A stretch of DNA of 64,000 bases from the human T2T-CHM13v2.0 reference genome, Homo sapiens. The number at the start of each line of letters is the position of its first letter. Positions within the stretch are counted from its first letter, which is position 1. The stretch lies in NCBI RefSeq assembly GCF_009914755.1, contig NC_060932.1; one strand, given 5' to 3'. The position numbers were made by a program, and so were the translations under genes. Below are positions 1 through 64,000 of this stretch, piece by piece. The notes below the pieces were generated by a model. The model ran no database searches and had not been told where the DNA came from. It worked only from the letters and a program-made list of their open reading frames with translations.

Positions 1-166
1 CCATTTTCCCCAAGGAGCCCTGATTCCTTAATTGGAGAACGATATTAGAATTCAAGATCTGGGTACTAGATCCACCCATTGCTATTGGGGTCTCATTTCT
101 TTTAGGCTGTCTCATCTGACACAACAAATAAATATATGTATGTGTACCAAGCTATGTATATATGCA

Positions 167-826
<660 letters not shown>

Positions 827-1265
827 CCTATAAGTATTTCTAGATGTTATCATCTGTATCTATATTACATTAGACATAAGTTCATACTAATGTGTCCAAC
901 TCTAATCCATTATGACTTGAATCATTTTAGCCTTTTCCCCTTATTTATATAAAAATTCCCATTCCAGCAATGAGAAAATTGGCTCCCACTATCTAACATC
1001 CATTTATTTATTGTCCCATTCCAGTTTACATGTGTAACTATGTCACAGTTGCTAGCCTATACCTACATGGGACACAAATTTATCAACTAGAATACAACAC
1101 TTATGCATGCTGTTCTTTTTGCCTTTAATCATACAAACTCCATTTATTTCTAAAGTTACTAAAGTAGATACCACTACACTAAGTGAGATTGTCTTGTGCG
1201 TTTTTAATTCAGTTAGATTGTCTTGTGACAGCCTGCATTCTTTCCTGGGATCCTCTGACTCCTTA

Positions 1266-1266
1266 A

Positions 1267-1328
<62 letters not shown>

Positions 1329-1374
1329 ATATATGTATATATATACATATATATACACACACATATATATATGT
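1266..1374. repeat. (TA)n-(TG)n-(TA/CA)n compound microsatellite
   Basis: About 26 perfect TG units flanked by TA repeats. Confidence 0.95.
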
Positions 1375-2119
1375 ACTCATAAATTTCATGTATTAAAGCT
1401 AAATCTTTGGGCTGTAAACTCTTGTGGGTTTTAACAAATGCATAATGGCATGTATGTATAATGGCATGTATGCATCATTACGGTATAATACAGAATGGTT
1501 TTACCAGCCTAAACATCATCTACGCATCACCTATTTACCAAGTCCCCCTATCCTAAGCTCCAGGCAACCACCGATATTTCATTGCCTCTATAATTTTCCC
1601 TTTTCCAGAATGACATATTTTTAAGCAGAGTATGTAGCCTTTTCAAACTGGCTTCTTTTGCTTAGCAATATTCATTTAAGTAATATGCATGTGTCCATGT
1701 CTTTTATGATTTGATAACTTTTTATAGCTGAATAATATTTCCTAGTATAGATGTACCACAGTTTGTTTATACATTCACCTATTGAAGGACATTTTGCTTG
1801 CTTCCAGTTTGGGTCAATTAAAAATAAAAGACCAGTAAACATTTGCATGAAGGCTTTTGTGTAGACAAAAGTTTTCAACTCAATTGGGTAAATACCTAAG
1901 GGCATGCTTGCTAGAGTAAGTGGTTAAACTATGTTTACCTTCCAAAACAGTTGCCAGCCTTTCTCCAAAGTAATTGTACCGTTTTGCCTTCTTACCAACA
2001 AAGAATGAGAATATCTGATGCTCTGTACCCTCACCAGCATTTGGCATTTTTTTTATTTTACTCATTCTAATAGGTGTGTAGTGATGTCATTACTGTTTTA
2101 TGTTGTGAAGTTCCAATTT

Positions 2120-2370
2120 TTTCCTTTTTTTTGAGACAGTCTCACTTTGTCCCCCCAACTGGAGCACAGTGGTGCAATCATAGATCACTGTAGCATCGAA
2201 TTCCTGGACTCAAGCGCTCCTCCCACCCTTGGCTGATATTTTTATTTTTTGTAGAGGTGGGATCATGCTTTGTTGCCCAGGCTGATCTTGAACTCCTGGC
2301 ATCAAGGGATCCTCCTACCTCAACATCCCAAAATACTAGGATTACAGGCATAAGCTACTGTGCCCAGCCT
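2120..2370 (-). mobile_element. AluJ-like element with an internal deletion
   Basis: Diverged antisense Alu missing part of the right arm. Confidence 0.75.
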
Positions 2371-3539
2371 TAAGTTGTAATTTCTTAATGAAAAATGATT
2401 TTGTGTATATTTTTATGAGCTAAATTACCATCTGCATATCCTCCTGGTGAGGAGCCTGTTCAAATCTATTACCCATTTTTTAGTTGGGTTGTTTTCTTAT
2501 TGAGTTTTGAGAGCTCTTGCTATCATTGTGATACATGTCCTTTATCAGATAGGAGTTTTTTAAAATAATTTTTCCCAGTATATGGCTTCTCTTCATTCTC
2601 TTTACAGTATCTTTTACACAGAAGAAATTATTAGTTTTAATAAAGTTCAACTTACCTATAATTAAGTATTTCCAATTCTTCCCTCCCTTCCCTTTAACAC
2701 TGCTGTCATCCATTTTACTTATCCATGTGCTATAATAACCCAATGCATTGTTACAATTATTCTTTTGAGTAGTTTTCTATTAAATCAATTTAGAATAAGG
2801 CAAGAAAAAGATTTTATTTTACCTTCATTAATTCCTTCTTTGACCCTTTATTTTTCTTTATGTAGATCCAAGTTTCTGACCTCTTTAATTTTTCTTTTAT
2901 GAATTTTTTTAACATTTCTGGTAGGACAGACTTGCCGGCAATGACATTCCTCAGCTTTCATTTGTCTGAGAAAGTCTTTATTTCTCATTCACTTTTGAAG
3001 GACAATCTTACTGGATATAGAATTCTAAGTTGGGTTTTTTTCTTTTAATACTTTAGATATTGCATGGTACTCTCTTGTTTGCATAGTTTCCTCTATAGCT
3101 AAGGTCATAAGGTATTTTGCTGTTTGTTTTTTTCCCTCCGCCTTCTTTCAAAAATTTTCTTCTTGTTTTTGGTTTTCTACAGCTTGAATATGATAGACCT
3201 AGGTACAGATTTTTTGGTATGTATCCTGCCTGGTGTTCTCTGAGATTCCTAGATCTGTGGTTTGATGTCTGGATGTCTGTCATTAATTTTTAAAATTCCC
3301 AGCCATTGTTATTTCAAGTATTTTTTCTGTTCCTTTCTCTCTTCTTCTAGTCTTCCCACTATGCTTATATTTATTTTTTTCTAAATGTTCTAGTTCCAGG
3401 ATATTCTGTGCCATTTTTCATACTTTTATCATACTTTTTTGAATTTCATTAGGGAAGTGTCTGCTGTCATATGGAAGCTCATCAACTCCCCTGCCATGTA
3501 GGTATTCCTAATTTCTGTCACAGCGCTTTTGATTTCTAG

Positions 3540-3959
<420 letters not shown>

Positions 3960-5147
3960 TAATCATAGTTATTTTAAGTTTCTTGTATAAGATTTTTGAA
4001 ATCTTGTCACATATAAGCCTAGTTCTAATGTTTGCTTTGTCTCTTCAAACTCTTTTTTCTTGCTTTTGAACAAGCCTTGTAGTTATTTGTTGAAAGGCTG
4101 ATGTGAAGGGTCAGGTTCTCGAAACTCTTTTGAGGCACATGCTTTTTTCTGACTCCGTTTTTCTATCTCTGTTTTTCTCTTAATAACATTTCATATATAA
4201 TATGTCAAAGAATACAATGTACTATGTTATTTATATATTTAGAATATATTCAGGTGTATATGTGTGCACACGCATACAAAAAACATACCAACATAATATG
4301 ATTGTTGGGATTGTGCAAGTCTTTTTAGCCTCAGAATATAGCCTACTCTGTACCATTAAATTAAGGTCTTACAAAATCACTTGAGATTATTCCTATGTAG
4401 TTATGAATTCACATCCATACACAATTAGGGTCATTTATTTATGTATTATTCATTTATTTATTTCGCTTTAATTTTAATATAGTTGTTTACTGAATTTTGT
4501 TAATGTTTCCAAAACAAATTACAGTCCTCCCTGTAATTTGGGGAGAGGATTGTAATGGGGGGGTTATTTTGAGTACCATTGTGCATACTAAAATCCACAG
4601 ATACTCAAGTCTCTTCTAGCATATTTAGAGAAATTCAAGTTTCTATCTTTGTGCCTCTATACAATTTCCTCTCTTCCTCATAAGTAGCCATTATATTTTT
4701 CATATTTTGTTCAATTTTTACTCTAAATAAATGCACATATGCATTGGGATGCTTGGGATGCACGTCTTTTTTTTTCCCACCTGGCTATTTTTGATTTACA
4801 ATACTTGCTGGAGTTCACTGCATAGCACCACATAGAGATAGCCATCATGCCTTTTTACATCTCAGAGTCTCTCTTGTCTGAATATATCATCACAGTTCAC
4901 TATTGATGGACACCTGAATTATTTCCTATGTTTTGCTCCTACAGATAATACAGTAATAGATATCATTGGGAATAATTTTGTGTGTGTGTGTGCATTTAGG
5001 AATAGGAGCTATGAATCTGAGTGAAAATGCATATATACTCTTGCTTGATATTGACAAATTCCCCTCAATAGGGATGAACTATTTCACATTTCAATTGGCA
5101 ATATAGGAAAGTTCAATTTCTACAGAGATCACTAAGAGAGTATTTTA

Positions 5148-5477
5148 ATTTTTATTTTATTTATTTAATTTTTTTTAAGAAATAGGATCTTACTCTGTTG
5201 CCCAGACTGGAGTGAAGTAGTGCAATTAAGGTTCACTGCAACCTAAAACTCCTGGGCCCAGGAAATTCTCCCCTCTCAGTCTTCTGAGTAGCTAGAACCA
5301 TAGACGCATGGCACCATGGTCAGCCCAGCTTTTCTTTTTCCTTTCTTTTCTTTTTTTTTTCTGAGACAGGGTCTCACTATTTTGTCCAGGCTGGTCTTGA
5401 AATCCTGGCCTCAAGTGATCCTCCCACCTCTGCCTCACATAGTGCTGAGATTACAGGTTGGGCCATAATGCGTGGCC
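5148..5477 (-). mobile_element. AluJ
   Basis: Diverged antisense dimer with a degenerate TSD (actaagagagtatttta / actaacacagtatttta). Confidence 0.8.
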
Positions 5478-5634
5478 ACTAACACAGTATTTTAAGTGAG
5501 GAAAGGTATGACAGTAGAGTTAGAATTTGTGTTTAATTAGTTATACACCATTTGCCTTTGCTTTTATTAGAACTGTCCAGATACATTGTCCATTTTTCTA
5601 CAGTACCATTAGTCTTTTACTTTAGTCTTTTGAG

Positions 5635-5636
<2 letters not shown>

Positions 5637-5691
<55 letters not shown>

Positions 5692-5708
5692 TACAGGTAG
5701 ATAGATAT
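5637..5708. repeat. (GATA)n microsatellite
   Basis: About 13 perfect GATA units plus a degenerate tail. Confidence 0.95.
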
Positions 5709-7139
5709 TCTGTTAGTGATCTAAGTTGGAAATTTTTTTATTCCCAGGTTGTCCTTTAAAAAAATTGATTTTGGCATTTTTGTAAAATGTAAAAATGCTT
5801 TTTATGTAGTCAAATGTGTCCATGTTTTTCAGTATTACTTTTGGGTGTTGAGTCATAGGAGAATTTTTCTATTTCCCAGTTTATAGAAGAATTCACTAAT
5901 GTTTCCTCTGGTTCTTTTATAATCTTACTTTTTACATTTAAGTTTCTGATTAATTTGGAATTTGTCATGACAGAACAGATGCAATTTATCTTATTTTATA
6001 TGGATTTCTAATACCATTTATTAAAATGTCTGTCTTGACTTCATATATTTGAAAAGCCACCACTGTCCTATTTTAAATATTCATATGGAATTGGGTCTAT
6101 TTCTGGAGTTTGTTTTCTGTTCTATTTTTGGTATGTCCAGTCAATTAAGCACACCATATTCTTTTAATGATAGAGAAAAAATATAAGATGCTTTAATATC
6201 TGCTAAGGACAATAGTTTATCACCTATGCTATTGTACCCCCTTCCCAAGGTTTTTCTTAACCATTTCTTGTTTATTTATTCTTTTAAATGAACTTTATAA
6301 TCAATTTTCATCTCCAGAAAAAAAATTATAGTGGTATGGTTATTGGAATTATTTAAAATTTTAAAATTAACCTAGAAGGGATTGACATCACTTTGAATCT
6401 GTTTTTCTCTTCAGCAATATAAGTTGTTTTCTATTTATTTATTTCAACTTTTGCACCTTACAGGAGTATTTTATAGTTTTTGTCACGTAGGTTTGGGACA
6501 TTTCTTTTTATGCTTATGGCAAGTTTGGAAATTTTTTTGTATTTTTGTTTAGCTGACTATGTTTTGTTTTTTGCTACATAAGAGGGATTTCTTTTTATTC
6601 CATTAAATATTCTAACTGGTTTTATTTACCTGTATGAAGACTATTTATTTTTATATATTGACCAATTATTTGTTGTATTTTTGCATTGATACTTTCTTAG
6701 TTTTTCTGATATATGATTGTAAAATCTGTAAAAAAAAATAGTATTAACTCTTCAAAACTGTTGTCACTAAATGCTTTTGTTCTCTATTTTATAGGCTACT
6801 ATTTACAACTTAGTGTGAAATAACAGTGAAGCTAATAGGCATCCTTGTACAGCTCATTTTACTAGAGAGTCTCTGCTACTTTACCATTAAGTAAGATACT
6901 TGTTCTTGAGTTACTGTATCTGTAAAGTATCATGTTAAATAGGAGTTCATCAATTTCTATTTATTTGGGTTTTTAAACATGTATTGGCATTTTAGGCCTT
7001 CCTACACCTAAGAAGAGGCTAGTATTATTTTCTTACTATACCCTTTTGAATTGATAGATTTCAATTTACAGTTTTCTAATATTGAATATCCCTTAGATTC
7101 CTATAATAAATATCACTTTGTCATGTTTTTTTCTCATTA

Positions 7140-8992
7140 GTTTTTTTACTTTTAATTTTTTTGAATATCTAACACTTAAATATTTGTGGGTATATGTGAC
7201 ATTTTGATGCAAGCATATCGTGTGTAATGATCCAATGAAGATAATTCAGATAACCATCACCTCATGCATTTATTATTTCTTTATGTTAGAAATATTCCAA
7301 TTCCACTCTTCTAGTTATTTGAAATATACAATAAATGATTGTTAATTATAGTCCTCACACTGTACTACTAAATGCTTAAACTTATTCCTTCTATCTAGAG
7401 GTTTTGTGCCCACTAATCATTCCGCCTTTACCCTCCCTCCCCACTACCCTTCCAAGCCTCTGATAACCATTATTCTACTCTCTATCTCCTGAGTTCTAAT
7501 ATTTTACCTTCCACATTTGAAGGAGAACACATATCTCTCTTTATCTACCTGGTTTATTTCACCAAACATAATGTCCTCCAGTTTCATTCATGTTGTTGGA
7601 AATGACAGAATTTCACTTTTGTGGCTGAATAATATTCCCTTGTGTAGATATACCATATTTTTATCCATTCATCCACTGACAGATACTTAGGTTGATTCTG
7701 TATCTTGGCTATTGCAAAAGGTGCTGCAATAAACATGGAAGTGGAGCTATATCTTTGATATACTGATTTTCTTTTTTTGGGATATATATTCAGCAGTAGG
7801 ATTGCTGGATTATATGGTAGCTCTGTTTTTAGGATTTTGAGAAACCTTCATATTGTTCTCCATAGTTGCTGTACTACTTTACACTCTCACCCACAGTGTA
7901 CGATGATTCCCCTTTCCCTGCATCCTTGCCAGTATCAGTTATGGTCTGTCTTCTTAAGAAAAAGCCACTTTAATTGGGATGAAGTGATATCTCATTGTAG
8001 TTTTGATATGTATTTCTCTGATGGCTGGTAATGTCAAGTATTCTTTTTCATATGCATTTTGGTCATTTGTAGGTCTTCTTTTGAAAAATGTCTAATCAGA
8101 TATTTCCCTCATTTTTGCTATTGAGTTGTGTGAGCTCCTTATATGTTTTGGATATTAATCTCTTGTCAAATGAGCAATTTACAAGTATTTTCCTCCAACA
8201 CCTAGAAACAAATTTAATCAAAGAAGTGAAAGATTTCTGCAAGGAATACCATAAAACATTGATAAAATAAATTTAAGGGGACACAATAAAATGAAAAGAT
8301 ATTCCACGTTCATATATTGGAAGAATCAATATTATTAAAAAGTCAATACTATCCAAAGCAATCTATAGATTCATTGCAATACTATCAAAATATCAATGAC
8401 ATTATTCACAGAAATGGGAAAAAAGGCTTAAAATTTGTATAGAACCACAAAAGATCCAGAATAGCTAAAGTAATACTAAGCAAAAAGAACATCACATTAC
8501 CTGACTTCAAATTATATCACAAAGCTATAGTGGCTACAGTAGCTGAAACAGCATGGTACTGGTATAAAAACAGACACATAAACCAGTGGAACAGGGTAGA
8601 GAACTCCGAAATAAGTCCATGCATTTACAGTCAACTCATTTTTGGCAAAGTCATCAAGAATATATATTGGGAAAAGGACAGGCTAATAAATGGTAGGGGG
8701 AAAATTGATATTCACATACAGAAGAATGAAGCTAGATCCCTATCTCTTGTCACATGCAAAAATCAACTCAAAATGGATTAAAGACAAATATAGGACCGGA
8801 AACCCTAAAACTTCTAGAAGAAAACATTGGAGAAGCACTCTAAGACATTGGACTGGGCAAAGATTTCCTGAATAAGAACTCCAAAGTCCAGGCAACCAAA
8901 ATAAAAATAGACAAATGGGATCACATCAAGCTGAAAACCTTCTGCATAGCAAGGGATGCACTCCACAAAGTGATGAGACAACCTACAGAATG
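7140..8992 (-). mobile_element. L1MA-like element with an inverted 5' segment
   Basis: 7140-8197 is the antisense 3' end and 8198-8992 is sense ORF2 ([16 protein letters not shown]). The two pieces abut in L1 coordinates. Confidence 0.85.
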
Positions 8993-9595
8993 CTTTATTA
9001 TTTTTAAATGTGGTGATAGATTTTGTTTGCTAATATTTCACTTAGTATTTTTTGAATTAATATGTGTCAGCGAGATTGGTCTCTTGTAAAATTTTCTTAT
9101 TTTTCTACCAAGTCTGGCAAGGTTTTCATTAAATTTTAGAAAATCCACATTTCTCCATGTGTTAGCCTACACAAGTTATCTGAAGAACATTTTTTGCCTT
9201 CTTCAGCTGGACCTGGAACATATCTCAATGGAGAAGTGGAAAACCTCCTACTCTGAGGTGGAGAAATAAGCCAATGTCCAGTCTCTGCTTCCAGGGGTCC
9301 TGGTTTTGGATGACTATAAGTCCCATTTCAAACTCTAAAGAATATTGGTATTTCACATTTCAGGAAGTATAAATAAGAATACATTGTGATTCAGCTTTTG
9401 ATAAAGTCTTCCTTGGAAAAATAAGTTGTATGAGAGATGCAGCTTTATGAACTCACTGAAATAGTACCTCCTTGTGACCTAAAATCTTCGGCTCTTGGTG
9501 AGATTAAATGCTCAATATGCAATACACTTGAACCACATTATTAAAATCTCCCATTTCAAAAATGCCTTCTCGGTGTTAAGATTGTCTTTCAACCC

Positions 9596-9960
<365 letters not shown>

Positions 9961-12900
9961 CTATAAAAATGTTTCTGCATTTTTACTGAAAGTCATAGTT
10001 GAAAATATTGAGCAATGTTCCTGGCCTATAGAAAAAAATGTATCCTAAAGTTAATGTAAGGTCAGACAGAATGCATGTTTTAAAGACATTAAATATGGCA
10101 TATGCTTCCTAGAAAATCCAGCCTGAGAGACATGTGAGACATATAAGTTTTGAATAAAACAAAACAAACAAACCAGGGATTCATTCAGAACTAAAGAAAA
10201 TTATGGAACTCAAGGGACCTCTCTGACAAGCGGGACCTCTCCGACAAGCGGCACCTCACTGACTCCAACATTGAAACAACTTCTTTCCCTAACAGGGTTC
10301 CACAGCTCAATTTTATAATTAGCGACTACCTTAACCCTAACCAAACAGAGTTTAAGTTGCTTGGCACATCTTAGGCACTCAGCAAACAGTTATCTTTACT
10401 GCCAATTATTCCTCCATATTCCACTTGATTTTTCACTGGGCAGCATTTTTGCTCACGCAGACAACATACATATAGCTCACAGCCACAGCCCTTGAATGAC
10501 CAAAGTATTTCCACAGTCACAGACTTGGAAAGGTTCACATTTGTGGAGAACTAGTGATCTGTATGAAGAATTTTAATCTAAAATTTATAAGTTGTCTACA
10601 TTCTAGTGTTTTAATAGAAGGGATAGTATTTCTTGATTGTTCTCTTCTACTATTTCTGCTGAGTTTAAGAAAAATAACAGGTAATCGTGATTTCTCTTCT
10701 CTACATCTACCATACTACACTTTTGCTCACTTGAAAATGGACACTGCAGTACTGCTGAAATAGTTTCTTCTTTACAAGTGCCAGGGTAAACTCTGGATGA
10801 TCTGAATTTTCAAGCATTGCACATGTCAGCATTCCAGTGAAAAACAAGCACAGAAGGGAGTTATTTCCATTCACCCAAAAAATCCACAGGCTTGAGTTGA
10901 CTTGTCTTGTATGCCTAAGGAAACGACAAGTGGTGTCATACTGCTGTAAACTAAAATATTTCCTGCTATTCTTAACAGGATATAAATCTGTCTTTTGGCT
11001 GCCCTGCAGTTGTCTTTGTCTGTTACACAAGACACCAAATGGCCCCTTTATGTCCCAGGTTGCCTAATAGGACTGTGTATTTGCTTTTGGGATGGAAAGC
11101 AGCTTAATTTAAAGAGAAACATAATTATTATGCTTTCCTAACTTTGGTTGAGAATGCCACATTTATTTCATAAAAAAAAAACATATCATTGAGAATAAGT
11201 AGAGTTTAGTAAGGAAGATTTTATTATAAATGTCACAGAGAACATTCTCTCATAGGAAATTAACTAGTGTCTACAGTTGCCTTAAAAGATTTACTATTCT
11301 GAGGATATGGCAAAAAATAATACATCTCTGTGGTAATTATTTTGATTTCAATTATGGTTGAATCTACTGTGTCTCATTGCTCTGAAATTGTCATAGACTA
11401 AATATTTTGCATGTTTTATGGACTACAAAATTTGACTGTAAGAAGAGTCATCTACTCGTGTTTCTGGACAAACTATGTTGTACATTCTCCTTTTTAGTCC
11501 CTAAAATTGTGCAGATAAAATTAGTCTAAAAAGAAATATCAAGGACAACCTTAAGAGAATAAGTGTGTTACAAATGGATAATTTAGAAAATCAGGAAGCA
11601 GAGGAGGGGTCAATATGTGTTAAAAGGTCTTCTTTGCACCTGGTCCTCATAGCAGCCTTGGATGTTGAATGCTTGTATCCCCTTTTATATAAGAGGATAT
11701 GCAGATGTAAAGAAATTAGTTCATTTTCCCAAGGCTATCAACTATGAATGGCCTATTACATATTCAAATTCAACTATGAATGGCCTATTGCATATGCAAA
11801 TAGAAAGAATCTTCCATGCTCCACAGAAAGGAATTAAACAGCTACCTTTACTTTTGGTATAATGGTTGTATAAGCATCAGGTTCATATTTAGAAGCTACT
11901 GTTACCGTCATCTCTCCAACTCATTTCCAACTCCATGCCTCCAAAACAGACACTGGTCCTGTAACAAAGGACAGAGGAGGACACTTAAATATGCTATAAT
12001 AAAACAATAATTTTTGCAATCGTATACTATTATGAAATCCAATTTGTAATCTCTCTCTAATTCATAAAGGATTCAGATATTTGTAGTAGACATGTCTTGC
12101 TTTAACAATCTAAAGCATATTCAGAACCCTGTACTTCCCACTGTCAGTCTATGTTTGTTGCTTTTTGCACTTGTGTATACATTCATCTTCCAAATTATAA
12201 GTTCCTTTGAGGGCAGCTATTGTAATATCAAATTCTATTTTCCTTCTGCTGCAAAAATCATCTCTTAACATCCTATTTGACACACATATATATACACATA
12301 CATACATGATATATTTAATATTAATTGTTCTAATTTTATTAAATAAGACTATAGTAGGAGCCCTCTTGTAAGAAGCTAATAGGATTTAGTTATTTTAATT
12401 CCTGTTACTTCAAAAGTTCTAATATTCAGTTTTATACGTGCTTTGTTGGGTATAACATGTGCTCTGAAGTAAGAAGGTTTTTTACTAATTTTGATGTCCT
12501 CTCTGGTCTCTGGCCAATTTGTGACACCATGTTTATTTTTAAGATCTGACAGAGGAGGGCTGAACATTTTTGTTTGTGTAAATGAGAATCTAAACATGAT
12601 CCTTGGCCTATATTCACCACTAATGAGTGATTAAACCAGAAGGAGATTGTATTCTAGGGGTGCAGCTATTTCTGCCTAAAGAGGACATGGTTGGAGAAAA
12701 TAGAGCAGAAATATATACTATAAAATTAAAAACAGTTAATTTAACATGAACAGAAAGTGGATATGGTTAACATTTTCTGCATATTTTGAGTTAGTCTGGA
12801 ATTTGTAGCATGATCAATGAAGCATAGTGACACACTTTGAGAGAGATATTGGAAGCCAATATTCATTCATGGGTAGAATGATAAATGAGGCAGCATTATG

Positions 12901-15639
12901 AATAAACACATTACCAGATTTTTAAAATTGTATTTGGAAAGCATAGTGGCAGCAAGATCTTTTTTCAGTTGTTTGAAAATTGAAACAGTTTTCAAAGAGG
13001 CATGGCATTGTAGTAACAGCTACCTTTTTATTGTGATGGGAGGTATGACTTTAATCAAGAATGACACATTTGACAATAAAGAACATGAAGACATTGTTCT
13101 GTAACATGAACAGGAAGAGATGGGGGACTGGATACTGCAAAGGATATTCACATGCAATAACTGTACATCAAACACACAAATGAGGGCACCTTCATTACCT
13201 ATTATTCTAAATCTAAATAAATAAATCTCTATCACATGGACCCATGAAATTTTTTACACAGTTTTTAAAACTCAGTTGTTGACATAGACCTCATTTTTGA
13301 CTAAGGTAGAGGAAGCAACAGGAACTAGATTAATCCTCATATTTTGTACATAATGACAACATATACTAGCTATTTTTAATCTAAGAATATTATAGATAGA
13401 ACAAAATATAAAGATATACACAATAGAATACAATTTGACATTATCACCCTTATCACACTCTCCTCTCCTACAAGGCATACTCTGTTCTCTTTTGCTTTCC
13501 ATGGCAACATAACCCTCATTTTTTGTTTCTTTCTCTTGCTTAGGCTTTTCAGTGTCAAACCTTTCAGACTCACTCAATTCTTCTGATATCTTTCAGAATT
13601 AGAGTTCCTGAAAGTATCCTCACAGCTATGCTTATAGCATGTATGATTAAGAGTGGAAAAACTCCAGGAGGTAGGAGAAGCTCTACATCTTTCATGTCAT
13701 TCTAAAAGATACCGTCTCCTGGTTTTCTTCCATGTGTCAGAAAAAAGAAATTCTGAAAGTATTATTAGGATTGTTATGTTTCAACTTTTAACACAGAACT
13801 TTGGCTATCCGTATATCAAGCTATTTTCCTCTCTGAATGCAAATATTACTGCTGGTTACAGTGTTTCCTAAAAATTCGGATTAACTTGCTTTTCTTAGAA
13901 ACCTTTGGATTATTCCAGAAACAATCTTACATATAGGCTCAGCTATCCTTATTTTCAGAGATAGAAATGGTCTTCTTGTTATACATTTCTATCAAGTAGA
14001 ACTCTTAAAAATATATAATCAAAATGCTTAACAGATTCAAAATTTGATTTTCAAAATAACTTTACCACAAGGAAAAAAATAAACATAGATGGAAGTTAAT
14101 TTTGCTTTCTAGTTCTGTAGAGTGGTACTAACCATAGGTAGAAATTGGAGAAGCTCAGAAGGGAGATTTTGGGGGGAATTGTGATGCGTTTAATTTTAAA
14201 TATATTTTCTTTAGGATTATGAAAAAGTATTTAAGAGAAAATATCCTCCAGATTATGGGAAATGGGAATGCCTAGAGTTCTGTTATCTTGGTAACTATGT
14301 TGGCATTATTGCTACTCTTTACCTAATCCCAAGAACTGGGCATATGTCATTGCAGAAGTTTTAAAGATTACACTCCTTAAATGGTTTCTGTACTATGAAT
14401 AAAGTACAGAAATATACTTCTAAGATTGATCTAGATTCTTTTTAGTCACAGGTTCCTGTTTTCTTGCTCTAAAGTAAACAATAATGAATAAAATAATGTT
14501 CTACCTATGGCATCTACATGACTTTCCCACTTTCCATCTCTTATTAGAACTGTTGGCAAAGGTGACAAACTACAGTATTTCTAATGCCCTCTCCAAACAT
14601 CTACAATATTTCATCCTTCCTTTAAATACTATTTTTTACCAATTTATATTTTACACAAAATCCTCATATTTTAGAGCAACAGAGAATTTTTACAAACCTT
14701 GGAAACTGTAAATCATGGCAGATGGAACACAAGTTGTCCACTTTATATGTATATTTCATAACTCTTTATGAGCATAGGTTAAACAATGCTAATTTTAAAA
14801 TAAATATAAAAAATTAAATAACTCTAAAGAACAAAACAAATTCCTTTGTTTGAAAATAAAAGAAAAACCCTAAACTCATGCTAATGCGAATAGAAATGCA
14901 TTCAGAAAAAATCCTAAAATTATCTTTTCTCACTTGTTAAGAGATATATTATACTATTTGCTTCTCAGAAGATATACATTTCTGTCTTACAGATGAGAAT
15001 GCAGGCATAGATAAATATATTATTGTTATTTGCTTCAAATCATAGTAAGTAGCCAAAACAGGATTCAATAACCAGAATTAGAGTTTTTACTTAATTTCCA
15101 AATTTTAAGAATTTATTTTAGCCATGCTTTATACCTTGATCAGAATCAAACAAAATTTAGGAAATGTGAAATTTAAATATACATATATAAAATGGCACTG
15201 ACAATTATGTATTCATGAAAAACACTATTTTTAAGATCTAGAAAATAACACTATGAACTCTGGTTACATTATTAAAATATAAACACATAATTCCTAAATA
15301 TGTTAATTTTAAATAAGAATAATAAAATAAAATGAACTGAACATTCCCTAATAATCATAAGTATAGAGTAAGATTATCCCTTCTCCATGAGCAGCTGTTA
15401 AACATGTTTTCTTTCCTTTATTTAAAAGAAAAAACAAGTTAACTTTTGACAAAACAGTGTAAAGTTATTAACTATTTCTACAGTGGTTTACTTACATCCT
15501 AGAAAGTGATGAAGTTTAAATGTAACCAACTAAGCCCCAATAACTATAACTATTTTAATAAAAGAAATTTTGCAGATGTTTTCTTTTTGTGTGGTTCTCA
15601 TACTACTGCAGTTTCCCCTAGCTAATTCCTAATGAAAAG

Positions 15640-15653
15640 CCACTAGAGGGTGA
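15640..15653 (+). promoter_or_regulatory. Candidate CTCF core motif
   Basis: CCACTAGAGGGTGA in unique AT-rich sequence, close to the consensus CCACYAGRGGGCGC. Confidence 0.5.
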
Positions 15654-15949
15654 CCAAGCATCATTACCTTTTCTTCTCTTGCTCTGGTTACTAATATTAT
15701 TTAGGTTATATTAACATTGTATATATCTCTTAATATGAATTATTTCATACGTATTCTTGGAGATTTTTCATTACTAGAATTGTTTGAACAAAAGTGAATT
15801 CAATACCAATTAGTCAAAAGAAGTTTAATTATTTCTAACACTCTCATTTCACTTGGTCTTAAATAAAAGATATGACGAAGCATTTGCAATCCTTTTAAAG
15901 TTTAAATAAAGGTCAAATGAGAATTATGAAATTTTTACTCCACAAGAAG

Positions 15950-16448
15950 TGCATTATTCAGAATTCTCCAGAGAAACAGAACCAAAGGATATACATTTTG
16001 GAAGAAATTTATTATAAGAAATTGGTTCATGCTAACTCTTATATTAACAGAGGCAATTATGGAAGTTGAGCAGTTCTACAATCTGCCCTCTGCAACCTGG
16101 AGATCCAGGCGAGCTGGTGATATAATTCAGTCCAAATCCAAAGTCCTGAGAACCAGGAGTGCCAATGCCAAGGCTGGTGAATATAGATGTTCCAACTCAA
16201 ACAATCAGGCAGAAGGGAAAAGTGAATTCCTTCTTCTGCTGCCTTTTTTTTTTTTTTTCATTCTTTTCAGGTACTCAGCGAAGTGGAGTATGCCCAGGCA
16301 CACGGAGGAGGAGTACCATCTACTTTACTGGGTCCACCTACTCAATACTAATCTTATTCGGAAACATCCTCACAGACAGACCAAAAAAAACGTTTAATCT
16401 GGGCACCTCTTGGCACAGTCAAATTGAAACATAAAATTAATCATTGCA
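15950..16448 (-). mobile_element. MLT2-like (ERVL) solo LTR
   Basis: ttctccagagaaacagaacc ... cataaaattaatcat, the characteristic reverse-strand MLT2 ends. Confidence 0.75.
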
Positions 16449-17044
16449 AGAAGTAAATTTTTATTCCCTCTGGACTATATACATTATAAAATTAACCACA
16501 ATTTTGAAAATAAAATATATAATTCTGAAAACAATGTCTTAGCATTTCTTAGCCTTTGAAAAATTATTTGATAACATAATAATTATAAGCAGCAGGTATA
16601 TTTTGAGAAAATCAATCAATTTCTTGGCATACAATTAAATTTTTGTTTTATTCTATTTTTTTCCTGAAGTATATCCTGAGAAGTCTTACTAAAATATATA
16701 TTAATAATTACAAATAAAAATAATAGTATAATTTTATAGTATAATTATATATATAATTTAAAAAGTTTTAAAAAGAAGTCGTTTTAATCTCAAGGGTCTG
16801 AAGTGTATTAAGAAACTTGACAAAACACAAATTATTGACTGACATTTCTACAACAATGATCAACTATACAATAAATAAATATTTTATTTACAAAAATTGA
16901 ATGAATATTTATTATTTAAATCAATGACAACAGAAAGAGAAGTAGTTAAAAAATAAGTATTTACCTGTCAATTCTCCCGGTCTTTAGACCATGAAGCAGG
17001 CTATTACTAAAAAGGAGGTCAATACTTTATTCTTGTTTTTCAGA

Positions 17045-17290
17045 CAGTATGATCTGGAGTTGAACTACTGAGCTTTGTTTGAATCTGAGCTGTCATTTGC
17101 TAATTATGTGACCTTGAGAAAACTAGTTAACCTCTTTAAGTCACAGTTATCTCACCCCTAAAATTGGGAGAATAAATAGTTCCTATCTCAGGGGATTGCT
17201 CGGTGGATTCCCTAAGATAACGTGTATGATGCATTATGCAGTATGTGCGGCACAGAACTCCTACTCAATAAATGTAAATTATATTAATGA
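17045..17290 (+). mobile_element. MIR
   Basis: MIR core tgtgaccttg...ttaacctct...cagtt...aaaattgggagaataa, ending ctcaataaatg. Confidence 0.7.
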
Positions 17291-17984
17291 TGAGCTTTGC
17301 ATCTTGATGAGTAGGTTGGGCAAAAGATATCATCTTTATAGTACTTCTAGCCTTGGTTTGCAGACAGATTAGTTACTGCTATAAACTATTCCTTCCTCTC
17401 TTAGCTTTCAAATTCTCCTTCACGGTTCCTCAAATTACCCATTTAAGGATTTTGGATACCTAATTTAATTTAACAAACATTTATGAAATCATATATAATA
17501 ATTGCAATGCTTATAAACCCTTGCTTAGGGCCTGGCAGTATGGTAGATTCAATGAGACACTGAAACAAAATATAAAACGGTAGTCTATCATAAAAGGTGA
17601 GAGGAGAGTGAGCTGGAGTAGTTGAGGGAAGGGGAAGGGAAAGAAATGAAGGGAGGATGAGAGAGATTGAGAGAGGAGGGGAGGGGATGGGAGGGGCGGG
17701 GAACTAAGTTTCCTCACTCAGGCAATGCAAAGAAACCTTAAGATTATAACCATGTTCAACATATGATAGCACTACCTATCATAGCACTCTATATTTAGTC
17801 ACCTGCTTAATGGCTATGTTCACTAAGTGACCTGAGGTCTATTAAGGTAAGATCCCTGACTATTCCTTACCTCTGTATCCTTGGTCTTTGCCTGGCTCCT
17901 GCCACTTGGAAAGGATACAAAAATATTTATTAAACTAATAAATAAAAACTATCTTATCTCCTGCGGGTGATATTTTTGATAAAT

Positions 17985-18650
17985 TTTATTTTTAGCACAG
18001 TTCAATTTGCAAAACATTTGGGAAGATAGTACAGAATGTTGCCACATACCTCCTAATGTTTCCCCTATTACTAACATCTTTCATTAATATGTTACATTTG
18101 TTACAATTAATGAACCAATATTAATACATTATTTTTAACTAAAGACTACACTTTTTTTCAGGTTTATTTAGTTTCAACCTAATGTCCTTTCTCTGTTCCA
18201 GAATTTCATCCAGGAAACCATATACCATTTAGTCACTCTGTCTTTTTTTAGCTTTCTTTCATGTGACACTTTCTCAGATTTTCCTTGTTTTTGACAATCA
18301 TGAAACTTTTGAGAAATACGGGTCAGGTATTTTATAGAATGTCTTTCAACTGGAATTTCTTTGATGTTTTTCTTGATGAATTTTTTGATGATTGGTCCTG
18401 GGCTATAGGTTATGCCTTCAGGGAAAGAATACCACAGAGGTAAAGTGCCATTTTCATTACATCGTATTAAAGGTATCCACGACTGATCACTGTTGATGTT
18501 GACCTTAACACTAATCTTGGCTGAGGTAGTGTTTATCAAGTTTCTCCACTGTAAAATTATTATTTTTCTAGAACTCCTGGGCTCCAGTGATCCTCCTGCC
18601 TCAGCCTCCCAAAGTGCTGAGATTACAGGTGTGAGCCACTGCACCTGGCC
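17985..18650 (-). mobile_element. Old L1M 3' fragment followed by an Alu left-arm fragment (18570-18650)
   Basis: Antisense L1M 3' UTR-like sequence, then gaactcctgggc...cccaaagtgctgagattacaggtgtgagccac. Confidence 0.65.
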
Positions 18651-19054
18651 AACTTACACGTTTTATCAAGTGATTTATGTTCAGATCCAGTTTATGTTGA
18701 TCTGTCATTTCACTACTCAAGAAAAATCATAGTTCTTTAACTTCTACATTGTCTGGAGGACTCTAACATAAACCTCTTCATAGTTGTAGGATGATTAAAA
18801 TCAATGAAGAGAAATAGTTGGACTAGTGACCAAGGCCTTCACCATCATTTTTTTTAGACTACAGTTGCTTACCTTAGCTTTTGAAAAACTGGTAACTCCT
18901 ACTCAGTCATTCACTTAAATTTTCTATCAGGCATGATAATTGATGGTGGTAAAGAAAAGAAAGGAAGTCCGAGGAGAACATGAGAAGTAAAGGAATAGAG
19001 ATTAAAGGAAAGACCCTATAGCTGAAAGACTATCAGAAACATGTAATTTTCAGG

Positions 19055-19460
19055 GTATTGGAGCTGAACTGTGACCCTCAAAAATATATGACTATGTACT
19101 AAACCTTGGAAGACTGTGAGTGTTACCTTATTTGGAAAAATAATCTATACAGATGTAATTATGTTAAGAGTCTTGAAATAAGAAGATCATCCTGGGTTGT
19201 CCACATGGTCCCTAAATCCAATGTTAAATGTCCTTATAAGAGACAAACAGAGGGAAGACACACAGAGGAGAAAGCCATGGGAAGACAGAGGCAGAGACTG
19301 CAGAAATGCAAGAAATGGAGTCTCCCTAGTCCACCCCAAGGACGCATGACCCTGCAGCATTATACACTTTTGTCCTCCAGTACTGTGAGAAAATAAATTT
19401 CTGTTGTTTAAGCCACCACGTTTATGGTTATTTTTAATGGCCCCTTGGGAAATTAGTACA
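19055..19460 (+). mobile_element. MLT1-like MaLR LTR
   Basis: tgttaccttatttggaaa...aataaatttctgttgtttaagccacc...attagtaca. Confidence 0.75.
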
Positions 19461-20942
19461 GGAGGACTTCTTTACAAATCATCACAGTTATCAATAAAGA
19501 ATACATAAATGATCATAGCTAAAAACTGGAAGATTTATGTATGAAATGTGTGTGCTGAGTAATGCAAAGTTTTGCAGTGGAATAGGATGGCCTAATTAAA
19601 GTATCAGTGACTTTTTAGTTTTTCAAAGTGCTCCTAGATCTTCTTTGGTTTTATTTTTATGTTCATTTTCATGGACATTATTGGTACTACAGAACAGGTG
19701 AAACTGACTTAAGTTTCTCAGTTTAAGGAATTGATGTATTTTCTTTTTCTTTTCTTTCACAGTTTCAGCATATTTCTGACAAATACACTTTTCCTGGCCC
19801 CCTTCTCCTACAAAGGTAGAGGTGGCAGTACGTGTGGTTTTGGATGAACCTCTGATGCTGTGCTTATCATTACTGTGTATTGAAAATACATACTGTTCAG
19901 TGCTCAATTATTTCATATCAAGAAAAAGTAGAAATTGGAGTTTATAAGACTCTAATAATAGTAAATTATTATGCATGAGGCATTCTGTTAAGTATATTCA
20001 TGTACTGTTTGATTTATTCTTCACAACACCCTTATTAGGGGCTACTGCTGTGTCTTGTAGATGGAGAAATTTAAACCAATGAGCTTGTTAAAAGTCATAC
20101 AGCTGAGAGGAGATAGGATTACAATTCTAACATGGATCTGTCATTGTCCAGAAATATATCATTTAATCAAAATACCCTTTATAAGCAGATAATCACCCTA
20201 TCTTAACAGTTTGACACAGAGTCAATGTTTAACTAATAGTACTTGAGATTAACTTTATATTGCCTAATGGGGCAATAAATAAGGCAATGAAGAGGTAGGC
20301 CTTCAAGAACATGTCTTTCTTAGAGGAAAAACTGCCCAAAGCTGTCCCTCCAAAATAGGCTGCAGTATACTACTAGGATCACAAAATGTGGATGTTTTCA
20401 GATAAAATGTGTCCTAGAGTTAGTATAAAACTCTTGTTTTATGAATGAGGAAAATGAAGGTAGAGGTATTTATTGATTTGCTCAGGTATTACATAGTGAT
20501 AGAACTTGGACTAGAAGTACTGGTATTCAGCAGGACTAAGGTTATTAATGTTGCACCTCTTGGCATACATACTTTAAAACAGTCAAGTCCAAACTACTGT
20601 GGAAGAAACTTTATTTATAAAAAACTTTTTACTAAAAATGTTTGTAATGGAATATTTGAATTACGGTGGAAAAGCATATGCACCAAGAGACTCCAGATGT
20701 GACCATTAAAGAGAAGAATTTTATCAAGTAGAAGTAATTTATATGGTTTGGGCTCATTATTAGTTATATTACAGCCATTTAAAAATGCACGCTTACTTCC
20801 AATATTCTGTAAAAGGGTCAACCAAGTAGGTCTGTTATGCTGCCTGAAGAAATAATAAGTTCGTCTTTGACCTAGTCTCTGCCTGCTTCTAGTTTTTTGC
20901 CTATTCTAATTAATAAAGCAAGTAAGCTAAATTAAGAAATCA

Positions 20943-21213
20943 GGCCGTGTGTGGTGGCTAACGCCTGTAATCCCAGCACTTTGGGAGGCCAAGGTGGGCA
21001 GATCACGAGGTCAGGAGATCGAGACTATCCTGGTTAATACGGTGAAACCCCGTCTCTACTAAAAATACAAAAAATTAGCCGGGCATGGTGGCCGGCGCTG
21101 AGACAGGAGAATGGCGTGAACCCAGGAGACAGAGCTTGCAGTGAGCCGAGATAGTGCCACTGCACTCCAGCATGGGCGACAGAGTAAGACTCTGTCTCAA
21201 AAAAGAAAAAAAA
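20943..21213 (+). mobile_element. AluY with a ~25-nt internal deletion
   Basis: ggcgc|tgagacagg lacks the ctgtagtcccagctactcgggagg block. TSD-like aagaaatca / aaaaaatca. Confidence 0.88.
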
Positions 21214-21249
21214 AAATCACAAACTGGTATTTTGTTTTGCCACCATAAT

Positions 21250-23310
<2,061 letters not shown>

Positions 23311-23334
23311 TGTTCTTTTTCTTCAACTTATATT

Positions 23335-23483
23335 GTGAATATTTTAGGCATTATAGGCCATGCAATCTCAGTTGTAAATACTCAGCTTTGCCGCAGCCAT
23401 TTATAAATTAATGTGGATGACAGTGTTCCAATAACATTTTATTGGCAGCTGGTCTATGGGCTGTAGTTTGCCAAACCCTGCTC
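23335..23483. mobile_element. MER58A-like DNA transposon fragment
   Basis: attttaggc...tactcagct...gtgttccaataa...ggctgtagtttgccaaaccctg. Confidence 0.6.
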
Positions 23484-23644
23484 TAGAGACCACAGGCCTA
23501 GCCACCATTCCCTACTTCTCCATGCGAATCACTTTTTCTCATCCAGCCCTATAAAATTGACCTTGCTTTCCATTGTTATAAGTAACGAGAGTCAGTTATG
23601 ATTATATTACTATTTTATCAGAAATGCATGTACTTATTAGAATT

Positions 23645-24430
23645 TAAATATTTATTTAAATTGACAAGTAAAAATTGTATATATTTATAGTGTACAACAT
23701 GATATTTTGAAATATGTATACATTGTAGAATGAGTAAATCAAGCTATTTAACATATACCTTACCTCCCATAATTATCATGTTTTTTTGCAGTGAGAACAT
23801 TTAAAATCTACTGTTTCAGCAATTTTCAAATATACAATATATTATTATGATCTGTAGTCACTAAGATATACAACAGCTCTCTTGGACTTATTCATCCTAA
23901 TTTAAATGTTGTCCTTTGACCAATATCTCCCTATTTCCCCCCTGCCCCTCAGCCTTTGGTAACCACGATTTTAGTATTTCACTGAGTTCAACATGTTTAC
24001 ACTCCAAATATGTGAAATCATTAGGTATTTGTGTTTCTGTGCCTGGCTTATTTCACTTAACATAATGTCCTCCTGATTCATCCATGCTGTCACAAATGAC
24101 AGAATTTCCTATTTTTAAGGCTTAATCATATTCCATTGTGTATATATGCGACATTTTAAAAATTCATTCATCTGTTGTTGGAAACAATGTCCATTTCTTG
24201 GCTATTTTGAATATTGCTGCAATGAACATGGGGATGCAAATATCTCTTTGACATATCTATTTCATATCCTCTGGATCATATGGTAGCGGTAGTTCTATTT
24301 TTAACTTTTTGAAGAGTCACCATACTATTTTTTATATGGCTGTACTAATTTACATTCTCACCAACAGTATACAAGGACTCCCTTTTCTCTACATCTTCAC
24401 TTGCTTTCTTTTGTCTTTTTAATAATGCTG
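23645..24430 (-). mobile_element. L1MA 3' fragment
   Basis: Antisense L1MA 3' UTR (tgcctggcttatttcacttaacataatgtcc ... ttacattctcaccaacagt). Confidence 0.8.
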
Positions 24431-24454
24431 TAGAATGGACTTTAAAAAAAAAAA

Positions 24455-24725
24455 AAGGATCTTTCTCTGTAGCCCAGGCCAGAGTGCAGTGGTGCCATCA
24501 TGGCTTACTGCAACCTCAACCTCCTAGGCTCAAGGGATCCTCCCACCTCAGCCAACTAGCTGAGACTACAGGTGTGTGCCACCATACCCAGTTATTTTTT
24601 TTTTCTGTAGAGGCAGGATCTCACTATGTTGTCCAGGCTAGTCTTGAACTCCTGGGCTCAAGTGATCCTCTTGCCGTGGCCTCCTAAAGTTCTGGGACTA
24701 CAAGTATAAGCCACTGTGTCTGGCT
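24455..24725 (-). mobile_element. AluJ
   Basis: Diverged antisense dimer with gaactcctgggctcaagtgatcctc. Confidence 0.8.
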
Positions 24726-25530
24726 GAGAATGGGCTTTTTAAATTTGAGATTTCTGTCACTGTTTTCCTTTTTGCTGTTTATTTTTATTACATCAATTCC
24801 CTTTAATTTACTGAATATCCAACTAACCACCTTTGTAGTAAAACACAGCCAGCCAGATAATATTTCCAGGAGTGGTTGCTGACTTTATTGCCTTCTGAAA
24901 TTTCAGACAATGCTTATTATTATCAGTACAAAGTTACATTGAAGGCTGATGTTAAGCAAACAGCCAATTCAAATTTTTGCCTTGAGTAACTGAGAAATGG
25001 TAAAGAGAATGAGGGATTGAGAAAGGGTAAAGACAAGTCAGATAAGAGAAAATAAAAGTGAATTCAACATTTATTAAAGAAAGTAACATGAAACATTATT
25101 AGCCTCAATCTTTTTATTAGTTTTTCTAAAAATCAACTCAAGATGGATTAAAGATCGTAAAACCCAAAACTATAAAAACCCTAGAAGAAAACCTAGGCAA
25201 TACCATTCAGGACATAAGCACTGGCAAAGATGTGATGATGAAGATACCAAAAGCCATTCTAACAAAAGCAAAAATTGACAAATGGGATCTAATCTGACAA
25301 AGGTCTAATACCCAGCTCTATGAGAAAGTTAAACAAGTTTACAAGAGAAAAACAAACAATCTCATTAAAAAGTGGGCAACAGACATGAACAGACACTTCT
25401 CAAAAGAAAAGACACTTCTCATACTTTCGGCCAAAAATCACATAAAAAAAGCCCAACATCACTGATTATTAGAGAAATGCAAATCAAAACCACAATGAGA
25501 TACCATCTCACACTAATCAGAGTGGCTATT

Positions 25531-26015
25531 TGTGGGGAGTGTATGACAACACATTCAAGCTTATGTGCAAGGCATTTGAGGTCGAGGCATGGAAAAATGC
25601 TGAGGCACTATGTGCATATTGTTTGTGCATGAGACTGTAACTCCTTGACTCTCAAAACAGGACAAGGAACAGGATGTGTGATAAGGAGTGCTGAACACAA
25701 CACCTAAGAATGTGGTTTGAGTGTTTTTAGATGTAATAAACAAGGCCATTTGCGTCTCATGACCCGAGCACAAATAGCCACCTCGTAGATATTTCTTGTT
25801 TGCCTGAATTGTAGTTCAACAAACCTTCTCAATAAATACGTGGCAGACGGATCTTTTTAGATCCATCTTTGTAGATGCTTTAGCTCAGGCTCAGGTGGAC
25901 GGCCGTCTTTTTCCTCATTGCTCGCAGCACTCCCTTGGAGGAGTTGCTCCTCACCCCATTCAGCTATAATTGTCTGAATACTTATTTCTCGGTGTTCACT
26001 GCAGACCAACCTGCA
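25531..26015 (+). repeat. 5' LTR (485 bp) of the Trp-primed provirus
   Basis: Begins TGTGGGG and ends CCTGCA. AATAAA at 25735 and 25831. Its last 73 nt recur at 31936-32008. Confidence 0.93.
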
Positions 26016-26017
26016 AG

Positions 26018-26035
26018 TGGTGACCCTGACATGAT
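26018..26035 (+). promoter_or_regulatory. Primer-binding site complementary to tRNA-Trp
   Basis: TGGTGACCCTGACATGAT against the tRNA-Trp(CCA) complement TGGTGACCCCGACGTGAT: 16/18 matches, both mismatches being CpG transitions. It starts 2 nt after the LTR's terminal CA. A candidate major splice donor CCG|GTAAGA lies at 26092. Confidence 0.9.
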
Positions 26036-26158
26036 TGCCTTTAAGTTAAACGCATGGAGTAGGATGACTCACCAGTCTTCGGGGAATACCGGTAAGAGAC
26101 AGTCCCGACCCGTTTTCAGGACAGGACCAACCCGTATAATACTAGGGGTTGGGTTACC

Positions 26159-27760
26159 ATGGGCTAGGAGTTGACCAAAAAGCAGAAAGTATTTTTTAAA
26201 ACAGTGCAACAATTACTTAAGGCTATCCAGTTCACGGTAGAGTCTGGAGCTTTGCATAAGCTTGTGCTTTTAATTTGGCAGGAATGCCCTTGGTTCCCTG
26301 ATCAAGGAACATTAGAGTTATGGGAGCAGGTGGGATGCTGCCTGAAAAGAGGATTTGAGCGGGGCAATTTTACCAAACCACCTGGAGTCTGGTACGCTCT
26401 GCGTTGTACCCTCTTTATATTCCAGATCGTAGTCAGTCAGATCGCCCATTTTCTTCACCTGAAGGGAATTCAGAAGATTTACAGGGAAAGGAAACACAGG
26501 AACCAGAACAACAGGGAGGGGCTCCTCCCCCCACTTTATTCCCTTCAGTGCAGCATAAAGAAGAGACTTTTTCTCGCAATGATGAGGACGGACCAGAGCC
26601 TTTTCCTCCCCCAATAGAAAAGCCATTGCCCTCTTTTCCTCCACCCTTAAGAAGACCTTCATTCATTGGCCCCGTTCAGGCAACAGCATCTCCCACCCAC
26701 CTTGAGGAGATTGGAGGCCACCCAAGAGACGGTTCTTGGATAAGACCTCCAGCCAGCGAACATCTATCTATATGACTGGGTGGCCGCATCCCCTCGACAA
26801 ACTTCCCTACTAGAGAGATGCCTCCAGGAGGGACTTAGGGAGACCCTGAGGCGCTTTTTGGTGCATTCCCTGCCATTGTTCAAAATAACAGGAGACAGCA
26901 TGAAAGCTTGCCTGTCACTGTCTTTAAGGAGTCAAAAAAAAGTATCTGCGAAAATGGTGTACATTCATCCTTTACTCGGGATGGTTGAGGCTCTGGGAAA
27001 TGGTTATGAGATGATTCTGCATGATTGGAAAACTCTGGTAAAAGTTTTGGTCTCAGCTGCTGAATATACTGTGTAGTGGAGTGAGTATAGTGATCTAGCC
27101 ATGCAGCAATCTTTGCAAAATTTGGATAATAATATCCCAATACAGCTTGATATGCTATTGGGAACAGGGCCTTTTGCTTTAGCTCAGGCTCAGGTGCACA
27201 GTCATCTATTTCCTCAATGTTCGCAGCTGGTGATACAGGCATGGAAGAGAATACCCATGGGACAATCCCAGGGTTCCTCTGTGATAGTTAGACAGAGTCC
27301 CACAAAAACATACATCAAATTTATCATCTGATTGCTGGCTGCAATCGAAAGACAGGTACCCCATCCTGAAGCCACCAAACTTCTTATGTTGCAATTGGCT
27401 TTTGAAAATGCAAATAAGGATTGTCAGGCAGCAACAACCCCAGTCCGAGCCACTGCCACTGCCACTGCCACTGAAATTGGTGTGTTTACTGAACTGTGCC
27501 AGGATGTAGGCACTACAACTCATCTGGCTCAGACTTTTCCTGCAATGATGACCAGGGCCACGTGTTATAATTGTGGTTGAACTAGGCATATGGCCAAAGA
27601 ATGCCGACAAAAGGGAGTCCCAGAGAAATCAAAGGCCCCTAAAATACCCAGTAAAGAATGCCAGTGATGCGGTAAATGTAAACACTGGGCTAACAAATCA
27701 AAATTTGATAAGGAAGGAAACTCATTATCGGGAAATGGGAAAAGGGGTGAGACCTTCAGC
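26159..27760 (+). pseudogene. gag: Degraded gag (MA-CA-NC)
   Basis: Starts ATG GGC TAG (MG*ELTKKQ). Beta-type MA motif ECPWFPDQGTL; CA motifs VRQSPTK and LAFENANKDC; two decayed CCHC knuckles (CYNCG*TRHMAKEC and CQ*CGKCKHWA). Many stops and frameshifts. Confidence 0.9.
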
Positions 27761-28538
27761 ACCCAGAAAAGTCAATGGAGGAACACCAATCTCCAAACTT
27801 GGGGGATGGCTTTCCCTCCCGAGTCAGGACCAGAAGTAGCATCCATGACCTCTCTTCCACCACCTCTGGCAGCACAGGGCTGGACCTCGCAGTCATAACG
27901 GACATGGTGCTTAAAGAGCAAGATGGGGTCCAGCTGATTTCAACTGGGATCTATGGCCCATTACCCAGAGGGACATTTGGATTGATTATTGGAAGGTCTT
28001 CTAGTACACTTAAAGGAATTCAAATTTTCCCTGGAGTTACAGATTCAGATTATTTAGGAGAACTAAAACTTATGGCACAGGTGTCAGGGGTCCACACCAT
28101 CTCTAAAGGAACTCACCTTGCTCAGATTATTCTTATTCCTGATCTTCAAGGTAATGCTCAACAGAGACCACAGGGCTTCAGGATTCGGCCACTCAGGCAT
28201 GAAAGTTTTTTGAAGTAGTTTAGTGTCATCTCATAGTCCATACTTGGAAGTAACAATTAATGGAGTTATTTTTATGGGAATTATTGACACAGGGCCAATC
28301 AAACTATTATAGCTAAAAAACAGTGGCCTTCAGATTGGTCTTCCTCTCCTGCCTTATCATGTGTGTTGGAGGGTATCAACAGCAGTTAAAAAGTAGGCAT
28401 GTCCTTCCACTTTTGGGTTGGGAAGGCAAGGTCGCCCATCTTCAGCCCTTTATCTTAGAAATTCCATTTTCTCTGTGGGGACAAGATGCCCTAGAAAAGG
28501 GGGGCTTAAACCTCTCTGTCCCACCGCCCTTTTGGTAG
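27730..28538 (+). pseudogene. pro: dUTPase-protease (pro), degraded
   Basis: A G GGA AAT slippery-like site at 27730-36 puts the dUTPase ORF (27775-28218: GSTGLDL, GLIIGRSS, GVTDSDYLGELK) in the -1 frame relative to gag. Protease IIDTG, with DTG at 28286-94, and SLWGQD. Confidence 0.92.
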
Positions 28539-31110
28539 GGGCCACGGCTCCTTTGAAAATTATCAAAATCAAGTGGAAAACTACCAGTCCAGTATGGGTG
28601 GAGTAGGGGTCCATTAAGAAGGAAAAACTGGAGCATATTCAATGTCTAGTACAAGAACAACTAGATGCTGGCCACATTGAGCCTACTACCAGTCCCTGGA
28701 ACACTCCTATTTTTACTATTCCAAAAAGGTCAGGAAAATGGAGGTTATTGTATGACCTCCATGCTATTAATGCTGTGATGTTTCCTATGGGACCTTTGTA
28801 ACCAGGATTGCCTTCTCCGGTTATGATCCCCAAAGACTGGCCTCTTATTGTAATTGATCTAAAGGATTGTCTTTTTTTTTTTTTCACCATACCCTTGCAT
28901 CCTGAGGATTGAGACAAATTTGCCTTTACCATTCCCACTTATAATAATCAGCAGCCAGTTGAACGCTATCAATGGACAGTTCTGCCCCAAGGGATGATGA
29001 ATAGCCCTACTATATGTCAGCTTTACGTACATGAAGCTTTACTTCCTGTGTGTCAATCCTTCCCCCAGGCAAAAATCTTCCACTATATGGATGATATTTT
29101 GATAGCTGCTCAGCAACAGTCATTACTGCATCAACTTTATGCAATGGTAATACAGCATATGTCACAGTATGGTCTTGTTATTGCACAAGAAAAGATTCAG
29201 CTGATGGCTCCGTGGCTCTATTTAGGAAGTCTTATTTTGTCTACTACTCTTAGGTCGCAACTTACAAAAATAATTCTCCCACAGCACTTAAGCCTTAATA
29301 CGTTACAGCAAGTCCTAGGACAGATTAATTGGATACACCCTTATTCAGGCATTCCCACAAATTCTTTGACTAATCTTTTTGACACCTTGAAAGGTGGCCC
29401 TGCTTTAAATTTGCTGTGAGACCTCTCTCCACTAGCATAGGCAGAGCTTAACGCTGTGGAGCAAGCTTTGGCCCAACAGTGAGTCTCACATTTAGATTCT
29501 GACAGACCTATAGATCTTTTTATCTTTAATACCCCTCATAGCCCTACAGGGATGGTTGGGCAAGTTGGAACAGATGTCTCTCCTTTGGAATGGCTTTACC
29601 TGTCTCATAACCCTTATAAACATATGCAAAAGACTACAGATTTAATAGCTTCTCTTCTCATAAAGGGACACTGACGTTGTGTCCAATTGTCAGGATATGA
29701 CCCTGCTACTCTTTTCCTACCTTTAAGCAAGGAACAATTTCATACCCTCTTAGCTTGTGATCTTGATTGCCAAGTCGCAATGGCTTACTTTATTGGTAAT
29801 ATCAGTTTCCATTTACCGGCCTCTAAGCTCCTGAACTTTTTATAAACTGTGCCTGTTAAATTGTATCTATTGTTGCCTCTGAGCCCTGCTTCATGCTACT
29901 ACTGTCTTCACAGATGCTTCAGGAAAAATGGGAAAGGCAGCTATAGTGTGGCAAGATGCCATGCAAACTGGCAGAAAAAAAAATCCACAAAGATTTCACA
30001 ACTACACAACAGGCAGAGTTAGGTGTCCTAATATTGGCCTTACAAACTTTCTCTCATCAAGACATAAATATAGTGATTCCAATTATGTGATGTATAGTAT
30101 TATTCATTTAGATCTCCCACATCTGAAAGGTATTACTAATGAACCCCTACTAACCCTATTTCTCAAAGTGTAGACGCTCCTCTCTGCCCATCATCACCCT
30201 CTTTACATCACACATATTCACTCTCATTCTGGACTACCTAGTCCCTTATCAGAAGAGAATGCTCGAGCTGATGCTCTGGTACGACCACATATGTCGTTTG
30301 CAGACTCTCCTGCATTTTTGCGAGCTCAAGCTGATCATTCCTTTTTTCATCAGAATGCACACAGTCTTAAACAGCAGTTTCTTTGACACTTGCTCAAGCT
30401 CGCATGATTATTAAAACTTGTCCTGATTGCCAACAGCATTCTCTCTCCTCTTTTTCATTGGGACTTGGGGCCAACCCACGAGGTCTGGTACCTAATGCTA
30501 TCTGGCAAACTGATATTACTCAGCATTCACCCTTTGGACGCTTCAAATTTCTCCACGTTACCATGGACACTTATATGAGCCTGACACATGCTACTCCCTG
30601 AACTGGAGAAAAAACTAAAGATGCAATTGCTCATCTTTTTAAACTATTATGACCTTGGGTCTTCCACAAACTATGAAAACTGATAATGGACCTTGCTATC
30701 GTAGCACTCGATTTGGATATGCATCGCAATTTTGGCACAAACAACACAAAACTGGTATTCCTTATAACTCAACCGGTCAGACCATTGTTGAACGAGCTCA
30801 TTGAGCTTTTAAAGTATATCTTATATAAACACAAAGGGGGAATATGGGGCTCTCTCCTCGAGAACAGATAGCAATGGTCTTATTTACTCTCAATATTTTG
30901 AATATTGCACAAGATGCCTGGACGGCTATTGATCGTAGGATGAAGCCAGTTGAAGTCACAAAAAGAAAGGTGTTAATTTGAGACATTTGTACAGGGAATT
31001 GGGAGAAAGCTTATGAGGCACTGCAGCGGAGTCAAGGTGCGGTTTGTGTTTCACAAACTACAGGATTAGAGTGAATCCCCATAAAATGAGTGAAGCCATA
31101 TTATTAGTTA
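28526..31110 (+). pseudogene. pol: pol (RT-RNaseH-IN), degraded
   Basis: [27 protein letters not shown] and YMDD (29084-95); RNase H FTDASG; integrase HSFFH...CPDC, WQTD, KTDNGP and IVERAH. Confidence 0.95.
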
Positions 31111-31170
31111 GAGACCACCAAACAACCCCCTCCTGATGATAAGGAGCTGTCATTGGAGAATTGACCAACA

Positions 31171-31935
31171 ATGATGATGATGAGTCGGAAGGCACCTGAC
31201 ATTACCTGGGGACAGCTAAAGAAATTGGATCAACAGGCAACTATCCAGCTCGCAGCCATGGGAGCCCCTGCAACTGCAGAGAACTGGTTTCTTATGTATC
31301 TGGCAGTAATTGGGGAAGCTTCTGAGAAAGTACACGGCTGGTAATTCTTGTTCTTTGCCAGGTGGGCTCAGCTCAAGAACATGTTTATTGGAGTCATGTT
31401 CTGAATCCCCCTGTTTTCAATGTTATTACATGGTGGGATGCTGACCCGCCTTTGTCATCTAATGATACTTCTTGGGAGGGAGGTCGATGGATGCCCCTGT
31501 CTTACCCCCTCACTGAAAATTTGGGATGGATCAAACTTAATGACTCCTTGACTTTATTGTCTAGCAATTCTCCTCTCTGTTTTTCCACATTGGCCCAAGA
31601 TAAGTGTATTACTCTCATTCTTCAGGAGTATCTTTATTATCAGCCTAAAAGGGATGCTAAGCTTGCAAACCTGACTTTTATTTCTGCTGTTACTACTAAT
31701 CTTACTGAGATTTCTAATGAAAGGATCTTCCTATATGCTGTCCAAGAAGGGACTGTCGATATGTTTGAGGCCATCCAGTGGTCCCCATGCAGATAACCTG
31801 CACCACATCAAGGACCTCTGCTCGATAATGCACCTTACTTGATTGGGGTCCCCATGGGTATGTCATGTCTGCAAACCAGACTATTGGATTTGGGAGTCCC
31901 TCCAATAGTTCCATTACCCTTCAATAGTTCCATTA
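31171..31935 (+). pseudogene. env: Beta-type env, signal peptide and N-terminal SU only
   Basis: ITWGQLKKL (compare HERV-K TWAQLKKL), VYWSHVLNPP...NDTSWEGG, PLCF and LLDWGPHG. It is cut by the deletion that joins it to the end of the 3' LTR. Confidence 0.85.
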
Positions 31936-32008
31936 GCTGCTCCCCACCCCATTCAGCTGTAATTGTCTGAATACTTATTTCTTGCTGTTCACTGCAGAGT
32001 AACCTGCA
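31936..32008 (+). repeat. 3' LTR remnant (last 73 bp)
   Basis: Aligns without gaps to 25943-26015 with 7 mismatches by my count, and is followed by the TSD GCTATT. Confidence 0.92.
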
Positions 32009-33841
32009 GCTATTATTAAAAAGTCAAAAAAACAATAAATGCTAGTGAGGTTGTGGAAGAAAAGGAAGACTTTTACACTGCTGATGGGAGTGTAAATAAG
32101 TTCAACCATTGTGGAAAGATAGAATGGCGATTCCTCAAAGACCTAAAGGCAGAAATACCATTCAACCCAGCAATCCCATTACTGGGTATACCCCCAAAGG
32201 AATATAAATCATTCTATTATAAAGACACATGCACACATATGCTCACTGCAGCACTATTCACAATAGCAAAGACGTGGAATCAACCCAAATGCCCATCAAT
32301 GATAGACTGGATAAAGAAAATGTGGAACATATACACCATGGAATACTATGTGGCCATTAAAAAGAATGAGGTCATATCCTTTGCAGGGACATGGATGGAA
32401 CTGGAAGCCAATATTCTTAGCAAACTAATGCAGAAACAGAAAACCAAGTACCACATGTTCGTATTTACAAGTGAGAGGTAACTAAATGATAAGAACACAT
32501 GGACATATAGAGGGGAACAATGCACACTGGGCACGAGACGAGGGAGAGGATCAGGAAAATAACAAATGGATACTAGGCTTAATACCTGGGTGATGAAAAA
32601 AAATCTATGCAACAAATCCCCTTGACACACATTTACCTATGTAACAAACCTGCACATCCTGGACACGTACCCTTGAACTTAAAATAAATGTTAAATTTTT
32701 TTTTCTAAATCCTATTAATTTCAATATGATGTTCATATCTAACCAATTTATAGAATCCTCGTTTTCTAAAATTTACAACATGTATTAAACTTTACCACAT
32801 TAGTCTGTATTCTGTGTTTTAGTCTATTTTATCCTATGTTTACTCTCTGAGTTAGAAAACATGTAATATTAAATGTCATTCAATTTTATATATTACATTC
32901 CTACAAATCAGGATACGATTGCCTAGATGACTCTCAGCTGTGTAAGAGTGAACTATTGGACTAAGATGTGGAAAGTTCTGTGACTCACTTGAATATTGTA
33001 AATGATCTACATGAAACTATATCTAAAACAACAAAGGAGACATACTTTTTTCATTTTTATCCATATTTTTAAAAATTCAAAGATGTGATTTAATTTAAAA
33101 TACAACTTTCTAATGATAATGAATGCTAATGATTTCTGAGTTGGCTTTAGTATATGCTTTTAATTTCACTGTGTAATGAGTTTGTTAAAAAACTTGTTAT
33201 TTAAAATCAAGATTTAATAGTTGTTGTGTATCAAATTATGAAGGCTTCTACTAGAGTCTTCAACTATGTCTTTAACATTTTAGTTTTGAAGTATCATGAT
33301 CAGAACTTGCATTTTCAGTGTACTATTCTTAAGATGCAGTTTTTACAAATCTACTCTACATACAGATGCTTATGGAAACAGTATTTAGGGAATACAAAAA
33401 AAGAGTCTGACTTCCACATTGAAATTACCATGAAGCATCGGGAAGAGACCAAGCATCAGAGGTAAAGTTGATATTTCAGCACGACTGTGTCTTTGGAGTC
33501 AGATATGACAAGTTGAATATAAAATCTGTAAACTGCAAAAATATTGTACTTCCCACAGCAGAGTGTTTAATTTAAATAACAACTCTCAAAGAACAGGTTG
33601 ACCTCATATGCCTAAGAGCCTGGGAAAAAATCCACGACTCTGGTACTACTTATCCTTCTTTTAATTCAGTTCAACAGGGTCCAAGGGAGGCTTATCCAGA
33701 TTTGATCGCCCATTTGCAAGACACAGCTCAAAAGGCTATTTCGGATTCTCATGCTAGGAATGTGATCATTCAGCTGCTTGCTTATGAAAATGCTAATACA
33801 GAATGTCAGGCAGCAATTAGACCTATTAAGGGAGAGGCAGA

Positions 33842-35620
33842 TCAAAATTACACTTATTGGGCATACATTCCATTCCCACCACTGATTAGGCCTGTTACAT
33901 GGTTAGACCCCCAGGTGGAGGTTAATGTTAATGACAGTGTCTGGATGCCTGGACCAACAGATAACCGAGGTCCTACTCATCCAGAGGAAGAAGGAATGTT
34001 AATGAATGTTTCCATTGGTTATTGCTTTCCTCCCATCTGCCTGGGGCTGGCAGCAAGATGTTTAAATTATGATAAACAAAGTTGGATGGTTTATGTCCCT
34101 GCAAATAATGGATCAAAAGCCTCTATTCATGCAATCAGTGGAAGAACATTTCAATCTTTGGACACTATTAAATACCTTGAGCATGGCTATGTTATGACAC
34201 ATTGCCAGATTAATAAATTTAAACCTAATAAGAAGCCCTGCCCTAGGAAGGCCACTAAATGGTCTGGAAAGCTAGAGGTGCTAACCTAGGAAGGTTGTAT
34301 TGCAAACAGTGCTGCTGTACTGCAAAATAATTCCTATGGAATCGTCATTGATTGGACCCCTAGGAGACACTTTGCAGTAAATTGTACTGGACAGCGCAAA
34401 GATTGTAGAGGGACTCCTTTTGCAAATGACTCCCCAGATAATGCACCAAAATTATATAGAAGAATTGAAACAAATTATTACCCTAGTAAGTGGGAGGAGA
34501 ATGGTATGGTTCCTCCAAGCCCCAAAATGATTGATCCAATTATAAGTCCAGAACATCCAGAATTGTGGAAATTAATGATGGCTCAAACCCCAATTCGGAT
34601 TTGGAAAGGAGAATATAAAACAGAGATCCATAGTAAAAAACTTCCATTTGTTGTAGTCATGACCCCTAATCAGACTGTCCCATTGCAGAGTTGTGTTAAA
34701 CATCCTTTTATGTTGGCAGTGGGAAAAATTAATATCCTAACTGACTCTCAAACCATATCATGCCTCAACTGTCATCTTTTTACCTGCATTAATTCCACCT
34801 TTAATAAAGATAATAGCATTTTATTGGTTAAGGCCCAAGAAGGAGTTTGGATACCTGTTTCCCTCAATAGACGTTGGGAGGCCTCTCCCTCCATACGTAT
34901 TATCACTGAGGTACTAAAAAGGAATACTTAATAGATCAAAGAGATTCATATTTACTTTAATAGCTATGATCATGGGCCTTATAGCTGTCACAGCTACTGC
35001 TGCTGCTGCTGGTATTGCTTTGCACTCTTCTATTCAAACTGTGGGCTTTGTGGATAGTTGGCAGAAAAATTCTTCTAAGCTTTGGAATTCCCAAAGCCAA
35101 ATAGATCAAAAATTGGCAAATCAGATTAATGATCTCCATCAAACAGTAATTTGGATGGGAGATCGGATTATGAGCTTGGAGCATAGAATTCAAATGCAAT
35201 GTGATGGGAATACTTCTGATTTTTATATTACTCCTAGCTCTTATAATGCCACTGAACACCACTGGGAGATGCTTAGACGTCACGTACAAGGAAAAGAAGA
35301 TAATTTAATATTAGATATTGATAAACTGAAAAAGCAAGTTTTTGAGGCATCTCAGGCTCATCTCACCCTGTTACCTGGAGCTGATATTCTTGCTGGAGCC
35401 GCTGATGGCCTTTCTAATACCAATCCTTTAAAGTGGATTAAAACCATACATGGATCAACAATTGCAAATTTTATTTTGGTTTGTGTCTGTTTATGCTGTT
35501 TGTTTTTAGTCTACAGATGCGGACGGTGCCTTGGGAGAGAAGCCAGACACCGTGAACGAGCCATGATAGCAATGGCTGTTATTAATCAAAGAAAATTAAT
35601 AAAGACAAAAAAGGGGGACA
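33842..35620 (+). pseudogene. env: HERV-K env (SU+TM) without its signal peptide
   Basis: SU is open except for TAG at 34287-89 and a 1-nt frameshift in the A run near 34916-20. TM is open (ORF 34966-35754) with fusion peptide, [13 protein letters not shown] heptad and a membrane span. Confidence 0.9.
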
Positions 35621-36207
35621 TGTCAGAAGGAGAGTTTCTGGGGTGCCAGTTGATTTGGTCTCCCCTGTGTGAGACACCCATGGGAAGCCATGGGTGGCCT
35701 CTGAGGAGAAAAGTCTCCTTATTGCCTTCATGTCTTTATGCCCCAAGAGCATAACCACTCAGCAGCATTCCACAGGTTGCTCAGGGAGATAACACTCCCT
35801 TGAAGCAGTGTGGTATAATCAAACATCTTGGCTCCTCCTGAAGCCTGCTCCCACCGATTTCAGTCCTGATAAGTTAAAGATCTTAAGTAGTTTAGACACA
35901 TGCCTTTGCTCAAGGAAATTGACAGAAACCACCACTGCTATACATCTTATCGAATGACTCACGAGTTCTCCTTCACTGATTAATCCTTTTCCTCATCCCT
36001 TCCTCCCCCTCCCATCTGCCCTAAGAACAAAGAGCTTGTAAACCATTAAATTGGGCAGAGCCTGAGAGCTCTGGGCCGTGAGCAAGGCTCTGACACTCTG
36101 GTCCCCTGGACCCACATTTTAAATGCTTATTCTGTCTCTTTCTAGCTCCTCTGTCTCTGCCGGACTTGGGGTACACACTGGGTGGTGTGGGGCTGGTTTC
36201 CCTAACA
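35621..36207 (+). repeat. 3' LTR, 587 bp, LTR14C-like
   Basis: TG...CA termini directly after the PPT; ATTAAA near 36045. No matching 5' LTR is present in the window. Confidence 0.85.
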
Positions 36208-37829
36208 ATTGTCTTTATTCTATAATTTCCCATATACAAGTAGTTAATTAATTAGTCAGAAAGCACCAAAACATTTAGTTCTTCATAATCTTGCTTGTGG
36301 AAATATCTCTTAAAAAAATGACCTTAACAATTCATTTCTAAAAAAGCAACACAAATAAGTTTTTCTTTGTCAAATACATCTCATCTATTACTGAAAATAC
36401 CATAAATATTTGGCTTTATTTTTCATTTTGTAAGGTTTCTTATTCTTATATATTAACAAACATATATTTTTGTTTCAAACAAACTTCTTTGCCAATTTTG
36501 CTATTTCTCCTAGTATAATTGCCATGCTTTTAATCATTCAAACTGGAAAATATGAAGTCATACTGCTTTTCTAATTTGTCTTCAATCCAATCCCAAGTCT
36601 CACCATAAATTGCTTTTTTATAAATAAGTTTTAGGGAAAATTTCCTGAAGAATCAGAACACTTCCTAATCTCTGATAAAGAGATCTTATAACTCATTAGT
36701 TCTTCTCAATTGAGACAATCTTAAATGTCAGAAAGCATGTAATCACAAGATAACAACTTGTATTTCTCACATAAGTGCTCAGTACAAACTTGTGTAATTA
36801 ATTTTCCATTTTTTAAACATATTTTTATTATTTTCTGAAAGTAACATTACTATGCCTGCTTTTTTAACCTTTGTTCAGCCTATGATCAGTCCTTTGCTCA
36901 AAATGCCTGTCATCATCCTACATAGCCTTCAAGAACAAAAAATACAAAATCCATCTCCTACAGGAAACTATCCTAATTCTAAGACATGTGGACATTTTTG
37001 CATGTAACTCTTCTGCCTCTTTTGACCTGAATTTTCATTCTGGCATTATATGTGTTGGTTGCATAAGCATGTATTTTTAAATCATTTTTATATCTTATTA
37101 CATCATTTAGATTATAAACTACTGTAGTACTTCCATCTTCAGTGCCTGGTTTTGCTCATTAATCCTTCCCTGGTAAAGCAACCCATAATAACCTCTTTAA
37201 TTAGAATATTTAGTACTTATTTTCTGTAGTCTTCATTTGGCCCTTAATTATATTCAATATGATATTTATTTATTATGTATTATTACCATATTCTTCATAC
37301 ATTCTTGCTCAATTATTTACATTTTAAGTTCCCTGGGAGGAAAAGCTTTTATTCTGACAATTCCTAAACTGAACTACGTAATAATTTGTATACAAAAAGG
37401 CACAAAAATACAGCTTGAAGAGCAAAGGGTCAGAAGGTAGAAGATTTGAGTTCCAGTCCTTGGTTTAGCCAACCAACAACTCATTGTTGAATAGTCTTTT
37501 AATAAACCTTTCTGAGTCTTTCCAGAGTAAAGTTGTTGTAGGAGAAGATTGTTAAATTTTTTTAAAGATTTTTTGTGTTTTGGAAACTAGGCAATGAGTT
37601 TGTCTCTATCTGCAGGGTCCAAATTATCATTATACTAAGAGATAAAGTAGCTACTTCTGAAAATAGGATGGGAATAAAGGAGACATCCAACTAGAAACAG
37701 ACAGTAGGGTATTTGAATAAGGACACAGGTCATATTAAGGTTGCACATTCTTTCAGAGCATATTCTTGTTTGTGTTTGTGCTTTCCAGGAATTGGTTGCC
37801 TACTTACCTTGGTACGCATTGCAAGCACA

Positions 37830-38260
37830 GGGTAAGCATTCAGAACTCCTCAGAGAAATAGAGCCAACAGGACATGTATATATAGAAAGAAAGAGTGAGA
37901 AATTTATTTTTAAGGAATTGGTTGGCTCATATGACTGTGGAGGCTTGTTAAGTCCAAAATCTGCAGGGTTAGCACATCAGGCTAGAGAACCAGGGAAGCA
38001 TTGCAGTTTGAGCCTAAAGGCAATCTGCTGATAGAACTTGTTTGTGAACAGAGAGAGGTCAGTTTTTATTTTATTAAGACCTTCAACTGATTGGATGAAG
38101 CCCACTTATATTATGGAGGGTAATCTGCTTTATTCAAAGTCTACCAATTTAAACGTCAGTCTTATCCCAAAACACCTCCGCAGAAACATCCTGAATAATG
38201 TTTGACCAAATCTCTGGTTACATGACCATGCTATGTCAACACATAAAATTATCCATCATG
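37830..38260 (-). mobile_element. MLT2-like solo LTR
   Basis: cagagaaatagagccaacagg...gattggatgaagccca...cataaaattatccatca. Confidence 0.72.
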
Positions 38261-38520
38261 CATTGATTCTGTCATTGAGGGAAACGAAGTATAACTCAAA
38301 TGGCTTGCTTTTACTTCAGTTTAAGGACAATTTATCAGTTATGATTTGAAACTCAAGAGAGCTTAAATCCAGGATCTTCCCTTTTGTCATTCTCCACAGA
38401 CTCAGTGTCCTCAACTAGAAAAAGCAGTTATGTTATGACAAATGGGATCTCAAGTCAGAATATTTATTTTCATTATCCAACCCTGCCACTTACTAACTAT
38501 AGCTTTGAAAAAGTCACTTG

Positions 38521-38770
38521 TTCTTAAAGTAAAACCAAGTAATCAATTATATTCATAATTAGCATATGTTTGTAGGGTGAATTCTCATACGGCTTTTTCT
38601 ATTAAAAGGCAGCTTCAGAAACCACAGGATCTGATTGTTTTAAGAGCCATAAGGTTTTTAAAACCATGAAGAAGTGCCAAGATATTCATGTAAGTGATAA
38701 TAGGAGAGTTTTTCTTCTTCATCTTTAGTATAAATCCTCTGATGTCATCGTTAACATTACATACTATTTA
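38521..38770 (+). repeat. Copy A of a ~250-bp local duplication (partner about 40310-40577)
   Basis: Shared blocks include ttcttaaagtaaaac, attagcatatgttt, attaaaaggcagc, cagaaacca and tctttagtataaat. Confidence 0.88.
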
Positions 38771-40899
38771 TTTGTAAACCTTAGTTTCTACAACATAAAA
38801 ATGGAAAGAATAACACCTACTTCACAAGTAGGTTATCACATGAGTCTATATGGGAAATGGTGTGCATAATAACATATTAACCATAACCATTAGGAGCTAA
38901 ATAAAACCTCTCTGCTTACCTAAATTAGCTGTTTTGAAGACCATACCCATTCACTCATATTTATCCAGTCATTTAGCAAATATTTATTGAATATCATTGA
39001 CTGAAGTATTAAACTAAGCTTTTAAAAACAATAATGTTCTATGAAAATGCAGAGAATTACTGTCAAAGGTACTGAATAGATAGTTGATGATCTGTTTATT
39101 TACTATGAGCTCTTAGACATCTCCAGGGGTAAAATGCAGTCTGTTTACATATTGCCATCAGTATTTTACATTCTTGGTTTCAAGAATGTAATTCAGGAGA
39201 GCAGTGAAAGTCAGGGCAAATTTTTTCATCTCAGACCAAAAGTATAGCTGGGCATGGGATCGAATAACATTTAATAGTAGCAGTAGGCCATTCAATTGGT
39301 GCTATTATCGCTTTGTAAAGGAGTCTTAGGTCAGTTTTCTCAGAAGCTGACAGGATTCTTGTGGAAGTTATTTATTTAAAAATAGCTCCCTTTGAGTGAG
39401 GACAGCAAGTTAGGTCCTGAGGGCAGGAGAAGAAAGGTAAGCAAGAATGTAGTCTTACGTGAAGACCAACTTCAGGCAAGCCTGAATCAATGGAGTCCGC
39501 CTGTTAGTCATTGGCTGTGAGCTTCCCATCAGAGAGGAGGGTCTTAACCTCTCAGATATGGCAGTACCCTTTATGAGAAGGGCAAAGTTATAGATCATCA
39601 GCCAACATTCTCAATAGTAGGGGTGAACATCCCTTCCAGAACAGGAGATTTTGGAAAGGCAACAACAACCTTCACTTCTGAATGGCCATTAATATTCATA
39701 ATAACAACAGAGGCACTGCAAAGCTTTAAGAGCTCTCTTACTTTTAGAGAAATTTCAAAGAAGTTTCAAAGAAAAACTGACTGATAACCACGATAGTCTT
39801 TTATAACATTCAAACTGTTTGAAAATTAGTGTTCCTTTAAATTATATTTAAATTCATTTTCTATAAATAAATTCATATAAACAATTTGCATATAACTTAA
39901 GGAACGCTAATGTTTTTAGATAATATTTTGTACCTAGAATTTATTTTCTTATGAAAGCATAAACTTTACTATGTTTTGAAAACAGAGCCAGAGGAGATTC
40001 TTATTTCTGTTTTGTTGATTATCCATTAGCTGCTAAGAAACATAAATGTACATAGGCTTAAAAAACTCTGCCTCTTAGAAACGTCAAGCAGACAATTGTT
40101 AGATAGACAATATGCCAGGTGCATACTTTTGATATACACTCTAAGTAAGAAATCAATACATAAATGCATAAAATGGTATATTTTCAATGTAAAAAATGCA
40201 AGCGAGCAACTTTTCTAGAATGTTATGTTTGCAAACATGGCATTTGTATAAATAGCTAATAACACATAACTTTAATTACATGTGTATCTACAATAAAAAC
40301 TGGAGATTTTTCTTAAAGTAAAACGAAGTAACCAATTATATTATTAATTAGCATATGTTTATAGGGTGACTTCTCATATTGCTCTTTCCATTAAAAGGCA
40401 GCTGCAGAAACCAAATAATCTGGTTGTTTTATTAATACGGTTCTTTAAGAAGAACCATAAGGGTTTTGAAACCAAGAATAAGTGTCAAAATATTTATTTA
40501 GGTGATTTGATAATAGGATAATTTTTCTTTGTCTTTAGTATAAATACCCTGACATCATCATCAACATTATATAATATTTGTAATATTTCATAGCATTTTA
40601 AAGCAAGTTTTCAAGGCCCTAGGAAGCTGCTATGATTAATAATGAAGTAAGGGGGAAAGGACTTTTGATAGTTTTCTCTTGTTTTGTTGTTTCTTTTCCT
40701 CCAAAAGGAAAGATACATCCGAAAACACTTGGCTGTCCTGGAGACAAAAGGCAAAATTGGACAAAGCTGAAGTGCACAACTTCTCAAAACAGTTCTGGGT
40801 ATTGATACCTATGCAAATTTTTAGAGTTACCCAGCAACACAAAATAAACTAGGAAAAACAGTTTTTGTTGTCTTCTTACCTCTGTATCTAAATCTCTGT

Positions 40900-41360
40900 T
40901 TTACGAGGATTAAGTTTGGCTATAAATGTGGAACAATCCCCCTTACCTCTTCTTTTCTTTCAAAAAAAAATTGCTTAACATAAAATTATTTCTATCCCTT
41001 GTATAAATTTAGAGATTGATGGTCCAGATGCAAGAGATCCATGCTTCCTCAGTCTTTTACCTCTTCTATGAATGGACTCTATTCCCAAAGTCACCTTATG
41101 GTCCAAGATGGCTATTCCAGCCTCAGGCATCCTGCCCAAATGCCAGCCAACAGAGGAGAACAAAAACAAGGAGAATGGCTCACCCTCTCTTTTTTTAAAG
41201 ATGCTTAAAAATTATGCACATGGAAGTTATGAATTCTTTGTCATCTGGACTTCTTAGCTGCAAGAAAGACTGGGGAGTAGAGTTTTTATTCCACAGCCAT
41301 ATGCTCAGGTATATATCAGTAATACTCTTCTGAGAACAACAGAACAGTTAGTGGCCTCTG
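40900..41360. mobile_element. MLT1J-like MaLR fragment
   Basis: tatggtccaagatggct and ttagctgcaagaaagactggg motifs. Confidence 0.5.
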
Positions 41361-41899
41361 CAGATCCACCTATCTCTGTTCTGTGTTCACTACCATTCAG
41401 GCCTCCAGTGGATTCATGCTGTGTTCTGGTCTTGTAAATCAGAGCCCTTCTCCCACATCAGTCTATCTGTATCCCTTTTTCCAGGCCTATTGCCAATCTT
41501 CTGCTGCAGTGTCAGATGCACCACAAAGCTAGTTACAAGGTAAATGTGTTTCAAATTAAGATATGAATGCCTAAATATGTAGAATCATCCAAGAGGGAAT
41601 TTTGTCTTTAAAACTAGAAATACATTTTTATCTTTTGCCTATCCATTCCCCACCCAAACTGGTTGTTTTTTTAGAAGGAGTACAATTAATAAAATAGCAT
41701 TACTACAAATTATCTAGACACCAACCACATTTCCTTGTCAATACCAACCCTCTTTTTTCCACCATCATTAATCATATGTACCTATCTTTGGTGAATTCAG
41801 CAATACAAAGAATAACAAAACTTGTCACTGGAATGTATCATAAATATTTCAAATGCAGAATTCATTGCTTGTCAATTGTTCTTATTGATTAAACAAAAT

Positions 41900-43450
41900 A
41901 GTAGAAAAAAGCTAAAATTTTACAGATGTATTTTCTGATATTAAACTATACTTTCATTCTTGGTATAGATTTTATTTAATAATAATTTGGTTGAATATGG
42001 TTTGCTAACATCTTTTTTATGACTTTTGTATATACAATATACAGACAATCCTATAATTTTTCATATATTGCTTTTATATTGCTTGGAGTCAGAATTATGC
42101 TAATGTTAAAAAATTAATTATAAGCTTTTATAAGCTTTTCCTCTTTTTAAATTTTATTGAAAATGTGGACACAATATAAATTATCTGTGTCTTAAAGTTT
42201 GGTAAAACTCACCTGCAAATCTTTCTCCACCTAGGGCATTAAAGTGAAGAGATGTCTTTACCATTTCAATTTATTAACAGTTTTCATTCTACTCAAGTTT
42301 CTTGTCACAATTTTTAATTTTATCCAGAATGATATCCATTTCCTCTGAGTTTTTACATTTATAGAAACAAAGCTGTTCATAATATTTTTGTATTTGTAAT
42401 TCTGTGATGTCTATATTTACTTTTTCTGTTTAGAGATAGTTTTGGAAAAATGGACTCATTATATGCAGAATACAGTTGATTCCTAACACATATAATATAC
42501 AAAGGTGACTCCTGATGGGTTGAAAACCTCATTAAGAAAGATAAAAAGGATAGCATTAATACAAAAACATGTGAGCAAATACCATCAATAATCTAGAATC
42601 TGAAGAAAACTTTAATTAAAAAATGCACAATTCATAAAGAAAATATATTGACAGATTTTATAGAATTAATGTTATGGGCTTCTGTTCAGTGAAAGGTATC
42701 ATAGACAAAATTATCAAGTATTTGGCAAACTGGAAAAGATTTTTTAAATAATTGAAATTAGCAGGGGTCAACATCTAGAATACACAAGGAATTTACATAT
42801 CCATAAGAAAAAGATGAGAATTTCAATATACAAAACCAGGCAATTCATTGAAAGTCAAATCTGAATTAGCGAGTATATGAAGAAAAGACCAACTCTTGAT
42901 TAAAAAATTAGAGCTAAGTCAGCTATTACTGAGCCATAGAAAGATGAGTGCTCTGCACTGCTGATGGGAATGTACACTGGTATAGCTATTGTAGAGAGAA
43001 ATCTAGGTGTACTTAGTGGAAGTGAATATGATCCAGTAAACTATTCCAAGGATGCATCTCAGAGAAACTTGAGCCCAGGTTCATAAGGGGACAAGCACAA
43101 AGATGTTCATTGTAGCAGCAGTTAGAACCAACTCAGTGCCCATCACTACAGAAATGAGTAAGTAAGATGTGGTGGTGTATGCATACGGTAAAATGCTATT
43201 ATCCAACATCAGAAGCAATAAACTTGTATTTCATACAGTGGCATGGATGAATCTCTGAATGAATGACAAAAAACATTAAATTCAAAAATTAAATAATGAA
43301 AATTACTTAAAAATTAAAATTACAAACAGAATGAAAGTCATAGACTAATGCCATTTATGTAAATTAAAAACAGATGCATATATAAAACAGCACCATATGT
43401 GTTTCAAAGAATCACACCTATCCAAAGACATCTATATGTAATAGAATTGT
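41900..43450. mobile_element. Old L1M/L1ME fragments (antisense about 41900-42430, sense about 42450-43450)
   Basis: Degenerate L1 ORF2 and 3' motifs (ctgctgatgggaatgta, agatgttcattgtagca, catggatgaatctc). Confidence 0.6.
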
Positions 43451-44057
43451 ACCTATAGTGAGGAGGCTGGTAAATTGTGTGAAAATGGGGTATGAATGAC
43501 AAATAATAAAAAGAAAATAAAAGAGATACCTTGGCATGGATAGTTGAAGTATGTACTGTGTGTTAGTGAGTATCATTAACTCAACACCTTGCCCCTAAGA
43601 TTAAAAAGATATAAATTATATAGCCATAATGCTTGTGCTGTATAATGTAAAGAGAAACAAATGTTACACATGAACCAAAATAGATACAAATATTTTCCTT
43701 GCTTCTTTAGATTGTCCCAAAACATGCCAGGCTTGCATCATTTTCTTAAGGAGGATTATGCCATGTTTCCCTCATCCTCAGTGATCTCTACCTATCCTAT
43801 GACACTCTTCAAGACACAATTTAAGTTCTACTTCTAAAAAACCTTTAAAATTGTTCCATTCATGTAAATGACTTCCTGTAACCAATTGCTTTTATAAGCT
43901 GTACCACAACATCTAAAACTTAATACTATTAACAACTCTTTTGCCCTGTATTATGTCTTGCTCACGGTTTCCTTTACTAGATGTTAACTTTCTAGAGATC
44001 AGAGAGATTTCTTTGAAGCTTTCTGTTGTGCCTAGAGCAGTGTTGTACTCAAGGTTG

Positions 44058-44284
44058 AAAGATCTCAATTTCTTATTGGTCTATGAATGTTATTTTCAGT
44101 TAAAAAGATCACATGGCAGGTAAAAAAAATATGCACAGACAAATACTTAAAAACGTAAGAAAAGAAGCTGAGCTTCATTCATTTTGGTAACTGGCTAGTG
44201 ATATAATAGACTTGAAGCACAGAAGGTACTCAACAAATATTTGTTGAAAGAATGCATCAGAAAAATGGACTAGTCTAGAGAGGA
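44058..44284 (+). repeat. Copy A of a ~225-bp local duplication (partner about 45248-45472)
   Basis: Shared blocks include aatgttattttcagttaa, aagatcacatggcaggta, gtaactggctagtgata, agaaggtactcaacaaa and gaaaaatggactag. Confidence 0.9.
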
Positions 44285-47200
44285 CCTCAATAAACATTTT
44301 GGTTAATAGATTTTTAGTTAAGATTTGAAATTGTGATGCAAAGGGATGGATAGGCAAGATCATAGCCGAAACTTGAAAAAAAAAACTGATCTTTTTGCAG
44401 CTGAAAATTAGTTTGAAAGTAGGGAAGCATAGAGCTAGAATAATTGCTATCACACTATGAATGGAATAGCCCTTCAATCAATGTAGTAGGTAAAGTTTGC
44501 TTTAAGTTCCTCACTTTTTTAAAGCCCCTCTTTCTTTTCTTGATGTTTCTTGTCTAGGACATTTTTCCTTCAATAAATCTTCACCCGTGACAGCCTACCT
44601 ATATGCTTTCTGATTATTCCAGGCCATGAGAAACTATCACTATTTTCCCCCTGAACACTTAGAAAATTTTATTTTTACTTCAAATAAAACTAGCAAGAGC
44701 CAACTCAGAATATGCTTCCTCCCTCTAGAACAGTTTTAAGGGAAATATTTTCTTATGTTTTTGATGAAAATTATCATTTTCTTATGATTACCAAATGTAT
44801 GAATTATTTTTATATGCTAAATTGTGGTAGGTTATTCCTCTTCTGGTCATGGAAGGAAGAAATGTCCTACATAGTGGAGGTGATAAACTGAGTTCTCACC
44901 GAGACTCAGAATCTCATTTAGTTGTGCTCTGCAAATGATATGAATGAGAACCAATGGCTTTCTCTAAAAGGGGACTTGAACTTCGTGTGGGATTTAAGAG
45001 ACTGGAGCTTTGAAACAAGAAGCTATATGCAGCTTGCTCAGCTTTTTGGGATGTGCAGAATAGATGTGGATCTGCTTAAGGGAATGGTGGTTGAAAGCAA
45101 TATAATGCAAAGTGGAAAGAATCAAGGTATGATGTAATAAAACACAGATACAATATCTATTTCAGTTAAGTACTAGTTTTGTGATCTTGACCAAGTCAGA
45201 AACATCTCTGAAAGTTTGTTTTCCTTTTTGTATGATAAGGAGGTCAGAAGATCTCGAATTCTTATTGATCTATAAATGTTATTTTCAGTTAACAAGATCA
45301 CATGGCAGGTAGAAAAATTATGTACAGGTAAGTGCTTAAAAACATGAGAAGAAGCTGAGTTTCATTCATTTGAGTAACTGGCTAGTGATAAAATGGACTT
45401 GAAGCATAGAAGGTACTCAACAAACATTTGTTGAATGAATGCATGCCGAAAAATGGACTAGACTGGAGAGGAAGTAATGTCATGATACAGTGCCAAGACA
45501 AGACTCTCAGGCTAGGTATGTAGGCGGCAGAGGAAAGAACTTATTGAAGGCAGATAGGAAGAAGTCCTCTTTACTCAGGGGTCAGAATCAGGGAAAAGCT
45601 GCAGGAGCCAGGGTAGCTGTAGCGTAAAAGTTATGAAGAGACCAAAAGCATAAAAGTTATGAAGATACCTGTAGGGAAGACTAGCAATCATGTTTTAGAG
45701 AATTAAGATTCACAATAGAAATGCCTACTCAAATATATGTTAAACAACATGTCTGAACGCTTGGGTTTACACTTGAGGCAGCTATAATAAAAGGCAAGGC
45801 AAGGCAAGGGAGTGAGGAGCCCAATCAAATCACCATAGGCTTTAGAATTTAACAGACAAGAGTGTAGCCAAGCTCTACCATCCACTAATAATACAAATAT
45901 TGACAAAATATTAATTGCTCTGAGACATCTAGAAAATGAACATTTTAATTCTGATAAATGAAGATTGTAGTATCTACTTTGTAGATTTCTTTTGAAGATT
46001 TGTGAATATATGAAAATGGCCTAAAACATGCCTCACATGATTTATTCTTTAATGCTATTTTTATTATTTTTAATGTTACTGTAGATTTTATGTCGAATAA
46101 GGTATCAGCCAACTCAATATTCGTCTTGCCTTCAGTGAAAGAACTTGTAATTTGTAAAATAATGGCTTCCTTATTTTTGTATTTTCTTCTGTGTGCTTTT
46201 TTTTCTCCTTAATGCTCTTTTAAAAGGCCTTCCCTCCCAACCAAAAATTCTACCTTTGCCTTAGTAGCACTAAGGAAGAAAAAGGACCTTTCCGCAGCAC
46301 CCAGTCTAGAGTAGCTTATTGCCTGCAAGGCTATGGGTTGGCCAAGGAGGCCCAGGATCTCAGAGAAGCAGAAGAGCCAGGGGAACCAGGGAAGGGCGGA
46401 GGGAGTCATTGAGGCATGGTTGAAGTGGTCTTTACATGGCTCCACACAACAGATGGACTCTACCACATTCAAATGCACTTGGAGCACCTTCTCAGTAAGA
46501 GATGATGCCCCCTCAAGTGTTTGCTTGTTTAAACATACCTTCATGTGAGTGGAGAGTAGGAGGAATCCTGCTTCCTGAAGGTAACTGATTTCATAGTAGA
46601 TGAAGTTAGATATGAAGTTAAACTCTTCAATTAAACAGATTAACAATAACATTAATCCGAGGTTTGTTATGGACAACACATTAATACTGGTAACTTGCCA
46701 GTAGATACGCTATAGTCAGCAAACAGTACAGCTTGTTTACGATTGCTAAATCAAATTTTCAAAGAAATGTAGTTCTGGTAATTGTAAGCAAAACCGTTAA
46801 AATGGTCTGAGTTAGTTTTGAAGTTACTTTCATCTTCAGGAGGTTTTGAACTCTGTTAGAGACGGGCGGGCCTCATTCTGTCAGGTTGTAGGTTAATTCC
46901 CCAACTCAAACTTCCCCGATCAAACATTGTCAGGCCAGGCGACTGTTTTGGTTTATGGATGATAAAGTATAGGGCCAAGGTAGGCCAAGAGTAGAAGACA
47001 GAGGGAGGGCTGGGTTTCACTTCTAATTTTTGGCCCAAGCTTTCATGGTGAGGAAACTGTTTTCAAGGGCTTAGAGCAATCGCAGTTCCACAATCGCAGA
47101 TAGAAAGTATGATTTCTCTGGAAAAAAAGTGTCTTAACCTATGAAGCTGTGTGTGAAGATCAAGTGTAGGGGATACGCTGAGGTCAAGTCATGCGACCAA

Positions 47201-47399
47201 AGACCGGAAAACGGAGATTGCTGCATGCAAGCGTGCTGGGCGTTTGTTTGGTTTGCTTGCCTGCTTAAAGTATCCACTGGGAGGGATGGCGGCTAGAAGT
47301 CAGAGGCATTGACTGATTGAGGAACTGGTGAAGCGGAGCCCATGAGGTGCTGAGGTACTCTAAATAGGAGGATAAGGTATGAGGCAAAACAAGGCTGGA

Positions 47400-47970
47400 G
47401 TCAAACAAAGGCGCCGTTGCATCGCAGATTGCAACCTGAAGCGGCTCCCGGCTCCCTGGAGAGTAACCCGGAGAGACGGACAGGGGTGGCAGCCAGGAGG
47501 AGACCGCAGGAACCTCGCCTCCGCCGCGGCCCCGCCCCCACGGATCCCCGCCCCCGCAGTTGCGGAACCAATGGGAGCTCGGAATGTTAGCGGGTGGGAG
47601 GTGCGGCTGGGTTGCTACAGCCAGAGCTGGGCGGTGGCGGGCGCTGCTGAAGGAGTCTCGCTGAGCTCGAGGAGGTGGCGCGATGGAGGGACTGGAAGGT
47701 GAGGCGATGAAGGGATGAGGGCAGGACGGCTAGAGCGGGCCCGAAACAGCTGGGGACCCTGGACACCAGTAGCAGGAAGGCGAGGGCTGGTTCGGTGCGG
47801 CGGACCTCGCCGCGTCCCGCCGCGCCTCCGGAGGCTGGGGCCGAAGGGAACCGGACAGTCCCCGATGCGGTGGAGCTAACGCTACCAGGCTGCCCCGCCT
47901 CAGACGGTCTTCAACTGGGCTTTCCCGCCCGGAGCCAGATCCTGCCCCTGGCAAGACGCCTGCACGTCTC
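47400..47970 (+). promoter_or_regulatory. ZC2HC1A: CpG-island promoter of ZC2HC1A
   Basis: The only CpG-dense, GC-rich block in the window. Two GC boxes (CCCCGCCCCC at 47530-39 and 47546-55) and a CCAAT box (47568-72) lie upstream of the ATG; TATA-less. Confidence 0.9.
47683..47698 (+). CDS. ZC2HC1A: ZC2HC1A coding exon 1 (MEGLE + 1 nt, phase 1)
   Basis: gcgcgATGG start inside the CpG island, then donor AAG|GTGAGG at 47699. It splices in frame to the exons at 57322 and 60099, giving MEGLEENGGVVQVGELLPCKICGRTFFPVALKKHGPICQKTATKKRKTFDSSRQRAEGTDIPTVKPLKPR, which I recognise as the ZC2HC1A N-terminus. Confidence 0.93.
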
Positions 47971-50900
47971 TTCCTACCATTTTCTGATCTTGCTTGACTC
48001 CTGAGTGCCCTTTTAGTGATCCCAGTCTCTGGCCAGATTTTGTTTTCCTTGTACTGGACTCTCTCCATTATTGTCCACGGCCTTAACACCAACAGGCCAC
48101 TTTGTGCTGCAGCCCCGGGGTGTGTCTCCAGCCTCGAGCTCCTGACATTCCTTGGCCGATTTCCCTAGGTAACCGGCTTTTTACATTTCGACAGCATCTT
48201 CTGTCGGAGGGATGTCAGAGCATCTCCTAAGGAAGTGTCACTGGCCAGCTTTAGAGCCGGTACAATAGATTACCCGGAGGATTTGATGACTTATTCACGG
48301 CCGCTGTGTGAGGAAGAGCCTGTATTGGTTCCTTATCTTTGGGTTTATCTTTGTACTGTAACCATGACTCCAGATTTTGCTTTGTTCCCAGTTCTTTCAC
48401 TTTTTCTCTATTCTGTTTACCCATTTTATCCTGTGTAATGAAAGCATTCACCTAAAAACAAAGGAAGGACAAAAACCACAATAACTAGCATTGGCAACAA
48501 CAGTTTCAAGATTTTTTAATTTGTTATGATGAAGAACAAACCTTCAGAATTGAAAGATCCTATTGTCTTGATTTAGCTCCTTTCCCCCGTCTCCTAGTTT
48601 ACACGGATTCAGTTGGAATTAAGAATGAGCAGAAGCTTTTGAGTCTTGTGTATTGTTGCATGCCAGGGAGTAAAATATTCTACATTGTGTGATGAAGTGC
48701 AAAGTGGTAGCCGGTAACTTTTTCAGTCACCTATTCACCAAAAAGCAGATGTAATAACATGAGTAGAAGTTTATTTCGTGCTTTTGCTCTGATAAATGAT
48801 TCTGATAATTTTCCGTTTGTGGACAGCTGCAGTATGCTATGGCCTAATGAAGGTCTTGTTTTTTGCTTATGTGTTTTTGGAAGATAATTCAAGTTTCCAT
48901 GAAATAAGGAATTGTAATGATAGTACAGTATATTTTACTTTCAAGATACTTTTGTATCTTGGTGGGATTAAAGCATGGGTTATGGAATTCTCATGAGATT
49001 ATCATATATAATATGATAAGGTTTTATTACATATTATCTATAAAGTGTTTTGAACAGTTTGCAGATTTTTATTATTTTATTCAACATTTGTTATTAAGAC
49101 AAAGATCATCATCTGATTTTTCACTTATGTATCCTAGGCACCTAAAACAATGTCTGACACAAAGTAGGTACTCAATAAATATTTGTTGTTAAATAAATGT
49201 CTATTATGGGCATCTTTTTAGGTTCTAGGTTGCAGCAAAGAATAAAAATGATAAAGCTTTACTCTCATCGAACCTACATTTTAGTGGACCTTACATTTTA
49301 ACAGTGCTAAGATATTACTATTGAAACCTTACTACGAATGTTTTTAAAATATAATGGAAACCTGTTATGACACTCAGTTGCATAGGTGGACAAAGGTAGG
49401 ATTCTGTATTTATAGGCATATTTTATGGGTCCAGCTTATGATGTTATAGGGCCCAGCTTATGATGTTAATAGTGCTTGCCCTTTACTTTTAGATTTTTTT
49501 TTTTTACAAAATAAGATGCTATCATTAACTATAATGTGTTTAATTGTGATAAACTGAGTTGAAATATGTGAAGTTGCCCTAAATTATGTAGGGCAAAACA
49601 GTTGAATTCTGGTAATTTCAAGCAGTTCAATCTAATAAAAGCTCTTGAGAATTTTCTGTTGAAGTTAGGATGGTGCCTTTCTCTCCTTCCTCCTTCTCCC
49701 CTCTCCCTCCCCTAAGAGATCACACCTTGCAAATATCAAACTCTGAGTCTTAAGGTTACCGTTCATTAATTCATCCATTCTTTCATTCTAGAAACATTGA
49801 TACAGTGATAGATTAGGTAGTTTCTTACCTCTATTGGAAGTTAAAGTCTAGTACTTTGAAGGTGTTTAATAAATATTATATTGCAGTATCCAGTAAGAAA
49901 TATTCAAAAGTTTGCTTAATGTGTCAGAGTAATTGCGTAAATATTGTACTCTGGCATTAGACATATGTTTCTAGTTGAAACCAGTTACCAGACATTAATC
50001 TTGGCTATAAAACAAGAAAATATATGGACTCTTGAAAATTTCTATTAAAGATAATCTTACTCTTTCTTATAACTTACGTTATTTGCATGTAATCATATAC
50101 CATTTGTTTTACTTTTGGTCTTCAGGGTCTTTATGCTTCTTGAATAGTCAATAGATGAGGTATTAGGCTCAAACACTATACTTTGAAATGAAATATAAGT
50201 TATCTGTTTTTGTAGAATCAATATCTGAGCACTTCTACATTCTGTAGATAGTTATAGCAAAACCTTTTAATTCCTTTTCATCTAATAAAATTTGTGCCCC
50301 ACAAAATCTATCTAAGGATAATAGAAGTAGTTCTAGACTTGAGAGAGTTCCAATCTCTTATAAGCTTTTTTTATTTGTAAAATGGAGAGATGGTAAAATC
50401 TAAGCAGATTTTATCCTTAATACAGTATTGTCATTCCCTTCATATCCCTGATAAATGGTTATAAAAATTGTGGCAGAGATCAGACTGTCCGTTCCTCTTG
50501 TGGATTGTTGAAATTATTAGATCTTAGTACTGCCCTCTAAAACTTGATTAGAAGACTGATTGCTCTTCAGTGTAGCCCTTGGTTTAAAGATAGTCGTGTC
50601 TCATCAAAATTTCTGTTTTGTTTTATTTTTTCGTAGTATAAATGTATACTAGTTTACTGTATAATTCTTTATCTTTATTAATTTATCTAGCATTTACTGC
50701 TTTTTGGTAGTGAGTTGGATGCCAGATATTTTAATAGACAGTATATTGGAGAGGACTGTGTTTGAATCCTTGCTTTGTTTCTTTTTAGCTCTATGATTTG
50801 GGCAGTTTACTTAATCTGAACCCTTATTTTCCTTGCTATGAAAAAAATGGAGCTATTAAATATGTAACTACCTAAATTATATTAAGTATTAAATAATGTA

Positions 50901-51441
50901 ATATATGTAAAACATTTAGCTAAGTGCCTAGTGCATAGGAGGCCCTCTCAGTGTGTGTTTGTTAGATGGCGAAAATCACAAAAAGCATGTTAGCAGGTCC
51001 AGTATAGGTAAAACATAGCATGCTTGGGAGGAGCGAAGGAAACATTGAAGCCAAGAGAGAAAGGACTTTAAAGGTGAAAGAGATTTGTCAGCAGTGGCTC
51101 AGACTGTAGAAAGGCCCAGTAGGATGGGGATTCAAAAGAGGGCTTCAGATTTGACAATTAGTAAATAGTAATCCGTTACCTTCCTTTTTAATGTCATTAT
51201 TGTGTCCTTATTAAACAAACTTTCCCTGATTATCCATACTTCTCCAAGACAGCATTATGACCATCTCTTCTCCCCTTACTTTGTTCTACCTTCATTGTGG
51301 TTATCACCATGTAACATTTTATATATTAGTTTTTATTCATTTTTTCCCTGTTAGATCAGTGAAAGCTCTATAAGATCAGAGTATTTGTTTTTTATCATCC
51401 TTATACTCCTACCTCCTAGAACAGTTTCTGCCTCATGCTAG

Positions 51442-51819
<378 letters not shown>

Positions 51820-53769
51820 TAGTGCTTGGCCTGATAATGTCTCCCTGCAGTTCAGACAGTGAGTGAATGAGAGGCAGAGAAGGACTAAGCAGAAAATGTA
51901 AGTTAGTGTTTCAAAAAATGTGCTCATCAGGACATTGGTGGAGAACATTGGTCTTGGGAGTACAAAGGATTTCTGATAAAATAAATTTGGGCAAATAACA
52001 ACATACTAAGCTTCTTTTTTTAAGACTAAGGGAGTTCTGCTCTAAGAGAACCCATTTAACTTAGGTTAATGTACCATTTTCCAAACATTTGGCCATGTAG
52101 CAAGGGATTCGTGGATAATTCCTAGTATAAATGATGGGTCATGTTCAGACTGGGTAGGAAAGGACATGCAGCCAGGAATGAACTTATTAAGAAAAGCAAG
52201 TCACTCTGAGATCAAGATAGTAACTTAGAGAAAGGTAGGAGGTAGAATTCTATGGTTAAAGAGGAAACTTGAGTGTTTTAAAGTCCAGAGTTGGTTGTTT
52301 TGGCAGTAGTTTTGCTGAACTAGAGTGTAGGTGACTAAAATGCTGTGAAGGATGAAGGTTGTGTGTTGAGTCGGGTAGGCATTGACTAGGTTAAGACAAA
52401 AACTCTTCTAGGATGAGCTGAAAAGGGTAAATCTTCTGAGACACTGGATAATATTGATCTGAAAGTAATTCGATTTTGGAAAGGATATTGGGAAGAAAGT
52501 GATATAACATATTTAGTGCTTCAGAAGAAAGATTTGTTGAGTGTTAAAGGAGTCAAATGAACGGTGATAGAATATAAGACTTACCAGCAGTGAGGAGATG
52601 GACATGCCACAAGGGAGGCCAGAACTGTTCTTAATTTCCAAGATTTCTTTGAAAATGTTCTCTCATAGTTCTTAAATGTATGCATTTTAAAATGTCACAA
52701 CTATTTGAAATAAAATCTTTATTTCTCATCACTTATAGTGTTAGATAAAGATACCATTTCAAGTCTTACCATCATGCAGGTTTTGAAGTTGCAAAACATA
52801 AGCAACTCATAACAGAATCAACAGTGTGTGCCAGATAGATTTTGTAAGGAGAGATTGGCTTCTTAAAAGTTCTAGAATATTAAAGTACTTTATTGACTTG
52901 GTTGTATCCATCACCTTGAGTGCTTATTTCAACAGTATTTGCTCTCTGATATAATATTCACCAATAATCACCCCTCTGAATATCATCTTTCTCTTGTATT
53001 TTTATAAGCTGCAAAATTTGCTAGTTTTTGCCACTTAGGAAAGGTTAGTGGAGATTGCCTGCATGCCTTGGAAAGTAATATTTTTTATTTCTGTAGGTTA
53101 TGAAACATTTTTATATGTAATAATTGATCCTCTGAAATTTTAAAGTAAATTGAGCAGATATTAGCCTCATTTAACTGTTGTTAAACTGAGTCTGCCTATA
53201 TGATTAGTCATATATTTCTTTCTAATTCATGTCTTAAAGGCTTCTCTAACAAGGAGTTCTTTGCTGTAGGTCCTTTCAGGTTCTCAGTTCTCTGTGTAGA
53301 TAAGTGGAAGTTATTTCCTTAATGTGGTGTACACTACCTGAAGCATTCGTTCTACCATCTGCAGTTGGTTTAATCATTCTTATATATAAACTTTATTTAA
53401 AAAGTCAGTAAGAAAGATGTCTTCCATGTACTTTTCTTGCTAATGTAGTCTTAAGGTAGATTTTGTTAAATTACCGTACGTTACAGATAAAAAGGGACCG
53501 TATGTCATTTAACTTAACTTCCTTATTTTATGTAAGGAAATCTAAACCTTAGAGAGCTTAAGTATCTTGCCTGAGGACTCATAGTTCTCAGTGACAGAGC
53601 TGGGGACTTGAAGTTAGATAATGTAAGACAAATTCCAGTGCTTTTTCAACTATACTGTCATGTCTTTTAATGAATTTAATTAGAGCAAAATGTGGCTTTT
53701 GACTCTGAGGCCTAAGGTATTTATCATGATCTGGGTAGAAGATTCTATTAATATTTTTTTAAAAATTAT

Positions 53770-55214
53770 TTTAGTAATAAAATTTATATCCAGGCACATG
53801 ATGATTATTTTAATTGAGAGAAAGGTACAGCCACTTTATTATTTAATTAGTTGTGTGTGTGAGGTCAGAATATTTTAACGCCTTGGTCCAATTAATCTTA
53901 ATATAAGTATCATATGTATAAAATAACAATTCAAATAATACATGCGGTTTGCATAACTAGGTGATCTTAACCTTATAGCAGTATGCTTTCTATTATCTGG
54001 TGATAAAGAGAAAACGATTTTTTTTACCCTACACTCTGCAGATCAACTCAGTATGTCACTTAACTGATCACCAGCAGTATTTCTTCATGCCTTGGAGATT
54101 AATAAGATAAATTTTGTTTTTAAGGTTTAGTAATTTACCGTAGAGATAACCTTTAAGATAAAAGAACATGACAAATTGATTTGGTTAAAATAATTACAAG
54201 AAAACTACATATTTCCAACTAATCAGCTTGGTTATCCTTAAATTATGACTTTTCTGTGTTTATTCTGGTCTTTTTGCCCACTGGTAACTCTTAAGCCCAT
54301 TTTAATTGATAATTTTTCTTACTTCAAAATACAGTAAGAAATTTGTTTTACAGCAACTGACAACTTACCAATGAAACTAAAGAAAACATTATAATGTGAA
54401 GTTTCACAATTTAAACTACATAAATTATTTTTAATTTTTTTTTTAATTTTACTTTAAGTTCTGGGCTACATGTGCAGAACGTGCAGGCTTGTTATACAGG
54501 TATACATGTGCCATGGTGGTTTGCTGCACCCATCAACCTGTCATCTAGGTTTTAAGCCCCACATGCATTAGGTATTTGTCTTAATGCTCTCCCTCCTTTT
54601 GCCTCCCACCCCCTGACAGGCCCTGGAGTGTGATGTTCCCCTCCCTGTGTCCATGTGTTCTCATTGTTCAGCTCCCACTTATGAATAAGAACATGCGGTG
54701 TTTGATTTTCTGTTCCTGTGTTAGTTTGCTGAGAAAGATGGTTTCCAGCTTCATCCATGTCCCTGCAAAGGACATGAACTCATTCTTTTTTATGGCTGCA
54801 TAGTATTCCATGGTAGACATGTGCCACATTTTGTTTATCCAGTCTATCATTGATGGGCATTTGGGTTGGTTCTAAGTCTTTGCTATTGTAAATAGTGCTG
54901 CAGTAAGCATACGTGTGCATGTGTCTTTATAGTAGAATGATTTATAATACTTTGGGTACATACCCGGTAATGGGATTGCTGGGTCAAATGGTATTTCTGG
55001 TTCTAGATCCTTGAAGAATCACCACACTGACTTCCACAATGGTTGAATTAATTTACACTCCTACCAACAGTGTAAAAGTGTTCCTATTTCTCCACATCCT
55101 CTCCAACATCTGTTGTTTCCTGACTTTTTAATGATCGCCATTCTAACTGGCGTGAGATGGTATTCTGTTTTAGAGAATGAAAGCGTTGTCCAAATTGGAG
55201 AATTGTTACCTTGC
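53770..55214 (+). repeat. Diverged duplicate of the ZC2HC1A intron 1 end plus the first 41 nt of exon 2, interrupted by an L1
   Basis: Collinear with about 56623-57362 (shared blocks include tttgcataactaggtgatcttaa, tatttcttcatgccttgga and aaaataattacaagaaaacta). The exon-like part 55174-55214 matches exon 2 at 37/41. Confidence 0.92.
54431..55163 (-). mobile_element. 5'-truncated L1PA (L1PA7/8-like)
   Basis: T-rich tail followed by antisense L1 3' UTR and ORF2 end (minus-strand ORF WINKMWHMSTMEYYAAIKKNEF). Confidence 0.9.
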
Positions 55215-57321
55215 TACCGGGTAGAAGTTCCCTCCGTAGGTCTTGACATCAACACACATGCACATGCCATATTTTGTCAATTATAGTGCTATGCTCTATG
55301 ACCAGCTAATATTAGAGGACATTATAAATTTATATATGTGTTTTATATATATCTTTATTTTGGGTGAAGTAATGACATTCTTCTCTAAACAATATTTCTT
55401 TGGGGGATAATTGCTTTTAAATTATCCCCAAATAGCATTATTTTAAAATGGTATTGTATCTGTTTATGCCTTATAGTGATAATAATTTTCGTTTTTTAAA
55501 AAAACATTTTAAACATGTTTGATAACTTGTGGAAATTAATGTCAAGAACTGGATATTATTATATGGTAATATTTGGTTGCTTTATGTTTTAATTTTTTGT
55601 ATGAAAAATAGGAGTTGATTTGGTTCTTAGATCTATTTAATAAGTAAATAATATAGATTATGTTAGCTTTATGAGAGCAATAATTGTGTTATTCTGTCCT
55701 TGTGTTAATATTACTTAGTACATGCTTGGTACGTGGTTTTTCTATGTGCTGAATTCATTTTTGTCAATAGTTAATTTTTATAAGATTTTGCTTTGTCATC
55801 TAAGAAGTAGATAAGCAAATACACTTTTAAGCAAGTATAATATGTGGTGCTTTTTAATATTTTGTATTGATGAATTTTAAAATCATTGCTTAGTATTTAA
55901 AGGAATACGTTAAAACTATAAGCAAGCTTAATAGATTAGTTAGCGTGTGATGTTACTGAGACCATCATTTTGAAGACTGTCTTATCTAAATGAACCTAAT
56001 GGTTTCCATTTAGTAACTCTGGATTGTTAGTGGACTTAAGTGATCCAGATAAATGAGATTGCCCTCCCTAAATAACTTAGCTCCTGGTGTTGGAGAAGGA
56101 CAAGTCAGGCAAATCTTAGCTTTGCTTTTGTAGTGTTGACTGCTTAACTGCCACTACACAACATTGCCTCCATCTGAGATGAAAAGTAATCACTATCCAC
56201 CAGTCAAGTAGGGCAGTGGAGTAAGAAATGAGAAAACAAAACAGTTCTTCTGTTACTGTATTTGAATGCATTCTTACCAATATCTATTTTGGTTTGCCTG
56301 TTTAGTTCTCTGTGAACTCACTAAATGTCTTGGATCAGGTTATATGGAGTTATATAATTGTACTTTTTAAAATTAGTTTGTTACTTCTAAAGAAAAATGT
56401 TTTTCTATTTGTCTTTCATATGATAAAAGAATTTTAGCATCTCTAAAATATTCAGCAGAAACTATGGGGAACATGTTACATGTTTAAGTATCATTTTTAG
56501 GAAATTATAGCTATGAAAACAAGTTTATGTTTGATATTTGGAAATAAAATAAAATGACAAAATGAATTATGCAGAATCACAAAGAATGCAGTTTCTTTTT
56601 TTGTAGTTTCTTTTTTTTTCTTTTTAGTAATAACATTTGTTGTATTCAGTTACATGATAGTTATATTAATTTTATTAATAATTGAGTGAAAGTTGTAGCT
56701 ACCTCTTTATTTAATTTTGTTTGTAAGGTCAGAATATCTCCATTTACTAGTCCACTGACTCTTAATATAAGTATTATATGTATAAAATAATAATTCACAT
56801 AATACATGTAATTTGCATAACTAGGTGATCTTAATCTTATAGCATTGTACTTTCTATTGTTTGGTGGTAAACAGAGTAAGATTCATTTTATTCTAGATTC
56901 TTCAAATCATCTCAGGAAGTCACTGAACTCATCACTAATGGTATTTCTTCATGCCTTGGAAATTAATAAGATAAATTTTGTTCTTAAAATGTAGTAATTT
57001 ACCATAGAGATAGCCTATAAGTTAAGAGAATATGACAAATTGATTTGCTTAAAATAATTACAAGAAAACTAGATATTTCCAGCAGTATCAGTTTGGATAT
57101 CTTTAAATCATGACTCCTCCATATTTATCCTGACCTTTTTCACCACTGATAACTAAGTATTATGCTCCTTTTCATAGATAATTTTGCTTATTTCAAAATG
57201 CAGTAAAACATTTTTCACAAAAACTGATAATTTACCTATAAAACTAAGAGAAAACATTAAAATGTGAAGTTTCACAATTTCAAGTTATATAAATTATTTA
57301 TTAAATTCCTTCCTGTTTTAG

Positions 57322-57398
57322 AGAATGGAGGTGTTGTCCAAGTTGGAGAATTGTTACCTTGCAAGATTTGTGGAAGAACATTCTTTCCAGTAGCATTA
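57322..57398 (+). CDS. ZC2HC1A: ZC2HC1A coding exon 2 (77 nt; first half of the C2HC zinc finger)
   Basis: Acceptor ttccttcctgttttAG at 57320-21 and donor TTA|GTGAGT at 57399. Encodes (E)NGGVVQVGELLPCKICGRTFFPVAL; 16+77 nt = 31 codons. Confidence 0.95.
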
Positions 57399-59237
57399 GT
57401 GAGTAGACTGATTTTGTACCTTTATGGTTTTACAGATCTGTAATTGTTCAATAATTCTGGTCAATTCTCATGGGAAGAATTTACGTGGAATAGTTTTTGA
57501 AGAGTTAATGGGTACTATTCTTTGTTCAAGGGTCTTGATTTCAGCTATGCCATTCTTCCAGAATGCTTTCTTTCCTTCAGAGTTTGGTCTTCAGAACTCT
57601 TCTGTTAAAGTTTAAAGGTATTCCTCATTTTACGAGACTCTTACCAAAAACAAACAAAATAAAAAAAAAAAAAACAAAATCAGATACCTTAGAAATAAGT
57701 AATTATTTACAGATACAAAATAATATAATGTCTGTAATTTGCTTTATAGTACTTCAGGAAAAAATCAGGGATAGATGAAACAAAATAGCTAAAATGTTGG
57801 GAGTTGTTGAAGCTGGGTGATGAGTAGTAAATGGTAGTTAATTATCCTTTTCTGTCAGCTCTTATTTATGTTTGAGATGTTTCAAAGACAAAGACTTTTT
57901 CAATGTAAAAGTACACCTAAAATTTATTATGCATTCTTAAGATATGTTAGCTACTTAGTAAGTACAAATAAAAACGCTTTTAACTAATCTTAATAAAGTT
58001 AGCTAACTAAATAGGGAATAATAAAAATTATGCCTATGTACCTTACGTATTTTAACTTCAAACACAAATACACATTTATTAATACTTTAATGTAAGACAG
58101 AATTTTTCTGTGAATGTATATCTGCTGATTAAAGTTCTGCCATGATCCACTGTGCATCCTCTTACTATTTCTAGTTTGTTTCTTTAAAGCAAAGTGAGGA
58201 ATTAATGATCCAAAGTGTCCTTCTGACTGTAGGCACCTTTTAAATAATGATGGCTTTTTTGTAATCTTTTAAAAACATCTTGCCCACACATTCAATGATT
58301 TTTTTCTTATCAATTTATTATTTTTCAGAGTGTTCAGCTGAATTTCACAGCAAAAAAAAAGTGCCTTTTTTGGCTCTCATTTATGTGGTATTTAACTTAA
58401 TGATGTTATTATAACACCTGAAACTTGAATTATGTTGGGAAACAAGCACCACATACACTTGACATATATAACTTAATAAGGAACATATGTACATGGGTCC
58501 ACTAGATAGTCATCTGCTATCCTCATTTTTTAAAAATACTTAAGAGCTGTAATTACAGTGCTTGGTTGTTGAAATGAAAACTGAAAATAAGTATGTAAAA
58601 CACTTGATTGCTAATTGTGTACTGAAAGCCTAAGAGGCTGCAAGACACGAAATAATCCAGTTTTGAGGTTTTATTTTTTCCCAAAGTTTGACAGTTCTAC
58701 CTTCTTTAGTGTTTGTCAAAATACAAAAGAAAAAAGAGTATTTAGTTTACCGATGTCATCAATCATCATGCTTAATATAGTGGAGGGAGAATGTTTATCC
58801 AGTTGGCTTATTGGAGGTCATTTAAGACAGCTTCCATTCTAATGTCCCTAAACTGAATAACTGAATAAATGAATGAATGGACAACTCTTTAAAAAAAAAA
58901 ATCTGAATAGTAGTAGAACACTAGATAAGCTCAAGAAAAATCTTAGGCGAAGAAAACTGCAAAGTTTGAGTTCCAGAAGGGAGGAAAAGAATTAGTATGG
59001 GAGAAGGACACAAATCAGACCACCTGTCCTATTATTTTGTGTTAACTTTATATTAGCATATTACTATTATGTTAACTTTAGTAATCCAAACTACTACTCT
59101 TACATTAACTTTTGTAATCCTAAAACTAATGTATTCTTTGTATTTTCTTTTTCTAGTATCTATGTTCAGGCATTTAGTGGAGACTTTTTTTTTTGCAGTG
59201 TAGTAACTTTGACTTTGTTACTTTTTCTTATTCTTAG

Positions 59238-59812
59238 TGTTACAGGGCAGATAAATATTTTACAGAAAAAGGGTCCCAATCCAGACACTAAGAGAGAGTT
59301 TTTGGATTTTGCACAGGAAACAATTTAGGGCGAGTTCGCAGTGCAAAGTAAAAGCAAGTTGATTAAGAAAGTAAAGGAATGAAAGAACGGGTACTCCATA
59401 GACAGAGCAGCCCTGAAGGCTGCTGGTTGCCCACTTTTATGGTTATTTCTTGATGATATGCTAAACAAGGGGTGGATTATTCATGCTTCCTCTTTTTAAA
59501 CCATATAGGGTAACTTCCTGATGTTGCCATGGCATTTGCAAACTGTCATGGCGCTGGTGGGAGTGTAGCAGTGAGAATGACCAGAGGTCACTCTCGTCAC
59601 CATTTTTGTTTTGGTGGGTTTTGCCTGGCTTCTCTAGTGCAACCTGTTTTTATTAGAAAGGTCTTTATGATCTGTATTTTGTGCTGATCTCCTATCTTAT
59701 TCTGTGACTTAGAATGCCTTAACTATCTGGGAATGCAGTCCAGTAGGTTTCAGCCTCATTTTACTCAGCTCCTGTTTAAGATGGAGTTGTTCTCTTTCAC
59801 ACACTTCTGACA
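59238..59812 (-). mobile_element. MER41 (MER41A-like) solo LTR in ZC2HC1A intron 2
   Basis: TGT...ACA termini with 4-bp TSD TTAG (59234-37 and 59813-16). The reverse strand begins TGTCAGAAG...CAACTCCATCTT as in MER41. Confidence 0.88.
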
Positions 59813-60098
59813 TTAGTAATGTACAAACTAGGAGAAGAGTATTAAATAACTTAATGACATGTTAGAAGAGTGTTTATAATTTTTTTTAGTGAGAAAGATA
59901 ACTTAGAGCGTGCATTATATATACGTTTTACAACTTAACATTTGGTTAAGGCAAGGTGTATCTTATTTATTTATTATTTTGTATTCAGGTTTTTCATTTG
60001 GTCTCAGATTTTTAAACTGGTCTCAATGTAAATAAAGTTCTGTAGTCTTACCTTCTGTAGAAAAGAAAATGATAGGCTGCATTTCTTTATCTTAACAG

Positions 60099-60215
60099 AA
60101 AAAACATGGACCCATTTGCCAGAAGACTGCAACTAAAAAACGGAAGACTTTTGATTCAAGCAGACAGAGAGCTGAAGGAACTGATATTCCAACAGTAAAA
60201 CCTCTCAAACCGAGG
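60099..60215 (+). CDS. ZC2HC1A: ZC2HC1A coding exon 3 (117 nt)
   Basis: Acceptor tttctttatcttaacAG and donor AGG|GTAACT. Encodes KKHGPICQKTATKKRKTFDSSRQRAEGTDIPTVKPLKPR, completing the C-x2-C...H-x3-C motif. The gene continues beyond the window. Confidence 0.95.
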
Positions 60216-60817
60216 GTAACTATATAACCTTTTGAACAGTATGAACTTTGGTGTTATGTATGTTGAAAAATATTATATTATCTGTTACAGTAAGGTTAAG
60301 AATAAACACAATTATCTGCTACATTAAGATTAAAGAATAAATACAATTCTGTGTTATATGTTCAGTTTAGAAATTATCTGAAGCTTATAAAACAAATTTT
60401 ATTTTAAAAAATAAGCTTCTAAACTTCAAAGAAGAGACCAAGGTGCTGTTTCAAACTCCATCAATTACAGTGAGATTTTTATAGCATTGGAGAGCCAATT
60501 GCTGTCCCACATTCTTTTCAAGTCATTATTAAAAACTTTTGATATAACTTAAGTTTTGATTCATTTCATCTTCTACCATTATGATAATCTCTACATCCAA
60601 AAAGTTAAGCCATTATTTACAGACATTTTAGCATAATAGATACTGCTTATTTTGACATATTGACTGCCAGGATTTGTAATCTATATTATGTTTCTAAGGA
60701 AAAGTTTTATCTGTTGTTCAGTGTCCAGATATAGTTATTGTCAGCTTATTTTCTTTCTTGAAACCAAAGCAATGAATCTATTGTGATAATCTCTCCTTAA
60801 TATCTGTTATATATTAT

Positions 60818-61112
60818 AGTAATCCCTTGGTATCTGTGGGAGATTGGTTCCAGGGACTCGCCTCTGATATCAATATCTGTGGATACTCAAACTCCTTATG
60901 GCATAGTATTTGCATATAACTTATGCACATCCTCCCATGTGCTTTATGTCTAGATTACTTATAATTTAATGCTGTGTAAATAGTTGTTGAATTGTGTCTT
61001 TAATTTATGTTACTTTTTATTGTTATATGGTTATTTATTTTTTTCCTGAAAGTTTCTGATTCATGGTTGATTGAATCCATGGATGCACAAGCCATGAATA
61101 TGGAACCCATGG
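60818..61112. mobile_element. MER2-like DNA transposon fossil
   Basis: cccttggtatctgtgggagattggttccagg ... ggttgattgaatccatggatgc ... agggccaactgt. Confidence 0.75.
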
Positions 61113-61779
61113 GTAGTAAGGGCCAACTGTGTATTGCTAAGAATAAATTACTTAAGAACTTATTCAGCATAGTTGAAAAGCATCATTTCAGTGAAGTGAT
61201 TTAAGCTAAGTACCTGATTGAATAGGTTTTTTAAACAGAATCCTACTGTTAATGGTAATAACTTCTTCCAGTGGTATAAGAACATTTTTCTAGGGGGAAA
61301 TTAATCTTACTAATAAAAAATCATTTGATGATAGAAAAATTAGATGTTCATTTTTGTTTTTTACTGTGAACATTTAAAGTAAGGATGGTGGGGTTTGAAT
61401 AAGCTGTATAAATCAATATATGACGTTTTTCTTAGTTACCTGCTGCCTATATTAGCTTTAATTTGCTTCGGTAGATAAAATTGCCAAATCTTTGGAAGCA
61501 GTGTAATATAGTGGGTGTTAAAATTGGCTCAAGAGTCAGACTGTCTGAATTTAACTTTCACTTTGCTACATACCGTATTATTCTGGGCAAGTTATTTAAT
61601 GTAATTATGCTTCTGTTCACTGTAACATGGTGATAGTAGTAGTATTTATCTTGTGTGGTTATTGTAGGGATTACATAAGATTATCCATGGTGATTTCAAT
61701 GAATATTAGTCATCCTGTTTCTTTTATAAGGAATTGGGGTTGTAAACTTAAAAATTGAATTCTAGAAAAAAGCAAAGTA

Positions 61780-61844
61780 CAGTCCGCAGTCCGGCCTGGG
61801 CGACAGAGCGAGACTCCGTCTCAAAAAAAAAAAAAAAAAAAAAA
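61780..61844 (+). mobile_element. Severely 5'-truncated AluYb8-lineage insertion
   Basis: CAGTCCGCAGTCCGGCCTGGGCGACAGAGCGAGACTCCGTCTC plus a pure A tail; TSD AAAAAAGCAAAGTA at 61766-79 and 61845-58. Confidence 0.9.
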
Positions 61845-61894
61845 AAAAAAGCAAAGTAAAAACCATTGCTTTGTATTAAGTGGTTTATTGCCTT

Positions 61895-62055
61895 GTTACC
61901 TAAAACTGTGGCCCACAGAGCAGTAATAGTGGCAGTATTTGGAAACTTGTTAGACATACAGAATCTCAGCCTCCTCCCAAACATACTGAATTAGAATTAT
62001 TTTAAGAACATCCTTGGGTGAGTCGTATGCACATTAAAGTTTGAGAAGCAGTGTC
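61895..62055. mobile_element. MER5A-like DNA transposon
   Basis: ggaaacttgttaga...cagaatctcag...tatgcacattaaagtttgagaagca. Confidence 0.75.
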
Positions 62056-63419
62056 TTAGAAGATTTGAATGTTGTAAGTGTAGTTCTTAATATATTTACC
62101 TGTATCAAGAAAATCCTACAAAATCATAAGCAGAGTGGGGCAAAGCAACTACAAACTTCATTTTTGGAAAAACAAAAGGTAGGCATAATTCATAGATTAT
62201 CAAATATATGTAAGGATTGCCCCAAAGCAGTTGAAATCCAGGAGAAATTACCCGTAAGAGGAGGTATAGGAAATTGCTTGGGGGCCTGTGGCTGGATTCT
62301 GGAAATCTGCTACCTTAAAGTTGAGGGGTTTCCTCATCTTAAAAGTGATTCCTTAAAGGTGAGAGATCTTATCAGATAGTATCTTTATCTCTTGTTTAGT
62401 ATAGGCAAGACAGAAACTGGGAGGAGCTGTAGGAATTTGGATAGCTACCAGCTGGAATGAGCAGGGCTGAAATTGTATAAAAGTCAGGAGGGAGAGAATG
62501 GTGGGAGTAGGAACAGAGAGTTGAGGAGGCCTAGTGGCAGAGGCCCTTACAAAACATTAGTGAAAATCCCTTTCCTGAAGATGAGGGGCCTAACATAAAA
62601 GGCTGTGACCTTTTTTTTTTTTGAAGTGGTTCTCATAGGATCTGAGGGAAGCAGGGTGTAATTACACAGAGACGCCTTATTTGCAGGAACTAGTCTGAAT
62701 CTGTTGCAACAGAGAGGAGAGCTGCTAGTTTGTATAGCTACCCTGGGCCTCTCCTCCCTAAAACTTCTTGCAAATAGCTGTACCAGGAAATCTATGCTGA
62801 ATAGTAGAAATGAATAATAGAAGCGATGAATAATAGAAAATATATTAGCTCAGCATTGATAAAAGATACTATGAGAAAAAAGGTAGAAAAGAACAGCAAA
62901 ACATCAGTAGATGAGTAATAATCATAGAGCAGATGAATGTTGTGATCAGATATTTTGCTGTAAAATAAGAAATGTTAAAGAGTCAGTAATCTCAAACATC
63001 TAAATTTGCTGACGTTTAAGATTTTTGCATTTATATTAATCAGAGAAGTAGATAATGTCATTCTTTTTGTCAGAGTTTTGCTGCTCTCGGAACACTGTTT
63101 GGAAAGTTGTTTCGTTGTTTTCTATTCCCTGAAAGAGTTTGTGTAATATTGATGCTAGATTTTTCTTATATGTCTACAAAAATTAAAAATTAAAGGTAGC
63201 TGAGCCAGGAGGTTTCTTTGTGGGAAGGAAAATATTTTCTAAAATAAATGACATTTTGATTTTATATTTGTTCTGGTATCTGTTTTGTTGTGTTTTCCAA
63301 GGACATTGCCCATTTTGTCATAATTATTAAATTTATTGGCATACAATTTCTTTATAATATCTTCTTGTCTTTTTCATATTTGTGTATTATTTTTAATTCC
63401 TTCATAATTTGAGTTCTCT

Positions 63420-63578
63420 TTTTTCCTTTTTCTTTCTTTTTTTTTTTTTTCTTTTTTTTGAGACAGGGATCTTACTATGTTGACCAGGCTGGTGTTGAAC
63501 TCCTGGCCTCAGGTGATTTCTGCCACTTTCACCTCCCAAAGTGTGGGGATTACAGGCATGAGCCGTCATACCTAGCCA
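63420..63578 (-). mobile_element. FLAM/Alu monomer
   Basis: T-rich tail followed by a single antisense left-arm monomer. Confidence 0.8.
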
Positions 63579-63834
63579 TCTTTTAAAGTACCATCTTTTG
63601 ACTTTGTGGATTCAACACATAATTCTTGATTTTAAAAATATAGACATAGTAGGAATAGTTGGGTATCTCAATAATATTACAAAATAAATCTTTGTAGCAT
63701 GTGAGCCAGCATCATGTTTAGTGGAGGACACTAGAGGCAGTTCCCATTAAAATCAAGGAGAAGGTTAAACTGTAACCAATACCATAAGTGCCAGCCAATA
63801 CAGTTAGATAAGAAGAAGAAATTGGATGCATAGA

Positions 63835-64000
63835 TGTATTAGTCCATTTTCCTACTGCTATTAAGAAATATCGGAGACTGGGTAATTTATAAAGAAAAGG
63901 AGGTTTAAGGGACTTAAACTTCCATGTGGCCGAGGAGGCCTCACATCATGGTGGAAGGTGAAGAAGGAACAAAGTCACATCTTACATGGCGGCAGACAAG
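63835..64000 (-). mobile_element. THE1-like MaLR LTR, running off the window
   Basis: tgtattagtccatttt...gagactgggtaatttataaag...catggtggaagg. Confidence 0.85.

What the first reader, a model, noticed from the sequence alone, without database searches (positions are those of the whole stretch)
25531..32008. Betaretrovirus-like provirus primed by tRNA-Trp, possibly a class II lineage outside the standard HML-1 to HML-10 groups
Seen: the internal genes are clearly class II (dUTPase upstream of protease, YMDD, two CCHC knuckles, beta-type env, 6-bp TSD). The PBS is TGGTGACCCTGACATGAT, which is the tRNA-Trp complement with only two CpG-decay changes. Known: HML groups are mostly Lys-primed (HML-5 uses Ile/Met), while this Trp PBS is the one used by avian alpharetroviruses (ASLV). 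The 485-bp LTR does not resemble LTR3, LTR5, LTR13, LTR14, LTR22, MER9 or MER11 as I remember them; it tentatively recalls PrimLTR79, which is unverified. Inference: this is a rare, poorly described primate class II ERV family, and the locus preserves almost all of gag-pro-pol for reconstruction.
Basis: partly seen in the sequence, partly recalled or inferred. Interest (0 to 1): 0.8.

Follow-up and report, generated by a model that had tools for sequence, protein, structure and literature searches.

The report
Tryptophan-primed betaretrovirus fossil, small family
This is the dead remnant of an ancient mouse-mammary-tumour-virus-like retrovirus in human chromosome 8 that started copying its genome from tryptophan tRNA instead of the usual lysine tRNA, and it belongs to a small family that does not fit the standard groups I could test.

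Summary
Window 25531-32008 is one class II (betaretrovirus-like) provirus inside an L1. It has a perfect 6-bp target duplication, a 5' LTR, gag, dUTPase-protease, pol and the start of env. Its primer binding site matches the tRNA-Trp 3' end at 16 of 18 positions, and both mismatches lie at CpG sites. Every gene is broken. The 3' end (rest of env, PPT, most of the 3' LTR) is deleted.

Two corrections:
- The family LTR is about 417-420 bp. This copy's 485 bp includes a private 68-nt insert, partly copied from its own gag.
- PrimLTR79 is listed in print as a class I group.

The element belongs to a small family in T2T-CHM13: about 45 LTR copies at about 33 loci. Fifteen proviral loci all carry a Trp-type PBS, three of them perfect. 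Only three copies keep protease and RT (this one, chr12:70.42 Mb, chr19:24.10 Mb).

RT is 55-60% identical at the nucleotide level to anchors of HML-2, HML-5, HML-6 and one unlabelled abundant group. It forms its own fully supported clade in an unresolved trichotomy with HML-5 and HML-6. Env, TM and gag motifs look most like HML-5, but the LTR and PBS differ.

Still open: RT comparison with HML-1, -3, -4, -7 to -10, and the family's name in Dfam/Repbase.

The parts
25525..25530 (+). 5' copy of the 6-bp target-site duplication (GCTATT) in the host L1
   Evidence: Read. It is identical to 32009-32014. The L1 ORF2 frame continues across the insertion.
25531..26015 (+). 5' LTR, 485 bp, TG...CA, with AATAAA at 25832-25837
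   Evidence: It is 88-89% identical over its matching parts to the LTR pairs at chr12:70.42 Mb and chr19:24.10 Mb.
25856..25923 (+). Private 68-nt insert in the LTR, about 20 nt after AATAAA. The first 20 nt carry an inverted copy of the 6 nt just upstream. The last 48 nt, plus a 5-nt GCAGC overlap, copy gag 27175-27227.
   Evidence: family D2: 53 nt, 87%. (absent from 13 of 13 other LTR copies that span the site). (87-89% identical to gag of both siblings). (alignment).
26018..26035 (+). Primer binding site for tRNA-Trp, 2 nt after the LTR
   Evidence: Matches at 16 of 18 positions; both mismatches are at CpG. The tRNA identity is shown.
26159..27898 (+). gag (MA 26183-26392, CA 26975-27460, two zinc knuckles 27563-27604 and 27659-27700), broken by in-frame stops and two frameshifts
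   Evidence: Pfam Gag_p10, Gag_p24, Gag_p24_C and zf-CCHC_5. ORF map.
27751..28540 (+). pro: dUTPase (27841-28149) followed by protease (DTG at 28280-28297). The protease part is frameshifted.
   Evidence: Pfam dUTPase, E 4e-18. The best solved structure is the 2d4l dUTPase set, E 1.3e-31; the next is 8e-11. The chr19 sibling gives Pfam RVP.
28607..31060 (+). pol: RT (RVT_1 28718-29227, YMDD 29084-29095, thumb 29285-29449), RNase H (29895-30284), integrase (CPDC 30419-30433, core from 30491). Many stops and shifts.
   Evidence: Pfam. The best solved structure for the RT piece is 7sr6, E 1.9e-43, against 1.5e-20 for HIV-1 RT.
31171..31918 (+). 5' part of env (signal region and N-terminal SU only)
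   Evidence: ORFs are. It is colinear with env of the chr19 sibling up to query position 6388. It also matches the HML-5 anchor by tblastx.
31919..31934 (+). Junction of a deletion of about 1.8 kb (rest of env, PPT, about 345 nt of the 3' LTR), beside a short local tandem duplication
   Evidence: The chr19 sibling keeps about 1.44 kb more env before its 3' LTR. The junction sequence was read.
31935..32008 (+). Last 74 nt of the 3' LTR
   Evidence: 91% identical to 25942-26015. (7 differences in 74).
32009..32014 (+). 3' copy of the target-site duplication (GCTATT)
   Evidence: Read.

Best explanation
Window 25531-32008 is a dead provirus of an extinct betaretrovirus-like (class II) lineage. 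This lineage primed minus-strand DNA synthesis with tRNA-Trp.

History of this copy:
- It integrated into an L1 and made the 6-bp duplication.
- It later lost about 1.8 kb at its 3' end.
- All of its genes decayed.

The family in this genome is small: about 45 LTR copies at about 33 loci.
- All 15 readable proviral loci carry a Trp-type PBS.
- Most members are internally deleted genomes that share break points. They were therefore presumably copied with proteins supplied by full-length relatives (inferred).
- Only three copies still hold protease and RT.

By RT the family is a group-level lineage of its own, on the old HML-5/HML-6 side of the class II tree. Gag, SU and TM motifs are nearest to HML-5. 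The LTR and PBS are unlike those of HML-5 (Met), HML-6 (Lys) or HML-9.

It most likely has no HML number of its own. Repeat libraries probably file it under the nearest internal sequence, with an orphan LTR name (inferred, not shown).
For: Anatomy and PBS.

The Trp PBS is a family trait.
- The perfect 18-mer occurs 3 times in the whole genome, each time directly after a family LTR.
- All 15 proviral loci have a Trp-like PBS after 'CTGCA AG'. Mismatch counts are 0 in 3 loci, 1-2 in 6, 3 in 3 and 4 in 3.

Family size.
- Two LTR queries from the two LTR subtypes returned nearly the same places. One search gave 49 first-look candidates, 40 scored, 53 matches. One search gave 47 candidates, 40 scored, 41 matches.
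- Counting the union of the two tables by hand gives about 45 LTR copies at about 33 loci.

RT rarity. Of the 40 places scored, only 2 besides the window match the RT half, at 85-88%. The next best are 66-69%.

Shared deletions are shown.

Anchors.
[quoted passage not shown] Its family has at least 40 copies at 80-87% identity, including the X-chromosome locus that Vargiu labels HML5.
- HML-6 is L077, locus 691 of PMC7232394. Its family includes four further places near the published positions of loci labelled HML6, ERVK3-1 or LTR3.

RT nucleotide identity over about 790 nt:
- window to siblings, 87-89%
- window to HML-5, 57%
- window to HML-2, 59-60%
- window to the unlabelled group, 55-59%
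- for scale, HML-2 to the unlabelled group, 73-75%

RT amino-acid identity over the 168-aa piece: 45% to HML-6, 47% to HML-2 and 41% to HML-5.

ML tree. The family is a 100/100 clade on a stem of 0.39. It sits in an unresolved trichotomy with HML-5 and HML-6, split 100/99 from HML-2 plus the unlabelled group.

LTRs. There is no similarity above shuffled controls to HML-5, HML-6 or HML-9 LTRs (best 21.1 bits, against up to 22.6 in 20 shuffles).

The chr19 sibling has the full betaretroviral domain set and no G-patch hit. Its TM motif resembles the HML-5 ISD-like motif printed by Vargiu, not the LANQIN type of HML-1 to -4 and -7 to -10.

Vargiu's supplement lists no W PBS for any HML group.

No protein above 52% identity turned up among 14 hits in the 5.8-billion-protein search.
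Against: - RT anchors for HML-1, -3, -4, -7, -8, -9 and -10 were not obtained.
- HML-5 and HML-6 are each represented by one decayed RT copy. The tree gives weak support (60/23) for a sister relation to HML-5. A broader HML-5 sample could therefore pull the family inside a wide HML-5.
- MA, SU and TM motifs are HML-5-like, and like HML-5 the family shows no G-patch.
- Lavie 2004 (HML-5), Pisano 2019 (HML-6) and Flockerzi 2005 (HML-1/-9) are not held. Vargiu's Table S1, which lists every provirus with its PBS, cannot be read here. A printed description may exist there.
- Kojima 2018 lists LTR22 and LTR22E as ERV2 LTRs without a characterised internal part. The LTR may therefore already be catalogued.
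- No Dfam or RepeatMasker run was possible.
Confidence: 0.62

Rival explanations
1. It is an ordinary, if divergent, member of HML-5 (HERVK22). Its LTR is one of the catalogued LTR22-type subfamilies. The Trp PBS is then only a subgroup trait of a known family.
For: - The chr19 sibling's TM motif and the window's SU N-terminus and MA resemble the HML-5 consensus motifs printed in Vargiu's supplement.
- No G-patch was detected, as Vargiu reports for HML-5.
- The tree gives weak support (60/23) for a sister position to the HML-5 anchor.
- Kojima 2018 lists LTR22 and LTR22E as ERV2 LTRs without a characterised internal part.
- tblastx shows colinearity along the whole genome with the HML-5 anchor.
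Against: - RT is 57% identical to the HML-5 anchor, whereas HML-5 copies are 80-87% identical to one another in gag.
- blastn finds only about 400 nt of RT in common.
- The LTR shows no similarity to an HML-5 LTR above shuffled controls.
- The PBS of the HML-5 copy in L078 is of another type, and reviews state Met for HML-5.
- Vargiu lists I, K and p for HML-5, not W.
- The distance from the family to HML-5 is about the same as from HML-5 to HML-6.
Confidence: 0.25
2. It belongs to one of the HML groups for which I had no RT anchor (HML-1, -3, -4, -7, -8, -9 or -10).
For: Those groups were not placed on the RT tree. HML-7 and HML-10 have '?' as PBS in Vargiu's supplement.
Against: - The family falls on the HML-5/HML-6 side of a 100/99 split from HML-2 and an abundant unlabelled group.
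- The chr19 sibling's TM lacks the LANQIN-type motif that Vargiu gives for HML-1 to -4 and -7 to -10. The HML-9 fragment in this same window carries that motif.
- The LTR starts printed for the HML-1 and HML-3 consensuses differ from this LTR, judged by eye.
- The HML-7 paper does not hold the terms 8q21, 12q15 or 19p12.
- The HML-9 list names only the neighbouring fragment.
Confidence: 0.08
3. The Trp PBS marks a link to alpharetroviruses (ASLV) or to Trp-primed class I elements (HERV-W). On this reading the element is a recombinant with a foreign LTR-PBS module.
For: That ASLV and HERV-W use a Trp PBS is recalled knowledge. Grandi 2017 states W for HERV-W.
Against: - LTR, PBS, leader and gag are contiguous and co-diverged in 15 loci.
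- dUTPase lies in pro, the MA is Gag_p10, and the target duplication is 6 bp.
- The best solved structures are 7sr6 for RT and the 2d4l set for dUTPase. I recall these as HERV-K RT and Mason-Pfizer monkey virus dUTPase.
- I did not compare the LTR with LTR17 or with ASLV.
Confidence: 0.03

Closest known systems
HERV-K(HML-5) = HERVK22 with LTR22A/B/C
   Same: - Old class II lineage with the same gene order, including dUTPase in pro.
- No G-patch detected.
- Similar MA and SU N-terminal motifs.
- An aberrant TM motif of the same type.
- Same side of the RT tree.
   Different: - RT is only 57% identical at the nucleotide level.
- The LTR is unrelated at detectable level.
- The PBS is Trp instead of Met.
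- The family has about 33 loci, against about 139 proviruses and 600 solo LTRs stated for HML-5.
HERV-K(HML-6) = HERVK3 with LTR3A/B
   Same: - Old class II lineage, with LTRs of about 420-445 bp.
- Many members lack RT through internal deletion.
- Same side of the RT tree.
   Different: - Its PBS is Lys-like, identified from recall of the tRNA.
- The LTR is unrelated.
- RT piece is 45% identical at the amino-acid level.
- Vargiu prints a different TM motif, a G-patch and a GPY/F-like motif for HML-6.
HERV-K(HML-2) and the other Lys-primed HML groups
   Same: Betaretrovirus-like gene order. RT is nearest to the solved 7sr6 polymerase among PDB entries.
   Different: - RT is 59-60% identical at the nucleotide level and the 168-aa RT piece is 47% identical at the amino-acid level.
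- The family lies on the other side of a 100/99 split.
- The Env/TM motif type differs, and the PBS is Lys.
Avian sarcoma/leukosis viruses and HERV-W (other Trp-primed retroviruses)
   Same: Use of tRNA-Trp as primer (recalled; W for HERV-W is stated).
   Different: They belong to another genus or class. Here the element has dUTPase in pro, a Gag_p10 matrix and a 6-bp duplication. No sequence comparison with them was made.
'HML-11' of Subramanian et al. 2011
   Same: A small class II group split off from a numbered HML group by sequence distance.
   Different: HML-11 comprises two proviruses (17p13.1, 8p22) described as close cousins of HML-2. The present family is far from HML-2.

Membership tests
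Class II (betaretrovirus-like) endogenous retrovirus | dUTPase encoded in pro, upstream of the protease | tested here: met
   Pfam dUTPase covers 27841-28149 and the DTG lies at 28280-28297. The chr19 sibling has dUTPase followed by RVP.
Class II (betaretrovirus-like) endogenous retrovirus | Betaretroviral matrix (Gag_p10) and two zinc knuckles in NC | tested here: met
   Gag_p10 was found. Two knuckles are recognisable at 27563-27604 and 27659-27700, each interrupted. Both are hit by Pfam in the chr19 sibling.
Class II (betaretrovirus-like) endogenous retrovirus | 6-bp target-site duplication | tested here: met
   GCTATT lies on both sides. The chr19 sibling has GCATAG and GCACAG.
Class II (betaretrovirus-like) endogenous retrovirus | gag-pro-pol in three frames joined by two -1 shifts | tested here: inconclusive
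   gag to pro is a -1 change of frame. The pro to pol frame is blurred by indels in the protease.
HML-5 (HERVK22) | RT within the HML-5 clade | tested here: not met
   RT is 57% identical at the nucleotide level to the single HML-5 anchor. On the tree the family is a separate 100/100 clade. Only one HML-5 RT was sampled.
HML-5 (HERVK22) | LTR22A/B/C-type LTR | tested here: not met
   No similarity above shuffled controls to the LTR of an HML-5 copy, L078. Which LTR22 subfamily L078 represents is not known.
HML-5 (HERVK22) | PBS for tRNA-Met | tested here: not met
   All 15 family loci have a Trp-type PBS. The HML-5 copy L078 carries a different PBS. Met is stated in the reviews.
HML-5 (HERVK22) | Aberrant TM motif of the LLLQQGIDQKIL type, and no G-patch | tested here: inconclusive
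   The chr19 sibling has a related but clearly diverged motif. No G-patch hit was found. Absence of a hit in decayed genes is weak evidence.
HML-6 (HERVK3) | LTR3-type LTR, Lys PBS, RT within the HML-6 clade | tested here: not met
   There is no blastn match to L077 and no LTR similarity. RT is 45% identical at the amino-acid level to L079.
HML-2 | RT within the HML-2 clade | tested here: not met
   RT is 59-60% identical at the nucleotide level to 9 HML-2 loci, and the family lies on the opposite side of a 100/99 split.
HML-9 (HERVK14C/LTR14C) | LTR14C, and a TM motif of the [14 protein letters not shown] type | tested here: not met
   The neighbouring HML-9 fragment in the window has that motif. 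Its LTR is unrelated to this one. The HML-9 RT was not compared.
HML-1, -3, -4, -7, -8, -10 | RT within the respective clade; LTR14A/B, MER9, LTR13, MER11D, MER11A-C, LTR14 | not tested
   No labelled RT or LTR anchors were fetched. Only indirect evidence is available: the TM motif type, LTR starts of HML-1 and HML-3 judged by eye, and tree side.
PrimLTR79 | LTR matches the PrimLTR79 consensus | not testable with these tools
   No Dfam or Repbase sequence is on hand. In print it is a class I, HERVFRD-like group.

The most novel reading that the evidence does not exclude
The human genome holds an unnumbered, Trp-primed betaretrovirus-like lineage, a third old branch beside HML-5 and HML-6. It has only three RT-bearing proviruses and about a dozen internally deleted derivatives that were copied in trans. 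On this reading it has never been described as a group of its own, and repeat libraries split it between an orphan LTR entry and the HML-5 internal consensus.
Probability: 0.4. Interest if true: 0.6.

Novelty: new variant of a known kind. Interest (0 to 1): 0.48.

Why it matters
- The HML-1 to HML-10 scheme rests on RT fragments amplified from human DNA. A lineage with three decayed RT copies could have escaped it. If so, this family adds a branch to the history of betaretroviruses in catarrhine primates.
- It shows a clean switch of primer tRNA (Trp, against Met in HML-5 and Lys elsewhere) between related lineages.
- It gives a small, countable example of deleted genomes spreading on the proteins of a few full-length relatives.
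- Locus-specific HERV expression studies that label such loci as HML-5 would be mislabelling them.
- I found no sign of a present function. The provirus lies in an intron of a predicted lncRNA, antisense to it, and overlaps none of the RefSeq functional elements given for the window.

Tried and rejected
**Naming the locus from print**
- Vargiu 2016 Table S1 is an .xls and cannot be read.
- Searching its readable supplements for hg19 positions found nothing.
- Full-text searches for cytoband names and Telescope-style locus names found nothing useful.
- A Telescope paper's supplements hold no such names.
- The supplement of PMC7232394 is cut and held none of my position prefixes.
- Lavie 2004, Pisano 2019 and Flockerzi 2005 are not held.

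**Searches for a printed Trp-primed class II HERV**
- Searches gave no such paper among those listed.
- The HML-8 preprint calls its PBS 'tryptophan'. It also shows a logo of the PBS as an amino-acid sequence, and I guess, without having checked, that the label comes from reading the conserved TGG start as a codon. I set it aside.
- A search for LTR22E returned only lists of names.

**Other dead ends**
- HML-11 is an HML-2 cousin.
- Labelling the abundant unlabelled RT group as HML-3 failed. None of the 40 scored places matched a printed HML-3 locus.
- HML-9 list rows with pol only turned out to lie at HML-2 loci, so they were not used as anchors.
- Checking the Met label of the HML-5 PBS against a tRNA failed. 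The only tRNA-Met in my loci is the initiator, which matches at 9 of 18. The elongator was not fetched.


Full report
**What is in the window**

The sequence shows a retroviral insertion at 25531-32008 on the + strand. It sits inside the 3' part of an L1 ORF2. The L1 reading frame runs up to 25530 and resumes at 32009. The six bases GCTATT are present on both sides.

- The 5' LTR is 25531-26015 (TG...CA, with AATAAA at 25832-25837).
- Only the last 74 nt of the 3' LTR remain (31935-32008). They show 7 differences in 74 from the 5' LTR.
- Two bases after the 5' LTR comes an 18-nt primer binding site at 26018-26035.

**Genes**

With stops read as X, Pfam finds Gag_p10, Gag_p24, Gag_p24_C, zf-CCHC_5, dUTPase, RVT_1, RVT_thumb, RNase_H and rve, spread over the three frames. 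One search places the motifs:
- two interrupted zinc knuckles
- dUTPase, followed by the protease DTG
- YMDD
- the integrase zinc motif
- an env start at 31171

The best solved structures are 7sr6 for the RT piece (E 1.9e-43; HIV-1 RT 1.5e-20) and the 2d4l set for the dUTPase (E 1.3e-31; next 8e-11). I recall these as the HERV-K RT and the Mason-Pfizer monkey virus dUTPase.

No gene is intact. The longest open stretch is 168 aa, in RT. CpG is depleted, at observed/expected 0.27. Env stops after the N-terminal part of SU. Comparison with the chr19 relative shows that about 1.44 kb of env plus PPT and about 345 nt of LTR are missing. A small local duplication sits at the junction.

**The primer binding site**

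ARAGORN of the 7 non-proviral places tRNA-Trp(CCA) genes that end with the motif.
- The complement of that end plus CCA matches window 26018-26035 at 16 of 18 positions. Both mismatches are at CpG positions.
- The perfect 18-mer occurs exactly three times in the genome, each time right after an LTR related to this one.
- All 15 proviral loci of the family that I hold have a Trp-like PBS at the same place, with 0 to 4 mismatches.
- The chr19 copy carries it as three tandem 22-bp units.

The Trp PBS is therefore real and is a trait of the family, not an accident of this copy.

**The LTR**

Other copies match LTR positions 1-325 and 394-485 with 3-4 nt between the two parts. None of the 13 copies that match on both sides has the 68 nt at 25856-25923. 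The family LTR is thus about 417-420 bp.

The insert lies about 20 nt after AATAAA.
- Its first 20 nt contain an inverted copy of the six bases just upstream.
- Its last 48 nt, plus a 5-nt overlap (GCAGC), copy gag 27175-27227 (87% over 53 nt).
- It is as close to the gag of the two siblings (87-89%) as to the window's own gag. It also keeps CpGs that the window's gag has lost. It is therefore about as old as the provirus.

A template switch during reverse transcription is my guess. Nothing here tests it.

**The family**

Two LTR queries of different subtype return nearly the same set of places.
- 49 first-look candidates, 40 scored, 53 matches.
- 47 candidates, 40 scored, 41 matches.

Counting the union by hand gives about 45 LTR copies at about 33 loci. 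Twelve are LTR pairs, three more are 5' LTRs with internal sequence, and the rest are single LTRs. The tool warns that its counts are lower bounds.

LTR identity to the window runs from 72% to 89%. The closest are the pairs at chr12:70.42 Mb and chr19:24.10 Mb.

A 2-kb pol query matches in full only those two loci (85-88%). About ten further loci match only from the RNase H region onward (84-86%). The RT part then drops to 66-69%, and those matches are HML-2 proviruses and another abundant group.

One search shows why. Most members lack the middle of the genome, and independent loci share break points.
- Query 1303 to 4067: the chrX pair and chr1:86.34 Mb.
- Query 2068 to 4167: chr8:29.59 Mb and chr11:60.71 Mb.

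Deleted genomes were therefore copied, presumably with proteins from full-length relatives. That last step is inferred.

The chr19 copy (8.6 kb) gives the whole domain set, including RVP, the integrase zinc and DNA-binding domains and a GP41-type TM. It gives no G-patch hit.

**Age**

- 5' against 3' LTR divergence is 26 of 419 (chr19), 35 of 417 (chr12) and 7 of 74 (window).
- The three copies differ from one another by 10-12% in the LTR.
- At 2.3e-9 per site per year the LTR pairs give about 14-22 My.
- Gene conversion and rate uncertainty make this rough. No other primate genome was on hand.

**Which group**

I anchored known groups in the same assembly from printed coordinates.

*HML-5*
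[quoted passage not shown] I placed it by the MHC class II alpha genes and fetched it as L076.
- Its gag start has at least 40 relatives at 80-87% identity. One lies on chrX near the printed position of the locus that Vargiu labels HML5.
- One relative (L078) shows an LTR of about 480 bp and a different PBS. Two papers state that HML-5 uses tRNA-Met.

*HML-6*
- Anchor: locus 691 of PMC7232394. I placed it by the LCT gene and fetched it as L077.
- It has a 445-bp LTR pair and a PBS that I recognise from memory as Lys-type.
- Its relatives include places close to the printed positions of the two chrX loci of the same paper, the chr16 locus of Vargiu, a chr19q-terminal place that fits ERVK3-1, and the DRB LTR3 element. 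All offsets are my estimates.
- An RT piece of one HML-6 copy is L079.

*HML-2*
- Represented by nine loci. They lie where well-known HML-2 proviruses are, for example 7p22.1 and 3q27.2.

*RT comparison*
- Over about 790 nt of RT the window is 87-89% identical to its two siblings.
- It is 57% identical to HML-5, 59-60% to HML-2 and 55-59% to the unlabelled abundant group.
- HML-2 and that group are 73-75% alike. HML-5 and HML-2 are 61% alike.
- The ML tree (20 rows, 791 columns) makes the three copies a 100/100 clade on a stem of 0.39.
- That clade sits in an unresolved trichotomy with HML-5 and HML-6 (60/23 for HML-5 as sister). It is split 100/99 from HML-2 plus the unlabelled group.
- tblastx shows the element colinear with both anchors, at about the same amino-acid identities as the two anchors show to each other.

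*LTRs*
- Family LTRs show nothing above shuffled controls against the LTRs of HML-5, HML-6 and the HML-9 fragment next door.

*Motifs*
- The SU N-terminus, the MA, and the TM motif of the chr19 copy look most like the HML-5 consensus motifs printed in Vargiu's supplement, judged by eye.
- They are unlike the LANQIN-type TM motif given there for HML-1 to -4 and -7 to -10.
- The same supplement lists the PBS types of the ten groups: K, K, K, K, 'I, K, p', K, ?, 'K, r?', 'K, e' and ?. W is not among them.

*Protein database*
- The 5.8-billion-protein search with the RT piece gave 14 hits. The best are 44-52% identical: bird and rabbit ERV-K-like Pol proteins and a bovine retrovirus polyprotein.

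**Limits**

- I had no RT anchors for HML-1, -3, -4, -7, -8, -9 and -10, and only one copy each for HML-5 and HML-6.
- No Dfam or RepeatMasker run was possible.
- The papers most likely to have described such a subgroup are not held, and Vargiu's table of all proviruses cannot be read.
- Kojima 2018 (Table 4, passages) lists LTR22 and LTR22E as ERV2 LTRs without a characterised internal portion. The LTR may be one of these. Against that, it shows no detectable likeness to an HML-5 LTR.

**Verdict**

This is a small, Trp-primed class II lineage. At the level of RT, LTR and PBS it stands apart from the groups I could test, and it is nearest to HML-5 and HML-6. Whether it lies outside all ten HML groups, and whether it is already named, remains open.

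It is a fossil. Nothing suggests present function.

Noticed in passing
window 33590-36208 (+): A second, separate class II fragment. A gag CA C-terminal piece is joined in frame to env SU at about 33843, followed by TM, a PPT (35607-35619) and an LTR (about 35621-36208). Open stretches run 33576-34289, 34290-34931 and 34918-35754. Its TM motif equals the hml9_a label of Vargiu 2016. Jia 2022 list an HML-9 '8q21.13' env plus 3' LTR element at this place.
   Followed up: partly
L075 (chr19:24094700-24104400, minus strand), just after the 5' LTR: The longest relative carries the Trp PBS as three tandem 22-bp units (1-3 mismatches each).
   Followed up: no
window 25856-25923: This is the 68-nt insert in the 5' LTR, near the expected R/U5 border. 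It starts with a short inverted copy of the adjacent LTR bases and continues with 48 nt of gag, joined through a 5-nt overlap. It keeps CpGs that the gag copy has lost. The mechanism is unexplained.
   Followed up: partly
loci L034-L043 (chrX:70.13 and 70.21 Mb, chr1:86.34 Mb, chr8:29.59 Mb, chr11:60.71 Mb): Independent family members share the same internal deletion break points. This points to spread of deleted genomes in trans. The two chrX copies are an inverted duplicate pair with identical scores.
   Followed up: partly
chr3:188374783-188391556 of the assembly (L030, L035, L058): A family member is split by an HML-2 provirus lying where K50b (3q27.2) is listed by Subramanian 2011.
   Followed up: no
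HML-6 places: In most HML-6 copies that match both halves of the query, protease and integrase lie only about 110-380 nt apart. These copies therefore lack RT. One copy at chr19:54.89 Mb keeps about 2 kb between them.
   Followed up: no
Jia 2022 Table 1: Several pol-only rows of the published HML-9 list (1q22, 5q33.3, 10q24.2) lie at HML-2 proviruses. The 12q13.11 row lies at a member of another abundant group. That list therefore seems to include non-HML-9 loci.
   Followed up: no
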